The notes: generated by a model not told the origin, from the sequence alone. 64,000 nt of DNA from an uncultured Leptospirales bacterium (GCA_964491265.1 CAZBFP010000021.1:406-64405), one strand, 5' to 3'; positions 1 to 64,000 are shown, numbered from the stretch's first letter. Numbers and translations: made by a program.

Positions 1-1
1 T

Positions 2-1402
2 TCCAACTACATTGAAGCCGATGATGAAAGTATCAACTATGCCAAACTTTCCGATACTGTTATCACTCGGGAACTTAAAGATGATGCCATTAAAACAAAG
101 GGCTATTTCATTTACCCGAGCCAGCTTTTTGAGAATATTGCTGCCACAGCTAACACAAATGAAAGCCTCAACACCGATTTGGCTGCAATATTTTCTTCTA
201 TTGAGAGTTCAGCTAACGGCTATCCGTCCGAACACGATATTAAAGGCCTCTTTGCCGATTTTGATACCACCAGCAACCGGCTTGGCAATACCGTTAAAGA
301 TAAAAACAGCCGTCTGGCGTCAGTGCTTAAAGGTGTGGCGGGCTTAAAATTCGGCAAGTTCGATGAAAACCACATAGACCTTTTTGGCGATGCTTACGAA
401 TATCTCATTTCCAACTATGCCGCCAATGCGGGGAAATCAGGGGGTGAATTTTTCACTCCGCAACATGTTTCCAAACTCATTGCGCAGCTTGCCATGCACA
501 AGCTGAAATCGGTCAATAAGATCTATGACCCTGCCTGCGGTTCCGGTTCCCTGCTCCTGCAGGCGAAAAAGCACTTTGACAACCATATCATTGAAGACGG
601 ATTCTTTGGGCAGGAGATCAATCACACCACCTACAACCTTGCCCGTATGAATATGTTCCTACATAACATTAACTACGATAAGTTTAATATTGCCCTGGGC
701 AATACGCTCATAGACCCCCATTACGGGGATGAAAAACCCTTTGATGCCATTGTTTCTAACCCGCCCTATTCGGTGACCTGGATTGGAAACGATGACCCCA
801 CGCTGATTAACGATGAACGCTTTGCCCCTGCCGGCGTACTTGCTCCCAAGTCAAAAGCGGATTTTGCATTTGTGCTCCACGCTTTGAGCTATCTTTCGAG
901 TAAAGGCCGGGCTGCAATTGTCTGCTTCCCCGGTATCTTTTATCGTGGGGGTGCTGAACAGAAAATCCGTAAATATCTTATAGATAATAACTTTGTTGAA
1001 ACTGTAATCTCTTTAGCTCCCAATCTTTTTTACGGCACTTCCATTGCCGTTAATATTCTGGTGCTTTCCAAACACAAAACCGACAACAAAACCCAGTTTA
1101 TCGATGCCAGTGCACTCTTTAAAAAAGAGACCAATAACAACATCCTCACAGATGACCATATTGCCCGGATTATGGAGGTATTTGACAATAAAGCAGATGC
1201 TGACTATTTCGCAAAATGTGTGAATAATGACGCCATCGCTCAAAACGATTATAACCTCTCCGTAAGCTCCTATGTGGTAGCCAAAGACACCCGTGAGATT
1301 ATTGATATTACCGAACTGAATGAAGAGATTAAAACCACCGTGGCAAAGATTGACCGGCTCCGGGCGGAAATTGATTCAATAATTGCGGAGATTGAAGCAT
1401 GA
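2..1402 (+). CDS. hsdM: Type I restriction-modification DNA methyltransferase subunit M; 5' end outside window
   Basis: The frame of the listed 179..1402 ORF stays open back to nt 2 ([10 protein letters not shown]...[14 protein letters not shown], HsdM N-terminal domain). It has AdoMet motif [12 protein letters not shown] and catalytic motif SNPPYS. The stop overlaps the next start (ATGA at 1399-1402). Confidence 0.9.
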
Positions 1403-2460
1403 GTAAAAAGAAAAGACCAGTACCCACAATTCGTTCATCCGCCGCAGAGTATCTGACCTTTATTTCAGCCAGTGGAGAAGGCGGTGTTGAAGCTGTATAT
1501 GCCGATGAAGACGTATGGCTCAGTCAGAAGATGATGGGGGTTCTCTATGACATAGAGACCCATACTGTCAACTACCATCTGAAGAAAATATTCTCAGACA
1601 GTGAGCTGGAAGAGGCTTCAGTTATTCGAAATTTTCGAATAACTGCCGCTGACGGTAAAAGCTACAACACTAATCATTATAATCTTTCTGCTATTATCGC
1701 TGTCGGTTACAAGGTAAACTCCGAGCGTGCGGTACAGTTCCGGAAATGGGCAACAGGCATTATCAAAGAATACACAATCAAGGCGTATGTCATGGATGAT
1801 GAACGCCTTAAAAATGACGGTTCGATTCTTAACAAAAAATACTTCGAAGAACAGCTTGAGCGTATCCGGGAAATACGGCTATCCGAGCGCAAGTTTTATC
1901 AGAAGATTACCGACATCTATGCAACATCTATTGACTACGATGTGACAGCTGAGGCTACCAAACGCTTCTTTGCCGCTGTGCAGAACAAACTGCACTGGGC
2001 AATTCACGGGCAGACCGCCGCAGAAGTTGTCTACAACCGGGCTGATGCCGAAAAAACCAATATGGGGTTGACATCATGGAAAGACGCACCCAATGGCAAG
2101 ATTCAAAGATTTGATGTCAACATTGCAAAAAATTATCTCACCGAAAATGAAATGGCCGGATTACAAAGACTGGTCAATGCCTATCTGGATATTGCCGAAG
2201 ATATGGCACAGAGACAGATCCCCATGACAATGGCAGACTGGGAAGAGCGGCTTAACCGTTTTATTGCGGCTACAGACCGGGAAATATTACAGGACGCAGG
2301 TAAAGTCACCGCCGAAATCGCTAAAGCACATGCGATCAGTGAATTTGAAAAATACCGCATTGTACAGGACCGCCTGTACGAATCCGATTTTGATAAGCAG
2401 ATAAAGATACTGGAAAGCCCTGAAAATAAACTAAACAGACGCGAGGGCGATGATGAGTAA
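1399..2460 (+). CDS. RhuM-family protein, a frequent passenger gene inside type I R-M operons
   Basis: The N-terminal block [11 protein letters not shown]...[13 protein letters not shown]...[11 protein letters not shown]...[28 protein letters not shown] matches my memory of the RhuM family consensus. It is translationally coupled to hsdM. Confidence 0.7.
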
Positions 2461-2515
2461 GAAGAATTTTATGGAGAGGCTACTTGCTGGGGTGGCGGTT
2501 ATCTGGAAGTGGTGA
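2450..2515 (+). pseudogene. hsdS: 21-codon stub resembling the N-terminus of a type I specificity subunit (hsdS remnant)
   Basis: ATG at 2450 overlaps the rhuM end and gives [21 protein letters not shown]-stop. HsdS proteins typically begin MSKK.F.E.LL.G.EVEWK.LGE. The frame stops at TGA 2513-2515, where hsdR-like sequence starts. Confidence 0.45.
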
Positions 2516-3363
2516 AAGAATTAAAAGAACGGTTCCCCAAGCCCGATGAAATCGTTAAAGAAAAGGATAAAAGAGACTTCGCTAAACTCTTTGGTGAATA
2601 CCTGCGTGTCGAAAACATTCTGCAGAACTACGATGAGTTTGCCGGCCTTAAAGCCCTGCAGAATGTCGATATGTCCGACCCGACAGCTGTTGAAGAGTTT
2701 AAAGCTGTTCACTATCTTAGCGACGCCGATATAGAAGCAATGCAGAAAGTACCTGTACCGGCTGACCGTACGATACAGGACTATCGTTCAACCTATAACG
2801 ATATCCGTGACTGGATACGCCGTGAACAAACAGGCCAGGAAAAAGAATCCTCCACCATTGACTGGGGCGATATTCTCTTTGAAGTAGATCTTCTGAAATC
2901 ACAGGAGATTAACCTGGACTATATTCTTGAACTGATTTTTGAAAACAGTAAAAAGGTAAAAGATAAAGCGTCATTGGTAGAAGAAGTACGACGTTTAATC
3001 CGTGCCAGCATTGGGAACCGCGCGAAAGAGAGCCTAGTGGTGGATTTTATCAACCAGACTAACCTGGACAGCATTCTCGATAAAGCCAGCATCATCGATG
3101 CCTTTTTCGCCTTCGCCCAGGCAGAACAGCGTCGTGAAGCAGAAGAATTAATCAGTTCAGAAAACCTCAATGAAGATGCGGCAAAACGGTATATCCTTGC
3201 ATCATTGAAGCGGGAATACGCCAGCGAAAACGGCACCGAACTTAATGCCATCCTCCCGAAAATGAGCCCGCTCAATCCGCAATATTTAACTATAAAGCAA
3301 AACATCTTTCGAAAAATCGCCGCTTTTGTAGAGAAGTTTAAAGGCGTTGGGGGAACGGTTTAA
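2509..3363 (+). pseudogene. hsdR: C-terminal ~280-aa fragment of a type I restriction endonuclease subunit R (helicase/nuclease part missing)
   Basis: The ORF begins with GTG and has no upstream in-frame extension (TAA at 2458-2460). The sequence [21 protein letters not shown]...[18 protein letters not shown]... resembles the C-terminal helical domain of EcoR124-type HsdR. Full HsdR is about 1000 aa. Confidence 0.65.
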
Positions 3364-3596
3364 TTCTTTGGTGTAAAATGCAGGGATTCTTCCTTTCCAG
3401 ATTAGCATATTCCTGATTATCATCAGCAGCATATGAGTTTTTATCATCTCTGGAGATTAAATATTATTTTTGTTCCAGGAAAAAGCTCTTGATAAAAAAC
3501 AGTACATGATTTTTTAAGCAATTGTGCTGCTGTGGAGAATTTTTCGTATTCGGACCCTGATCATGGAGGTTTCGGGGAAACCGTAGTGAGGTTAAA

Positions 3597-3995
3597 ATGG
3601 TTTATAGTCATGAAGTAAGACAATTTGACGCTAAATTGAAAAAGATTTTCGATCTTATTGACGATTATCTTGAAAACAATTACGGCACTAAATATCAGTT
3701 GCATCCAAACAGGCCAAGGCGGGGTGAAACAGCAAATAAAGCCAGCGATGGGCTTTTTAATGTGGGAGCCAGTTTTAGTGCCGGTTACGGATCAGTGTAT
3801 GGGAGGGGTTATGTTGTGGATGTTCATATCGCAACTCTTGATAATATTCCGGAAACTGTTCAAAAACAGATCGAAAAAGAAATTGCTGATTTATTGAAAA
3901 AAATTATTCCCGAACATTTTCCGGGCCAGGATATTAAGATTAATCGGGACGGAAGAATTCTGAAAATACACGGAGAATTAATCCTTCAAAAATAA
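3597..3995 (+). CDS. Hypothetical protein (132 aa), no family recognised
   Basis: Intact ORF preceded by GTGAGG about 8 nt upstream of the ATG. No motif recognised. Confidence 0.45.
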   Translation: MVYSHEVRQFDAKLKKIFDLIDDYLENNYGTKYQLHPNRPRRGETANKASDGLFNVGASFSAGYGSVYGRGYVVDVHIATLDNIPETVQKQIEKEIADLLKKIIPEHFPGQDIKINRDGRILKIHGELILQK

Positions 3996-4382
3996 TTATA
4001 ACTATCATTAAAAGCTAAGACACAAAGGAATAGATGCGCCCGAAATCAACACAGATGAAGGGATTTTTCTTAATCAGCAGTTGCTGGATAATGGGCTGGC
4101 TATCAAGGCATAATTACACATAAATTTTTTTCAGCTCTGTCTAACATCAATAATCCCGTTTATCGTTGAAGGGGCCGGCCTCCTACAGGATTCTGGTTTA
4201 CCTGGGATATTCAAGGGGAATGTTTGGTGAGGTAGGGTGGTTTTTGGTATGGGGGAAGTCCTTCCACGCGACTGGAGCGGGCGAAGGGGTGCGCTAAATT
4301 AATATTGACATAAGCAATGAAATAATATATCAGATTTAACTATACAAAAATTAATTGTTGAGTAAATATAAAGAGGCGAAAA

Positions 4383-5558
4383 ATGCAATTAAACGTTTTT
4401 TTAAAACAGATATATGATATAACTAAATATCATGAAAATATAGCAAATATCACAGGAGAAAATTTCAATATATTTAGAATACTTGGACTATCAACTGATG
4501 AATTAAGCCATACATCATTTATTGCTTCACTCTTAAATCCTAAAGGAAGTCATGGCCGAGGGGAAGCATTTCTTGTATTATTTTTAGAAGAAGTTAATAT
4601 TCAAGACTTTAAAGTATTGAATGCGAAGCTTGAGAAAGAAAAAAATATCGGGCCAATTGACAGAGAATATCAAAATGGCGGTCAAATTGACATACTAATA
4701 ACAGATAATTCAAATAACCAAATTATTATTGAGAATAAAATATATGCAAAAGATCAAAAAAACCAACTCCTACGATATAGTAATTATAATAAAAAAGCAA
4801 AAATATTTTACTTAACTTTAGATGGAACCGATGCCAGTCCTTATAGTTTAGGCAGCTTAGGGTCAGAAAGTTATATAAGGATATCTTATAGTGAAACAAT
4901 TCTAAAATGGTTAGAAAAATGCAGAAAAGAATCGGCCAGTTTCCCTTTACTGCGGGAAACTATTTCGCAATACATTTTTTTACTAAAAAAAATAACCCAA
5001 CAAGCAAGGAGTCAGGAAATGGGAAATGATATAATTGGTACTATAATGAGCGATATAAAGAATATTGAATCAGCATTCTCAATAGCGAAGAATATGAAAA
5101 AGCTAAAAAAACAGATTATTATTACTAAATTATTACCTTCACTCAAGGAAATGGCAGAAAGAAATGAATTAGAATTTTCCTTAATTAATGATAATTATTT
5201 TGAAGCAAATTGGGGTTTTGATTTCAAAAAAGAAGAATGGAAGAATTATAAATTACGATTTAAATTTTTAGCTGCTGGTTTCAAAAATTTTATTTATGGC
5301 TTTAATAGTGATAATGACGTTTTAAAAATACATGATACACTGAAAGTGATTTCTGATACTGAATGGAAGGTGGGTATACAGACACGCGCATATAAATCTT
5401 TGGGAAATTATAGAGATTGGGATGACAAAGTTTTTATAATTTTATCTTCAGATAGATCAGAAAAAGAAAATGATTTAATAGAAATTATAGAAATAAAAAT
5501 TAAAGAATTATTAGCGTTAACTGAAAGATTTAAAGATGAAAAAGGATTAACATTATAG
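4383..5558 (+). CDS. PD-(D/E)XK nuclease superfamily protein (391 aa)
   Basis: Core GGQIDILITDNSNNQIIIENKIYAKDQKNQLLRY gives D...E-x-K. The N-terminal FRILGLSTDELSHTSFIASLLNPKGSHGRGEAFL block is typical of stand-alone PDDEXK proteins. RBS AAAGAGG lies upstream. The segment is extremely AT-rich (10 G/C in nt 4381-4440). Confidence 0.65.
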   Translation: MQLNVFLKQIYDITKYHENIANITGENFNIFRILGLSTDELSHTSFIASLLNPKGSHGRGEAFLVLFLEEVNIQDFKVLNAKLEKEKNIGPIDREYQNGGQIDILITDNSNNQIIIENKIYAKDQKNQLLRYSNYNKKAKIFYLTLDGTDASPYSLGSLGSESYIRISYSETILKWLEKCRKESASFPLLRETISQYIFLLKKITQQARSQEMGNDIIGTIMSDIKNIESAFSIAKNMKKLKKQIIITKLLPSLKEMAERNELEFSLINDNYFEANWGFDFKKEEWKNYKLRFKFLAAGFKNFIYGFNSDNDVLKIHDTLKVISDTEWKVGIQTRAYKSLGNYRDWDDKVFIILSSDRSEKENDLIEIIEIKIKELLALTERFKDEKGLTL

Positions 5559-5598
5559 TTCTAACTACTACTGCTGCCAAAGAAAATAGTATTTAAGA

Positions 5599-6312
5599 TT
5601 AGACCGGAGTATCCACAAGAAAATGCTTTATTACAGATTTTATAGTTTCAAGAGGTGCTCTGTTTTGATATATTTCTGATACTTTGTAAATAGTCTCCAT
5701 TAAACTGCCAATTATTGAAAAATTCGGGGGTATTTTTTTAGCAATATCTTTTAACATTTCAACAGTAAAACGAAACAGATTCTCTTTTGCCAGCAGCTGG
5801 AGATAGGCTAGTCTGGATTCAAAACCGGGAGGATCTATTTTGATAATTAAACTGTTACCTTCCCTTAACAGTCCATGGTTGCCAAGTGTCATATTCAGTG
5901 GAGAATCACATGATGAAACAACAACCTGCTTACTTAAATGCTGAAGATGGGAAATTATATGCAATAATTCTTGTTGAGTTTCAGGTTTATCCTTTAAATA
6001 ATCCAGATCATCAATCAGGAGAATATCGGTATTACGGTATTTTACTTTAAATTCATTTTGTTTATTCATTTGTATAGAAGAAATAAACTCCTCAACTAAT
6101 ATGTTCACCGGTACATACTTTATGTCCATATCCGGCATGGTATTATATAAATGATTTTTTATAGCTTTTAAAAGATGACTTTTCCCAAGTCCGGATTTCC
6201 CATATAGAAAAAACGGATTAGAATTTCTCCTCGGAGGAGATGCTATTTCTTTGGCAATTGCATAAGCCAGTTTATTCTCGGGACATATAAAAAAATTTTC
6301 AAATGACTGCAT
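5599..6312 (-). CDS. DnaA-domain-III-only AAA+ ATPase (Hda-like architecture)
   Basis: FENFFICPENKLAYAIA, Walker A GKSGLGKSHLL, Walker B ILLIDDLDYL, TQQELLHIISHL and KQVVVSSCDSP are colinear with DnaA domain III. There is no domain I/II and no domain IV. Confidence 0.75.
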   Translation of the reverse strand: MQSFENFFICPENKLAYAIAKEIASPPRRNSNPFFLYGKSGLGKSHLLKAIKNHLYNTMPDMDIKYVPVNILVEEFISSIQMNKQNEFKVKYRNTDILLIDDLDYLKDKPETQQELLHIISHLQHLSKQVVVSSCDSPLNMTLGNHGLLREGNSLIIKIDPPGFESRLAYLQLLAKENLFRFTVEMLKDIAKKIPPNFSIIGSLMETIYKVSEIYQNRAPLETIKSVIKHFLVDTPV

Positions 6313-6335
6313 AATAATTCAACCTCATTATTAAA

Positions 6336-6836
6336 TCACAGATGTATGGTTAAAAAATTAATCATAATCCTGGCACATGCCAGGGCATCGGATAATGCAT
6401 TATGGTGTTCAAGTTCGATGCCGTAATGGAGACAGACTTTATCGAGAGAATTGCTTTTAAGTTTCAGCCTGTTTCTGGAGAGCTGTAATGAACATTTATA
6501 TTCTGCCCCGGGTATCTTAAGACCGTAGTGACTGCAGCATGTATCCATTACTGAGCGGTCAAAAGATGCGTTGTGAGCAGCGATAAAATCAGTTTTTTTA
6601 AAATATTTCTGAATATCTGGCCAGATATCATTGAAGGCTGGTTTGTCTTTTACATCTCTCCAGGTTATTCCATGAACACCTGTATAAACAAAATAATTCT
6701 CCGGAGGTTTTATCAGAGCATAGAATTGATCAGTGATAACAAAATTTTCTACAGAGACAATACTCAAGGCGCATGCGCTGTTCCTATTATTATTTGCAGT
6801 TTCAAAATCAAGGGCAATAAACCGGTTATTTTTCAA
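6336..6836 (-). CDS. DEDDh 3'-5' exonuclease, DnaQ/epsilon-like, stand-alone (166 aa)
   Basis: ExoI IALDFETAN, ExoII IAAHNASFDRSV, ExoIII HHNALSDALACARI. Confidence 0.85.
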   Translation of the reverse strand: MKNNRFIALDFETANNNRNSACALSIVSVENFVITDQFYALIKPPENYFVYTGVHGITWRDVKDKPAFNDIWPDIQKYFKKTDFIAAHNASFDRSVMDTCCSHYGLKIPGAEYKCSLQLSRNRLKLKSNSLDKVCLHYGIELEHHNALSDALACARIMINFLTIHL

Positions 6837-6860
6837 TTCTTATCTCCATAAATTAATACT

Positions 6861-7484
6861 TTATTCACCTATATTTCTCAGGAATAGAGGGTTCTTTATG
6901 AAACCCCATTTATTCCCTATACAGACAAGGGCTTTTCTGTTCCTGAAACTGAAGGCATTGTCAAAAACCGGATCTATAATCATTTCACCTTTTTTATCAA
7001 TAAAGCCGCTTTTCCAGTTAACAGATACTGCTGCCAGTCCTTCGGAGAAAGCTTGTGCATGGAGATATTGCGGCTTAATAACTATATTACCTTCTCCATC
7101 AGCAAAACCAAACATTTTTATTTCTGATATTATTTCATGTTTATTGATAATAACTGTTTCCCAATCTTTTACTGCAAACATTGTCAGTCCATCACTGAAG
7201 TCATCGGGGAATTCATCAAATTGCGGCTTAATTATCATTAAGCCCTGCCGGTTAATAAAGCCCCATTTATAATTATGAAGTACACATGCTAAACCTTCTG
7301 AAAAATCAAGAGCCGCATCAAATTGTGCATCTATTGCAATGTTTAATTCCTGATCAATATAACCCCACTTACCTTCAATGCGGAAAGATGCAAGCCCCTC
7401 ATGAAAATCGTCAATATGATCATACAGGGGCTCCATTACCCAGGAAACATTTTTGAATAATGATTTTTTTTGTCTATTTCTCAT
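6861..7484 (-). CDS. WG-repeat (KWG) containing protein, no signal peptide
   Basis: Repeated F.EGLA...KWGYID / YKWGFINRQG / WKSGFIDKKG / NKWGFIKN units. Confidence 0.8.
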   Translation of the reverse strand: MRNRQKKSLFKNVSWVMEPLYDHIDDFHEGLASFRIEGKWGYIDQELNIAIDAQFDAALDFSEGLACVLHNYKWGFINRQGLMIIKPQFDEFPDDFSDGLTMFAVKDWETVIINKHEIISEIKMFGFADGEGNIVIKPQYLHAQAFSEGLAAVSVNWKSGFIDKKGEMIIDPVFDNAFSFRNRKALVCIGNKWGFIKNPLFLRNIGE

Positions 7485-7529
7485 AATAAAATTAATAATA
7501 TGATAGTGATCTTCAAACTCACAGCATTG

Positions 7530-7781
7530 TTATAATGCTGGTGCATGCTTTCCCTTGTTTGAACCGTCCGGATGCCTTGAACAGGAGCTGGCAGTTAAAC
7601 TTGATATGCTAGAAAATTTAGTCCCGCAATACTTACAGAAATATTGAGGTTTCTCTCCACCTTCATAAAGCTTATGTTTACCTTTGTTTGAACCAGCGGG
7701 ATGCCTTGGACACGAACTTGCCGTTAAGCTTGAAATGCTTGATGCTTTATTCCCGCAATACTCACATATAAAATTTGCCAT
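7530..7781 (-). CDS. 83-aa protein made of two tandem Cys/His-rich repeats (putative Zn-binding)
   Basis: The two units are CEYCGNKASSISSLTASSCPRHPAGSNKGKH and CKYCGTKFSSISSLTASSCSRHPDGSNKGKH. It starts 8 nt downstream of the preceding gene's stop codon. Confidence 0.6.
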   Translation of the reverse strand: MANFICEYCGNKASSISSLTASSCPRHPAGSNKGKHKLYEGGEKPQYFCKYCGTKFSSISSLTASSCSRHPDGSNKGKHAPAL

Positions 7782-7789
7782 AATATCTC

Positions 7790-8083
7790 CTATATTCTTT
7801 TAATTTTGCTGCGTTGATTCTTCTCATGAAGTTCACGTAATGTATGATCTTCAAAAGTCCATAAGCTGAACAAATCTGATTCTTCATTAAAATCTTTACC
7901 CATGAGAACTCTTGTTGCACTTTTGATACTTCTTAATACACCGGATTCCCATTGAATTAAAGTACCTCCATTACCAGGGACTCCAGCACCTGAGCCTACT
8001 TTATATTCTACTTGAGCAGGTTCAAAAATAATAGTATCACCTATCTTTATACCAATTGTTCCGAAATCAATTTTATCATTCAT
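7790..8083 (-). CDS. Hypothetical 97-aa protein, first gene of the cassette; faint resemblance to DUF4357-type C-terminal modules
   Basis: Intact ORF. The SIKSATRVLMGK...LWTFEDHTLRELHE segment loosely recalls the S.SAAA.VVLG...W...TL.EL pattern. This is from memory only. Confidence 0.4.
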   Translation of the reverse strand: MNDKIDFGTIGIKIGDTIIFEPAQVEYKVGSGAGVPGNGGTLIQWESGVLRSIKSATRVLMGKDFNEESDLFSLWTFEDHTLRELHEKNQRSKIKRI

Positions 8084-8169
8084 AACCCGGACCCTTATTT
8101 TAAATTAAATTGCTGTATTGATAAGATGTAGTATTTAATTACCCTCCTGAATGATGAATAAAATTGTAC

Positions 8170-8186
8170 TTGTTATTTAATAACAA
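8170..8186. promoter_or_regulatory. Perfect 7-3-7 palindrome TTGTTAT-TTA-ATAACAA in the divergent promoter region; candidate operator
   Basis: Read directly in the 183-nt spacer between the cassette (start 8083) and the WYL gene (start 8267). Confidence 0.25.
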
Positions 8187-8266
8187 AGACACTATAGACT
8201 ATAAGCTTTATAAAAGATAGGAAATGATGTCCTACCTTAATTCATTCTTTAAGGATAAATAATTAT

Positions 8267-9220
8267 ATGGATGATCCAGCTCAAATAATATTTCCAAATC
8301 CTGAACGTAAAATCAACGTGCTTAAAAGATATCTGCATATACTTGCACTTCTGCAATTTACACCGGAAGGAAAAGATGCTGAACTATGGAATGCCAACAA
8401 ACTCGCTGAACTTTTATCATATGATGATACAGGTAAAACCCTGGACGACAGCCAGATAAGAAAATATATTCAGGTGAACATTATTAAAGAACTTGGCATT
8501 GAAGTTGATAAGACTAAAGGTAAACACTCAATGTCACTTGCAGAAGATATCGATCCAGAAACTCAACTCATGATAGCGAAAGTATATTCCGGCTTCGTTG
8601 TTAAAGATGCAACAAGAGATATAATACTTAAAAAGTTTATTAACTCAATGCCTGACAGGGCTCTCTGGACTTTAGCGAGGGTATATTTTGCAATAGTTGA
8701 AAAAAGAAGAATACAGTTTAATTATACTACCAATACAGGCTACAAAATTAATAGATGGGAACTCTGTCCTTATTATTTTATGCTAAGAAACAATAACCTT
8801 TATCTTGTGGTATGGGACCCGGTACAAGAAAAGCATATACCTTTACTTGCAGAAAGAATAAAGAAACTTAAAGTACTTACATATGATAAGAAAAAGGAAT
8901 GGAATATAATTCCTGTAGAAGAACTTTTCAAAGATTCTTTAAGCGCTTTTATCTCAGATAATCCGACAGCCAAAATGAAGATCCGATATAAAAAGAAAAT
9001 AGGTGTTCAAATTACTAATCTGATAAGCTTCTTCGAACCTGAAATTAAATCCCTTGATAACGGAGACTGGCTTGAGTCAACATTTAATATTACAGATTAT
9101 CTTTATCTATGCCAGCAGTTAGTTATTTACGGCAGTGATGTTGAAATATTATCCCCACCTCACGTAAGGAAAACCATGATTACAATGTTGAAAAGCAGTT
9201 TGAAGGCTTATGAGTCTTAG
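8267..9220 (+). CDS. WYL-domain transcriptional regulator (wHTH-WYL-WCX layout, BrxR/CapW-like)
   Basis: N-terminal HTH-like LKRYLHILALL...KLAELL...IRKYIQ..IIKELGIEV. WYL core IQFNYTT...RWELCPYYFMLRNNNLYLVVWD...LLAERIKKLKVL. C-terminal LVIYGSDVEILSPPHVRKTMITML. Confidence 0.72.
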   Translation: MDDPAQIIFPNPERKINVLKRYLHILALLQFTPEGKDAELWNANKLAELLSYDDTGKTLDDSQIRKYIQVNIIKELGIEVDKTKGKHSMSLAEDIDPETQLMIAKVYSGFVVKDATRDIILKKFINSMPDRALWTLARVYFAIVEKRRIQFNYTTNTGYKINRWELCPYYFMLRNNNLYLVVWDPVQEKHIPLLAERIKKLKVLTYDKKKEWNIIPVEELFKDSLSAFISDNPTAKMKIRYKKKIGVQITNLISFFEPEIKSLDNGDWLESTFNITDYLYLCQQLVIYGSDVEILSPPHVRKTMITMLKSSLKAYES

Positions 9221-9782
9221 TTTTTTAAAATCACTTTAAAAGCAAAACATTACAACCTTATATTGAAATGCCGGTCTGATGAAAGATTCTGGTTTTAAGC
9301 TTCTCCGGCGATTAAAACATGTTTTTCGTTTTGTCCGCTGAAATGTTTTTCAAATACATCGAGTCCTTTTACCAAATAAATCCCTCCATCAAAACGGACG
9401 GTATTCTTTTTTAAAATTGAATACAAAACAAGTAACTGTGTTGCTGTCGATGAGGCGGCATTTTGTTTTTCTGTCGTTTGCGAAGTACATGCCCCCGAAA
9501 ATCTTATCTCACTCCCCCCGTACCTGCCCTCTCTCCGTAAGGGCGCTCCCCCGTGGTATTTTTTTGACACATTTATACTACTTTAGAATTGAGAAAATAT
9601 AAATATGAACAGGAATTTACTAATCCCCCTCCGGGGGAAGCCGGAATAAGTTTATTCAGCACACCCGGTTAATCGGCTGGGGGCCGGGGAAATAAATGCG
9701 AGTAGAAGTTATACGAAGAAGGGCCAGAGATGAGGCCTTATATATCACCCCCCCTCCTTTTTCACCCGCTTCATCCCGAATC

Positions 9783-10646
9783 TTATATTATCTGCGTACC
9801 CACACCGCTGTCTGTAAAAATCTCCAGAAGAACCGCATGCTCCACCCTGCCGTCAATAATGTGGGCTTTCTTTACTCCACCCTTTACCGCCTCAACGCAG
9901 CAGTTCACCTTCGGTATCATCCCCCCTTTAATTTCACCCTTTTCAATCAATCCCGGTATATTCTCAGATGCGATTGTAGAAGCAAGCTCACCTTCAATCA
10001 TTACACCCTGTATGTCAGTGAGCAGAATAAGCTTTTCCGCTCCAAGCGCTTCCGCAATTTTACCTGCAGCAATATCTGCATTTATATTATATGTCTGCCC
10101 ATCCTTCCCTGCGCCTATGGGGGCTATAACAGGAATAAACCTGTCCTCTTCCAGAATTTTTATTATTTCCGGGTTAATCCGCTCAATCGCTCCAACCTGC
10201 CCTATATCGATGGAGAGGCCATGCTCATTGTGGTAGAGCTTCCGTGCGGTAATAAGCCCCGCATCCTTACCTGAGAGCCCCACAGCCTTACCGCCGGCAA
10301 TGTGTATATTGTTTACAATCTCTTTATTAACCTTTCCAACAAGAACCATCTCAACAATATCCATTGTTTCATCATCTGTAACCCTGAGGCCCTGGATAAA
10401 CTCCGATTTCTTCCCTATCTGTTCAAGGAGCTTTTCAATCTGGGGTCCGCCCCCATGTACAATTACCGGATTAATCCCCACAAGTTTAAGAAGTGATATA
10501 TCCCTGGCAAATGAGAGGCGCAGGTTTTCATCTGACATGGCATGCCCGCCGTATTTCACAACAACAGTTTTACCGCTGAACTCCCTTATGTAAGGAAGTG
10601 ATTCAATCAGTGTGCTTACTTTTTCTATCGAATTTTTTATTGTCAT
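9783..10646 (-). CDS. argB: Acetylglutamate kinase
   Basis: [45 protein letters not shown] and the full-length 287 aa are typical of ArgB. Confidence 0.93.
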
Positions 10647-10826
10647 AATAACCCCGTCCTCTGCAGCTTGTCAGAGCCGATAATAAGTGATACCCGCAAC
10701 TATACAGGAATATGCTCAGGAATTATTTGTAAAGTAAAAATATTGTTTACATGGCGCAGCTTTTATGTTAGGATTATAGCTGATGAAGATTAAATCATCA
10801 GACCGGCTATTATCCCGGCGCAGGGT

Positions 10827-10976
10827 AATGTCATTAAGTTAAGAGCTTCACAGTTTCGCAACTGCCCCCAAACCCCCCGGAGGGTGCTTAAAGGCTGCGA
10901 TAGTGAACTTTTCATTTGTTAAAAGAGTTTAAAAGTCCCCCTCCGGGGGATTTAGGGGGCTTAACTTAACGACATT
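10827..10976 (+). repeat. R1 MITE-like element, copy 1 (about 150 bp)
   Basis: Terminal inverted repeats AATGTCATTAAGTTAAG / CTTAACTTAACGACATT. Flanking 12-bp direct repeat GCGCAGGGTAAT (10818-10829 and 10980-10991). Colinear with the reverse complement of 43252-43473. Confidence 0.65.
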
Positions 10977-11012
10977 GCAGCGCAGGGTAATCGTGAATTT
11001 CATGGAGGTAAC

Positions 11013-12389
11013 ATGATCAGTTACAAGGGATATGAGGAGACAATAGAAAAAGTCTATTTCTACAAACAGGAACATGTTTTTGAATACTGGAGCGAGCTCT
11101 CCGATTCTGAAAAGGTGATACTTCTCAGGGAACTTTCCGAGATTGACTTTGACCTGCTGAAAAAACTATACAACTCCACTGAAGATCCACTGCCATCAGA
11201 ATTCAAACCGGCGCCCTATATAAGCAGACCGCAGAATGATGAAGAGAGAAAATCCTTTGCAGATGCTGAGAGAAAAGGGATAGAGCACATTAAAGCCGGT
11301 AAAGTTGCCGCATTTATTGTTGCAGGGGGCCAGGGATCACGCCTTGGATATGAAGGACCAAAGGGGAAATTCCCCGCAGGCCCTGTTTCCGGGAAAAGCC
11401 TTTTCCATTTTCACGGGGAAAAGATATATGCTGCCTCTAAAAAATATTCAACTGTAATTCCCTATCTTATTATGACATCAACTGACAATCATGATGAAAC
11501 AATAGCCTTCTTTGAAGAGGAGAATTATTTCGGCCTTAATAAAAGCGATGTTTATTTCTTTAAACAGAACATGATCCCCTCACTTGATGATAAGGGGAAC
11601 CTTGTTTTATCAGATAAAAACCGGCTTTTCCGCAATCCCGACGGACATGGCGGGAGCATAACAGCCCTGCAAAGCTCAGGGGTGCTTGAAATACTGAAAG
11701 ACCGCGGAATAGAAACACTTTCATACTTCCAGGTGGACAATCCCCTGGTAAAAGTTATAGACCCTCTATTCATAGGGTTTCACCTTATTCATGCAGCTGA
11801 CATGTCGAGCAAAGCTCTTATCAAGGCCTACCCTGAAGAAAAAATCGGAGTATTTGTAAAATTTCCCGGCAGCAAAACCGGAATTATAGAATATTCAGAT
11901 ATGCCTGAAGAAAAGCTCCACATGAAGGATAGCGGTGGGAATCTTTTATATGCTGCAGGGAGCCCGGCAATCCATATTTTCTCAAGAAATTTTATTGAAA
12001 AAATAACCAGTGCGGGGGAGACAAACCTGCCATACCATACTGCGCGAAAGGATATTAAGGTTCTCCAAAATGGTGCATATACAACTGTAAAAGGGTACAA
12101 GTTCGAAAAATTTGTCTTTGACGCTCTCCCCCTTGCCGGTAAAGATGTTATACTTGAAACAGAACGTGAAGAGGAATTCGCACCCATAAAAAACGCAGAA
12201 GGGATTGACTCCCCTGCTTCAGCAGCTGAACTTATGAGCAATCTCCACCGGTCATGGCTTACAGCAAAGGGTGTATCAATACCGGAAAAGGTAAAAATCA
12301 TTGAAATTTCACCCCTCCTCTCTTTTGATGGCTCAGACCTTCGGTCAGATCTTATTGTACCTGACCGGGAGAAGGTTTTCCTGAAATAA
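11013..12389 (+). CDS. UDP-sugar (UDP-N-acetylhexosamine/UDP-glucose) pyrophosphorylase, UDPGP type 1 family
   Basis: AGGQGSRLGYEGPKGKF nucleotide-binding loop, VDNPLVK, 458 aa. Confidence 0.85.
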   Translation: MISYKGYEETIEKVYFYKQEHVFEYWSELSDSEKVILLRELSEIDFDLLKKLYNSTEDPLPSEFKPAPYISRPQNDEERKSFADAERKGIEHIKAGKVAAFIVAGGQGSRLGYEGPKGKFPAGPVSGKSLFHFHGEKIYAASKKYSTVIPYLIMTSTDNHDETIAFFEEENYFGLNKSDVYFFKQNMIPSLDDKGNLVLSDKNRLFRNPDGHGGSITALQSSGVLEILKDRGIETLSYFQVDNPLVKVIDPLFIGFHLIHAADMSSKALIKAYPEEKIGVFVKFPGSKTGIIEYSDMPEEKLHMKDSGGNLLYAAGSPAIHIFSRNFIEKITSAGETNLPYHTARKDIKVLQNGAYTTVKGYKFEKFVFDALPLAGKDVILETEREEEFAPIKNAEGIDSPASAAELMSNLHRSWLTAKGVSIPEKVKIIEISPLLSFDGSDLRSDLIVPDREKVFLK

Positions 12390-12401
12390 GAGGAGCTTAA
12401 T

Positions 12402-12971
12402 ATGTCATACATCACCATCACCGGTATTGCCGTAGGCCTAGCCATGGATGCCTTTGCAGTTTCAATCTCCTACGGCTGCAGGGCCGGGGCAATGACACTG
12501 CGCAACACCATCACCATTGCGCTCTTCTTCGGGCTCTTCCAGGGATTTATGCCTGTAATCGGCTGGTTCGCAGGTTCCGCCTTTGCCTCGCTTATTAATA
12601 ATTACGATCACTGGGTTGCATTTGCAATTCTATCATATATCGGCATAAGGATGATACATGAGGGGCTTAAGCCAGATGACAGCAGCGTAAACAGCTGTAC
12701 CGATGAATTTAAACTCGGCTACAAAAGACTTTTTATACTCTCCATTGCCACAAGCATTGATGCACTGGCAGTGGGCTTAAGCCTGGCACTCATCGACTAC
12801 CCCATAGCAGGCCCTGCTGTGGTCATCGGTATTGTCACATTCATATTCAGCTATATAGGTGTAAAAATGGGGTGCAGATTAAATTCACTACTGGGACGAA
12901 AAGTGGAAGTATTCGGAGGGGTTATCCTTATACTTATAGGGATAAAAATTGTGATGGAGCACTGGGGTTAA
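12402..12971 (+). CDS. mntP: Manganese efflux pump MntP
   Basis: Duplicated DAFAVS / DALAVG motifs, 6-TM profile, 189 aa. Confidence 0.88.
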   Translation: MSYITITGIAVGLAMDAFAVSISYGCRAGAMTLRNTITIALFFGLFQGFMPVIGWFAGSAFASLINNYDHWVAFAILSYIGIRMIHEGLKPDDSSVNSCTDEFKLGYKRLFILSIATSIDALAVGLSLALIDYPIAGPAVVIGIVTFIFSYIGVKMGCRLNSLLGRKVEVFGGVILILIGIKIVMEHWG

Positions 12972-12973
12972 AA

Positions 12974-14617
12974 TCAGATCCTTTTTATTATATCGCTGAT
13001 GTATGGCATTAGCTGTTTTTTCCTTGAAAGCACATCTTTAAGTATAAAAATATTCTCCCGCAGTTTGGGGTATGCTATTTTTTTTACAAACTCATCCCTG
13101 CCGCAGACAAATAAATGACTGTTAAGCTCATTAAGATCTGTTACAAGAAGAGCGCTGAAAAGCATATTTTTACTTTCAAATTTATTCTGCAGGTATTCAA
13201 TAATCGCATCACTCCTTTCCATAATCTCTTCAGGGTGGTTAACCTCAACCTGGCTCACAGAAAATGAAAAATCACCTTCTGTATAGCTCTTCATATCCAT
13301 CCCTACAATTTCATGAACAGGCTTACGGCTGATCAGAGAGGAGGCATCTGTAATTTCAGTTGCCAGGTCATCAATGGCAATGTCAGTAATCTGGGAAAGG
13401 TAGTCTGCTGTTTCAATATCAATTTCAGTTGTAGTTGCAGAACGGAGAGCCAGGGTATCGGAAAGAATACCGGCAAGAAGTATTGAGGCAATCTTTTTTG
13501 TTACAGGCACAGTATAATCCCTGTAAAGGTTTGCAATAATTGTTGATGTTGATCCAACAGGCCTGTTTATAAAGGTTATGGGGTTTTCTGTTGCAGCATT
13601 CCCCAGCCTGTGGTGATCAATAATCTCCAGTATCCTTACTTTATCAGCGCCTTCAATAGCCTGGCTAAGCTCATTATGATCAACAAGGATAAGAGCCACA
13701 TTGGGGTCCTTCATTAAATCACTCTGGGTAAGAACACCGGTGACTCTGCCGCTTTCATCAACAACAGGGAGTGACCTGGACACGGAATCTGCAAAGCGTT
13801 CTCTTATATTCTTTATATAATCATCTGAATTCACCGGCTTTAATGTTGAATCACTTACATAGCTTACCGGAACAGAGTTAAGAGCAAGCCAGGAGGCACT
13901 CGATGTATGGAAGGGTGTATAAAGAACAGAAACCCCTGATGATTCAGCCAGATCCTTAACATCTCTGCTGACAACCTTTCCGGCAGAAACAATAAGTACC
14001 TTTACACCTTTTTTTATTGCATACTCATGGATATCGGACCTGTCCCCCACAATAACTATAGAGTTTTCTGCAGGCATAATATCAATAAACCCCCGGAGTG
14101 TTTCAACCTCAGATGCTGCAACAACTATCTGGGCCTTGAAAATTTTATTCTCATCATGCACCACAACAGGCTGGGCATTAAGGGTTTTTTTAAGATGATA
14201 AACAGATGTCGAAATAATACTGTTTTTATGGGGATCTATTTTTTTTAAAAGGTTTTCTGCAAAGGTATTGTAATGGAGTGTGGAGAGATATTTATTATCA
14301 TCATCAACAACCGGAAGCATCCTGAATTTTTTAGTATTGAGAATCTGCATCGCCTCCCACAGCGGCGTGTTATGCGATAAGGTGTCGGGCTCCTCATTCA
14401 TATGGTCCCTTACCCTGGGCACAAGGTCGCTTATAAACTCAGGTTCTTCAACACCGAACCTTTCAAGAATATAGGCTGTCTGAATATTCACCTTCCCTGC
14501 CCTTGCAGGGATATAATTATTAAAACCGAGAGCTTTTTTCAGCTCAGAGTATGCTATTGCTGAAACAATGGAATCTGTATCAGGATTTTTATGACCGATA
14601 ATATATATTTTTTTCAT
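12974..14617 (-). CDS. CBS-domain-containing family II (Mn-dependent) inorganic pyrophosphatase (DHH-CBS-DHHA2)
   Basis: GHKNPDTDS, LVDHNE, IIDHHRLG, an inserted CBS pair and a C-terminal DHHA2. Confidence 0.85.
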   Translation of the reverse strand: MKKIYIIGHKNPDTDSIVSAIAYSELKKALGFNNYIPARAGKVNIQTAYILERFGVEEPEFISDLVPRVRDHMNEEPDTLSHNTPLWEAMQILNTKKFRMLPVVDDDNKYLSTLHYNTFAENLLKKIDPHKNSIISTSVYHLKKTLNAQPVVVHDENKIFKAQIVVAASEVETLRGFIDIMPAENSIVIVGDRSDIHEYAIKKGVKVLIVSAGKVVSRDVKDLAESSGVSVLYTPFHTSSASWLALNSVPVSYVSDSTLKPVNSDDYIKNIRERFADSVSRSLPVVDESGRVTGVLTQSDLMKDPNVALILVDHNELSQAIEGADKVRILEIIDHHRLGNAATENPITFINRPVGSTSTIIANLYRDYTVPVTKKIASILLAGILSDTLALRSATTTEIDIETADYLSQITDIAIDDLATEITDASSLISRKPVHEIVGMDMKSYTEGDFSFSVSQVEVNHPEEIMERSDAIIEYLQNKFESKNMLFSALLVTDLNELNSHLFVCGRDEFVKKIAYPKLRENIFILKDVLSRKKQLMPYISDIIKRI

Positions 14618-14639
14618 AATGGGCCCCTGTTTAAAACCG

Positions 14640-15248
14640 CTATTTGATATTCTTTACTCCCCAGAGTAAGCGCTGCAATATTGTCAGGAGGATCAGCCCT
14701 GTGGTAATATTAAAAATAATAAAAAGATATTCATGAAACAAAATAAAAAGAGAATAAATAATTAAAGTCTCTGTTCCTGCAATAATCCCTGCAGGCATAA
14801 CAACAGCTGTTTTACTCTGAACCCCGGAATCAGCAGCATGACGTTTTTCCAGTACAGCAGAAAGGTACATCCATGATGCGGCATTTACATAAAAAGAACC
14901 GAGCATGCAGGAGAGCGCAACAAGGAGATGAGGTTCACCTTTCCCTGCAGCAAGTGCAATCGGTATCATTGCATATACGGCAAAATCTCCAACTATATCA
15001 ATATAGCCGCCAAGATCGCTTTCTTTTCCACCAGCCCTTGCAACTGCTCCGTCAAGGCCATCCAGAATTCTGTTGACAACCCATAGGAAAAAACCTTCTC
15101 TATAACTGCCGTAATAAAGAAAATATGCACATCCGGTCCCCGCAGCCAAAGCGGCAATGGTTATAAAAGAAGGATGAATCCATAGCAGCCTTAATGTAAA
15201 TGGCCTGAAAAGATCATCCTTAATTTTCCTCAAAAATTCATCAAACAA
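14640..15248 (-). CDS. CDP-alcohol phosphatidyltransferase family protein
   Basis: DGLDGAVAR...GGYIDIVGD matches D-x2-DG-x2-AR...G-x3-D-x3-D. It is a multi-TM protein. The listed start codon is TTG. Confidence 0.8.
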   Translation of the reverse strand: MFDEFLRKIKDDLFRPFTLRLLWIHPSFITIAALAAGTGCAYFLYYGSYREGFFLWVVNRILDGLDGAVARAGGKESDLGGYIDIVGDFAVYAMIPIALAAGKGEPHLLVALSCMLGSFYVNAASWMYLSAVLEKRHAADSGVQSKTAVVMPAGIIAGTETLIIYSLFILFHEYLFIIFNITTGLILLTILQRLLWGVKNIK

Positions 15249-15267
15249 GGGTCATCCCCCGATCCCG

Positions 15268-15429
15268 TTAAAGGCCCAGTACATACTTATTAATCAGAAA
15301 TTCTGTCTGCAGAGGTGAGAGGTCGAATCTTCTGCTCGCCTCCTCAATAAGCTGATTTTTACTCTGCCCGGGATCATCATTCAGCTGTTCAGAAATATAT
15401 TTTACTGCATTCTTCATCGACTCTTCCAT
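15268..15429 (-). CDS. Unlisted small ORF (53 aa, MEESMKNAVKYISEQLNDDPGQSKNQLIEEASRRFDLSPLQTEFLINKYVLGL)
   Basis: It falls below the ORF-track size cutoff. GGGAG lies about 8 nt upstream of the ATG. It fills the gap between the radical SAM and phosphatidyltransferase genes on the same strand. Confidence 0.35.
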   Translation of the reverse strand: MEESMKNAVKYISEQLNDDPGQSKNQLIEEASRRFDLSPLQTEFLINKYVLGL

Positions 15430-15460
15430 TACACAACTCCCTGGAATAATATTTATTTAT

Positions 15461-16345
15461 CTACAGAGCCCTCATATGCTCAGGTTTGAGTATACTCTCA
15501 TCTTTACTCTCCAGAACCTTGTCAAGGAGGTTAAGAACACTTCTCTGCTCCTCCGGCAGATTGGCTTTTATAGGCAGATAGTTTGAGGCATGATTAGATG
15601 TAAAATAACACTTCCTCTTTACCTGCATATTTTTTATAATTATACGCAGCTCCTCAAGGAGCCCGAATTTACCCGGTAGAACAAAACGCCCCTCCTTAAA
15701 TTCCCTGTAAAGCTCCGTGTTAGGGAGAATCATAACAGTAAGCGCTGATGCAAAATCGGGAGACATCTCACCTAAAAGCCTTCCTGTATCCCTGGCATGC
15801 TCATGTGAAAGCTCAGTCCCGCCTATACCCAGAAGCACTGTCTGGGAAAGCTTAATCCCCGACTCTATTACCTTTGCAGCAGACTCTTTCATCCTGTCAG
15901 GGAAAGCCCCCTTTTTAATTCTTCTCAGTACATCAACATTGCCGCTCTCAATCCCCTGGTATATTACGCCAAGGCCGGCATCCTTTAAGCTTTTCAGCTC
16001 TTCAGGGGTTTTACGCATAATCGCCTTTGCATTACCGTACATATTTATATTTTCAATCTTAGGGTTCTTCTTTTTAATATAATTCATAATTCTCAAAATA
16101 TCATCTGTAGGGAGAATCAGCACATCCCCATCTGCCAGAAAAGCCCTTTTAAAACCGTGCCTGTACCCTGACGCTTCATCAATATCTCTCCGCACGGTTT
16201 CCCAGTTTTTTATCCTGAATCTTTCATCAAGATCCTTGTAGGTTCCGCAGAATGTGCACATATTATGGGAACACCCCACAGTAACCTGAATAATCATACT
16301 ATAAGCCTCAGATGGCGGCCTTATTACATGTCCTACATAATCCAT
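15461..16345 (-). CDS. Radical SAM-like protein with variant CX4CX2C cluster motif
   Basis: VIRPPSEAYSMIIQVTVGCSHNMCTFCGTY. I re-translated the DNA and confirmed four residues between the first two Cys. Confidence 0.7.
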   Translation of the reverse strand: MDYVGHVIRPPSEAYSMIIQVTVGCSHNMCTFCGTYKDLDERFRIKNWETVRRDIDEASGYRHGFKRAFLADGDVLILPTDDILRIMNYIKKKNPKIENINMYGNAKAIMRKTPEELKSLKDAGLGVIYQGIESGNVDVLRRIKKGAFPDRMKESAAKVIESGIKLSQTVLLGIGGTELSHEHARDTGRLLGEMSPDFASALTVMILPNTELYREFKEGRFVLPGKFGLLEELRIIIKNMQVKRKCYFTSNHASNYLPIKANLPEEQRSVLNLLDKVLESKDESILKPEHMRAL

Positions 16346-16540
16346 ATCTATACCTCACTCCATACTTTCATTATTATAATAAATTATTGTAATAAAATTC
16401 AGGTATCTATCCCTGAAATTTTATCTGAAAAACTCCGGAGAAAAAATGTTACTCCCCGATTACAGCATTAAATTAATTATTAACAGAAGAGGCAAGAATA
16501 TTTTTTCTATTGGAAAGATAAAGAGAGGGAGGATTTCGGG

Positions 16541-17179
16541 TTAAATTTTCTCAATAAGATTATTTTTTATGGCATAATATGTTATTTCAGCATTATTTTT
16601 CAGGTTCATTTTTTCCAGAATTCTTGTTCTGTATGTGCTTATAGTCTTAACATTTAAAAAAAGTTCCTCAGCAATATCCGACACTGATTTCCCCCCCCCT
16701 ATTTTCAGAAATACCTCGTATTCCCTGTCAGTTAAATTTTCATGGGGATATTGATCGATAGTCATGTTTATGCTGGATGCAAGTTTCTCGGCAATGACAG
16801 GGCTTACATAAGTACCCCCTCTGGCTACTTTATATATTGCCTCAACCAGCTCCTGCGGCTCCACATCCTTATTCATATATCCGCAAGCTCCCGCCTTAAG
16901 CACCCTGATGGCAAACTGGTCCTCAGGATAATAACTTAAGGCCAGAATCGGGGTCTTATCCCCTGAAGCCCTTATCTGCTTGATAATTTCAATACCATTG
17001 CGCCCCGGCATTGATATATCTATTATGATCACATCATATTTATTTTTTTTCAACTCATGAATCAGCTTTTGTCCATCAGAGGCTTCGCCGCAGATTTTCA
17101 TATCATGAGCCCCTTCTATAAGCTGCTTTAATCCTGCACGTATTATAGTATGGTCATCAGCTATTATTATTTTAATCAT
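16541..17179 (-). CDS. Two-component response regulator, NarL/LuxR family (REC + HTH)
   Basis: MIKIIIADDH...DVIIIDISMPG...LSYY receiver and C-terminal LTDREYEVF...KTISTYRTRILEKM LuxR HTH. The start was moved to ATG 17179. Confidence 0.9.
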   Translation of the reverse strand: MIKIIIADDHTIIRAGLKQLIEGAHDMKICGEASDGQKLIHELKKNKYDVIIIDISMPGRNGIEIIKQIRASGDKTPILALSYYPEDQFAIRVLKAGACGYMNKDVEPQELVEAIYKVARGGTYVSPVIAEKLASSINMTIDQYPHENLTDREYEVFLKIGGGKSVSDIAEELFLNVKTISTYRTRILEKMNLKNNAEITYYAIKNNLIEKI

Positions 17180-17347
17180 CCGAAGCCCTCTTCCAGATAC
17201 CATTCCGGTGATAATTCTTTTCCAGCAGTAAGGAAATAAATTTATAAAACTAACTGTAATTCATATCGGGAATTAGTCAATTTCTTTACTCATCAGGTGA
17301 GAAGGCGTATCCCCTGTACAGGAGATACGCCAATGGAGGTAATAAAA

Positions 17348-18664
17348 CTATTCCTTTTCAAAAGGTTTGTTGCTTGCAAGAAAACTGACAAGTAAACCCA
17401 ACCCCAGTATTCCCGCTCCTAAAATAAATGTCCAGTAAGCCGCGTCAGCTGGAGCATCCTTATAGGTATCTTTGAGTATGCCTACAATCTGCGGCCCCAC
17501 TATACCGCCTGCAGACCATGCTGTCAGTATTGTGCCGTAGACAACCGCAAGTATCTTCGGCCCGTAAACATCAAGCACAAAAGAGGGCATTGTTCCGAAA
17601 CCCCCTCCGTAGCATAAAAGAACATAACAGAGAACTATTGCAAATATCCATGGATTGGGAATATATGCCAGTATAATAAAAGCTAAAATCTGCGACCCCA
17701 GCATAATTCTGAAAGTCTCAATTCTACCTATCTTATCTGATATAGCGGCCCAAAAGAACCGGCCAAGCCCGTTAAAAATAGAGGTAATACCTATTAGTGT
17801 TCCACCATAAGCTGCAAGTGTAAGCTTATCAAGGCCCGGATCGACCTTAGCCCATAGATCCTGAAAAAGGGGTGACTGAAATCCAATAATCGCAATACCT
17901 GCAGTGATATTACAGAAAAATATTACCCACATTATGAAAAATCTTCTTGAAAATATTCCCTCCTTTGATGTCAATGAATCCATTGCTGCAGAAGCGGCCG
18001 CTGAAACCACTGGCGGAGTATAGCCTGAAGGTACATAACCTGCCGGAGGATTTACAATCTGCGATCCCACCGGGATTGTAAGAATAAGGAAAATCACTCC
18101 AAGAGCAAGAAAAAGCTTCACCAGTATGGCCTGCTGTGAAACGACATCTGTTGCAGCTGCCCAGCCAAAGGCATCAAGCAACATCGGTGCGAATATCTTT
18201 GACATAAAAAGAGCTCCAAGTCCGAAACCCATGACAACCATTCCTGTGGCAAAGCCCTTTTTGTCGGGAAACCATTTTGAAATTGTTGCAACTGGCGTTA
18301 CATAACCGAATCCGAGTCCGGCACCGCCTATTACGCCATAGGTGATAAAAAGAAGGGGCGCACTCTGATATTTAAGAGCAAGAGCGCCTGTCAAATACCC
18401 CAGAGCAAAGAGAAAGCCGCCGACCATTGCAAGTTTTCTGGGACCGACTTTGGGTAGAAGAATTCCTCCAATCGCTGCCGCAATACCAAGAGAACAAATA
18501 GCAAGAGAAAAAGCCCATGCAGTGAGGCTCTGAGACCAGCCGAATGCTGTACTCAAGGGTTTCTGAAAATATGACCAGGCATATGCAGTACCAAGGCATA
18601 CCTGCAGACAGGTCCCCATGATGGCGATAAACCATCTTTTCGAATCAAGATTTACATTACTCAT
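17348..18664 (-). CDS. MFS transporter, oxalate/formate antiporter (OFA) family
   Basis: 12-TM MFS profile. The N-terminal RWFIAIMGTCLQVCLGTAYAWSYF is typical of OFA members. Confidence 0.8.
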   Translation of the reverse strand: MSNVNLDSKRWFIAIMGTCLQVCLGTAYAWSYFQKPLSTAFGWSQSLTAWAFSLAICSLGIAAAIGGILLPKVGPRKLAMVGGFLFALGYLTGALALKYQSAPLLFITYGVIGGAGLGFGYVTPVATISKWFPDKKGFATGMVVMGFGLGALFMSKIFAPMLLDAFGWAAATDVVSQQAILVKLFLALGVIFLILTIPVGSQIVNPPAGYVPSGYTPPVVSAAASAAMDSLTSKEGIFSRRFFIMWVIFFCNITAGIAIIGFQSPLFQDLWAKVDPGLDKLTLAAYGGTLIGITSIFNGLGRFFWAAISDKIGRIETFRIMLGSQILAFIILAYIPNPWIFAIVLCYVLLCYGGGFGTMPSFVLDVYGPKILAVVYGTILTAWSAGGIVGPQIVGILKDTYKDAPADAAYWTFILGAGILGLGLLVSFLASNKPFEKE

Positions 18665-18764
18665 TTAATCATTCCTCCAAAAATTATATTGTGAATATCA
18701 TCATATATAGTTAACTCCGGATGAACCGGTTCAGGAACCCGCAGGGAATTTCGAATAATCGGGT

Positions 18765-20228
18765 TCAGCCGGCAAGAAGCGGCAGGGATACTTTAAGAAG
18801 CGTTCCCCGGTCTCCGTTACTGGAAATAGAAAAACTGCCCTGAAAACTCAGCACCCTTTCTCTCATACCTTTTATGCCGAATGAATCAGCCCTGTTAACA
18901 TCTTCCGGGGATATACCCTTCCCGTCATCAAGAACAATAAGCATTACCTCATTTTCAGTTGCTTTCAGATTAACAATTATCTCCGAAGCACATGAATGCC
19001 GTACAATATTTGTTGTTGCCTCCTGAAATATTCTAAAAAGCGCAGTTGTATAATCATCATTCAGCACCAGGTCTTCAGGGGAGCATATAACGTTAAACCT
19101 GATCCCTGTCCTGCTTTCTGTATCCTGCGCCAGCCATTGAATTGCCGCTGCTATACCCAGCTTATCAAGCACGCCCGGCCTCAGGTTTGAAGAGATATTT
19201 CTTACAGTATTAATAGATCCTTCCAGAAGACCGAGCATATCATCAATATTATGAATGATATCGGTTCCCCCTTCCTGAACTTTTCTTTTCAGATTAAGAA
19301 GCTCAAACCTTAGAGTAAGCAGTCTCTGCCCGAATTCATCATGTATTGTGCTTGCCACCATTTTTCTTTCACCCTCCCTCACATCCTGCAGGTGCGATGA
19401 AAGGTTTCTCAGTTCCAGGTTTGTCTTTTTCAGTTCAGCAATAACATCTTGACCCTGTATATAATGCCCTATCCTTTCAGAAATGGCATTGATCAGGTCA
19501 TTCTCCATTTTAAGAAGATATTCCCTGTCCATGCTATGCTTATGATAGAATACCTCGATTTCACCAAGTTCTCTGCTGTTTACAAAAACAGGTGATTCTA
19601 TTTTAAGCCTGCTTTCCATAAACTTGTCAGATTCATAAACAGTATTGAGGTATGTGATTCTGACACTTGCATCATCGCCGTAACTGAGTGCTTTTTCTAT
19701 ACTCAACAGTGTATGCTTTAATACCGCCTCTATGGAAAGATCGGGCATATTCATTACATCAGAGATGAAATATAGACATTTAAGCTGTTTAAGAAGGTAT
19801 AAGGCATTGCCGTCTTTCTGAAGCGAAATAAGCACTTCATCTGATACATGAGTGCTCTCCTCATGTATTCCGTTATCCTGAAATATTTCCTGAAGCAGAT
19901 ATTTGTGCAGTGGGCGTAAAGCAGGTGAAAGTTTACTTATAACTTTTTCAAGTGTGGATTTGTGGAAAAATACCTCTGCACTTGAAGAAAATATTATAAC
20001 CGGAAGTTCGAGAAGAACCGCTTTCTGAATAAAGGGCACTGAACCTTTTTTTTCAAAAAATGATGACCCGATAATCACCAGTTCAGGTGATCCGGAAAAA
20101 AGAGAGTCAAAATCGGGATTATCACACGACATAATCTCAACGTTTTCATAGTCGAGCAGATTAAGCAGCTTTTTAAATTTACGCGATGCCTGGGCATCAT
20201 TCAATAAAAGCAAGACTCTGTCATTCAT
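18765..20228 (-). CDS. Soluble sensor histidine kinase (pseudo-receiver + GAF-like + HisKA_3 + HATPase)
   Basis: H-box STIHDEFGQRLL, ATPase N/G boxes (EATTNIVRH, LDDGKGI, GIKGMRER), no TM segment. Confidence 0.85.
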   Translation of the reverse strand: MNDRVLLLLNDAQASRKFKKLLNLLDYENVEIMSCDNPDFDSLFSGSPELVIIGSSFFEKKGSVPFIQKAVLLELPVIIFSSSAEVFFHKSTLEKVISKLSPALRPLHKYLLQEIFQDNGIHEESTHVSDEVLISLQKDGNALYLLKQLKCLYFISDVMNMPDLSIEAVLKHTLLSIEKALSYGDDASVRITYLNTVYESDKFMESRLKIESPVFVNSRELGEIEVFYHKHSMDREYLLKMENDLINAISERIGHYIQGQDVIAELKKTNLELRNLSSHLQDVREGERKMVASTIHDEFGQRLLTLRFELLNLKRKVQEGGTDIIHNIDDMLGLLEGSINTVRNISSNLRPGVLDKLGIAAAIQWLAQDTESRTGIRFNVICSPEDLVLNDDYTTALFRIFQEATTNIVRHSCASEIIVNLKATENEVMLIVLDDGKGISPEDVNRADSFGIKGMRERVLSFQGSFSISSNGDRGTLLKVSLPLLAG

Positions 20229-20377
20229 AACATTCCCGCAGCTTAATTATTAGATTATAGACAATAATTAAAAAATAAGGCTCACTTCGTATTTTGGGGA
20301 TACAAAATGAATCCTGTCCCCCTGCATACCGCAGGGTATTAAACAAAAATTCAGAAATTAATATTGATACTAAATGT

Positions 20378-20818
20378 TTAAACCAGCATCTCTTCAAAGC
20401 GGCATATTAACTCTTCAGCATCAGCAACAGCCTTAAGGGCTTTGTCAGAGAGTCCGCATTCAACACTCATCACCCCTGATTCAGAAACGCCCATTCCGAG
20501 GAAAACCACTTTTGCGCAGAAGTCTTCAAGAAACTGTATCAGATACTGAACCGGAATATTATGAGTCATGAATGATTTAACATTCTCCTCTGAAACATCA
20601 AGGAAATGCGCCTCCCCTTCTTCAATACCGAGTACAGCATCTGCCACAACAACCAGATCCGGCTCAAACTTCCGTATCAGGTGGATCTGGTTTTCCGGGC
20701 AATCCTCACCCTGGAAAACCGTCCATCCTCCCCTGATTTCGATCCGCTGACCAAGGGCATATCCGGCCCCGTCATCACCCCTGAAAGTATTGCCGATTGT
20801 AAGGAGTGCTTTCTTCAT
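20378..20818 (-). CDS. hycI: Hydrogenase 3/4 maturation endopeptidase
   Basis: TIGNTFRGDDGAG motif, 146 aa, last gene of the hydrogenase operon. Confidence 0.85.
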   Translation of the reverse strand: MKKALLTIGNTFRGDDGAGYALGQRIEIRGGWTVFQGEDCPENQIHLIRKFEPDLVVVADAVLGIEEGEAHFLDVSEENVKSFMTHNIPVQYLIQFLEDFCAKVVFLGMGVSESGVMSVECGLSDKALKAVADAEELICRFEEMLV

Positions 20819-20833
20819 ACAGATTCCCCTTTG

Positions 20834-21211
20834 TTATAATCCGGACTGTCCCGATGTATCTTCATTGTCGTCATATTTCCTGATGGTGATAAATCCCTCC
20901 CTCAACGCAGCAAGCTCATCTTTAAGACGGCATTCCGGCATCTCAGGGAGGAGCATCTGAGCATGTTCAGAATAAATATCCACTTCAAAATACCTGCTCA
21001 GATTTCCCAGCTTAAACCTGCCGTATTCCCCGCAGGAACTGCAGATTTCATCATATTCCCCGTCACTCATGGAGAATATCTCCCTTACAAAATCGATATT
21101 CCCGGTTCCATGCCCCACCTTAAGCACATGAAGCTTTATCTGCGTGGCTGTAACATTGGAACTCATTGAAGGGTCAACAACCCTGTCGGTTAACCTTAAT
21201 ACCCTGACCAT
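20834..21211 (-). CDS. HycH/HyfJ-like formate hydrogenlyase maturation protein
   Basis: Size, position and loose similarity (VLKVGHGTGNIDF..; YFEVDIYSEHAQMLLP) to E. coli HycH as I recall it. Confidence 0.5.
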   Translation of the reverse strand: MVRVLRLTDRVVDPSMSSNVTATQIKLHVLKVGHGTGNIDFVREIFSMSDGEYDEICSSCGEYGRFKLGNLSRYFEVDIYSEHAQMLLPEMPECRLKDELAALREGFITIRKYDDNEDTSGQSGL

Positions 21212-22045
21212 CTATGCCCCTTTTATAATATACTGATTCTTCCCTTCTTCACCCATAACCATCATACTGTCAATCCAGTTCATATAGACTGTATTATGCA
21301 GAACCCTGAGACATTCAGCATACCTGGGGTCCTCCTCCTGTGCGATCAGGTGTTTTATCAGTTCAGCTATTTCTGAGGCGTCTTCAGGCCGCTTTGCGGT
21401 TTTCATCGCTTCACAATATTTTTTAAACAGAATCCTTCCATGAATATATCCCATAAGAGATTTACTCTCCACATAAAGATCCCTTTCAAAAAGAGTATTA
21501 TTGAGTATAGATGTTCCGTCAAATGGAATTTTCCCCTCATCATTATCATATACGGTCTTTTTCAGCTTCTGATCAACAATCCCGAGAGCCAGAGCCAGGC
21601 CCTGGAGTATTGTTGCCGGATGAGGCGGACATCCGGGGACAAAGAGATCCACAGGTATATGTGAATCTATACCCCCCCAATTCCCATAGGCATCATGAAA
21701 AATTCCCCCTGAACATCCGCAGGCCCCGATTGCTGCGACAATTTTAGGATCAGGCATTGCTTCATAGGCCCGGATAAGGGGATAACGCATATCCCTTGTT
21801 ACCGATCCTGTACACACCAGGATATCCGCATGCCTTGGCGATGCAACCAGCTTAAATCCAAGCCGCTCAGGATCCCAGAGCGGGGTTATAACAGCAAAAA
21901 TTTCTATATCACATCCGTTACATGATCCGGCGTCTACTCTGTACACAAAAAAAGTTCTCTTGATCTTTTCCAGGTGAGCAAGTTTTTTTTCAAGGGTGTT
22001 CTCCCTTTGTATGTTTTCAGGTATAGTATATAAAGGACCCATCAT
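21212..22045 (-). CDS. hyfI: Group 4 [NiFe]-hydrogenase small subunit (NuoB-like)
   Basis: GSCNGCDIE, CTGSVT and GACGCSGG...VPGCPP cluster-binding motifs. Confidence 0.9.
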   Translation of the reverse strand: MMGPLYTIPENIQRENTLEKKLAHLEKIKRTFFVYRVDAGSCNGCDIEIFAVITPLWDPERLGFKLVASPRHADILVCTGSVTRDMRYPLIRAYEAMPDPKIVAAIGACGCSGGIFHDAYGNWGGIDSHIPVDLFVPGCPPHPATILQGLALALGIVDQKLKKTVYDNDEGKIPFDGTSILNNTLFERDLYVESKSLMGYIHGRILFKKYCEAMKTAKRPEDASEIAELIKHLIAQEEDPRYAECLRVLHNTVYMNWIDSMMVMGEEGKNQYIIKGA

Positions 22046-22593
22046 ACACCTCGCTTCTTCATTTGATTAACATTTACAGCAACAGCTTTCTCCTGTCTGC
22101 AGTCAGGGCAGGTATTAAGGTGCTTCATCTTCTCATCAATACCAGCGATGTCCCAACCTGCTGAAACAAGTTTCTGATAGGTATAATTGCTCATCCTTTC
22201 AGTTGTAAAATAAACATCGCAGGTATCACATCTTTTCAGTTTCAATTCACCAGTAACGGTCAGATCCTCCTTGTCAAAAAGAACACACATTACATATTCC
22301 TTTGACATGGATATTGCCCTGGTCGGACAAACCTCATCGCATCTGCCGCAGAATATGCATCTATTGTAATCAACCTTCCAGCGCGCCACACCCTTCTCTT
22401 CATCCTTCTTTAAACTGAGGGCATTGGACGGGCAGGCAACCACACATGAGCCGCAGCCGATACACAAATCGTAGGTATACTCAGGCTTCCCTCTGAATCC
22501 GTCTGTAACCTCATAAGGTACAACCGGGAAGTTGTTGGTCACCATCTTTTCTTTTCTTGCAAATTCTAATATCTTCATGAGCGCCCCTCTCAA
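22042..22593 (-). CDS. hyfH: Hydrogenase 4Fe-4S subunit (NuoI-like)
   Basis: CIGCGSCVVACP and CIFCGRCDEVCP ferredoxin motifs. Confidence 0.88.
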   Translation of the reverse strand: MRGALMKILEFARKEKMVTNNFPVVPYEVTDGFRGKPEYTYDLCIGCGSCVVACPSNALSLKKDEEKGVARWKVDYNRCIFCGRCDEVCPTRAISMSKEYVMCVLFDKEDLTVTGELKLKRCDTCDVYFTTERMSNYTYQKLVSAGWDIAGIDEKMKHLNTCPDCRQEKAVAVNVNQMKKRGV

Positions 22594-24338
22594 GCATTCT
22601 TTAATGGAGAATTTTTCCCGCTGATTCCATACTTTTTCAAATCATCCATTCCTATAATTTTTGACTTACTCTTCTTAACATCAACAATCGTTACCCTTTC
22701 AGAACATGAGTAGCATGGATCTATAGATCCTACTATCAGGGGCGCATCAGCGACAGAGTTCCCCCTGAACTGGAATCTCAGGCTCGGCCAGTTATTATAA
22801 GTGGATGCCCTCACTCTCCATCTGTGAACCTTCTGTGCATTCCCATGCATAGTCCAGTGCATATCCTCCCCCCTTGGCGCTTCAACATATCCAAGTCCAT
22901 GGGAAAAGGGCTCAACAAATGCCTTCTTTGCCATTACCGGCCCTGAGGGCATAAGCTCCAGGCACTGCCTGATTATAGATATTGATTCATGAAATTCCGC
23001 TGCCCTTACCAGAACCCTGGAAAGAACATCCCCTGAAGGCTGAACCGCAACATTGAAATTAACATTCTTATACCAGTCAAAGGGGTGATCATACCTTGTA
23101 TCCCTGTTAAATCCTGAACCTCTCATGTTGGGGCCCACAGGGGAAAAATCCCTTGCCACTTTTTTGTTAAGCACACCAACACCAGTGAGCCTTTTAATAA
23201 AGTTGGGTGAATCAATAATACCATCAAGGCATTCTTTAAAGTCCGCTTCGACTTTATTCATAATACGATGCATCTCTTTACGTTCTATATCCGTAATGTC
23301 TCTTCTCACTCCGCCGGTGAGTATCATCCCGTAGGTCTTTCTCCCTCCGGTTATAATCTGGGCCATCTCCATGGTATGCTCTCTTATTTTAAAAAGCTGG
23401 AGAAATGCTGTAACATTACCTGTAAATTCACTGGCAAGACCTATATTAAGGAGATGTGAATGAAGTCTTTCTGTTTCCAGACATATTGTTCTGATAGCCT
23501 GTGCTCTCATTGGCACTTCCACTGCCGAAACATTTTCCGAGCTTTCTATGCAGGCAACAGCATGGGCAAATCCGCAGATACCGCAGATCCGCTCTGCAAG
23601 GAATGCCATCTGGTCATAGTCCATCCTGTTTTCTGCAAGTTTTTCCACACCCCTATGCACATAGAAGAGCTTATAATCCGCATCAATAATTGTTTCGCCA
23701 TCTACAAAAAGGCGGAACTGCCCGGGCTCATCAGAGGTTATATGCACCGGGCCTACCGGAACATCAACTGTTCCCTCACCCTCAGGAAACAGAAAATCGT
23801 AATCCGGTTCCTTGTCCAGGTCATAAGGAGCAAACCTCTCCCTGTAATCTATTGAATCCTTTCTAAGGGGATAAAGCCCTTCAGGGAAATCATCAGAAAC
23901 TGCCAGCCTTCGCTGGTCAGGAAGGCCTTCTGCAACCAGCCCCATCATATCCCGGGCCTCCCGCTCATACCATACTGCAGCAGGAACCTTCACAGTTACA
24001 GAAGGGTATACAGGATCATGGGCCGGAATAAGGGCTTTTACAGTTATCCAGCACTTTTCTTCAGCAGGGAGTTCGTCACCTTCATGCATCTTCCCCCCTT
24101 CCATGGAGAGCACATAATACAGCGCATAATTACCGTTCATCTCCCTTTCATCATTGGCAACCATTGTTGAGAGCCACCCCCCCATATCATAATAGAGGGT
24201 CCGCACCACTTCAGGGAGATCATTTCTATCCACAAGTATGGTAATCTGATCCTCCGGCTGATGCCTTATCACCTCCACCTTAAATCTGTTGCTTAAGGCG
24301 GTTATAAACTTTTTACCTTTAATTATAGTTTTTTCCAT
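22590..24338 (-). CDS. hyfG: Group 4 [NiFe]-hydrogenase large subunit (NuoC-NuoD fusion)
   Basis: N-terminal RICGICGFAH and C-terminal DPCYSCSERV Ni-binding motifs. The C-terminal tail after R is the expected HycI cleavage substrate. Confidence 0.93.
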   Translation of the reverse strand: MEKTIIKGKKFITALSNRFKVEVIRHQPEDQITILVDRNDLPEVVRTLYYDMGGWLSTMVANDEREMNGNYALYYVLSMEGGKMHEGDELPAEEKCWITVKALIPAHDPVYPSVTVKVPAAVWYEREARDMMGLVAEGLPDQRRLAVSDDFPEGLYPLRKDSIDYRERFAPYDLDKEPDYDFLFPEGEGTVDVPVGPVHITSDEPGQFRLFVDGETIIDADYKLFYVHRGVEKLAENRMDYDQMAFLAERICGICGFAHAVACIESSENVSAVEVPMRAQAIRTICLETERLHSHLLNIGLASEFTGNVTAFLQLFKIREHTMEMAQIITGGRKTYGMILTGGVRRDITDIERKEMHRIMNKVEADFKECLDGIIDSPNFIKRLTGVGVLNKKVARDFSPVGPNMRGSGFNRDTRYDHPFDWYKNVNFNVAVQPSGDVLSRVLVRAAEFHESISIIRQCLELMPSGPVMAKKAFVEPFSHGLGYVEAPRGEDMHWTMHGNAQKVHRWRVRASTYNNWPSLRFQFRGNSVADAPLIVGSIDPCYSCSERVTIVDVKKSKSKIIGMDDLKKYGISGKNSPLKNA

Positions 24339-24353
24339 TTTAATCTCCTTGTT

Positions 24354-25856
24354 TTACCGGCTATTAACTACAACAGCGGCCGCGCTTTTTAACAACTCCA
24401 GAAACCATTCAGGAGGCGCGATTCCTATAACACATATTATTAAAGCCATAGCAATCAAAGGAAGATTTGCACCTATCCCGACATCTCCATTATGAATAAT
24501 CTGTCCACGCACTTTACCGAATACGATATCATTAAAATGATGGACAAGACCATAGAAAACCACTGCCAGCCCAAGAATGAACAAAGCTACCGCAAGATAA
24601 TGCTCCCCCTCTATACCTGCCACAACCGTGTAAAATTCGCTTGTAAACATAGCAAGAGGCGGCATCCCGGCCAGAGAGAACATAGCTATAGCCAGCAATA
24701 CTGCTGTTACCGGGGCGATTCTTATAAGACCGCCCATTCCGGATGTATTACGTGTTCCGTATATTCTCTGTAGATTGCCGGTTGTGCAAAACGCGAGTGC
24801 TTTGGTTACCGAGTGTGTCAATATGTGGAAAAACATGGCGAAGAAACCTGTCTTACCTCCGAATGCCATGGCAACCGCGATAATACCAATATTCTCAACT
24901 GAGTGATAAGCAAATGTACGCTTAATATCCCGCTGTCTAATAATGAACAAACTGGCAAGTATTATCGAAACTAAGCCCACAATTAACATTATATTCTGCA
25001 TAAACTGGGCAACTTCAGCTATACTGTTCATGGCAACATAAAATCTAATTATTCCTGCCATAGCGCATTTAAGAAGAACCGCCGACAGTAGAGCCGAAGC
25101 CGGAGCAGGACCTTCAGCATGAGCGTCAGGAAGCCAGGTATGCATCGGAGCGAGACCCGCTTTTGTGCCATATCCAATTACTATAAAAACAAATATAATC
25201 TTCATCAGATCAGCATCAAACTCGACTGAATGCGCAAGTAGTGATGTCCAGAGCATAGCTTCATGGGCATTCCCTATTATATGATAAGCTGAACTATACA
25301 TAAGAACTGTCCCGTACAGTGCAAAGGCTAGACCGATACTGCAGATAATCACATATTTCCACCCGCCTTCGACAGCTTTTTTGTTTTTGTACAATGATAC
25401 AATAAAAACCGAAGAGAGGGTTGTTGCTTCAATGGCAACCCACATCAATATTATATTGTTGGAAAGAACTGACAGAAGCATTGTAAACACAAACACATGA
25501 GAAAGAGTAAAAAAAAGTCTCGCATCCGAAAATGTTATCTCTCCTTTATCCAGTTCCCAGGAAATATATTTAATTGAATACAGGTTTACCAGCAGCCCTA
25601 TAACAGAGATTGCGAGTACAAAAATGCCGCTTATAGAATCAAATAAAATAAAATCATTCAGTGACATAAACGAATTCCCGGAAGCGACATGAGTCACACA
25701 TTCAAGGCCGACAACTGACGTTGCCACTGTTGCAATCAAATGCAGAGTATACAGTATTACCCGATTATTACCCCTTGCTGCAAACCAAATAACTAAAGAT
25801 GCAGCGAAAGGAATAAGCAGTAATATATTTATCGCGTAATTAATATTTTCAAACAT
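24354..25856 (-). CDS. hyfF: Antiporter-like membrane subunit (NuoM/N-like; HyfF/HyfD type)
   Basis: 500 aa, polytopic, with the WLPDAHAEGPAPASALLSA motif. Confidence 0.78.
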   Translation of the reverse strand: MFENINYAINILLLIPFAASLVIWFAARGNNRVILYTLHLIATVATSVVGLECVTHVASGNSFMSLNDFILFDSISGIFVLAISVIGLLVNLYSIKYISWELDKGEITFSDARLFFTLSHVFVFTMLLSVLSNNIILMWVAIEATTLSSVFIVSLYKNKKAVEGGWKYVIICSIGLAFALYGTVLMYSSAYHIIGNAHEAMLWTSLLAHSVEFDADLMKIIFVFIVIGYGTKAGLAPMHTWLPDAHAEGPAPASALLSAVLLKCAMAGIIRFYVAMNSIAEVAQFMQNIMLIVGLVSIILASLFIIRQRDIKRTFAYHSVENIGIIAVAMAFGGKTGFFAMFFHILTHSVTKALAFCTTGNLQRIYGTRNTSGMGGLIRIAPVTAVLLAIAMFSLAGMPPLAMFTSEFYTVVAGIEGEHYLAVALFILGLAVVFYGLVHHFNDIVFGKVRGQIIHNGDVGIGANLPLIAMALIICVIGIAPPEWFLELLKSAAAVVVNSR

Positions 25857-25860
25857 ATAC

Positions 25861-26508
25861 TTACCCCTTTAGTTCATTCGCTTGCGAAGTATCAAGGGAA
25901 CCGAAGTGATTAAAAAACCTCATAGCAAGAGCTCCCATTATTATTACTGAAAAAATAGCATCGGTTAAAATTCCAATTTCTATTGTTTCAGGTGCGTTGT
26001 AAGCTGTTACAGCCAGAGTTAAATGGGCACCGTTTTCAAAAAGACAGTAAGCCAGAATCTGCTTTACAGCTGACTTTCTGAAAACCAGACCAAGAATCCC
26101 CAGCATGAAAACAAATATGGAGACTATGATCGGAATCTGAAGTTTTAAAAGAGAAAACCTGATAAATATAGGCTCAAGCAGAATCGCCACAGAGAGGGAC
26201 ATCCCTATAATGATAAATGGATGGAAGAGTCCGCCGAATGGGGCTTCTTCATGTTTGATCTCTATCTTTTTTATCAGCATCAGAATAAGAAATGGTACCA
26301 GCAGAACCTTGGTTAAAAAGGCAGTGCCTGCCCAGATATACAGAGTACCTATCGAGTATTCCCAGGCTATGGCAAGAAAGATCCCCACAAGGGTAAGGGT
26401 CTGTAAGGTATATATGTGAGTCGCCCTTACAAGGTTTCTCTCTTCAATAGCCCAGAATGACATAATGGCCATAACAAATGATAATCCAACAATCAGACCG
26501 AATTCCAT
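25861..26508 (-). CDS. hyfE: Hydrogenase-4 membrane subunit E-like
   Basis: 215-aa polytopic protein in the HyfE position. Confidence 0.72.
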   Translation of the reverse strand: MEFGLIVGLSFVMAIMSFWAIEERNLVRATHIYTLQTLTLVGIFLAIAWEYSIGTLYIWAGTAFLTKVLLVPFLILMLIKKIEIKHEEAPFGGLFHPFIIIGMSLSVAILLEPIFIRFSLLKLQIPIIVSIFVFMLGILGLVFRKSAVKQILAYCLFENGAHLTLAVTAYNAPETIEIGILTDAIFSVIIMGALAMRFFNHFGSLDTSQANELKG

Positions 26509-27443
26509 TACGCAGCCCTCCCTATTATAAAGAGTATGAGAGAAATAAAAGCAAGAGTAAAGGCGCCGGAAGCGGCAAGCCTTGTGTCGCCGATACGGAG
26601 ACGGGTACTGACCCCTTCGACAAATGAGGCAAAGTAATAAAAGATTACAAGTTTGACCAGGAAGAATACCAGAGACAGAATCGGGATATCAATTACCGGC
26701 CATGGGACATATATGGAAATAAAGAGTCCCACAATTGCCACCTGTTTGAGAACCAGAGCGCCATGGGCAAGAGCAAGTCTTTTACCCGCATATTCAGCAA
26801 GCAGCCCCTCCTGGATCTCCTGTTCAGCTTCTGCCAGGTCAAAAGGCTTTTTACCTGTTTCCACATAAGTGGCAAAAAGGAAAGCCACTCCCGAAAAAAT
26901 GAAAACCGGAAGCACATTCAAAATCGCTTCTGAGCTTACAAAATTTTTTATCTCCCCCAGGTTAGTAACTCCGCCTGTGATAAAAACAACAACAATAGCT
27001 GCAAGAATAATCGTTGGTTCAACAAAAAGTGCAATCATCTGCTCCCTGCTCCCCCCGATCCCTGCAAATGGATTACCGGAATCCACAGATGCGATCCCGA
27101 AAATAAACCTCATTAGAGCGAAAAGATAGATAATCAGAAAAAGATCGGACGCTGCGGCAAAAGTCCCGTTTGTGTGCATAACAGGAAGTACCGCAATTAC
27201 TACTGCCATAATTGTAAACATAAGGTAGGGAGCGCTCCTGAATACCCATGTCCCGCAATCGGGCATTGTTTCAGATCTTTTAAATAACTTTATTATATCC
27301 CTGTAGGTCTGGAAAATATCAACAGGGCCTCTTCTGCTCTGAAATTTTGCTATCATGATTCTTCTGATGCCGTCAAGGAGAGGGCTCACAAGAATAATAA
27401 CAACAACCTGAACTATTAAGTATACTATATCTTGAATATTCAT
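26508..27443 (-). CDS. hyfC: NuoH-like membrane subunit (HycD/HyfC)
   Basis: 311 aa. SRRGPVDIFQTYRDIIKLF, AEAEQEIQEGLLAEYAG. Confidence 0.88.
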   Translation of the reverse strand: MNIQDIVYLIVQVVVIILVSPLLDGIRRIMIAKFQSRRGPVDIFQTYRDIIKLFKRSETMPDCGTWVFRSAPYLMFTIMAVVIAVLPVMHTNGTFAAASDLFLIIYLFALMRFIFGIASVDSGNPFAGIGGSREQMIALFVEPTIILAAIVVVFITGGVTNLGEIKNFVSSEAILNVLPVFIFSGVAFLFATYVETGKKPFDLAEAEQEIQEGLLAEYAGKRLALAHGALVLKQVAIVGLFISIYVPWPVIDIPILSLVFFLVKLVIFYYFASFVEGVSTRLRIGDTRLAASGAFTLAFISLILFIIGRAA

Positions 27444-27452
27444 TTTAACCCT

Positions 27453-29417
27453 CTATCCGAATATTGCTATTATAATAAAGAAAGCCAGTGTCACCAGTAC
27501 ATAGGAGGCGTACAGCTGCATCCTGCCGTTCTGAAGCACGCTTAATCTGTCTGAAAGAAACTGGAGCCCCTTCATTACCGGAGTGTAGAATATGCTCCAC
27601 CATATATCTTTAGCGTGTGAGCTGTATTTTACCCTGCCGAAATAACCGTTTGTTTCTTCAAAATGTACTTCATTTCTAAAGAGCCAGTTCATCACCTGTC
27701 TCAGAAAACCTGTAAAGGGTGATGCGGTAATCTGCATTCTTGAAGAGTATTTGGTTCCGCATACATAGGGTTTTGTTATTCTTACAGTTGAAGTGGAATC
27801 CCTGAAAATCGCGGTAAAGAGAAAAGGGACAACAAGCATTGAAACAAATACTATTGATATCAGTACGGGTGAAACAATTGAACCGGTTGAGGAGACAACG
27901 TTTATCCCTCTGGCTGTTTCAAATCCCATACCGGTAATTGAAAGACTTACATTCATTATTTTACCCGCAGCATATGGAGCCCCGAGACCAAGGAGTATAC
28001 AGGCACCAACAAGAATAAACATACCTGCTACCATAAGAAATGGTGATTCCTTAGATTTTTCCCAGATCTTTTCATCCCTTGGCGTACCGGTAAATATCAC
28101 GCTGTAAACCTTAACAAAACACATTACTGCAAGCACGCCGGTTACTGCTAGGGCCACAATCGCACCTGTAAATATAAAGGTGCCCATTGCTCCCGATCCA
28201 AGAGCTGCCTGGATAAGTGACTGGTATGTAAACCATTCACTGACAAAACCGTTAAGAGGGGGGAGAGCTGAAATTGCCATTGCCCCGATAAGAAAAGCAA
28301 AAGCTGTATAGGGCATTTTCCGCGCAAGGCCCCCCAGTTTATTCATATCCTGGTTATGGGTTCTGAATATTACGCTTCCCGCACCCAGGAAAAGAAGCCC
28401 TTTAAAAGTAGCATGGTTTATAACATGGTACAAACCGCCGATAAAACCCGCAGCAGCAAGAATACCGTTGCCTGAAGCCATGCCGTAAAAACCCACTCCG
28501 CATCCCAGAAGAATTATCCCGATATTTTCTACAGAGTGATATGCCAGAAGCGCCTTGGTATCGTGCTGTGTGAGCGCGTATAAAACCCCAAGAAGCGCGG
28601 ACAGAGCGCCGAATACTATAATCATGATTCCCCACCATTCACTCAAAGGGAGCCAGAGGCAGGTCCGGATTATTCCGTAAATTGCTGTTTTAATCATTAC
28701 AGCCGACATGAGTGCTGAAACATGTGATGGTGCTGCCGGATGAGCTTCAGGGAGCCACACATGCACAGGGAAAATACCCGCCTTGGAACCGAACCCGAAA
28801 AAGAAGAGGAAAAAAATCACTGTCGCCATTGTTGCTGAAAGATTAATCCCCTTGAAATCGGAGAAATAAAATGACCCCGCCCCGGTAGACATGAGAAGCA
28901 TCCCTGTAAGAATTGCCGCGCCCCCGATATGAGCTATCACCATATAAAGCACAGTGGCTTTAGCTGTTTTCTCCGAATCATTAAAATGTATAAGGAAAAA
29001 AGAAGTGAGTGTCATAAATTCCCAGAAAACCATAAACCAGAAAACATGAGCAGCAGTAACCACCATAAGCATGGATACAATAAAGAGATTAAAGAAAAAT
29101 CCCATTGCACCAATGCTCACCTTTCCGCTGTACTCTTCAGCATAGTGAATTCCGTATATAGAAGCAGCCAGGCCGATGAGACAGATAACAAAAGAGAAAA
29201 ATGATGAAAGCGGGTCCAGAACAAACTTTGCTTCCATAATCGGAAATGAAACAAGAAGCTCACTCCCCCCGGTTAGACCGGAAAAGAAATACCATATTCC
29301 AAAGGCGCATGCCGCAGCCGGTATTCCAAAACCTATATATGCCGCGGCTTTCTGAAACTTATATAAAAGTAATGATGCTGCCGCGCCTGCTAAAAACAGA
29401 AGATATACTTCAGCCAT
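27453..29417 (-). CDS. hyfB: NuoL-like membrane subunit (HyfB/HycC)
   Basis: 654 aa. WLPEAHPAAPSHVSALMSA, HSVENIGIILLG. Confidence 0.88.
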   Translation of the reverse strand: MAEVYLLFLAGAAASLLLYKFQKAAAYIGFGIPAAACAFGIWYFFSGLTGGSELLVSFPIMEAKFVLDPLSSFFSFVICLIGLAASIYGIHYAEEYSGKVSIGAMGFFFNLFIVSMLMVVTAAHVFWFMVFWEFMTLTSFFLIHFNDSEKTAKATVLYMVIAHIGGAAILTGMLLMSTGAGSFYFSDFKGINLSATMATVIFFLFFFGFGSKAGIFPVHVWLPEAHPAAPSHVSALMSAVMIKTAIYGIIRTCLWLPLSEWWGIMIIVFGALSALLGVLYALTQHDTKALLAYHSVENIGIILLGCGVGFYGMASGNGILAAAGFIGGLYHVINHATFKGLLFLGAGSVIFRTHNQDMNKLGGLARKMPYTAFAFLIGAMAISALPPLNGFVSEWFTYQSLIQAALGSGAMGTFIFTGAIVALAVTGVLAVMCFVKVYSVIFTGTPRDEKIWEKSKESPFLMVAGMFILVGACILLGLGAPYAAGKIMNVSLSITGMGFETARGINVVSSTGSIVSPVLISIVFVSMLVVPFLFTAIFRDSTSTVRITKPYVCGTKYSSRMQITASPFTGFLRQVMNWLFRNEVHFEETNGYFGRVKYSSHAKDIWWSIFYTPVMKGLQFLSDRLSVLQNGRMQLYASYVLVTLAFFIIIAIFG

Positions 29418-29419
29418 TT

Positions 29420-30037
29420 TTATACCCCCACTCCCTTATCACGGGGTGTTTTCGAAGATACGCTATCTTTCATGAATGAAACAAGCTTCAAAATAGCATT
29501 TCTTGATTTAACATCCACATTTGAATTTTCCATGTTATCCGGAGTAACATAGGTTAAAGCTTTATTCGGACAGGCTCCGACACATGCAGGCCCCTCCTCT
29601 CTCCCTTCACAGAGGTCACATTTTACCGCAACATTCTTGCCGCCCACAGAAACTGATATCAGCTTATCCACAGGTTCTTCAAACATGTAATTCACTGAAG
29701 GCATAGGTTCCGATTCCGGAAGAACACATCCGAAGGGGCATACCATAACGCACATTTTACATCCGATGCAAAGCTCCTCATGAAGCTCAATTTTATCCGC
29801 CCCGAATTTTATCGCGCCTGTGGGGCAAACATTAGCGCAGGGGGCATCCTCACAATGTCTGCACTGATTAGGCATTGACCCTGATTCAGTATGAACAACC
29901 AGAAGCCTCGGCTTTGCCACTTTACCCCTTTTCTTTGCTGATTCGTAACAGGCTGACATGCATGTATAACATGCCATGCACTTATTCGGATTAGCGATTA
30001 CAAATCTGTTCAGTTTATCATTTACTATAAAAGACAT
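29420..30037 (-). CDS. hyfA: 4Fe-4S ferredoxin-type electron-transfer subunit (HycB/HyfA)
   Basis: Four Cys clusters (CMACYTCMSAC, CRHCEDAPCANVCP, CIGCKMCVMVCP, CDLCEG...CVGACP). The start was moved to ATG 30037, preceded by GGGGG. It lies 1 nt after the fdhF stop. Confidence 0.85.
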   Translation of the reverse strand: MSFIVNDKLNRFVIANPNKCMACYTCMSACYESAKKRGKVAKPRLLVVHTESGSMPNQCRHCEDAPCANVCPTGAIKFGADKIELHEELCIGCKMCVMVCPFGCVLPESEPMPSVNYMFEEPVDKLISVSVGGKNVAVKCDLCEGREEGPACVGACPNKALTYVTPDNMENSNVDVKSRNAILKLVSFMKDSVSSKTPRDKGVGV

Positions 30038-30038
30038 G

Positions 30039-32339
30039 CTATACCCCCTTTCCAAGTGAACGGCTCTGATTTAAATCTTCAGCAGCGGGGAATATTACCC
30101 CATCGCTTCCATGAATATTGTCAGTTTTAAACTTTGCTTTTTTCTCTTTCTGAATAGCGAGATATTCCTTCTCATCTATTTTAACAATATTCACTGCGCT
30201 CACCTTGAGTTCAGGGATTTTGCAAACCGGGTCAAGTCCATTGGGATTGGTCAGCTCATTTACATTAGCCTCCCAGTAATGGAAACTGCCGAAAACATGG
30301 TTGGCTTTAATTCTATCCATAACCCTGGCTTTGGCCGCAATGTAACCCCTTTCATTTTCCAGTTTAATATAGTCACCCTGTGCTACACCAAGTTTCTTAG
30401 CTGACTCAATACCCACTTCAATAACCGCAGGACCGAACATATCAGCGCCTGTTTCCAGAGATTTACATTTACGCGTCATTGTACCTGTATGATACTGATA
30501 AACATAACGCCCCGAAGTAAGTATAAAGGGGTACCTTTCAGATGCTGCCTCATTAAGAGAGCCTGCCATCACAGGGTAATCCTTATCCAGATTGAGTTTC
30601 TTCCTCAGTTCCGCCTCCAGTGTTCCCTTTTTATTATTGTCCTCTGTAAAGACAACAGGGATAAGGAGAGCCTTACCATCCGGCGTAGAAAGCTTCGGCC
30701 CCTCATAAAGTACAGGTGTTCCGGGATGCTGATGATTGGGACAGGGCGCATTAAGGCCGTTAAGATCCTTAAGCCTCCTTATATCCATCCCGCCGAACTG
30801 ATTCCTGTTTATTGTCCTGATTTCATCCCATATATTCCTTGCGTCCCTGTAATCAAATCCCGGTTCCTCCATCCTTTCCGCAAGCATGGAAATAATCTCC
30901 CAGTCAGCCTTAGCTTCCCCCGGCGCGGTTATTGCCTGGTTTACCAGCTGGACACGTCTGGAAGTATTTACAAAGGTCCCCTCCTTCTCCGCGAAAGCAG
31001 CGGCAGGGAGAACCATATCCGACTTGAGACATGTTTCAGTCATGAAGATGTCCTGGGTTACCATAAACTCCAGTCCATCCAGGGAATGCGCGAAATGATT
31101 TGAGTCCGGGTCAGACATCATGGGATTCTCCCCCATGACCCAGAGAAATTTAATATTACCGTTTTCAATATTTTCCGGAAGAACAGTCAAAGCTATTCCC
31201 GGTTTGGAAGGCACATCACAGCACCAGAGATCACCGCACTCAGTCCTTGCCGCCTCATCCACCACAGGTTTGCCGCTTGCAAGCACAGTGGGTAGAGCCC
31301 CTACCATACATGCGCCCTGAACATTATTCTGCCCGCGGAGAGGATTAACTCCACCCCCCTTGATTCCGAGATTCCCGGTAATAGCTGCCAGATTAGAAGT
31401 GGTCCATACGTTACCGGTACCATGTGAAAACTGGGTCATGCCCATGGCATACAGAATTGCCGAAGGTTTTGAACCGGCAAACATACGTGCCGCTTCGATG
31501 ATAAGTTCAGGGTCGATCCCTGTTATGCCTGATACATATTCTGGGGTATAATCTTTAACTGATTCCTTAAGATATTCAAAACCCTTTGTATGATTTACCA
31601 CAAAATCCTTATCATAGAGGTTTTCGCTGATGATCACATTTATCAGAGAATTCATAACAGGAATATTATATCCGGGAGGGACCTGGAGAAAAATGTCAGC
31701 CTTGTTGGCCATCTCAGTTTTCCTGGGATCTATTACAATCAGCTTTGCCCCGTTTTCGAGTCCCCTGAAAACGTGCATACCTACTATGGGGTGATTTTCA
31801 CTTGTGTTTGAACCTGTTATTAAAAAGCATTTTGTGTATATTCCGAATTCCGCAAGATCATTAGTCATTGATCCGTTTCCAAGACTCTTAGCCAGACCGG
31901 CTACAGTTGGAGCGTGTCAGAGGCGGGCACAGTGATCAACATTGTTTGTTCCCAGAGCCTGCCTGAAAAATTTCTGAAAAACATAATTCTCTTCGTTTGT
32001 GCATCTTGCTGATGAAAGCCCCATAAACGAATCAGGGCCATAGGTTTGTTTTACAAACCCTATTTTCTCTTTTAATAGATCCAGTGCTTCATCCCATTCA
32101 GATTCCTCAAGCAATCCATTCTTTGAAAAAGCACCATTAAGTTTTCTGATTAAAGGTTTCTGTAGACGTTCTGATGAATGAACAAACTCCCATCCATAAA
32201 GTCCCTTAAGGCACAACTCGCCGTCATTGACAGGATGATTCATTGTTGGCGCAGCTTTTACAATCCTGTTATTATCCACATGCAGATCCATATTGCAGCC
32301 TGTTCCGCAGTATGGGCATGTTGTCTGAACTTTTTTCAT
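30039..32339 (-). CDS. fdhF: Selenocysteine-containing formate dehydrogenase H (single CDS joining the two listed ORFs through in-frame UGA at 31919..31917)
   Basis: N-terminal MKKVQTTCPYCGTGCNMDL. The sequence ...NNVDHCARL-[TGA][19 protein letters not shown]... is colinear with E. coli FdhH ...NNVDCCARV-U-HGPSVAGL.... RBS AGGGGG lies before ATG 32339. Confidence 0.9.
31879..31919 (-). promoter_or_regulatory. UGA(Sec) codon plus candidate bacterial SECIS hairpin
   Basis: mRNA reads UGA CACGCU CCAACUG UAGCC GGUCU GGCUA AGAGUC UUGG. It forms a 5-bp upper stem with a GGUCU apical loop (the same loop sequence I recall from E. coli fdhF SECIS) and a lower CCAA/UUGG stem. Confidence 0.6.
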
Positions 32340-32388
32340 AAGACCCCCTGCTAAAAAAATATTAATTAATATCAGCAAATAAAATCGT

Positions 32389-32437
32389 GTATCTGAAGAT
32401 TAACCTGCCGCCGGTTGCAGGAAAATTCTTCAGATAC
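32389..32437 (-). terminator. Long hairpin (perfect 11-bp outer stem GTATCTGAAGA/TCTTCAGATAC, inner CCTGC/GCAGG) followed on the minus strand by ACGAUUUUAUUU; queE terminator and/or fdhF leader attenuator
   Basis: Read directly. It lies 50 nt upstream of the fdhF ATG and 170 nt downstream of the queE stop. Confidence 0.35.
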
Positions 32438-32609
32438 ATAATAATTGATTCCAGTTACTCAGTAATTATCTGTATTAATGCAAAATTAGCAAGATCAGTT
32501 ACTCTTTTAAAAATGTAGGAAATCGGAACTTTTCCCCATAGGTATTTGTCCTACAGGATTAGAGGGGTTTTGGAAGGATTGGTGAATCTGGCAGAGGGTT
32601 TAGAATAAA

Positions 32610-33245
32610 TCAGTCAAAACCGACAACTTTATGAAGCTGCAGATTGAGCCGCACATTAAGCCTCTCTCTTATAATAAGTTTTGACAGTTCAGACGGCTCC
32701 ATGGAACCGTGGACAGGTGAAAAATTAATAACTGCTCCGGTATCTTCAAGGTGTTCTTTAATAAAATTTCTGGAAAATTCATAATCAGCCATATCTGAGA
32801 TCACAAATTTCACTTCATCATCTTCCTTCAAGTATTTCACATTCTCAATAAAAAAAGATCCAGCTTCACCGCTGCATGGGGTTTTAACATCAGCAATTAT
32901 ACGGATCTGCTGAGGCACTTCAGCCAGGGAGAAACTTCCGTTTGTTTCCAGCTGCACATTGTAGCCTTTTTCAGCAAGCTCCCTCAGAAGATAGATGGTA
33001 TTACTCTGCATCAGAGGTTCACCACCTGTAACAGTTATATGATGGAAGGGGACATTTCTCCCCACCTCTTCAACTATTTCTTTAACAGTCATATCATTAT
33101 GATATACATGGGCCAGTTCCGTATCACAGTAATAGCAGTCCAGATTACACCCCCCGAGCCGTATAAAAAAAGCAGGGAACCCGGCAGTCACAGTCTCCCC
33201 TTCAAGGGAGTAAAACATTTCGCAAATACGGATAACATTATTCAT
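32610..33245 (-). CDS. queE: 7-carboxy-7-deazaguanine synthase (radical SAM)
   Basis: FYSLEGE, FIRLGGCNLDCYYCDT, TGGEPL. The start was moved to ATG 33245. Confidence 0.85.
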   Translation of the reverse strand: MNNVIRICEMFYSLEGETVTAGFPAFFIRLGGCNLDCYYCDTELAHVYHNDMTVKEIVEEVGRNVPFHHITVTGGEPLMQSNTIYLLRELAEKGYNVQLETNGSFSLAEVPQQIRIIADVKTPCSGEAGSFFIENVKYLKEDDEVKFVISDMADYEFSRNFIKEHLEDTGAVINFSPVHGSMEPSELSKLIIRERLNVRLNLQLHKVVGFD

Positions 33246-33353
33246 GGCACTGTCCTTTAATATTATGACAAACAGCATTATTTCACCCCTCTATTTTTCA
33301 ATAAAAAAAGATGGGGAAACCGGTAAAAAATCAGAAAAGAGGGTTGAGAATCT

Positions 33354-34166
33354 TTACTCCGGCCTCTTTATTATATGAGCCGGGTCTGTGAAATTCCATG
33401 GACATATTCTCCTTTCAAGAAGTGCAAATATAAGGTAAAGGAAAAATCCCATAAGACTCATCCCTGTTATCCCGACAAAGATCATCACATAATCCCCTCT
33501 CCCCCAGGCATCAATAATAAGAAATCCCATCCCCTTCTCTGTGGCAAATGATTCAGCAAAAAAAAGAACTGAAATTGCGGTCCCTATGCTTATCCTTATT
33601 GCAGTAAAACTATGTGGAAGCGCAGCAGGAATTACCCCGTGGATCAGCACATCCTTTCTGCTCCCCCCCATTGAAAAAATCGAATCATAATATTTAGGAT
33701 CAGTATTACGCACACCATCACGCACAGACACCAGTATCTGGAAAAAAAGAATCAGGGTAATAAGTATTATCTTGGGGAGATCGCCAAGACCGAAAAGGAG
33801 TATAATAACAGGGAGTAAAACCATTTTAGGAACAGGGTAAGTCATAAAAATAAGGGGTGAGAATATCCTGTCCAGTGACCGGTTATACCCGATTACAGCC
33901 CCGGCAGGGAATGCAAGAATCCATGCTGCAGCAATACTGACACATACCCTGAACAGGCTTATAAAAAAATGTCCCTGAAACACCGGGTTCCATATTTCGG
34001 AAACAAATACAGGGAGAACCTTTTCAGGCGCAGGGAGCACCGGTGATCCCATAATCAGAGAGGCTGCTTTCCAGAGAACCAGGCTTGCAGCAATTGCGAT
34101 GGAAATAACCAAAAAAGAAGCTCCTCTTTTCACAGGGACTCTATGATCCCCCTTACCATTCTGCAC
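33354..34166 (-). CDS. ABC transporter permease (NitT/TauT-type)
   Basis: Polytopic protein with an EAA-like loop and the operon context. Confidence 0.82.
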   Translation of the reverse strand: MQNGKGDHRVPVKRGASFLVISIAIAASLVLWKAASLIMGSPVLPAPEKVLPVFVSEIWNPVFQGHFFISLFRVCVSIAAAWILAFPAGAVIGYNRSLDRIFSPLIFMTYPVPKMVLLPVIILLFGLGDLPKIILITLILFFQILVSVRDGVRNTDPKYYDSIFSMGGSRKDVLIHGVIPAALPHSFTAIRISIGTAISVLFFAESFATEKGMGFLIIDAWGRGDYVMIFVGITGMSLMGFFLYLIFALLERRICPWNFTDPAHIIKRPE

Positions 34167-34861
34167 TGCGAAAAATAATACTCCGAATCCCTGAACGTCT
34201 CATCCCCCGCCCTTTCATTACTTATAATATCAACAATTCTCCCCGGGCTTTTTGACATTACTATTATTCTGTCTCCCAGAAAAACAGCTTCCTCTATACT
34301 ATGAGTAACAAGGAGAACGGAAAGCCTGCTTCCCCTCTGAATCCCGGCAACAGTATTCTGAAGTTTTTCCCGGGTAAGCGTATCAAGAGAGGAGAAGGGT
34401 TCGTCCATAAGCAGAATTTCAGGTTCAGTTGCCAGAGCCCTGGCAATGGCAACCCGCTGTTTCTCCCCTCCGCTTAAATTTGAGGGGAATCTGTCCTTAA
34501 GGGGGTATATCTGCATCTCCTTTAAGATTTGTTCCACTCTCCCTTTAACTTCATTATCGGAAAATTTTTTTATTTTCAAACCGAGGGAAACATTTCTAAA
34601 TACTGTCTTCCAGGGGAGAAGCCCGTAATCCTGGAGAATAAAAGAGGTTTTATAGCCTGCCTCCTTTACCTCCCTCTCATTAATAAGCACAGAACCGCCT
34701 GATGGTTTAGCAAGACCCGCTATAATATAAAGAAGTGTACTTTTACCGCAGCCGGAAGGTCCTATTACTGAAACGGAATTCCCGTTTTGAAGATCAAATG
34801 ATATGTCTGAAAGGACCCGGTTCCCGTGGAAATCCTTGCTTATATTTTTTAATGAAATCAC
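34130..34861 (-). CDS. ABC transporter ATP-binding protein
   Basis: Walker A GPSGCGKST, signature LSGGEKQR, Walker B LLMDEP. Confidence 0.9.
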   Translation of the reverse strand: MISLKNISKDFHGNRVLSDISFDLQNGNSVSVIGPSGCGKSTLLYIIAGLAKPSGGSVLINEREVKEAGYKTSFILQDYGLLPWKTVFRNVSLGLKIKKFSDNEVKGRVEQILKEMQIYPLKDRFPSNLSGGEKQRVAIARALATEPEILLMDEPFSSLDTLTREKLQNTVAGIQRGSRLSVLLVTHSIEEAVFLGDRIIVMSKSPGRIVDIISNERAGDETFRDSEYYFSQCRMVRGIIESL

Positions 34862-34867
34862 CCTCTT

Positions 34868-35794
34868 CTACTGTTTCCAGATTATCTTATCATACTCCAG
34901 AGGTTCCTCAACAAGCCCCTTACTCATCATCCATGAGTATACCTGTAAAACGTCTCTTTCTGATGGGGGATTAATCTTATTATAGCGGGGTACTTTAAAA
35001 GATTCCTTCAACTCCTCAGGGAGACGGAGTCTTGATACCATTAAATCCCTGAATTTATCCGGGTTTGTATTAATAAGATTTATGCTTTTGTTATAAGCCT
35101 TTGTAAAAGATTCGGCAAAAGAGCGGTTTTTTTCAAGAAAATCCCCCCTGAAGCTTATTACTGTTGCAGTAACATCCAGGGATAAATCATCAGCAATTAT
35201 ACGCGCACCCTCTTTTTCCGCCTTGCTTACAAGCGGCTCCGGGAGCATGGCAAGACTGACCTGGCCCGACATAAGCATCTGGTACCGGAGCGGTATACCC
35301 TTAACCTCCAGTTTCCGGAGAGTACCAGTATCAACATTATTTAAAGCTGCAATTTCATCCAGAAAAAATTCTATAACCGACCCGCTCGATACTGCAATCT
35401 GCTCCCGACCGGCAGACTTAATCCCCTTTACTGATGATCCGGGTGCAGCAACAAGGGCAAACATTCTGCTGTTCCCTGTACGTGATGACTCGGTAAAAAT
35501 TCTCACATCCTTCCCGCTTTTAAGTGTAAGAAGAGCTGTAACCATATCCCCGAATGATCCGTGAAGAGCGGATGAAAGAACTGCTGACTCCTTCTCAAGT
35601 GCGCTGTTGAACATTACAAGCTCAAGGCTTATCCCCTCTTCTTCAAAAAGGCCTTCAGCCTCAGCAACAATAAGGGGGAGGGAATCTATAGCAGGGAGTA
35701 TCCCCACCTTTATTACATCCCCCTTTTTTGAACAGCTTAGAAGCATGACAAAAATCATAAAAATAAATATTATATATAATCTGCGGATTACCAT
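34868..35794 (-). CDS. ABC substrate-binding lipoprotein (NMT1/THI5-like)
   Basis: Signal peptide plus lipobox LLSC. First gene of the three-gene ABC operon. Confidence 0.72.
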   Translation of the reverse strand: MVIRRLYIIFIFMIFVMLLSCSKKGDVIKVGILPAIDSLPLIVAEAEGLFEEEGISLELVMFNSALEKESAVLSSALHGSFGDMVTALLTLKSGKDVRIFTESSRTGNSRMFALVAAPGSSVKGIKSAGREQIAVSSGSVIEFFLDEIAALNNVDTGTLRKLEVKGIPLRYQMLMSGQVSLAMLPEPLVSKAEKEGARIIADDLSLDVTATVISFRGDFLEKNRSFAESFTKAYNKSINLINTNPDKFRDLMVSRLRLPEELKESFKVPRYNKINPPSERDVLQVYSWMMSKGLVEEPLEYDKIIWKQ

Positions 35795-35812
35795 TTTATT
35801 CCCTCAACATAG

Positions 35813-35832
35813 AGGGGCCCGTCCTGGCCCCT
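35813..35832. terminator. 7-bp GC hairpin AGGGGCC-N6-GGCCCCT between the OMP gene and the ABC operon
   Basis: Read directly. The flanking U-tract is weak on the minus strand. Confidence 0.3.
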
Positions 35833-35882
35833 TAAACTTTTACCGGATATAACATATTTACAAAACTGCCTAACCGTATCAG

Positions 35883-36542
35883 TTATATATAAAACCGCAC
35901 ACCGGCCCTGAAAAATGCACCCGACATATCGATCTCCACATTCCCCTTATCAGGTTTAATACTCCTGTACCCAAGATCAAAAATAAAATCAACAGCTGAG
36001 GCATCAGATATTTTGTAAGCTGCTGAAGTCATTACCTGCCAGGCAAATCCGCTGTATAAATCTGTACCATCACCCTCATCAGATGAATAGTTAAGAATCA
36101 TGAATGAATAGCCAAGTCCGATTGTCAAAAAGGGCTCAACATATATTAATTTCTTAAGCATAGGGAGCCGCACCTGGGCATTGGCAAAAAGAGGGAAAGT
36201 ATAAAGATTTGTCTCAGCCTTCTCTGATGCGCTTACAGCCCCGCCCGGGTTAACCTCCCCCACAGTGCTGCTCCACTTAATCCAGAAAAAATCGGCTTCA
36301 AGGCCGAAAACAAAAAAAGGATCTATATTGTATATGTAGTTAAAGCTGAGATCAAGGCCGAACTTCCCCGGATCAGAGGCATAACCTGTTCCGATTTTCC
36401 ACATAAATTCATTATCCGATGGATTAACAAAAACATTCCTCTCCCTTTGAACCACTATTTTGTTATCCTCAGAAATTTGAGCAGAAAGGATTGATGAAGC
36501 TGCTATTACCATAGCAGCTGTAAATATAATTATTTTCTTCAT
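35883..36542 (-). CDS. Outer-membrane beta-barrel protein (OmpA-N/porin-like)
   Basis: Signal peptide, alternating hydrophobic pattern, C-terminal ...AGVRFYI. Confidence 0.6.
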   Translation of the reverse strand: MKKIIIFTAAMVIAASSILSAQISEDNKIVVQRERNVFVNPSDNEFMWKIGTGYASDPGKFGLDLSFNYIYNIDPFFVFGLEADFFWIKWSSTVGEVNPGGAVSASEKAETNLYTFPLFANAQVRLPMLKKLIYVEPFLTIGLGYSFMILNYSSDEGDGTDLYSGFAWQVMTSAAYKISDASAVDFIFDLGYRSIKPDKGNVEIDMSGAFFRAGVRFYI

Positions 36543-36671
36543 TATGCTTCTCCCGAAATTATTGATAAATAAGCTGTTTTAAATTTATTCCACTTTTTAA
36601 AAGCTGAGAACATTCCCCCCTGCTTTTCAATCATAGCACATAATCAGGAAAAAGGGTTAAAAAAAGGGTAT

Positions 36672-36800
36672 TTCTGAACAGTAATTATTCCTAAAGATAT
36701 TTTTTAGTGCAATAATGATGTTTTCCATATCCCCGCCGCCTTCGGCGGCGGGGATATTAGAGCATTTTATTTCAAATATAAGTTAAGGAATTAACACTGA
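36672..36800 (+). repeat. R3 intergenic repeat, copy A, with perfect 14-bp GC hairpin ATATCCCCGCCGCC-TTC-GGCGGCGGGGATAT (36727-36757)
   Basis: Colinear with 53779-53900 (+). Left half colinear with the reverse complements of 47321-47390 and 53662-53722. Confidence 0.65.
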
Positions 36801-36882
36801 TTTCTGAATAATGTTTGCTTTTAAATTATAAAATAAATATATTCTCAAACAGTGTAAATATAAAATTTACAATGGTGCAATT

Positions 36883-39765
36883 ATGACAGAGAACAAAGTA
36901 TCATCAACTCTTTTTTTCAGGCGCATCTCCAATTATAGGGATATAGCACTGCTCATATCATCTATCATCTCTGCTCACATTTTTTTATTCTTACTGCTCC
37001 CGCTGCATCGCCCCATAATTACAATATCAATATGGCTTCTTGCTCTCATCCTTCTTTCCATTAAATCATATTCTATTTTTGCAAAAAGAAGAGGTGTAAT
37101 AAAAAAATCATGGGCCCTGATGCTTATATACACTGCTTTCACAATATCGGGACTAATTATTAAAGTATACTGTTATAATACAATTACCGCATGCTCATTA
37201 GTAAAATTATTACCCTTCCTCTTTTTTTCCGCAAATATTTCAATAGCTGCTGTACTGCTCCATATGGGGGGAGAGGGGAAAACTCCATATGATGCAAGAA
37301 GGCAGTCATACCTTATAGGGATTATACTGATAACACTTATTATTCTTTCATATATTTTAAATATACATGGATACGCGGTTAATACAGACAGACTTCACAT
37401 AGCCCGCTCGCTTATGTTCTCCTATTCAGGAATTTTTGTTATAACAATCGGCCTCTCTATTTACTGGATTAATATCTGGAGAAAAGAGCCGGCCCGCAAA
37501 ATTATTTTCCTTTTAATACTTTCAGGAGTTACTCTTTCTTTTTTTGTAAGCCTGTTCTATTACACACCCAGACTCCTTGCAGGGTCAGCTCCTGAAGGGG
37601 GATTTCCAGATATACTTTTAACCGTATCAATCTGCATGTTGATCACTGCTGCATGGCTCGAAACATCTGATATTCCCGGTAAAAAGATAAAGCAAAGTGA
37701 TGCATTTAATATTCTCTATGTTTCCAGGGTTGAACGTATAATCCCGGCTCTCTGCATACTTCTAATAACTTTTTCAATTTTTTACAAAAGGAACACCCTG
37801 GAAAATGACGTAATATTAATCCTCACAATTCTCCTTATACCATTTGCTATTTTTCTCGGATTATTCGAATGGTCCAGCTACAGATCTGAATCGTGGTTTC
37901 TTTTTATGCTCTCCAACAGCCCCATGGGTGTACAGATCACCGATATCAAAATGGAGAAGAACCTCTTTCTTAACCGGAGCTTCTGCAGAATTTTCGGTAC
38001 CGGGGAGATTACTCCCGACATAATACTTTCCGGGTCATCATCTGACAGTATAAAAAAAATAATGAAAGCCGTAAAAAACGGGGAAAGCCTGGAAGATGAG
38101 GAGATGGAAATCATACGCCCTGACGGATCAATGTTCCATGCCAGAGTAAGGATTACACCTGCAAAATACTATTCCCGGCGTATTTTAATTTTCTGGCTCC
38201 AGGATATAACTGAAGAGAAAAAATATGAGGAGATGATCCTGAGAGAACGGGATACAGCTGAAACATCTAACAGGTACAGGGGAACCCTCCTGGAAAATAT
38301 AAGCGCCAAGATGATGTCAGGCTATATTGTAGGTGAGATAGATAACCGGCAGGAAAATATTGATTTCATTATAACAGATATGAACAGGCAGGCCATGAAT
38401 ATACTGGCTGGAGGGAATGACCTGACCGGCATGTCATTCAGTGGAATCTTCCCGTCACCCTCACCACATCTGATTAATCCTGTAGTTAGGGTCTGGGAAA
38501 CCGGGATATCAGAGAGGATTGAAATTTACTCCAGAAGGCTGGATAAATATCTTCTCATTGTTCTGTTCACTACTGACCATAATGAAATAGCATGTTTAAT
38601 TAATGACATAACCGGCAATAGAAAAATTGAAAAGGAACTGGCAGAGAAAGAGAGAGAGATCCGGAATCTTCTGTCAAACCTCCCTGGCATGGCTTACCGG
38701 TGCCTCAATGATAAAAACTGGACAATGAATTTTGTAAGCCGGGGGAGCATTGAGCTTTCAGGGTACACCCCTGAGGAGATCACCAGTGGGAAAATAAAGT
38801 GGGATGATGTTATTCACATTGATGACAGAGCTAATGTGTGGCTCAATGTTCAGCGGGCAATTGAACAGAAAGATTCATTTCATGTTGAATTCAGGATTAT
38901 CACAAAAAAAGGGGATCTAAAACATGTCTGGGAAAAGGGGAGCGGAATTTATGATGATTCCGGAGAACTCCTTTTTCTTGAGGGTTTTATACTTGATGTA
39001 ACAAAACAGGTCGAAGCCGAAGCAGCGCTGCGTCAAAGCGAAGAGAAGCTGAGACAGACAGAAAAACTGAATGCCATAGCACAAATGGCAGGGGGGATTG
39101 CCCACGATCTCAACAACAACCTCATGGCTATACAATCCCTTTCATCTCTAATTGAAATTAAATCCGCAGACAAGGGACTTAAAAAATATACTGACAGCAT
39201 AAATGACGTTATAGGTAAAGCATCAATTCTAATAGAGAAGATGGAAACTTTTGCAAAGAAGAAAGACCTCTCTTCAGAGATAATTTCAATCAATAAAATG
39301 CTTACTGATGTTATATCCCTGTTAAAACTGACTTTTCCTGATAACATCAATGTTCACTTCTCCTTTGATGCAGTCAAAGATAAGTGCAGAGGGGACCACA
39401 CACAGATTGACAATGCCCTTTTATATATATGTATGAATGCGAAAGAAGCTATGCACCAGGGAGGGACTCTTTCGATTATAACTGAAAATATCCACCTCAA
39501 TGAAGACTTTTTCCCGCAAGGGGAGAATGATTATAAACCGGGAGAGTACATCCGTATAAAGATTAGTGATACCGGTTACGGAATAGAGAAACAGGATATG
39601 AACCGTTTATTCGAGCCTTTTTTCACAACCAAACCTGTAGGGAAAGGAACCGGGTTAAGCCTTTCTGCAGTATTCGGGACAATTCAGTCCCACAGAGGAA
39701 TTATTACTGTAGAGAGTGAAGCAGGGAAAGGGACTTCATTTATAATTTTTCTGCCTATTGCATAG
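36883..39765 (+). CDS. Multi-TM PAS-domain sensor histidine kinase
   Basis: An N-terminal membrane region of about 330 aa, PAS-like segments, H-box GGIAHDLNNNL, and the ATPase G-box segment SDTGYGI...GKGTGLSLS. Confidence 0.85.
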   Translation: MTENKVSSTLFFRRISNYRDIALLISSIISAHIFLFLLLPLHRPIITISIWLLALILLSIKSYSIFAKRRGVIKKSWALMLIYTAFTISGLIIKVYCYNTITACSLVKLLPFLFFSANISIAAVLLHMGGEGKTPYDARRQSYLIGIILITLIILSYILNIHGYAVNTDRLHIARSLMFSYSGIFVITIGLSIYWINIWRKEPARKIIFLLILSGVTLSFFVSLFYYTPRLLAGSAPEGGFPDILLTVSICMLITAAWLETSDIPGKKIKQSDAFNILYVSRVERIIPALCILLITFSIFYKRNTLENDVILILTILLIPFAIFLGLFEWSSYRSESWFLFMLSNSPMGVQITDIKMEKNLFLNRSFCRIFGTGEITPDIILSGSSSDSIKKIMKAVKNGESLEDEEMEIIRPDGSMFHARVRITPAKYYSRRILIFWLQDITEEKKYEEMILRERDTAETSNRYRGTLLENISAKMMSGYIVGEIDNRQENIDFIITDMNRQAMNILAGGNDLTGMSFSGIFPSPSPHLINPVVRVWETGISERIEIYSRRLDKYLLIVLFTTDHNEIACLINDITGNRKIEKELAEKEREIRNLLSNLPGMAYRCLNDKNWTMNFVSRGSIELSGYTPEEITSGKIKWDDVIHIDDRANVWLNVQRAIEQKDSFHVEFRIITKKGDLKHVWEKGSGIYDDSGELLFLEGFILDVTKQVEAEAALRQSEEKLRQTEKLNAIAQMAGGIAHDLNNNLMAIQSLSSLIEIKSADKGLKKYTDSINDVIGKASILIEKMETFAKKKDLSSEIISINKMLTDVISLLKLTFPDNINVHFSFDAVKDKCRGDHTQIDNALLYICMNAKEAMHQGGTLSIITENIHLNEDFFPQGENDYKPGEYIRIKISDTGYGIEKQDMNRLFEPFFTTKPVGKGTGLSLSAVFGTIQSHRGIITVESEAGKGTSFIIFLPIA

Positions 39766-39785
39766 AATCATAAAATCATAGGAGA

Positions 39786-40286
39786 CTACTTTTTACCCGT
39801 ATATCTGAAGGTTGCAGCAATTGAATCTATATCCCTTGTAAAAGAGTAAAGATCTGCAGGGAGAGCTGTGCTGTATCTGAGAAGGTAGACATATTCTTCG
39901 CTGCGGTATATTACTTTATCATTTTTGTCATAGAAGAGCGGATTATCCCTGTAGGTATTGTAGTACCCCTCCCATAGGGGGAGCTTAAATATGCGTATTA
40001 TAAAAATCTCAGCAAAATTATCAGGCACATTAAAGGGCTGCCAGTTTCTTGACCTTGCAGGCATTGCAAAATATAAAGAATCAACACTGTACCCTGGAGC
40101 TATAATATCCGCTTTCTCAAATACAACATAATTTCTCCAGCTTTCAGGGAATGTTACGGCAAAACTGTACCTGGCATTGTTATAATTCAGCTTACCCGCT
40201 TCATCGGTTTTATCCCCCCCTGCACATGATAAAAGAAAAAGCAGGGGTACAGATGCTGTCAGCATAATTATATATTTCAATTTCAT
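39786..40286 (-). CDS. Hypothetical lipoprotein
   Basis: MKLKYIIMLTASVPLLFLLSCAG signal plus lipobox. The listed upstream start (40346) lies inside repeat R2, so ATG 40286 is preferred. Confidence 0.5.
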   Translation of the reverse strand: MKLKYIIMLTASVPLLFLLSCAGGDKTDEAGKLNYNNARYSFAVTFPESWRNYVVFEKADIIAPGYSVDSLYFAMPARSRNWQPFNVPDNFAEIFIIRIFKLPLWEGYYNTYRDNPLFYDKNDKVIYRSEEYVYLLRYSTALPADLYSFTRDIDSIAATFRYTGKK

Positions 40287-40340
40287 ATTCCCAGTAATAA
40301 ATATATCTTCAATAGTTGCAATAAAAATATTTGCAGGTGA

Positions 40341-40427
40341 TGTCATTCCCGCGAAGGCGGGAATCTCATAACTCCTGATTTTAAGGGGTGATTCCGGAAG
40401 TGCGCTGTCACTTCGGCCGGAATGACA
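40341..40427 (+). repeat. R2 MITE-like element, copy 1 (87 bp), core ATTCCC-N8-GGGAAT
   Basis: TGTCATTCCCGCGAAGGCGGGAATCTCATAACTCCTGATTTT...CTTCGGCCGGAATGACA, with termini that are inverted repeats. Confidence 0.7.
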
Positions 40428-40469
40428 GGTTTTTCCAACAAAATTCTACTACTGCCTCATGTCCATAAA

Positions 40470-42287
40470 TCAGGCGGGAAAAATCCTCATCATACATTCT
40501 TTACATGCAAATTCGAGCCTGAACCTGTCCCTGCCGTTTGTCAGATAAACCGGCTCTCTCCATCTCTTCGCAGGGGACTGAAATTTTTCACATGCGCCAA
40601 GCTCATATTTAATACACATTTTTGTTATCATCACCTGACGGGAAGATTCCCCCCTTAAAATTTCAAAACCGCTTTCTATTTTTTCCACTCCGTGGAATTT
40701 GTAGAATTTCTTTGCCAGCCGGTTTGTCACATTCCATCTGTAATTTATCTCTTTAAAGGGATATTCCGCCCGGTTCCGGCTGATTCTGCCCGGCGGCGCA
40801 GCATGTCTTTTAATTCTTTCAGCAGAGAGCATTTCTACAGCTGATCGTCTTAATTCATTGATCACCCTGGCCTGGATAAAACAATTTCCGCCGCTTTTGA
40901 TATTAATCCCTGAAGCCTCAAAGATAGTCCCCCCCATTTTACTCAGCTGTTTTATAATAGCAGCCTCCCCGTCTCCGGACCTGGCAATTTCTTTTGCAGA
41001 TTCAATTTCAGCCTTTACCGAAATTCCGTCTTCATCCTTTAGAGTAAGCCCGAAGCCGGTTTCAGTTTCATAAAAATCTGTTTCAACCTTAATTTTTCTC
41101 TCTGTACGGCTTGTATCGAGAATCTTCTCAAATACCGCGTCATGATTGCGGAACAGAAGAGCCCCTTTAAAAATACCATTCATTGAAAGGGGGAATATTT
41201 TTTTACCCTCAACCCTGTTGACCCTGATTCCGGTAATATTTTTTTTCGAGTCATAGAAAAAGAGACCGTCACCATTACTTATCTTCTCATCTGTTGAGAG
41301 TGTAAAAAAAGAATTCCCGGCTTCTTCAACAGTCCCCATTCTCTTCCCCGCCGACTTAGGTGAATCAAAAGCCCCCACAGGCCCGGTTCTCCCTTTTATA
41401 AAATAATCTGTATATCCCCGATTAAATGTCCTCTCCGGATCAGGCTTGAAGTCAAAATATACTTTTCCTGAAGATGCTTTCCCCAGGTCTTCTCTCCCCT
41501 CCAGGATGGAATCGAGTTTACTTCTGTAAAGGGCTACAATATTTTTAACATAATTTATATCTTTAAGACGCCCCTCAATTTTCAGAGAATCGGCACCTCC
41601 ATCTATAAGCTCTTTAATTGAATCATAAAGGCTCATATCTTTAATTGAAAGAAGATGCTTCCCCCGTGCAATCACCTGACCGGATGAGTCAGTAAGATCA
41701 TAGACATTTCTGCAGGGCTGTGCACAATCCCCCCTGTTGCCGCTGCGCCCGCCAATTGAAGCGCTCATATAACACTGTCCGCTTAAGCTTACACAGAGCG
41801 CTCCATGAACAAAAAATTCCAGTTCACACTTAACAGCACCCCTGATTTTTTTTATTTCCGGCAGAGAGAGTTCCCTGGCCAGCACCACCCTCTTAACCCC
41901 CACCCTGTCGAGAAATTTAATCCGCTCTATATCGAAATTATTCATCTGAGTGCTTGCGTGAATTGCCACAGGGGGGAGATCCATTTCCATAATCCCCATA
42001 TCCTGAATTATTACTGCATCAATACCTGAATCATACAGCTCCCTGATTAGAGACTCTGCTTCCTCAAGCTCATCATCAAAGAGAATAGTATTTACAGCAG
42101 CATAAACCCGTGCGTGATACCTGTGGGCATAATCAGCCAGTGCCGCAATATCTGCAGCACTGTTCCCCGCAGCTCCCCTGGCACCGAATTTTTCAGCCCC
42201 TATATATACAGCATCCGCGCCGTAATTTACAGCAGCAATACCTGTTTCCATATTTTTCGCAGGAGCCAGAAGCTCAATTTTTCTCAT
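40470..42287 (-). CDS. Peptidase U32 family protein
   Basis: MRKIELLAPAKN...GADAVYIG...FVHGALC... U32 pattern. The start was moved to ATG 42287. Confidence 0.85.
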   Translation of the reverse strand: MRKIELLAPAKNMETGIAAVNYGADAVYIGAEKFGARGAAGNSAADIAALADYAHRYHARVYAAVNTILFDDELEEAESLIRELYDSGIDAVIIQDMGIMEMDLPPVAIHASTQMNNFDIERIKFLDRVGVKRVVLARELSLPEIKKIRGAVKCELEFFVHGALCVSLSGQCYMSASIGGRSGNRGDCAQPCRNVYDLTDSSGQVIARGKHLLSIKDMSLYDSIKELIDGGADSLKIEGRLKDINYVKNIVALYRSKLDSILEGREDLGKASSGKVYFDFKPDPERTFNRGYTDYFIKGRTGPVGAFDSPKSAGKRMGTVEEAGNSFFTLSTDEKISNGDGLFFYDSKKNITGIRVNRVEGKKIFPLSMNGIFKGALLFRNHDAVFEKILDTSRTERKIKVETDFYETETGFGLTLKDEDGISVKAEIESAKEIARSGDGEAAIIKQLSKMGGTIFEASGINIKSGGNCFIQARVINELRRSAVEMLSAERIKRHAAPPGRISRNRAEYPFKEINYRWNVTNRLAKKFYKFHGVEKIESGFEILRGESSRQVMITKMCIKYELGACEKFQSPAKRWREPVYLTNGRDRFRLEFACKECMMRIFPA

Positions 42288-42408
42288 ATCCTGACCTTTA
42301 TAAAAGGGAGAGTCCTGATACAACTGCTTCCCCTGTTATTAAAAATGCCTCCCCGGTTTTTAACCCGCGAAGGCATCTTAAATAATAAATTATCATTAAA
42401 CCAAAGAT

Positions 42409-43173
42409 CTATTCCCCTATAAAAACAGGGGGCCTCTTCTGCATAAATGCGGTTATCCCCTCAGCTGTATCCTTAGTAGCAAAAAGAGCAGCAAGAGATT
42501 CCCTTTCAATCTTCAGATATTCATCTGTAGAGAGACACTGCCTTGAAGCGAATATTTTAAGAATTGCCTTTACTGCAAGGGGCGGCCTTGCTGCAAGTTT
42601 TTCCGCCAATGCAAGGGCATCTGCCAATACATCACCTTCACTTAACATGTTAACAAGGCCCAGCTCAAGTGCTGAAGCAGCTTCAATCTCTTTTCCAAGG
42701 AGTATGTACTCAAGAGCCTTAGCATGCCCTATCAGTCTTGGGAGCCTCATAGTTCCCCCATATCCCGGCATAATCCCAAGATTGGTTTCAGTAAGTCCAA
42801 TTCTTGCCCCGCTTTTCATAATTCTCATGTGACAGGTCATTGCCAGCTCACATCCCCCGCCAAAAGCGTGACCGTTCATTGCAGCAACAACAGGTTTAGA
42901 AAAACCTTCAATCCTGTTGTAAAGCTCCTGCCATTTCCTTAAAAACTCAACAGCCTCATCCCCGCCGAAACCTCCAGCCAGGTCAGCCCCTGAACAGAAA
43001 ATTTTCTCACCGGAACCGGTAATAATTACCACCCTGATTTCACTGTCATTTTCGCACTGATCCAGTGAAGAGATAAAACCGTCCCTCACCTCAAGGCTCA
43101 GCTGATTAGCCTTAGGCCTGTTGATTGTGATAATCCCTGCTGCACCTTTTTTTTCAAATAATACTGCGCTCAT
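42409..43173 (-). CDS. Enoyl-CoA hydratase/isomerase (crotonase) family
   Basis: ITINRPKANQL, FCSGADL, GHAFGGGCELAM. Confidence 0.9.
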   Translation of the reverse strand: MSAVLFEKKGAAGIITINRPKANQLSLEVRDGFISSLDQCENDSEIRVVIITGSGEKIFCSGADLAGGFGGDEAVEFLRKWQELYNRIEGFSKPVVAAMNGHAFGGGCELAMTCHMRIMKSGARIGLTETNLGIMPGYGGTMRLPRLIGHAKALEYILLGKEIEAASALELGLVNMLSEGDVLADALALAEKLAARPPLAVKAILKIFASRQCLSTDEYLKIERESLAALFATKDTAEGITAFMQKRPPVFIGE

Positions 43174-43251
43174 AAGTCCCCCTTATATTATAATTTTTTA
43201 CATTCCTGATTTTTGAGATGAAAGCTATATTCTTCACCCCCTGTCCCCTGA

Positions 43252-43473
43252 AATGGCTCGTGCCGTTAAGCTAAGCCCCCTGAATCTACCCCGGGAGTAC
43301 TTCTTCGCCTTGCTTACTTCGACGAGCTCAGTACAAGCAGAGGGCGCCCCGGAGGGGGACTTGTACAACACTTTTAACAAATGAAAATTCCAATATCAAA
43401 GCCTTTAAGCCCCCCTCCGGGGGGTTTGGGGGGCAGTAGCGAAACTGTGAAGCTCTTTGAACTTAATGCCATT
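43252..43473 (-). repeat. R1 MITE-like element, copy 2 (222 bp, inverted relative to copy 1, with an internal insertion of about 60 bp)
   Basis: The reverse complement aligns base-for-base over most of copy 1 (...GAGCTTCACAGTTTCGC.ACTGCCCCC.AAACCCCCCGGAGGG...). It is flanked by TGTCCCC(T)GAAA on both sides. Confidence 0.65.
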
Positions 43474-43499
43474 GTCCCCGAAAATCGGGCAAACCAGAC

Positions 43500-45311
43500 T
43501 TACAGCTTTGAATAAACATCTTCAAACTGTATTACCAGTTCTTCAAAATGTTTTATTCCCCTTTCAACAGGCTCAGGGGAACTCATATCCACACCTGCAG
43601 CAAGAAGCTCATCAAGTGGATATTTACTCCCTCCAAGCTTAAGAAAGTTCAGATAAGCATCCCTTGCCGGATCCCCCTCAGTTATAACCTTATGAGCAAG
43701 GGCAATTGCAGCGGAAATCCCTGTTGCATATTTATAAACATAAAATGCAGAATAAAAATGGGGAATCCTTAAACACTCTAGAGAAAGCTCTTCATCAATT
43801 ACAATTGAATCACCGAAATATGTGTCAAGGAGACTGTAATATTCCATTCTCAGAACCTCAAGTGTGAGCGGGTCATTACGCTCCACAATTTCGTGAGTCC
43901 TCTTTTCAAACTCCGCAAACATGGTCTGCCTGTACATTGTTGCCCTTATATTATCTATCTCCCTGTTGAGAATATAAGCCTTCATACGGGGATTATCCTT
44001 ATAAAGTTCCAGGAGATATTTGCTTAAAAGTGTTTCATTAAAAGTGGAAGCCACCTCTGCTACAAATATTGTGTAATCACTCATAATATAGGGCTGACTG
44101 GTTTTGGCAAAATATGAATGCATGGAGTGACCCGCCTCATGCATAAGAGTATAAAGACTGTTTATATTCTTCTCTTCATAGTTCAAAAGAATATAGGGCG
44201 GAGAATCATAGCAGCCGGAGGAATAGGCGCCGCTCCTTTTCCCCCTGTTTTCATACCTGTCCACCCATCCGCCCATGAGACCTTTTTTCATTATTTCCAG
44301 GTACTCAGCCCCCATAGGCTCAAGTGCTTTAACACATGTTTCAACAGCCTCTTCATATTTCATGGAGAAATTTACATCACCTACAATGGGAACATAGGTA
44401 TCATAAAAATGAAGCTCATCCAGGCCCAAAGCTTTTTTTCTGAAAGCCAGGTACCTGAAAAGGGGGCCTGTATTTTTACGGATTGTATCAACCAGGTTGT
44501 CATAAACAGATGGAGGCATATTATCAGAAAAAAGAGAAGCCTCTCTGCTTGAATTAAAATTTCTCACCCTGGAATAAAATACATCCTTTTTATTTGAATG
44601 AGATAGGGTCTCGGCAATAGTATTTTTTAATTTTTCATAAGACTGGTAATACTGATGAAAAGCATTTTTCCGCACCTCCCTGTCAGGGCTTATAAGGAAT
44701 GTGCTGAAATTGCCGTGGCTCAGTTCAAGCTCCTTACCTTCATGGTCTTTAATTTTTCCGAATTTCATATCAGCATTATCAAGCTGGCTGAAAATCTGTG
44801 AAGGGGCATGACCGATCTCGCCCGACATGGCCAGTATCTGTTCAATTTCATGGGTACGGGTATGAGGCTTATACCTTATAATTTTTTCAATATAGAACCT
44901 GTAATCTTTCATAGACTCATGATCAATGTAGCCTTTAACCAGAGCATCATCGAGCTGCTGTATTTCCGGGGTAATAAAACTCGATGCTTCAGAAATTCTT
45001 GTGTATAAATTGACCACTTTCTGATACATGCCGAGATAAAACTGATTCGACTTATCCTCATCACTCTTAAGATGAGCGTAAGTGTAAAGCTTCTCAAGCT
45101 CTCTGGATATTGAAATATCGAATTCCAATGTTTCCCGGAACAGGCCCAGTGACTCCCCCATCCTTCCGGCAAATCTGCTGTACCCTTCAATTTTACCTTC
45201 AATTCCTCTATAAAGAATATTCCATTCATCATCACTTTTGAACATGGGGGATAGATCCCACTTATCTTCCGATTTAACATCCTTTCTCTCAGGAATGTTC
45301 ACTGACGTCAT
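43500..45311 (-). CDS. pepF: Oligoendopeptidase F (M3B)
   Basis: HEAGHSMH zinc motif. The start was moved to ATG 45311, preceded by AAGGAG. Confidence 0.9.
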   Translation of the reverse strand: MTSVNIPERKDVKSEDKWDLSPMFKSDDEWNILYRGIEGKIEGYSRFAGRMGESLGLFRETLEFDISISRELEKLYTYAHLKSDEDKSNQFYLGMYQKVVNLYTRISEASSFITPEIQQLDDALVKGYIDHESMKDYRFYIEKIIRYKPHTRTHEIEQILAMSGEIGHAPSQIFSQLDNADMKFGKIKDHEGKELELSHGNFSTFLISPDREVRKNAFHQYYQSYEKLKNTIAETLSHSNKKDVFYSRVRNFNSSREASLFSDNMPPSVYDNLVDTIRKNTGPLFRYLAFRKKALGLDELHFYDTYVPIVGDVNFSMKYEEAVETCVKALEPMGAEYLEIMKKGLMGGWVDRYENRGKRSGAYSSGCYDSPPYILLNYEEKNINSLYTLMHEAGHSMHSYFAKTSQPYIMSDYTIFVAEVASTFNETLLSKYLLELYKDNPRMKAYILNREIDNIRATMYRQTMFAEFEKRTHEIVERNDPLTLEVLRMEYYSLLDTYFGDSIVIDEELSLECLRIPHFYSAFYVYKYATGISAAIALAHKVITEGDPARDAYLNFLKLGGSKYPLDELLAAGVDMSSPEPVERGIKHFEELVIQFEDVYSKL

Positions 45312-45410
45312 TTTAATCTCCTTATACTGATAGTAATCACAATTGTTTTTCAATAATTATTCCGAATGAGACATTTTATTGCAATAATGATGTTTTAATA
45401 ACATTATATT

Positions 45411-46394
45411 TTAAATAAATAAATTTATTTTCTCCAGATCCTCACTTTTCCCCAGCATTACAATAACATCATTTGCCTCCAGCTTTTCAACGGGAAGAGG
45501 ATTGAAAATCATTTCACCATTAAACTTTTTTATCAAAACAATAATTACACCATAATCCTTTCTTAAATTGCTTTCAATCAGGTTTTTACCAAGCAGCGTT
45601 GATGAAGTACTTACTACAGCCTCTTCCATGCGCAGGCCGAACTTATCATCAAGTGTTGCAATATCAATAAAATCCACTACAGTAGGCTTAAGAAGCAGTT
45701 GTGCCATTCTTTGCCCTCCGATTAAATAAGGAGACACAACCCTGGTAGCTCCAGCGCTCAAGAGCTTTTTCTCATTTTTTACATCAGATGACCGGGCAAG
45801 AATAAAAATATCCGGCTTAATCATTTTTGCAGTAAGAGTAATAAATACATTATCAGCATCAGTAGATACAGCTGTTACAATCCCCTTTGATCGCATAATT
45901 CCTGCTTTAAGGAGAGTATTCTCATCCCGTGCATCAAGCATAAGATAGGGGATATGGCTGCTTTCAAGCTCAGCAATATTTAAAGAATCATTCTCGATAA
46001 CAATACACTTCTCTTTATTCCTTATTAATTCATTTATAATAAGCTTACCGATCCTTCCATAACCGCATACTATATAATGATTCTTCAAACCAATAATAGC
46101 TTTTCTCACCTTTTTTCTCCCGAAAGTTTTACTGATTTCACCCTCAATAAGCATTCTTATAAAATTACCTAAAGTATAACCGGCAATAGTTATTCCAAAA
46201 ATAATAATAGATATGGTGATAATGCGTCCGGCAGTAGACAGCGGCTGCACTTCACCAAAACCGACAGTACTCATGGTAATTGCTGTCATAAATACTGCAT
46301 CAGAAATTGTCATACCCTCTATATAATAATAGGCAAGTATGCCGAACAAAACAGTTAAGAACAGCATAAAGAAAGATAATCTCAGTTTTTTCAT
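45411..46394 (-). CDS. Potassium channel with RCK/TrkA domains
   Basis: Selectivity filter TVGFGE, Rossmann IVCGYGRIGK, C-terminal TrkA-C. Confidence 0.85.
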   Translation of the reverse strand: MKKLRLSFFMLFLTVLFGILAYYYIEGMTISDAVFMTAITMSTVGFGEVQPLSTAGRIITISIIIFGITIAGYTLGNFIRMLIEGEISKTFGRKKVRKAIIGLKNHYIVCGYGRIGKLIINELIRNKEKCIVIENDSLNIAELESSHIPYLMLDARDENTLLKAGIMRSKGIVTAVSTDADNVFITLTAKMIKPDIFILARSSDVKNEKKLLSAGATRVVSPYLIGGQRMAQLLLKPTVVDFIDIATLDDKFGLRMEEAVVSTSSTLLGKNLIESNLRKDYGVIIVLIKKFNGEMIFNPLPVEKLEANDVIVMLGKSEDLEKINLFI

Positions 46395-46424
46395 TTTTTA
46401 CCCGGAATAGAATATCAATTAGAA

Positions 46425-46904
46425 CTAATCGCTGATTGTCTCACCTCTGGAGGTGAACGAGATTCCCTGCTGAGCCCTTGTAGCTATCATGATAGTTTCG
46501 ATCAGGGGCCTGCTAACCTGGCCGTCACCGGACCATTTCACAATAAAATTTGCGCCAATCCCCCCCCTTTTATCCGACTCCTTAATCCCCAGATTATAAG
46601 TTTCAAGAGGTTTCAGTATAATTGTATTGTTTTTCAGATATCTGAAAATTATTTTACCTTTTGTATTATAATAATCAATAGTATTAATAATTATAGAATT
46701 ATTCAAATCAGTATTATGAATACTCAAGGTAATTGCCAGATTAAACTCCCTGGACAAATCACCATATAATATGGATGAATAGGCAGGAACAAAAACAGTT
46801 CCCTTCTCTGCCTTCCCGACCGCCTGAGAAAAAGCTCTGTGATTATCAAAAAAGATTATACTGCTGAAAATCAGAAAAAATAAAAATAATTTCTTCAATT
46901 CCAT
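46425..46904 (-). CDS. DUF3124-like secreted protein
   Basis: Signal peptide. VFVPAYSSI, LSIHNTD, GGIGANFIV and QGISFTSRG match my recollection of DUF3124. Confidence 0.55.
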   Translation of the reverse strand: MELKKLFLFFLIFSSIIFFDNHRAFSQAVGKAEKGTVFVPAYSSILYGDLSREFNLAITLSIHNTDLNNSIIINTIDYYNTKGKIIFRYLKNNTIILKPLETYNLGIKESDKRGGIGANFIVKWSGDGQVSRPLIETIMIATRAQQGISFTSRGETISD

Positions 46905-46970
46905 CTCATTAACCTCATCTTCCCGGATTATATTCTCTTAAAAATTATCTGCAATAAAAAAATCATTCCG

Positions 46971-47228
46971 TCAATCAGATCCAAGTTTTCGGCTGCTCCT
47001 TATCCGGTTGAGATACCCGTAAATGTATATCTTAAGCATAATTGCAGGATTATACGGCGGTCTACCTTTGCCTCCATCTGTTCCCGGATTTTTAAAACCC
47101 AGTTTCAATAAATTCAGCGTGTCAACATAGACATCAATAAATCTCACCGGATTATCTTCTTAAATCATGTCATCCAGCTTATTCTCAAAAAGATATAACT
47201 GTTCACGGCTTATTCCATTTATATACAT
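46971..47228 (-). mobile_element. Remnant of an IS1182/IS5-like transposase gene (N-terminal ~80 codons, in-frame stop)
   Basis: MYINGISREQLYLFENKLDDMI-stop-EDNPVRFIDVYVDTLNLLKLGF...GRPPYNPAIMLKIYIYGYLNRIRSSRKLGSD-stop. The GRP.Y.P...LK.YIYGYLNRIRSSRKL block is the conserved N-terminal domain of these transposases. Confidence 0.6.
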
Positions 47229-47320
47229 AACCAATTCCTTGCTTGACATTGATTACATTTTAATTACTATTACTATGCAATTAATAAAATTACCCACAGC
47301 CCCTATTTTCACACAGTCTG

Positions 47321-47390
47321 TTCGGCGGCGGGGATATTGAAAGCAGCATAATTACACTAAAAAATATCTTTAGAAATAATTACTGAATTT
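47321..47390 (-). repeat. R3 repeat, copy C, truncated exactly after the left hairpin arm
   Basis: The reverse complement reads TTCAGTAATTATTTCTAAAGATATTTTTTAGTGTAATTATGCTGCTTTCAATATCCCCGCCGCC, then diverges into the IS remnant leader. Confidence 0.6.
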
Positions 47391-47577
47391 AATTATCAGG
47401 TATATATAGAATCATCCATTATATTCTTTAATCAGTCAATAATATAATTCATTAAAAAAAGATATGCTGCCAGACGAGCACGGGAGACGTCTTTCCAGAC
47501 AAAGATAGGGGAGGTCATATCATTTTCTATCTAAGTATCTTCGATAACACACAACTGTTTTAGATGCAACTCCCTGA

Positions 47578-48642
47578 TTATCGCTGAAGTTTTTCTAAAG
47601 CCTGTAATCTCATCTCCGCACGTGGTAAATATATTTTTGCGGTTTCTTCTTCCCGATCTACCAGTAAAATCTGTTTCATCAATTGTATACATAACTGGTA
47701 GTTTTGATTTTCATAAGCCTGAACACCTGCCTTCCGCCATTCTGGAATTTTATCTTTCAATTTGTTCCGTATAGATATTAACTGTTGCTGAGCTGGTTGA
47801 TAACGTTGTGCAATTTTTTCTAACAGCGGTATTGCCTGAAGTTCACCTTTCGTGTGAATTGTTCGAAGAGCAGTTTGATAGATACCTTCGTCTTGAATTT
47901 CAAGTTGATAATGAAGGGCTTGATCATCCCTGGGATCAAGAGCAAGAATTTCTGTAACCACTTCCTCAAGTTTTATCCAATCATCAGTATTCCTGGCTAT
48001 TGCAGCATCCTTGTGTAAAATTTTAATTTTTTTCGCATTTGGATTCTGAATTTCTGCAGGAGCGGTTAAGCGATAGCCTATGCCAAGACTAATACTTGTA
48101 TAATTCAGTTTATGACTAATATAAGGATATGATGAGATTTCTGCCTGTAGTTTTATTCTTAAATTCGATGTTATGTCAAAAAATATGCCTGTTCTAGCTT
48201 TAAAAAAGATACCATAATAATGATCGTTTTTCGATAATTTTTCTTCAATTAGATTCAAATCCGAAAATTGCCCCCCAACTGCAAAGAAAGGTGCCACTAT
48301 TTTCCCGGTTGTAAAAGAGTAAGGGAAGTAAATGGCTGGCAGCAACGAGTAGGAATAAATATTTGCTGTTGAGTTATCATTAGATGCAAATGCCCATCGG
48401 GAGTAACTTAATTCCTGAATAACAAAAACCTGATTATTTAAAAAACTGGTTGGAAAGCTGTATCCAAGACCAATGCCAAATCCCGGTTTTAACTCGTTAG
48501 CCCAGTCACCAATCGGCATAGTATAACCTGATGAAAGATCCAAATGACCATCTTTCCAGAAAAACTGCGAAGAGATGGCCTGGGGACTAAACGAAATAAA
48601 AATGCCAATTGTATATATAATAATCGGCATAGCCAAATGCAT
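47578..48642 (-). CDS. Hypothetical envelope protein: N-terminal beta-barrel-like half, C-terminal helical (TPR-like) half
   Basis: Signal/TM segment MHLAMPIIIYTIGIFISF, an alternating beta pattern, then a helical repeat region. The start was moved to ATG 48642. Confidence 0.4.
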   Translation of the reverse strand: MHLAMPIIIYTIGIFISFSPQAISSQFFWKDGHLDLSSGYTMPIGDWANELKPGFGIGLGYSFPTSFLNNQVFVIQELSYSRWAFASNDNSTANIYSYSLLPAIYFPYSFTTGKIVAPFFAVGGQFSDLNLIEEKLSKNDHYYGIFFKARTGIFFDITSNLRIKLQAEISSYPYISHKLNYTSISLGIGYRLTAPAEIQNPNAKKIKILHKDAAIARNTDDWIKLEEVVTEILALDPRDDQALHYQLEIQDEGIYQTALRTIHTKGELQAIPLLEKIAQRYQPAQQQLISIRNKLKDKIPEWRKAGVQAYENQNYQLCIQLMKQILLVDREEETAKIYLPRAEMRLQALEKLQR

Positions 48643-48682
48643 TTTTTTATTCTTCGTAATTACAGTTTCCAATTTCTCTTTA

Positions 48683-49981
48683 TCAATCGCCCTTAGGATC
48701 ATATATCCATAAATCATTTAGATAAACAGGAGTAGTTCCGTCATAGTTGCGACCCAAACCCACAATTAAACCATAATTATCTAATGCAGCAAATACCGGC
48801 TGATAACGGGGAGTTGCACCTGATTCCATCACAACCCATTGCTGAGTATTAAGATCGAATTTATACAAATCATTTACATAGCCATTAGCCGTTAATCCGC
48901 CAAAAACATATAGAGCATTATTGTAATAAAAAAATGCAGGGTCAAAACGCGCACCATTCGTACCTGATATACTCGATAAATCGCCTATCTGAGTCCAGAT
49001 TTTACTGGCAATTGAAAATTGCCAAAGCTGACCGGAAAGGACGCTGTCATAGCCGCCGAATAGATAAATGCTATCCCCTGCCTGTACCACTGCGTGGTGC
49101 CTGCGTACCGGGCCGTTACTGTCTAATAAAGTCCAGGAATTGCCGGAATAATTATAGCGCCAAATTTCATTGGTGTTCTCAGCTATAGGTGGATTTGCCG
49201 TATCTGCATACCCACCAATAACATACATATCAGTTGAAGATGCTGATGCTGCAACATAGTAACGCCCAAAGTCGGGAGATTGCAAAGGGTTAGCATTCGT
49301 CCAGGTGTTGGTTGCAATATCATATATTCTAGTATCATTATGTTTTATTGTACCATCGTGACCGCCGTATACATACAATTTATTATTATTAAAACTCATT
49401 GCATGATAAGCACGTGCAGGATGAAATGTATTTAATACTGTGCTGGAACCGGCAGCGAGATCATACCGGTGTAAGTCTCTTCTGTAACTTTCACCATCGA
49501 AACCGCCATAGATATATAATTGCTTGCCGTTTACAACCATTTTGGCTCCCTTGGCAGGCATAATAAATAAAGAATCAGTTATTTTATTCCATCTTCCAAT
49601 TGAAATTATATGGGAGCCGGATTTACAGATATAAAATTTATACGGAGGTTTTGCATTGGCATCTGGTGTAAAAAAAATTTCTTTATTGGATATTTCCTGT
49701 ATGGAACCATCATCTGTGGACAGGATTTCGCCCAAAGCTTTCTCAGAAAATCGATCGCCAGATACTGAGATTCTATAGTTTAAAGAATCTGTAGAAAAGT
49801 CCGGTGTGATAGTATATGTCTGTTGAACTAGATCATTATATTCACCTATACAATTCTCCTGTTCGATTTGACTGTAAGTTAAATCATCAATGCAGCTAGT
49901 AAAAACAATACTTACGATAAATGAAAGTAAATAAACCGGCGATGCTAGATAACAAAAATATTTCATGACACTTTTCCCCAA
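48683..49981 (-). CDS. Kelch-repeat beta-propeller lipoprotein
   Basis: Lipobox FTSC. Repeated LY.FGG/LYVYGG...W motifs (at least 5 blades). Confidence 0.75.
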   Translation of the reverse strand: MGKSVMKYFCYLASPVYLLSFIVSIVFTSCIDDLTYSQIEQENCIGEYNDLVQQTYTITPDFSTDSLNYRISVSGDRFSEKALGEILSTDDGSIQEISNKEIFFTPDANAKPPYKFYICKSGSHIISIGRWNKITDSLFIMPAKGAKMVVNGKQLYIYGGFDGESYRRDLHRYDLAAGSSTVLNTFHPARAYHAMSFNNNKLYVYGGHDGTIKHNDTRIYDIATNTWTNANPLQSPDFGRYYVAASASSTDMYVIGGYADTANPPIAENTNEIWRYNYSGNSWTLLDSNGPVRRHHAVVQAGDSIYLFGGYDSVLSGQLWQFSIASKIWTQIGDLSSISGTNGARFDPAFFYYNNALYVFGGLTANGYVNDLYKFDLNTQQWVVMESGATPRYQPVFAALDNYGLIVGLGRNYDGTTPVYLNDLWIYDPKGD

Positions 49982-50080
49982 TTCCCTGTAATTTCTTTTA
50001 TCTTTTTAGGAAAATGTGATAAACTCCAGTATGTTTCAACTCACCGCTCTGGTGTCAAAGAATCGGCCTTCGCGCAAATG

Positions 50081-50398
50081 TTAAAAAACAGCTTCCCCTA
50101 TGATCTTAATAAAAACAGCCATTAGAAAAAACATGTCAATAAATTTATCTCTTCTAAATTTCAAAATCTTTACAGGCGATCTAAGCAGTTTAATTTTTGA
50201 CTTGATATAAAATATAAGGATGTGCAGATTGGCTTTGCCCCCTCCAATTATCCCATGAGTTTTAATGATCCTTCTGATTACCTTATCCACGCAGAATGAA
50301 TACACTGTATCTTTAATCATATATTTTAAACAATCGGGCCTTTCCTGTAAATCTTCTATAACTGTACCCCTCCTGCGGTATTCCCGGATACGATGCAT
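50081..50398 (-). CDS. Doubtful 105-aa ORF, no family recognised
   Basis: ORF only. It lies in a repeat-containing intergenic region. Confidence 0.2.
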   Translation of the reverse strand: MHRIREYRRRGTVIEDLQERPDCLKYMIKDTVYSFCVDKVIRRIIKTHGIIGGGKANLHILIFYIKSKIKLLRSPVKILKFRRDKFIDMFFLMAVFIKIIGEAVF

Positions 50399-50775
50399 GG
50401 CGGCTGCAAGGCTCTTAAAAGATTATAAAGGCAAAACCATATCTATAAAAGAAGCGGAATTATTTCAAACCGCGCTGTAACATTATTTTAATAACAAAAA
50501 CATAATACTTTGTTGATAATTATTGATATTAATACCTTAAATAGTGCAGAATAATAAATTATATCTCTCCACCCCCTCCAGCGGCGGGGAGAATAAATCA
50601 TTTTCTAATTAGAAAAAAAGTTCAGTAATTATCACTGAAATGATTTATAATATATTTCATTATACTTGACTAAAAATATTAGTCTGTAAAATTAGCTTAA
50701 GCAGCAGAAATATAAAAAGCTGCTCTGTAATGTTGAAAAAAATGAATAAAAATAAGACACAAAAGAGGTGAAAGA

Positions 50776-51660
50776 ATGTTAAAGCGCGTAGGATTATTTC
50801 TTCTTACCAACCTGCTTGTTATAGTAACAGTAGGAATTATCATGAATATAGTTATGCCCATGCTGGGGATACAGGTTCAGGGGGGATGGATGGGCCTTGC
50901 TGTATTCTGCGGTGTATTCGGCATGACAGGGGCATTTATATCACTTGCCATAAGCAGATGGATGGCAAAAAGAGCATACAATATCCGATTAATCGGCCCT
51001 AATGAGCAGAATTTCGAGCTTCGCGAAATACACGCCATGGTAGCAAAACTTTCGCGCCAGGCCGGACTTCCTGAAGTTCCCGAAGTGGGAATATATGAAT
51101 CAGCAGATCCCAATGCCTTTGCAACAGGCCCTTCAAAAAGCAAAGCTCTTGTTGCTTTTTCAACAGGTCTTTTAAGATCAATGAAAAAGAATGAAGTGGA
51201 AGCAGTTGCAGGACACGAGATAGCACACATTGCAAACGGCGACATGGTTACAATGACTCTCCTTACAGGTGTTATTAACGCACTTGTTATGTTCCTTTCA
51301 AGGATGATAGCCCATGCAATAAACAATGCACTCAGAGGGGACGAAGGGGAAGGGGGACTCGGATTCTTCGCCTATATTATGGTTGTAATGTTCCTGGACA
51401 CATTTTTTATGATACTTGCATCAATTCCAATTGCAGCCTTTTCTCGATACAGGGAATACAGGGCGGATGCTGGAGCAGCTAAATTAACATCACCATCAGC
51501 AATGGCAGATGCCCTTATTGCGCTCTCCAAGGCAGCAGGGATTGAAACAAAAAAAGATTCATACGCTATTGCAAAAATCAGTTCAAACAGAAGAACATCA
51601 CTATGGGCAACGCACCCCTCGATTGAATCACGGGTTGAGCGCCTCAGAAGAATGGTTTAA
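50776..51660 (+). CDS. htpX: Membrane zinc metalloprotease HtpX (M48)
   Basis: HEIAHIANGD, 4 TM segments, C-terminal ATHPSIESRVERL. Confidence 0.92.
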   Translation: MLKRVGLFLLTNLLVIVTVGIIMNIVMPMLGIQVQGGWMGLAVFCGVFGMTGAFISLAISRWMAKRAYNIRLIGPNEQNFELREIHAMVAKLSRQAGLPEVPEVGIYESADPNAFATGPSKSKALVAFSTGLLRSMKKNEVEAVAGHEIAHIANGDMVTMTLLTGVINALVMFLSRMIAHAINNALRGDEGEGGLGFFAYIMVVMFLDTFFMILASIPIAAFSRYREYRADAGAAKLTSPSAMADALIALSKAAGIETKKDSYAIAKISSNRRTSLWATHPSIESRVERLRRMV

Positions 51661-51668
51661 TATATTAA

Positions 51669-51692
51669 GTGCCTCCGGAAATCCGGAGGCAC
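51669..51692. terminator. 10-bp GC-rich hairpin GTGCCTCCGG-AAAT-CCGGAGGCAC between convergent htpX and the ABC ATPase gene
   Basis: Read directly. The flanks are A/T-rich on both sides. Confidence 0.4.
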
Positions 51693-51705
51693 TTATAAAA
51701 AGATT

Positions 51706-52503
51706 TCACTCCGCGGAAAGAAGAACCTCGTCATTAGTCAAAGCTTCATGTTTAATATCATAAAACTTTTTAACAAGTCCCTCAACAGTAAGATTTTTCT
51801 TTTCATTCCCCGAAATATCAAGAATAATCTCACCCTTATGCATCATTAAAATCCGGTTCCCGTATTTTATTGCATGACTCATATTATGAGTAATCATCAT
51901 GGCAGTAAGCTTTCTTTCACTAATAAAACGGTCTGTAAGCTCAAGTACAATTGCCGCATTTTTCGGATCAAGTGCTGCAGTATGCTCATCAAGAAGTACA
52001 AGCTCAGGCCTGGACAGTACAGTCATGAGAAGGGTCAGAGCCTGCCTCTGCCCCCCTGAAAAAAGCTGCAGATTATCATCCATTCTGTGTTCAAGACCCA
52101 TATCAAGGACTTTCAGTTCCTGCTTAAACTTCTCCCTCATTTTCCGGTTAAGGCTTATTACAGGCCACTTAAACCCTTTTTTACTGCAGATTATCATATT
52201 ATCTTCAAGACTCATGTTAGAAGCAGTGCCAAGAAGGGGATCCTGGAAAATTCTTCCGATATATTGGGCCCTTTTATATTGAGGCATTTTAGTAACATTT
52301 ATATCATTTAAAAAGATGTCCCCTTTTGTGGGTGTAAAAAATCCGGCAATAGTATTAAACAGGGTAGTCTTCCCTGCTCCATTGCTCCCCACAATAGTTA
52401 TAAAATCCCCCTCCTTAACAGTAAGATTAACACCCCTTAAAGCGGTATTTTCATTTACTGTGCCCTGGTTAAAAACCTTTGTTATATTTTCAAGCCTGAT
52501 CAT
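51706..52503 (-). CDS. ABC transporter ATP-binding protein (COG1101-like)
   Basis: Walker A GSNGAGKTT, signature FSGGQRQ, Walker B VLLDEH. The start was moved to ATG 52503 (GGTGGA RBS). Confidence 0.85.
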   Translation of the reverse strand: MIRLENITKVFNQGTVNENTALRGVNLTVKEGDFITIVGSNGAGKTTLFNTIAGFFTPTKGDIFLNDINVTKMPQYKRAQYIGRIFQDPLLGTASNMSLEDNMIICSKKGFKWPVISLNRKMREKFKQELKVLDMGLEHRMDDNLQLFSGGQRQALTLLMTVLSRPELVLLDEHTAALDPKNAAIVLELTDRFISERKLTAMMITHNMSHAIKYGNRILMMHKGEIILDISGNEKKNLTVEGLVKKFYDIKHEALTNDEVLLSAE

Positions 52504-53398
52504 TTTTCCACCTTCTGAAGAAATTTCCCTGATTCCTTGAACGGGCAATAATAAGACATACAATAATCAGAAGACCTGCAAGAAGCTTCAAGTCATTGGG
52601 TGTAAGCCCTATATGATAGCCGTAATATCTGCCAAGATACATTATAGCTTTATAAATTATTGATCCTATGAGAACCCTCAGGGTCAGAACCCATATTCTG
52701 TTAGAGGTGAGTATAAACTCCCCTATCATTACAGAAGCAAGACCCATAATTACAATACCGGTTCCAAGCCCCACATCAGCAAACCCCTGGTATTGAGCAG
52801 CAAAAGCCCCTGATACAGCCACAAGCCCGTTGGAGAGCCCCACTCCGATTGCCTTCATAGTATTAATGTTTATCCCCTGGGAAATAACCATCTGTTCATT
52901 ATTACCGAGAGCCCCCAGGGTAAGCCCCATATCAGTTCTGAAAAATATATCGAGAAAAACCTTAATAGCCATTGCAACAAAGAAGAAAAATATAAGAATG
53001 GCATAATCCCTGGGAATTATCCCCTCAGTCCATTCAACAATATCGGTAAGTATTGTATGATTTTTCATCAGCGGAAGATTAGCCCTGTTCCCCAGAATCC
53101 TTATATTAATTGACCAGAGCATCGTCATAGTTAGAATCCCTGCCAGAAGATGGGGCACCTTTAACCTGTTATGAATAATAGCAGTAACTACACCTGCAGC
53201 AACCCCCCCTGCAAATGCCGCAAAGAGCGCAAAAAACACATTGTATCCGCTCACTATCATAGTGGCCATTATTGCCGCTCCAAGGGGGAAGGAACCGTCA
53301 ACAGTAAGATCGGGAAAATCGAGAATTCTGAATGTTATAAAAACACCCAGCACCATAATGCCGTAAATCAGGCCTTCAACAAATATACCTTCAATCAT
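52490..53398 (-). CDS. ABC transporter permease (COG4120-like)
   Basis: 302-aa polytopic protein overlapping the ATPase gene. No binding-protein gene lies in the operon. Confidence 0.78.
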   Translation of the reverse strand: MIEGIFVEGLIYGIMVLGVFITFRILDFPDLTVDGSFPLGAAIMATMIVSGYNVFFALFAAFAGGVAAGVVTAIIHNRLKVPHLLAGILTMTMLWSINIRILGNRANLPLMKNHTILTDIVEWTEGIIPRDYAILIFFFFVAMAIKVFLDIFFRTDMGLTLGALGNNEQMVISQGININTMKAIGVGLSNGLVAVSGAFAAQYQGFADVGLGTGIVIMGLASVMIGEFILTSNRIWVLTLRVLIGSIIYKAIMYLGRYYGYHIGLTPNDLKLLAGLLIIVCLIIARSRNQGNFFRRWKNDQA

Positions 53399-53530
53399 AA
53401 ATAAATCCTTAAATCAGAAATACCCTTAAAAAAGAGTTTATTGCATCAGTAATTAGTATCAATGTTAATTCATTAACCTTTATTCGGAATAAATGCTCTA
53501 ATATTGGGGCTGCCTAAAAAGTATTTTTCT

Positions 53531-53635
53531 TGTCATACCGGCTATAGCGAAGCGGAATGCCGGTATCTCATACACCTGATTCTATCAGGAGATTCCGGTA
53601 TTTACACAAACTGAAGTTGCAAAACCGGAATGACA
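53531..53635 (+). repeat. R2 MITE-like element, copy 3 (divergent)
   Basis: TGTCATACCGGC...CTCATACACCTGATTCTATCAGGAGATTCCGG...AACCGGAATGACA, colinear with copies 1 and 2. Confidence 0.6.
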
Positions 53636-53661
53636 AATTCATTAAAATCCGACTTTTGGGA

Positions 53662-53722
53662 CATCCCCACACGGAACAGCATAATTACACTAAAAGATAT
53701 CTTTAATAATAATTACTGAATT
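53662..53722 (-). repeat. R3 repeat, copy D (left half only, degenerate hairpin)
   Basis: The reverse complement reads TTCAGTAATTATTATTAAAGATATCTTTTAGTGTAATTATGCTGTTCCGTGTGGGGATG. Confidence 0.5.
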
Positions 53723-53778
53723 ATTATATAAACAGTTCAAATGTTCTGTCAGGAAGAAGCATGTCAATAAAAAATATG

Positions 53779-53900
53779 CATTAATTATTCCGGAAGATAT
53801 CTTTTAGTGCAATAATGCTGTTTTCAATATCCCCGCCGCCTAGGTTGGCGGGGATATTAAAGCATTCTATCTTAAATAAAAACCAGGAAATTAACACTAA
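53779..53900 (+). repeat. R3 repeat, copy B (full length, imperfect hairpin)
   Basis: ...TTAGTGCAATAATGCTGTTTTCAATATCCCCGCCGCCTAGGTTGGCGGGGATATTAAAGCATTCTAT...GGAAATTAACACTAA, colinear with copy A. Confidence 0.65.
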
Positions 53901-54027
53901 AAATATTATAAATTTACTTTGATCAAAACATATACCTTTAATTTCAAACTTGACTTTTAAGAGACAATATATAAAATTATTTATCTCATCTTTAATTAAG
54001 AGAATTTTGTACTGGAAAGGTAAAAAA

Positions 54028-54432
54028 ATGGAAATATTTGACGGTTTTATATCAGCAATTGCAAGTGAATTAAAGATCCCCTTTCACAAAGATGGGGAAG
54101 GTCACTATACAGCTACAATTGAATTCGATAACGGCAGATCCCAGGATATGCTGGTTACACTTCGCAGAGATGAGGCTGGAGACAGAGTAATAAACTATCA
54201 TTCTGAGATAATGGAAGTGAAAACCGACATGCCCGATCTTTATAAGTACTGTCTTGTGCTGAACAATACATTTGACTACGGCTCTCTGGCGCTTCGGGGG
54301 AATACCCTGGTTATGTATAATTCCATACTTCTTGAGGACTGCGACCCTGTGCGGTTTATTAAATCCTTAATATATATCGCAGCAAAAGCTGATGAACTGG
54401 AGGAGATGCTGGTAAAGGATGATTTGCATTAA
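54028..54432 (+). CDS. Hypothetical cytoplasmic protein, possibly YbjN/T3SS-chaperone-like fold
   Basis: ATG 54028 is preceded by GGAAAGG. The listed 53950 start is TTG in AT-rich repeat sequence. The family guess is from general sequence character only. Confidence 0.4.
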   Translation: MEIFDGFISAIASELKIPFHKDGEGHYTATIEFDNGRSQDMLVTLRRDEAGDRVINYHSEIMEVKTDMPDLYKYCLVLNNTFDYGSLALRGNTLVMYNSILLEDCDPVRFIKSLIYIAAKADELEEMLVKDDLH

Positions 54433-54514
54433 TCAGATCCCCTTCCCGGAGTAATACTGCACCCTCTTCTCCGGGGTGCAGAGGTGAGACAGTGCTGTTC
54501 AATCAAAAAAACCC

Positions 54515-55996
54515 CTACTCTCTGCTCCAGAACTTCTCTGCCAGATAATCAATTTTTGATTCAATATCTCTGTTAAAGGACTTATTGTCATTATTATACT
54601 GCTTCAATCTCCATTCAATGCTCTGCCTCCCCAGATCTTCAAAAAACTCCCACCTGTAACTGTACTCTCTGCCGTCAAGAATTGTCAATGCTTCGATCTG
54701 CCCTGCGGTCAGCCACCCGGATGAGATTTCATTTTCGATTTTCCCCGGATCCACTCTTATCTCCTTTATACCGGAAAGAGCTATAACCCGCTTAATCTCC
54801 TGATCTGAAAGTGAAAAAGCTGCCTTATCAAGTGCATTTTTAAAACTTACAGCATTATTATATTCAACATTTAAAAAATCGTCCTTTGCGGAAAAGTGAA
54901 TCCCCTCTGAAACCAGTTTTTTTGATACACTGTCAGAAATAGAATAGCGGACCTCCCTGAAAACCTGCTGATCAAAAACATTCTGAATAATAAAGAGAGA
55001 GATAAAACTTATAATGCATGCAATAACCGGTGTAGTAACCCAGCCGGAAGCGACTCGTCCCAGGAGCCTGTAATTGATGGTTCTCGCCCCCCTGGTAAGG
55101 CCTATACCGATTAAAGCTCCAATTACAGCCTGTGAACTTGAAACAGGGACAAGGGGAAACGCCGGAAGGCCCCTGGAAATAAGAAAGCTCTCCAGGCTCT
55201 GGGAGGCAAAAAGAAAAAGAACAAGCGATGAAGCGAGTACAACAATAAGTGCAGTTAGCGGGGTAAGATAAACAATTCCCTGCCCCACTGTTTTCATTAC
55301 CCTCTGAGAATAAGTAAATACACCTGCAGCAATGGCAACTCCTCCGAGAATAAAGAGCTGCTGGCTCCCTGACATATTCCCCAGAACTGTTTCAATATTA
55401 CGGAATGGTGCAACAGGAACAAAAACCCCCATAACATTTGCAATATTGTTTGCCCCCAGGGAATATGCGCCGAAAGCCCCCACAACAATTAGTCCAACAC
55501 GATTATAAAAATCGAGCATGAGCAGGTGTATTTTTACCCTCTTTAAAGCAAACCGGAAAACCATATAAATAATAAATGCAAAAACTCCGGCCAGTATGGG
55601 TGATGTTACCCAGCTCATAACAATTTTTGACAATGAATTCATATCAGTAAGTGATGAAGAGAAAAAATTCCACCCTATGATAGCCCCCACAATAGCCTGG
55701 GAAGTCGATACTGGAAGGTTCAGTTGAGTCATCCATAAAACTGTTAAAGCAGCAGAGAGGGCAACTATAAAAGCTCCTGCAAGTTCATTTACCGACCCCA
55801 GGGTACCGAGAGTATGAGACGTCCCCCCTCCCGATATACCGGCTCCAAGAATAACAAATATTCCGGTAATAATCGCAGCAGTTCTGAACTTAACCATCTT
55901 TGAGCCTATTGCAGTACCAAAAACATTAGCAGCATCATTTGCCCCCAGCGACCAGCCCAGAAAAAGACCGCTTGAGAGAAAAAAGATAACCATCAT
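54515..55996 (-). CDS. Inorganic phosphate transporter, PiT (PHO4) family, with a C-terminal soluble extension of about 140 aa
   Basis: Duplicated GANDAANVFG / GANNIANVMG motifs. Confidence 0.9.
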   Translation of the reverse strand: MMVIFFLSSGLFLGWSLGANDAANVFGTAIGSKMVKFRTAAIITGIFVILGAGISGGGTSHTLGTLGSVNELAGAFIVALSAALTVLWMTQLNLPVSTSQAIVGAIIGWNFFSSSLTDMNSLSKIVMSWVTSPILAGVFAFIIYMVFRFALKRVKIHLLMLDFYNRVGLIVVGAFGAYSLGANNIANVMGVFVPVAPFRNIETVLGNMSGSQQLFILGGVAIAAGVFTYSQRVMKTVGQGIVYLTPLTALIVVLASSLVLFLFASQSLESFLISRGLPAFPLVPVSSSQAVIGALIGIGLTRGARTINYRLLGRVASGWVTTPVIACIISFISLFIIQNVFDQQVFREVRYSISDSVSKKLVSEGIHFSAKDDFLNVEYNNAVSFKNALDKAAFSLSDQEIKRVIALSGIKEIRVDPGKIENEISSGWLTAGQIEALTILDGREYSYRWEFFEDLGRQSIEWRLKQYNNDNKSFNRDIESKIDYLAEKFWSRE

Positions 55997-55998
55997 CG

Positions 55999-56643
55999 CT
56001 ACACAACCCTCTTCATTGCTGCTATGGCAAGATGATCAGCTATACTTTCGGCTATATCGGAGATTGTATCAATAGATACAATAAAATGCTTAACATGAAG
56101 CTTTGCTGCAAGATCAATATCCATTTCAAATATTTCTCTTTTTGCCTTATCTGCAATATGATCTGACTCATTTTCAAAAAATTTAACCTTATGAAGATGA
56201 TCCTTCACTGTATTTACATCGTAGAAATATGCTCTTGTTGACTGCACAAGGGCGTCTGTTGAATCCACAGCTGTTTCAGCCAGTTTCTTCATTCTGTCAT
56301 GCAGCGCTTCCGGGATACAGGGCTTTTCCACAACAAAACCGACAATAAGGGATTTTGAAAAATCGATAATGTCATCCATGTCCTCCAGAAGCTGGTACAC
56401 ATCGCTTCTCGACTCAGGGATAAGAGTCTGCACATAAAGCTGCGCCTGAATGTTCTGGCGAAGATCATCAGCTTTCCTTTCAAGTACTGTTATAGTATGA
56501 ACCTTCTCATTAAATTCTTCTGCTTTACCTGACAGATAAAGATCGAGCCCCCTTTCAAAATGGAGAACCGACTCGCTTACAAGATCTATGAAATTATCAA
56601 TTTTTATTACAAGATCCTTTGTAGCGCTGAAAATTGAATACAT
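55999..56643 (-). CDS. DUF47/PhoU-like phosphate transport regulator
   Basis: 214-aa helical protein immediately upstream of the PiT gene. This pairing is conserved. Confidence 0.8.
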   Translation of the reverse strand: MYSIFSATKDLVIKIDNFIDLVSESVLHFERGLDLYLSGKAEEFNEKVHTITVLERKADDLRQNIQAQLYVQTLIPESRSDVYQLLEDMDDIIDFSKSLIVGFVVEKPCIPEALHDRMKKLAETAVDSTDALVQSTRAYFYDVNTVKDHLHKVKFFENESDHIADKAKREIFEMDIDLAAKLHVKHFIVSIDTISDIAESIADHLAIAAMKRVV

Positions 56644-56747
56644 GGCTCCCCCCTACCCCTTTAACAATCAAAGACTAAATCCGCCTGTAAAAAAAGCGAC
56701 TGAAATGTCGCTTTTTTAATCCAAATATAGAATAAACTGCGACCCTT

Positions 56748-57611
56748 CTATTCTTTTACCAGATAACTCCCTGCATATCTGCTGTCCCCCTGGATCTCTT
56801 CAAGGAGCTGAAATGCCTTATCTTTTGATGCAACAGGCCCGATCCTTACCCTGAAATAATTTTTCCCGTTTACCACAGTTCTGTCCACATAAGAGTCAAA
56901 ACGTTTCGACTTCAGGACATTTCTCTCCTGCTCTGCCCTGGCAAGCACATCATATGATGCCACCTGTACAGCGAATCCTCCTGTAGCTTTCCTGGTTTCC
57001 ATATCCCTTGAGACCTCCTGAACCCGGCTCTTCCCGGAATCTATTCTCTTCTCAGAAGGTTTTCTGTTTTCATTCTTTTTTGCGATCTGTTTTGCAGGCT
57101 GTTCTTTCGGCTTTGTTTCAACCCTGGCCTGTTTTACAGTTTTAGGAACCGGCTTAACAGCTTTTTTTGCCGGGGGGATAATCTCTTTAATATTATCACC
57201 GGTTAACACATCAGCTTTCCCCCTGTTTACATCTGCAGTAAGAGATGTGCCGGTTCCGGTTTCACCTGCAGAGGAGGATCCATCCGTAATCCCTGGTGAC
57301 ATATCTGGAAGCCCTGAAACAGAAAAACCCCCGCTCTCCTTCACATCATCTGAAATATTAAAACCGGGGAGAGGAGGAACATCTTTACTGAAAAGATCAA
57401 TCCCGCTCTTCTCATCAAGATTAAAATCATTCAATGAAAGATTTCTCTGAGAGGATTTATCATCCTTCATCAGGCTCATGCCCAGAAGAAAGGAAGCTGT
57501 AATAATACCAATTACAATTGAAGAGAGTATAATTATTCTGGGAGTATCAAGATGCACTACATAGAGATTTTTTTCTCTTACCCCTTTCGGTCTTGGCTCA
57601 AAATTTTCCAT
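56748..57611 (-). CDS. SPOR-domain protein (TM anchor, Pro/Lys-rich linker, C-terminal SPOR)
   Basis: GGFAVQVASY...NGKNYFRVRIGP. Confidence 0.75.
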   Translation of the reverse strand: MENFEPRPKGVREKNLYVVHLDTPRIIILSSIVIGIITASFLLGMSLMKDDKSSQRNLSLNDFNLDEKSGIDLFSKDVPPLPGFNISDDVKESGGFSVSGLPDMSPGITDGSSSAGETGTGTSLTADVNRGKADVLTGDNIKEIIPPAKKAVKPVPKTVKQARVETKPKEQPAKQIAKKNENRKPSEKRIDSGKSRVQEVSRDMETRKATGGFAVQVASYDVLARAEQERNVLKSKRFDSYVDRTVVNGKNYFRVRIGPVASKDKAFQLLEEIQGDSRYAGSYLVKE

Positions 57612-58165
57612 ATATCTATAACCTGCCTTTTAGTATGTTCCATAGAACCTGAATTATCTATTACATAATCGGCAAGTTTGATTTTTTCATTTAGCGGAAT
57701 TTGATGATCAAGCCTCTCCCGGATCTCATCCCCGCTAATATTATCCCTTTTTATCCCTCTTTCAATAACCTGGTCAGTAAATGCTGTTACTACAATGTTG
57801 CTGTCCATATAGCTGTTAAACCCTGACTCATAAAGAAGAGGTGTATTAACCACATAAATCCCTCTGCCTGAACTTCTTTCCATAACAAGTTTAAGTATGG
57901 CAGGATGGGTAATCCCGTTCAGTTTTTCCACCATAGCAGCATCCCTGAAAACAACAGCCCCAAACTCACGCCTCTTAAGAGAACCATCTTCATTAATAAA
58001 TTCCGCACCGAATTCCAGGGCGATCTGTTTTAAAACATCCCCCCCCGGCTCCATAATCTCCCTTGCAAGCAGATCAGTATCAATTACTTCAGCACCCAGA
58101 TCCTCAAACATTCTGCATACAGTCCCCTTACCTGATGCAAAAATACCTGTAACACCGATTCTCAT
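57578..58165 (-). CDS. coaE: Dephospho-CoA kinase
   Basis: MRIGVTGIFASGKGT P-loop and ITHPAI. Confidence 0.88.
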   Translation of the reverse strand: MRIGVTGIFASGKGTVCRMFEDLGAEVIDTDLLAREIMEPGGDVLKQIALEFGAEFINEDGSLKRREFGAVVFRDAAMVEKLNGITHPAILKLVMERSSGRGIYVVNTPLLYESGFNSYMDSNIVVTAFTDQVIERGIKRDNISGDEIRERLDHQIPLNEKIKLADYVIDNSGSMEHTKRQVIDIWKILSQDRKG

Positions 58166-59718
58166 AAATTCCCCTCTTTAATAAACTGATTTTTCAGCAG
58201 AGAAGAGAGCCAGACCATATCTTTCTCTTCCGGGGATTTACCGCAGGATGCCTGAAGAATCTCCTCTGCAGCCTTTTTATTACACATAATTTCATATATT
58301 CCGGGAAGATTAATCATAGAGCCCATATCCCCCCCCCCCTCTTCTAAAAAACCTCTGATTATCTCCCTGTCCGCCACTCCTTTCCCCCCGGCAAAGTCAT
58401 CAATATTCTCATACTTCACACCTTTAACAGGGAGTCCCCTATTATTGATAAAAGAGATTCCGGGAATCTGCCGCTTCTCAATATAAGACTCAAGGGAATC
58501 CCTGTAACCGACAAAAGATTTTCTTGTATATTTTCCCCCTGACATATAAGCACCACTCGATTTAAAAATATAGGATGCATTAAAACCTTCAGGCGTGGTG
58601 AACCTGTTATTGAAAATCGAGGAATATCTCCTCTGGTAAGCTGTACCCCGGGCATAAATATTATTCCCCGAAAAGGAAAAATCGAATCCTGCCATACCTA
58701 TACTTTCAAATCCGGCGTATAGGCAGAAATTCAGGGCATCCCCCGCAACTGAGCCTGTACCGGAATCGATTGATCCCACCAGTCCCGGATTAAAATCATC
58801 TATAATCTGCGAAACCGGATGGCTGTTAAGGGAAAGATACCCTCCATATCTCTTCACAAGATCGGGATTAGAAACGATAGAAAAAACGCACAAAGTATCA
58901 TTAAGATTTTCACCGAGAAAATGTTCAGAAAGCCTGGGCTGGGGATCAATAGAAATAACAACGTCCGGAATAATACCTTTTGCAGAAAGAACAGGGAGAG
59001 CTGAATCAACAGCAACAATATAAAAAAAATCTTTCAGACGGTCAATGTGGTCAATATAATCTTCAATGGATGGAGCAGATGAGACAATAAGAGCTTTTGA
59101 TCCGGTAAAAGCATTTTTCAACGCAGCTATAGGCGTTACTCTGCTGAAATTACTGAAATTATTCAGCGCATTTCTCAAAAAAAGCCATCCGAAGGCCTTA
59201 ACTGTTGAGCTGTTCCTTGCTTCCCTGTCAATCAGGCGCTTTATAATCCCTCTTGCAGTACTGTAATACTCACCAAAAACCCTTACAGAGGCGCCATGTT
59301 CAAAAACCTGTACGCCGCTTATTAAATTGAAATCAATGTGCGACATTAAATCTTTCTCAAGGAACATCAGATCTTTCCCTGAATAAAATACAATATTCTC
59401 CCCCCGGGCAATAAAAGAGGTGAGCTCATTTTTTAAAATTTCTTTCTCAATCCCGTCAAGTATATCAATTACAATTATTTTTCTGTATTTACTTAATATA
59501 TCTTTTGACTCAATAAGGTGGTAACCGAGAGAGCAGCCAAGTACTATAAGAAGTGAAAATCTTTCAGGATCAAAATCGAAACTGACTTTCTTCCCCTCCC
59601 TGACAGGGTCAAGCCTGCTGTTAAGGGGAACATAGGTGGAACCGCTTTTCACAACAACAATGCTGTTCCCGCTCCGTGAAGTTTCGATTATATATTCTTT
59701 ATCATTTATGCTCATCAC
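58162..59718 (-). CDS. DUF115 (Maf / MptE-like) domain protein
   Basis: KALIVSSAPSIED...VAVDSALPVLSAKGIIPDVVISIDPQ matches the DUF115 core as I recall it. Confidence 0.6.
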   Translation of the reverse strand: MMSINDKEYIIETSRSGNSIVVVKSGSTYVPLNSRLDPVREGKKVSFDFDPERFSLLIVLGCSLGYHLIESKDILSKYRKIIVIDILDGIEKEILKNELTSFIARGENIVFYSGKDLMFLEKDLMSHIDFNLISGVQVFEHGASVRVFGEYYSTARGIIKRLIDREARNSSTVKAFGWLFLRNALNNFSNFSRVTPIAALKNAFTGSKALIVSSAPSIEDYIDHIDRLKDFFYIVAVDSALPVLSAKGIIPDVVISIDPQPRLSEHFLGENLNDTLCVFSIVSNPDLVKRYGGYLSLNSHPVSQIIDDFNPGLVGSIDSGTGSVAGDALNFCLYAGFESIGMAGFDFSFSGNNIYARGTAYQRRYSSIFNNRFTTPEGFNASYIFKSSGAYMSGGKYTRKSFVGYRDSLESYIEKRQIPGISFINNRGLPVKGVKYENIDDFAGGKGVADREIIRGFLEEGGGDMGSMINLPGIYEIMCNKKAAEEILQASCGKSPEEKDMVWLSSLLKNQFIKEGNL

Positions 59719-59772
59719 TTAAATCCCGGCAGATATTCCTTTACATCCGACTTAACTGGATTTTACAGGTAT

Positions 59773-59878
59773 TGTCATTCCCGCGCAGGCGGGAATCTCA
59801 TAACTCCTGATTTTTGCAGGAGATTCCGGCAGTGCAGTCATGATGGCTGCCTACATTATAACTTCGGCCGGAATGACA
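59773..59878 (+). repeat. R2 MITE-like element, copy 2 (106 bp)
   Basis: TGTCATTCCCGCGCAGGCGGGAATCTCATAACTCCTGATTTTTGCAGGAGATTCCGGCAGTGC...CTTCGGCCGGAATGACA. Confidence 0.7.
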
Positions 59879-60001
59879 GATATTCATCCCTTAAATTCTA
59901 CAATCCAGATAAAGGTATTAACCTTCAGCTATTAAAAATATTTTGTTTGTTTTTTTTATTTCCGCTTTATATAATGGATTTAATGTAACGGTTCGGGGAA
60001 A

Positions 60002-60211
60002 ATGGCAATTAAAAAAAAATTATTATATATTAGCGTTTCAGCTCTGATTCTATTCCCCCATTGCAGCAGGGAGAAAGCTAAACAATCCATGATCGATATG
60101 GAGTCAATCCTGCCCGATGGCTCCAGTAATCAGAGATATATTTTCAGGAATGAAATAGAACAGGAAGAGCGGCGTACAAAAAGATATAATCCGGATAAAG
60201 ATAAATTTTAA
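60002..60211 (+). CDS. Small hypothetical exported protein (69 aa)
   Basis: An ORF with an N-terminal hydrophobic segment, directly upstream of htrA. Confidence 0.3.
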   Translation: MAIKKKLLYISVSALILFPHCSREKAKQSMIDMESILPDGSSNQRYIFRNEIEQEERRTKRYNPDKDKF

Positions 60212-60236
60212 TATTTTTCCGCAAGGAGCAGCTTAA

Positions 60237-61373
60237 ATGAAGAGATTATTATTCATAATACCGGCTTTATTGATTATTCTGGCAGCAGGGATTAATCACT
60301 TTTCATGCAGTAAAGATAAACAGGGGTTTCTTTTAGGCAACTCCGGGGAATCGCCCATACGAAAAGAGATTGAGTCCACCAGAGCAGATGAAATACAATC
60401 TGCCTTCCGTAAAATTTTCAAGATGTATGAAGACAGTGTGGTCTACATTACCACTGAGCAGACAGTTCAGATAAGACACCCTTTTTTCGATGATCCCATA
60501 TTAAGAGAATTTTTCGGACGCGACAGAAGAGAGCCCCAGACACAGAAAAGAACAGGCCTTGGCACAGGTTTCATCATATCTGAAGATGGTTATATCTGCA
60601 CCAATCACCATGTAATCAGCGGCGTTGACAAAGTGAATGTTACCGTAAAGGATAAAATATATGAAGCCCGTGTAATAGGATCTGATGAGCGGACAGATAT
60701 AGGGCTTCTTAAAATTGACTCAAAGGAGAAGCTTAACCCGGTATATTTTGGAGACTCCGACATTGTTCAAGTAGGTGACTGGGCTATTGCCATAGGGAAT
60801 CCCTTTGGCCTGGATAAAACTTTTACTGTAGGTGTTATAAGCGCAATCGGGAGAAGAGACGTGGATTTCATGGGAGGCTCGCATATCCAGACAGATGCAT
60901 CGATAAATCCGGGAAACTCAGGCGGTCCCCTTATTAACATATATGGAGAAGTTATTGGAATAAACAGAATGATTTATTCAAAGAGCGGCGGATACATGGG
61001 TATAGGCTTTGCAATACCTATAAATACAGCCAAATCTGTCCTGGTCCAGCTTCAGAAGTATCAGCAGGTAAAAAGAGGATATCTCGGTGTAAGCATTCTC
61101 CCCATATCTGAAAATGATGCAAAGCAGATTGGGCTTGAAAAAAACGAGGGAGCCTTTGTGGCTGAAGTTGTTGAGAAAAGTCCGGCAGCTGATGCAGGGG
61201 TAAGGGTTGGCGATGTTATAGTCCGGATTAATAACAATAATATTAAAGACACCAAAGATCTCCTCAATGTTATTGGCGAGACAAAAGCAGGAGAAACAAT
61301 AACATTGACAATCTGGAGAAACAGACAGCTTATTACCTTAAAAGCAAAAATAAAGGAGCGCCCGGCAAGATAA
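60237..61373 (+). CDS. htrA: HtrA/DegQ-family periplasmic serine protease (trypsin domain + one PDZ)
   Basis: Catalytic triad context TNHHV, D in ERTDIGLLK, GNSGGPL. C-terminal PDZ. Confidence 0.9.
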   Translation: MKRLLFIIPALLIILAAGINHFSCSKDKQGFLLGNSGESPIRKEIESTRADEIQSAFRKIFKMYEDSVVYITTEQTVQIRHPFFDDPILREFFGRDRREPQTQKRTGLGTGFIISEDGYICTNHHVISGVDKVNVTVKDKIYEARVIGSDERTDIGLLKIDSKEKLNPVYFGDSDIVQVGDWAIAIGNPFGLDKTFTVGVISAIGRRDVDFMGGSHIQTDASINPGNSGGPLINIYGEVIGINRMIYSKSGGYMGIGFAIPINTAKSVLVQLQKYQQVKRGYLGVSILPISENDAKQIGLEKNEGAFVAEVVEKSPAADAGVRVGDVIVRINNNNIKDTKDLLNVIGETKAGETITLTIWRNRQLITLKAKIKERPAR

Positions 61374-61511
61374 TTTTCTCTGATATTTCAGATAAATAGA
61401 GCATTGAGAATTATAAAAAAGTTTAGTAATAATTACTGAAGAAAATAACGGGAAATACCGTTAATATGGAATAGATAGTTTTGAAAAATCCATAAAAAAG
61501 ACAGGTTTTTT

Positions 61512-61817
61512 ATGCATGAATACAGTCCCGAGAATAATCTTATGGTAATGTTACTTCTGATAATTCTCACTTTCGGTTTATACTATTTCTGGTGGCTGGC
61601 AAAGGTCAGCAGGATTTTCAGTGATGATCCTGTGATTAACATACTTCTCACAATTTTCACCTTAGGGATCTGGAGCCTATATCTGAATCTTAAGTATATG
61701 CAGAAATCTGAAATGCTGAATGGCAGGGATATGAAATGGTTTATGTTTCTCTTTCTCCCTATTTCGCCCCTTATCATCCAGCACAACATAAATGAAAAAT
61801 TTTTCCCGGGTAGATAA
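61512..61817 (+). CDS. DUF4234-like small membrane protein
   Basis: FGLYYFWWL motif and two TM segments. Confidence 0.55.
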   Translation: MHEYSPENNLMVMLLLIILTFGLYYFWWLAKVSRIFSDDPVINILLTIFTLGIWSLYLNLKYMQKSEMLNGRDMKWFMFLFLPISPLIIQHNINEKFFPGR

Positions 61818-61834
61818 AATCACAGGAGTACATA

Positions 61835-64000
61835 ATGATTGTCAGGTGTAAAAGTTGTAATTCTGCATTTGCTGTGGATGACGAGAAAGTTTCGGGGAAA
61901 AAATTCGCATACAGCTGCCTGAAATGCGGTACAGAAAATATTGTGGATAACCGCATAGATAATATTCACGGGAATGAGGCTGCTTCTCCACTTTCCGGTG
62001 CTGAACCTGACATTAAACCCCGATCTGCAGCTGATGATACATTTGCTGATACCCCTGCTGCCGCTGATGACGATATTTTTTTTGATGAGAATGAGTTTGA
62101 TTCACTAACACCAGACAATAATGAAATCACCGGAAAAGCAGCTTCTGATGAAGAATATGACTTATTTACTGATGATGAAATACTTTCATTTGACGATGAA
62201 TCAGCTGCTCATACAAAAACTGAAACCTCTACCGGTAAAGAGGATTTGATTTTCGATGATCTTGACTCTTCCGGAATATCGATTGAAGAAAGTTCCTTTG
62301 AAGACTCAGATGCTGCTCAACCTGCCGGGAATGAACCTAAGCTGACCCGGCAGGAGGACATAGACGAGCTTTTTGCAGCAATCCCTGACTCTAAAGATAA
62401 AACCCCCTCAGCAGAAGATGAAACCCCTCTGGATCTTAATGAGATTGATCTGGAATTTGAAGACACACCCTCCATTGACATGGAAGATGAAATAGCAGTA
62501 TTTGATGATGAAATAAAATCTGAAGATGATATTGACATAGATCTTGCAGAACTTGACATCGATTTTGATGAGTCAATTGATTTTGAAGATACAGCAGAAT
62601 CATCCGATGGCATTGCAATTGACCTGGATGATGAAATAAGTGAACCGGAAAAGAAAAAATCACCCCCTCCGGATATTGAAGATGCCGGAATATCTGAATC
62701 AGATGAAATTGACCTTGATCTCGATTTTCCCGAAGACTCAATAGATGAGCTATCTGAAAAACCGGGCCATATGGAAGTCACATCTGATGAAGATATAACC
62801 CTTGATCTGAAGGAACTGGACATTGACCTTGATGAATCGGAACTGCCGGAAAGTGACGAAATAGCATCTGATGAATTTGATGAAGACCTTAAGCTCAATC
62901 TGGACGAACTGGACATTGACCTTGACGAAGAGGTTGTTGCAGAATCTGAAGATTTACTTATATCAGATTCAGCGGCAGATGCTGATGATGACCTTACCCT
63001 TAATCTTGACGAACTTGACATAGACCTTGATGAACATATTGCCCCTGCCTCAGGGAGTGAACTCCTGTCAGACTCCCTTTCAGAGGAGGATGAAGATCTT
63101 ACCCTGAACCTCAACGAACTCGATATTGACCTTGAAGATGAAGTTATCAGATCGAGTCTTGAAGAAGTTGAAAGGAACTCTTCATTTGACGAAATAGATG
63201 AGGATGAAAGCATTACAATTGATCTTGATACACTTGATATAGATGTCTCAGACCTTGATGAGGCACAGGATTTTGATTTTCATGATGATGAAGAAAAGCT
63301 CACGATTGAAGATGCAGAGCTGACCTTCCATGAATTAACTGAAGACAAGCACCCCGGAAAAGACAAAGCTTCAATCAAACAGCAGATAAAGGATTCTCTC
63401 GATAATATTGACCCGGAATTTGAACTTCACGCTATTTCAGATGATTCAACAGCGCACGAAACGCACATAATTGATACAATAGATGAACTCCCTGAAATAG
63501 ATCTGGATGAGTATGAAGAATTCCTTTCGGAAAAACAGCCCGATTCTCAAAGAGCTCATCCACTGAATGTAGATAAATTAGCTGATGACATAAATTTTGA
63601 TGACATAGAAATTATCCCCATAGATGATGATCTTGACATCTACACTTCAGAAGATGAAATATCCGATAATTATATATCAGGAAGAGGAACAACTACCCTT
63701 TCAATAGATTTCTCTTTAAAGTATTCCCGCTTTGAGGCTCTATTGCGCCTTACCGGACTATATTTCTTAACCCTCATACCCCAGTTTATAGTACTGATTG
63801 TTTACACAGTAATCTCTATTATTCTTGGATTTATTAATCAGGTGGTAATCCTCTTTACAGGTCACTGTGTAGAGGATTTCTCCCAGATAACAGAAAACAC
63901 TCTCAGATCTCTGATTTACATTAAAACAAATATAACCGGGATTGTTGAAGACCGCCCTGTTTTCTCAGGAAGACCTGATATCAATCATCAGCTTCAGCTC
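61835..64000 (+). CDS. Zn-ribbon (MJ0042-type) / long acidic repeat region / DUF4389-like membrane domain protein; 3' end outside window; absent from ORF track
   Basis: ATG 61835 is preceded by AGGAG. I checked 722 codons in frame to nt 64000 and found no stop. N-terminus MIVRCKSCNSAFAV...YSCLKCGTEN. At least 7 copies of D.tLnLdELDIDLDE. C-terminus RLTGLYFLTLIPQFIVLIVYTVISIILGFINQVVILFTGH. Confidence 0.85.
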   Translation, partial: MIVRCKSCNSAFAVDDEKVSGKKFAYSCLKCGTENIVDNRIDNIHGNEAASPLSGAEPDIKPRSAADDTFADTPAAADDDIFFDENEFDSLTPDNNEITGKAASDEEYDLFTDDEILSFDDESAAHTKTETSTGKEDLIFDDLDSSGISIEESSFEDSDAAQPAGNEPKLTRQEDIDELFAAIPDSKDKTPSAEDETPLDLNEIDLEFEDTPSIDMEDEIAVFDDEIKSEDDIDIDLAELDIDFDESIDFEDTAESSDGIAIDLDDEISEPEKKKSPPPDIEDAGISESDEIDLDLDFPEDSIDELSEKPGHMEVTSDEDITLDLKELDIDLDESELPESDEIASDEFDEDLKLNLDELDIDLDEEVVAESEDLLISDSAADADDDLTLNLDELDIDLDEHIAPASGSELLSDSLSEEDEDLTLNLNELDIDLEDEVIRSSLEEVERNSSFDEIDEDESITIDLDTLDIDVSDLDEAQDFDFHDDEEKLTIEDAELTFHELTEDKHPGKDKASIKQQIKDSLDNIDPEFELHAISDDSTAHETHIIDTIDELPEIDLDEYEEFLSEKQPDSQRAHPLNVDKLADDINFDDIEIIPIDDDLDIYTSEDEISDNYISGRGTTTLSIDFSLKYSRFEALLRLTGLYFLTLIPQFIVLIVYTVISIILGFINQVVILFTGHCVEDFSQITENTLRSLIYIKTNITGIVEDRPVFSGRPDINHQLQL

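Follow-up and report, generated by a model that had tools for sequence, protein, structure and literature searches.

A conserved, so far undescribed gene module among anti-virus gene islands as a candidate inducible defence or stress system

Results

Within the window (the whole 64-kb stretch of DNA that we analysed), five tightly spaced minus-strand ORFs, here called A to E, diverge from the gene of a transcription regulator, R, and converge at their other end with a nuclease gene. The features are as follows.

8267-9220, plus strand: R, WYL-WCX transcription regulator, 317 aa, divergent from the operon
8218-8234: candidate operator palindrome TAGGAAATGATGTCCTA (TAGGA-N7-TCCTA), 33 nt upstream of the R start codon
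8084-8266: divergent promoter region between R and A, AT-rich, 183 nt
7790-8083, minus strand: A, 97 aa, putative SAND / CcrM-C-terminal-domain-like fold, first gene of the operon
7530-7781, minus strand: B, tandem C2CH zinc-finger protein, 83 aa
6861-7484, minus strand: C, WG-repeat protein, 207 aa (191 aa from a later start)
6336-6836, minus strand: D, DEDDh 3'-5' exonuclease, 166 aa
5599-6312, minus strand: E, DnaA-domain-III-only AAA+ ATPase, 237 aa, in the variable last slot
4383-5558, plus strand: PDDEXK_4 nuclease, 391 aa, convergent with E and likely an associated component

An earlier note, made from the DNA alone, had proposed a five-gene operon under a WYL regulator, and its layout proved accurate: the ORFs lie at these coordinates, the gaps from A to E are 8, 45, 24 and 23 nt, and the divergent spacer is 183 nt. 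Public gene callers start C later (191 aa), which widens the B-C gap to 93 nt. Profile searches and translations also bore out the domain calls for C, D and E and the Cys/His repeats of B, and the block is AT-rich as described, with a GC content of 0.29-0.37 across 4-9 kb versus 0.41-0.46 in the neighbouring housekeeping genes.

The conserved core, consisting of R, A, B, the WG-repeat protein and an intact DEDDh exonuclease, recurs in identical order on unrelated metagenome contigs (loci L009, L010, L133, L134/135 and L136), and the proteins shared between loci are about 50-95% identical in amino-acid sequence. A rearranged version (A-DnaA-like-WG plus R) is found at L109-111, and at L109 the A and DnaA-like ORFs overlap by 8 nt. 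The flanks differ at each locus, with no common element backbone. Synonymous divergence is above 1 or saturated (dN/dS 0.07-0.4), indicating purifying selection. The gene order is kept beyond close relatives and in different genomic contexts, and the six-gene cluster is no chance arrangement, since other contigs preserve it at an amino-acid identity of 55-84% and a dS above 1.

None of the computational findings that the earlier note had said would count against it (an order confined to close relatives, embedding in prophage replication regions, a clear hit to a named system) was made. The cassette is not embedded in prophage replication regions, and A and B are all but missing from phage collections: A had no phage or plasmid match, and B had none among 50,697 phage records, one close relative (83% identical) plus seven weak matches (29-36%) in 2.9 million IMG/VR contigs and five matches among 72,556 plasmids. 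A search with the PADLOC-DB v2 HMMs returned no named system, only generic DEDDh and WYL (cas-associated) profiles and a weak PDC-S57 match (to A), with no match for B or C, and a literature search found no paper describing the cassette; the claim that it matches no named defence system holds in both.

The wHTH-WYL-WCX layout read into R was confirmed for the WYL domain (Pfam PF13280, E 2e-8, above the gathering score; PADLOC WYL profile, E 3e-20) and for WCX (PF25583, E 1.3e-6, 29.1 bits against a cut-off of 23.9); the N-terminal winged helix was confirmed by no tool. A Pfam search of residues 1-120 gave no HTH family match at E<0.1; this region is strongly conserved and helical by eye. The regulators that occupy the corresponding position in L009, L010, L136 and L109 are 54-83% identical to R, and neither phmmer nor a five-sequence profile retrieved anything at E<=10 from all PDB sequences, which include the solved WYL regulators BrxR, CapW, DriD and PafBC. 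The regulator is a less constant feature than had been proposed: a WYL gene accompanies the cassette in the window and at other loci, and an XRE-peptidase_M78 regulator takes its place in one lineage (L134/135).

Only one match to the palindrome TAGGA-N7-TCCTA exists in the window, the one before R. At L009 and L010, two further diverged loci, the motif again precedes R, and its distance upstream of the regulator gene is 30-34 nt across all three. An alignment of the divergent region from these three loci contains the palindrome, CACTATAGACTAT and a TACAAT/TATAAT block (minus strand, plus-strand coordinates 8163-8168) as its conserved blocks. At L109, where the R and A units are not divergent, near-copies of the palindrome are present upstream of both A and R. 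The 183-nt region also contains promoter-like matches, and the promoters that we assign there are putative.

A has no Pfam family match. Its AF2 model (pLDDT 84) gave as best Foldseek match the CcrM C-terminal domain with DNA (6pbd_A; TMq 0.62, prob 0.99, rmsd 2.7 over 96 columns, at a marginal E of 0.07), followed by SAND domains (TMq 0.48-0.51, E 0.65 or higher), and on this model A is probably a DNA binder. Its family has few members, with 64 representatives in a set of 1.84 billion proteins, and some relatives are fused to DnaB_C/KaiC-type or AAA_5 ATPases (the latter in P0207); A is also found after McrBC.

B is widespread. It consists of two repeats of CxxC-x14-CxxH-PxGxNKGKH whose Cys and His residues are invariant in the alignment, with only weak C2H2 similarity, and its AF2 model (pLDDT 86) has no structural match in the PDB or BFVD. 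The family comprises more than 850 clusters at 72-86% identity and has 394 matches among 185,579 species genomes, mostly from Bacteroidota and Spirochaetota; in Brachyspira pilosicoli it is present in multiple copies with varying neighbours. A survey of 72 B neighbourhoods found WYL genes in 24, GmrSD-like genes of two families in 20 and 14, a DEDDh exonuclease in 19, PDDEXK_4 in 11 (directly after B in 7) and AAA ATPases of two families in 11 and 7. Six of 92 otherwise unlabelled genes co-directional with B were Dynamin/LeoA/LeoBC, and dynamin/Eleos genes also occur in B arrays. At L018-20, B adjoins a UvrD-like helicase and RtcB, and a mobilizable Myroides plasmid carries it beside DUF262, IS91 and a tyrosine recombinase. 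In this way B forms the hub of a larger gene network. The arrangement seen in the window was missing from the best 80 genome loci for B, and the idea of a self-standing five-gene cassette needs to be amended to this extent: the unit does recur, as one rare arrangement in a larger network centred on B and the DEDDh exonuclease.

C contains five WG_beta_rep repeats (Pfam, E 1.7e-48), has no signal peptide and is 44-74% identical across L001, L009, L010, L109 and L134. D matches RNase_T (Pfam, E 2e-17) and the PADLOC DEDDh profile (E 3e-28), with an epsilon-like, N-terminal-half match in NCBIfam, and its translation has an intact catalytic set: DxE (LDFETA), NxxFD (HNASFD) and Hx4D (HHNALSD). It is 69-95% identical in L009, L010, L133, L135 and L136.

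E matches Bac_DnaA strongly (Pfam, E 8e-43) and covers only positions 109-339 of the 437 of TIGR00362 (DnaA). In profile searches no Bac_DnaA_C match was found, and both the DnaA-box-binding HTH (domain IV) and domain I are absent; the N-terminus, MQSFENFFICPENKLA, is the canonical start of domain III, preceded by two residues. In an alignment with B. subtilis DnaA domain III (8bv3), Walker A (GKSGLGKS), Walker B (LLIDDLD) and the Arg finger are kept, and the sensor II Arg is replaced. An assignment to Hda was rejected, as TIGR03420 scored 70 bits, below its cut-off of 194.8, and the DnaA model scored higher (177 bits). The family is very rare, with six relatives found. Other genes occupy this slot at L009 and L010, and across loci it holds a DnaA-domain-III ATPase, a Zn-peptidase-like gene or a UDG-like gene. 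At L109-111, a 23%-identical DnaA-like gene adjoins A, with WG and R in rearranged order; in the L109 protein Walker B is degenerate and the finger position is not occupied by Arg. As a component of the cassette the DnaA-like ATPase is not constant: the last slot varies, although another DnaA-like lineage turns up repeatedly alongside A, WG and R.

The cassette lies, as had been proposed, among restriction, toxin-antitoxin and candidate defence genes. The type I R-M locus next door is decayed: hsdM is present, hsdS is absent and hsdR is reduced to a C-terminal remnant (284 aa, REase_I positions 715-973 of 976 only). RhuM (PDC-S05) and HigBA or PIN toxin-antitoxin pairs are also found in the window. 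The same context includes an integrase, IS91 and a reverse transcriptase, which sister strains carry immediately outside the island. GmrSD, type ISP R-M, HsdR and McrBC are near the cassette at other loci; at L009 an SSB gene adjoins R, and L009 and L010 have in common, near the cassette, SSB, a secreted SNase and a 275-291-aa protein. The PD-(D/E)XK gene next to E (Pfam PDDEXK_4, E 2e-35) is a full-length match to PADLOC PDC-S26 (PDLC04980, E 2.5e-101, residues 3-380 against profile positions 6-382 of 389). Contrary to the earlier description of this gene as solitary, it travels with the cassette, a 72%-identical copy lying beside R at L136 and a 32% copy after the DnaA-like gene at L001, and with B, as the 11 of 72 neighbourhoods attest.

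Several parts would fit DNA repair equally well, namely, the epsilon-like exonuclease, the UDG-like genes, the SSB of L009, the DnaA-like ATPase and the B genes beside UvrD-like and RtcB genes at L018-20.

Discussion

The block is a genuine module: it is conserved, has so far gone undescribed and moves among bacterial islands of anti-virus genes, which recommends it as a candidate for a new inducible system, whether of defence or of stress response. Of the earlier interpretation, the conserved unit and the defence context stand; the fixed ATPase, the solitary nuclease and the fixed WYL regulator do not.

Several described systems share parts with the cassette. Like the WYL repressors of the BrxR/CapW type (PMC9122601, PMC9122588, PMC11662680), R combines WYL and WCX domains, has its gene at the border of a defence-type operon, in a neighbourhood of R-M and other defence genes, and is predicted to have an inverted repeat between its presumed promoter and its own start codon; BrxR binds such a repeat between the promoter and its own gene (PMC9122601). 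However, no solved WYL regulator is detectably similar to R in sequence, and the genes that it would regulate (putatively SAND-like, zinc-finger, WG-repeat, DEDDh and DnaA-like) are not those of BREX, CBASS or any named system. The GmrSD and McrBC type IV restriction systems are linked to A, through its position after McrBC and the fusion of an A-like domain to AAA_5, and to B, which heads operons containing GmrSD-like pairs; the cassette in the window, in contrast, has no GmrSD or McrBC gene, and its nuclease is a DEDDh exonuclease instead. D matches the N-terminal exonuclease domain of PDC-S48, a DEDDh-containing single gene (E 1e-25). It aligns only to positions 1-168 of the 411 in that profile (PDC-S48 architectures are 411-512 aa), however, and lacks the C-terminal part of ~240 aa. 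PDC-S26 and PDC-S48 are both candidate families, neither of which takes in A, B, WG, the DnaA-like gene or the WYL gene. Like Hda, E consists of a DnaA-type AAA+ module on its own (~235 aa), complete with Walker A, Walker B and an Arg finger. Unlike Hda, it has no N-terminal clamp-binding motif (neither QL[SD]LF nor QLxLxL was found), another residue stands in for the sensor II Arg, DnaA models fit it better than Hda models do, and it belongs to a very rare family encoded in an accessory AT-rich cassette.

Our preferred reading, to which we give a probability of roughly 55%, is that the block represents one version of a defence-island system that is modular, inducible and moves horizontally; that its function is defence is what we infer. 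An unlikely reading, albeit one that deserves serious weight, is an accessory SOS-independent operon for DNA damage or replication stress, in which an ssDNA-sensing WYL or XRE-M78 regulator induces the exonuclease, the DNA binders and the DnaA-like ATPase. These proteins would process DNA ends left by damage and hold back the start of replication, and the presence of the operon in defence islands would then be a by-product of horizontal transfer. Regulators of the ImmA/IrrE type, with M78 domains, are damage responsive, and Hda uses its Arg finger on DnaA; an M78 regulator does substitute for WYL at L134, and the Arg finger is kept in E. The repair-like parts (the epsilon-like DEDDh exonuclease, the UDG-like genes, the SSB by R at L009 and the helicase and RtcB next to B at L018-20) speak for it as well, as do DriD and PafBC, WYL regulators that control damage responses through ssDNA (PMC9186387, PMC11804915). 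Against this, the spread is sporadic (B in 394 of 185,579 species), the copies of B in Brachyspira pilosicoli vary in their neighbours, and the co-operonic partners are GmrSD, PDDEXK_4, McrBC, HsdR and dynamin/Eleos rather than canonical repair genes, with no recA, uvr or polymerase genes within the arrays.

We regard it as quite improbable that the block belongs to the cargo of a plasmid or of an integrative or conjugative element and benefits that element, through replication control, entry exclusion or anti-restriction, rather than host immunity; the degraded replication module considered in the earlier note falls under this reading. The low GC content, the integrase, IS91 and reverse transcriptase just past the island in sister strains, the genes common to L009 and L010, the Myroides plasmid and the replication-type character of the DnaA-like and epsilon-like domains would all fit such an origin. 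Yet A and B are as scarce in the phage, viral and plasmid collections as described above, the block lacks a helicase, a primase, origin-like repeats and any replication initiator that has a DNA-binding domain, its genes are under purifying selection rather than degraded, and no backbone is common to the loci. Mere co-location of independent single-gene functions (a PDC-S48-like exonuclease, PDC-S26 and a regulator) with no joint mechanism appears very doubtful: module content is shuffled between loci and B has many alternative partners, but the A-B-WG-exonuclease order and tight spacing persist despite saturated synonymous divergence, the A and DnaA-like ORFs share 8 nt at L109, and there the candidate operator precedes both A and R.

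For an inducible defence-island system, the following mechanism may be envisaged. The conservation of the operator and its duplication in the rearranged locus suggest that an R dimer would sit on TAGGA-N7-TCCTA between the divergent promoters and repress both itself and the A-E operon. By analogy with what is established for CapW, BrxR, DriD and PafBC, a nucleic-acid signal, most likely ssDNA from phage replication or DNA damage, might then bind the WYL domain and free expression. A and B would bind DNA or a DNA-associated target; nothing informative matched the model of B structurally, and what B does is guesswork. C may serve as a scaffold or sensor, and D, given its intact catalytic motifs, would presumably degrade the 3' ends of target DNA. 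The variable last gene could, speculatively, be an exchangeable effector or adaptor; in the window, E, with its Arg finger, might conceivably assemble on ssDNA or interfere with DnaA-dependent initiation, a role that does not generalise, since the DnaA-like protein of L109 has a degenerate Walker B and lacks the finger Arg. The adjacent PDDEXK_4 nuclease would act as a frequent partner.

The cassette and its surroundings

We regard the cassette as a candidate new system of a known kind, the WYL-regulated defence-island operon. The comparative evidence for it is solid, its parts are unusual and its arrangement is rare; one of its products, protein B, is an additional, broader lead. All six ORFs were found where the reading of the sequence alone had placed them:

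ORFs of the cassette (window coordinates, strand, product)
8267-9220, plus: R, WYL-WCX regulator
7790-8083, minus: A, 97-aa protein
7530-7781, minus: B, 83-aa zinc finger protein
6861-7484, minus: C, WG-repeat protein (start 16 codons later in public gene calls)
6336-6836, minus: D, DEDDh exonuclease
5599-6312, minus: E, DnaA-domain-III-only AAA+ ATPase

The gaps within the A-E operon (8, 45, 24 and 23 nt) and the 183-nt spacer to R were also as reported, and the block is indeed AT rich, with a GC content of 0.29 to 0.37 at 4 to 9 kb versus 0.41 to 0.46 in its surroundings. Its left neighbours are hsdM, RhuM, an HsdR fragment that matches only the last 260 residues, a 132-aa gene and a PDDEXK_4 gene, in line with the earlier description. 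A putative SNase C-terminal remnant at about 4057-4113 was discarded for want of tblastn support, and neither tRNAs nor Rfam families were detected in the window, the island edge included. Between R and argB lie 560 nt (9221-9782) with no convincing gene, although a 91-aa ORF is called there in some assemblies; this stretch holds a terminator-like hairpin (9442-9460) and GC-rich, odd sequence, and is possibly the island boundary. In sister strains with identical cassettes (L003 to L007), differences begin just past hsdM, beyond the left end of the window, where we found HigB/HigA, or a split tyrosine recombinase and an IS91 element (Y2 transposase), in some cases joined by a reverse transcriptase, or else PIN/FitA-like pairs. 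This region is a strain-variable hotspot. The same pair of IS91 and tyrosine recombinase occurs near a B gene on a Myroides plasmid.

The predicted proteins

Scans with Pfam, PADLOC and NCBIfam models bore out most of the domains first assigned from the sequence alone, including WYL and WCX in R, but gave no confirmation of its wHTH. Protein C carries five WG repeats, and D is an RNase_T/DEDDh exonuclease; its translation shows the DxE, NxxFD and Hx4D motifs. The same scans assigned A to no family. Its structural model is nevertheless confident (pLDDT 84) and is best matched by the DNA-bound C-terminal DNA-binding domain of CcrM (TMq 0.62, probability 0.99, E value 0.07), followed by SAND domains, a likeness between model and structure that is suggestive, not proven. 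A belongs to a small family, of which a set of 1.84 billion proteins yielded 64 representatives. Fusions to DnaB_C/KaiC-type or AAA_5 ATPases occur in some of them, and in three loci (L012 to L014) a stand-alone A comes after McrB-McrC. Protein B consists of two CxxC-x14-CxxH-PxGxNKGKH repeats in tandem, with invariant Cys and His residues; it too was modelled confidently (pLDDT 86), and a structure search of PDB and BFVD returned nothing informative beyond generic C2H2-like fingers.

E corresponds to DnaA domain III only (positions 109 to 339 of the 437 in TIGR00362). Alignment with domain III of Bacillus subtilis DnaA shows that it preserves Walker A, Walker B and the Arg finger, but that its sensor II Arg is replaced. 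Because the NCBIfam scan and the alignment revealed neither domains I, II and IV nor a clamp-binding motif, E can be ruled out as either DnaA or Hda. Among the relatives of E, the most distant (30% identity, 225 aa) is encoded on another contig (L002, 5701-11992) by a gene that overlaps the end of one for a 1,096-aa SNF2-family helicase; genes for a 368-aa protein and a DUF2201 protein follow, with DUF4062/Y_phosphatase3 genes adjoining. This locus is a further defence-like operon, likewise uncharacterised, that encodes a DnaA-like ATPase.

Relatives of the cassette in other loci

Homologues of A and of E led us to further contigs on which the cassette recurs in variable form:

Arrangements in other loci
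L133: all six genes, 95 to 96% identity (exonuclease, E and A compared), with a different gene beyond E
L009: R divergent from A-B-WG-exo, then a Zn-peptidase-like gene
L010: R divergent from A-B-206aa-WG-exo, then a 166-aa gene and a UDG-like gene
L136: PDDEXK_4 and R, divergent from A-B-157aa-exo
L134/135: XRE-peptidase_M78 regulator replacing R, then A-B-WG-exo
L109-111: A-DnaA-like-WG, with R convergent
L001: WG-DnaA-like, then a convergent PDDEXK_4

L001 and L133 are the closer relatives (dS 0.28 to 0.49 where measured). Identity between the more distant loci (L009, L010, L109, L134 and L136) is 44 to 84%, and there synonymous sites are saturated (dS >1) while dN/dS is 0.07 to 0.4 in all genes, the short A and B among them. 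The gene order is therefore not confined to close relatives, the case in which the earlier note would have abandoned its proposal, and the ORFs are real genes. The core consists of R, A, B, WG and exonuclease, with a variable last slot. Membership of the DnaA-like ATPase, as first proposed, has to be revised accordingly: it is not part of the core, but it has recurred independently in L109, where the DnaA-like gene shares 8 nt with A and, at only 23% identity to E, still encodes an unmistakable Bac_DnaA domain (8e-39).

The PDDEXK_4 gene next to the cassette (4383-5558, plus strand), a full-length match to PADLOC PDC-S26, had been called solitary. We found instead that it travels with the cassette, since the copy in L136, which lies on the opposite side, is 72% identical to it, a degree of conservation close to that of the cassette. 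Three arrangements have a PDDEXK_4 gene beside the cassette (window 4383-5558; L001 1674-2822; L136 246-1421). In L001, the PDDEXK_4 is only 32% identical beside a DnaA-like gene of 77% identity, which suggests either replacement or fast divergence at that position.

Downstream of the cassette, L009 (11679-13321) and L010 (7388-9025) also match in two genes, one for a secreted nuclease of SNase type (71% identity) and one for a 275- to 291-aa protein (74% identity), a sign that they may share a more extensive island or element. Proteins of about 210 to 250 aa with weak similarity to the UDG superfamily and a motif hhhGES.Y near the N terminus recur beside A, B and the cassette (L010 6183-6818; L133 3859-4614; L106 468-1091; L084 10330-11043); an A-domain fusion protein, P0149, also has a weak UDG match.

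Regulator and candidate operator

A profile search, like simpler comparisons, detected no sequence similarity between R and the solved WYL regulators, including BrxR, CapW and DriD. R is a distant member of the wHTH-WYL-WCX layout class that falls outside the characterised subfamilies. CapW, DriD and PafBC reportedly respond to single-stranded DNA, and it is by analogy with such known WYL regulators that an inducing signal may be proposed for R. In two loci, L134 (1669-2715) and L135, the place of the WYL regulator directly upstream of A-B-WG-exo is taken by an HTH_3 and Peptidase_M78 (ImmA/IrrE-type) protein. XRE-M78 regulators are known from damage- and phage-responsive switches, and the swap fits an inducible operon.

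The aligned spacers between R and A in the window, L009 and L010 share the palindrome TAGGA-N7-TCCTA, placed in each case 30 to 34 nt ahead of the start of R; the window copy (8218-8234) is the only one in the window. In L109, whose R and A operon lack the divergent layout, near-copies precede both A (TAGGAAATGACTTACTA) and R (AGGTAACCATTTCCT), as would be expected of a shared operator. Regulation by R at this candidate operator is well supported by the comparative evidence. For BrxR, the bound inverted repeat sits between the BrxR promoter and brxR's own gene (PMC9122601). We also considered the noncanonical LexA box of Bacteroidetes (GGA-N5-TCC; PMC8565304), and the palindrome does not represent this motif, as its GGA and TCC are separated by 7 rather than 5 nt.

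Gene neighbourhoods of B

B is far commoner than the cassette, with more than 850 clusters at 72 to 86% identity and 394 matches among 185,579 species genomes. Its hosts are mostly Bacteroidota, followed by Brachyspira, Treponema, Lentisphaerota/Verrucomicrobiota and a few Bacillota and Desulfovibrionaceae; it is conserved at 65 to 85% identity across phyla, Bacteroidota and Spirochaetota among them, and one Brachyspira pilosicoli genome holds several copies. The window-type arrangement with A and R is a rare subtype, as it was absent from the 80 best genome loci for B.

We clustered the genes up to six positions from B in 72 loci. WYL regulators of a subfamily other than that of R were present in 24, a GmrSD-like protein in 20, a DEDDh exonuclease in 19 and a second, GmrSD_N protein in 14. 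PDDEXK_4 occurred in 11 (in 7 of these immediately after B), AAA ATPases in 11 and 7, a metallophosphoesterase in 7, and WG-repeat and UDG-like proteins in 5 each. Other co-directional neighbours included six dynamin-family proteins matching LeoA/LeoBC, further PDDEXK_4 proteins, HsdR and McrBC. The recurrent families were enriched near B against a same-locus control that is conservative and partly circular. B is usually first in its gene array.

Ahead of Bacteroidota B genes, 21 to 26 nt upstream of the ATG, we noted a conserved leader, GCYGAAAAC-N4-6-AGAGTARGC (copies at L089 3171-3203, L093 4672-4704, L021 188-221, L042 2842-2874, L131 8946-8979 and L025 9951-9981). It matches Rfam RF02914, the DUF805b RNA, a candidate cis-regulatory motif; two copies exceed the gathering score (42 bits), the rest reaching 25 to 35 bits. 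The leader precedes B in about 24 loci, and in a few a second copy stands ahead of another gene. A second conserved block, CGACA-N4-TTGRC-NGAC, occurs upstream of B (in L021, L022, L025, L049, L050, L083, L097 and others), where it overlaps a Bacteroidota-type -33/-7 promoter (TAnnTTTG) ahead of the DUF805b-like leader. B, with its promoter and leader, apparently moves as one unit before variable cargo.

Interpretation

The PADLOC HMMs matched the cassette to no named system, as the earlier note had anticipated, and our literature search found no description of the cassette or its gene combination. The proposal of an uncharacterised system holds in part, without the solitary nuclease and the fixed DnaA-like member. 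The simplest interpretation is an inducible system, modular and mobile, that belongs among those of defence islands and in which A and B might bind nucleic acid, C might serve as scaffold or sensor, D might degrade 3' ends, and E might assemble on single-stranded DNA or interfere with initiation.

The main rival is an accessory operon for DNA damage or replication stress. The epsilon-like exonuclease and the UDG-like genes would fit such a role, as would the SSB beside R in L009 and the occurrence of B beside a UvrD-like helicase and RtcB in three gut metagenome contigs (L018 to L020); the restriction-type partners and the sporadic, multicopy distribution speak against it. In those three contigs, B and the gene for the helicase, a 994-aa protein of UvrD type that includes a Top1 zinc ribbon, are divergently oriented, and DUF2828 (vWA), RtcB, a WCX-containing 313-aa protein and RlaP adjoin; the group looks like an RNA-repair type. 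The degraded phage or plasmid replication module that had first been offered as the alternative is unsupported. A had no match in either 50,697 phage records or 72,556 plasmids, B none in the phage records, and the phage matches of E were of generic DnaA-level similarity (30 to 36%). In 2.9 million viral contigs, B had a single close relative, and the plasmids gave five matches to it. Carriage as ICE or plasmid cargo is possible but weakly supported.

There is also a bolder reading, which we think unlikely. B, as a universal component, and the DEDDh exonuclease would stand at the centre of inducible modules for immunity or stress that form a large and so far unrecognised family with single-stranded-DNA-sensing WYL or XRE-M78 regulators and exchangeable effectors, and the effector in the window would be a DnaA-domain-III paralogue that acts as a mobile Hda, shutting down replication initiation on infection. 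The Arg finger of E would enter DnaA, or a filament of a phage initiator, and initiation would stop. If this were true, the defence would be aimed at the initiator itself, and a DnaA-paralogue effector would tie immunity to replication-initiation control. Should the cassette protect against phages or plasmids, a SAND-like DNA binder, a WG-repeat protein and a DnaA-like ATPase would join the defence repertoire as unusual parts, and a first function would be gained for B, the head of GmrSD, PDDEXK_4, DEDDh, AAA and dynamin operons. The exchange of two damage-sensing regulator classes before the same genes is a natural experiment on island switching.

Other features of the window

The housekeeping genes of the window indicate an anaerobe. 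At 21.2 to 31.9 kb, a formate dehydrogenase alpha gene adjoins hydrogenase-4-type subunits, suggesting a formate-hydrogenlyase-like cluster. The alpha gene (30039-32330) has an in-frame TGA (31917-31919, minus strand) in the motif VDHCARL*HAP, which we take to be the expected selenocysteine position of this enzyme.
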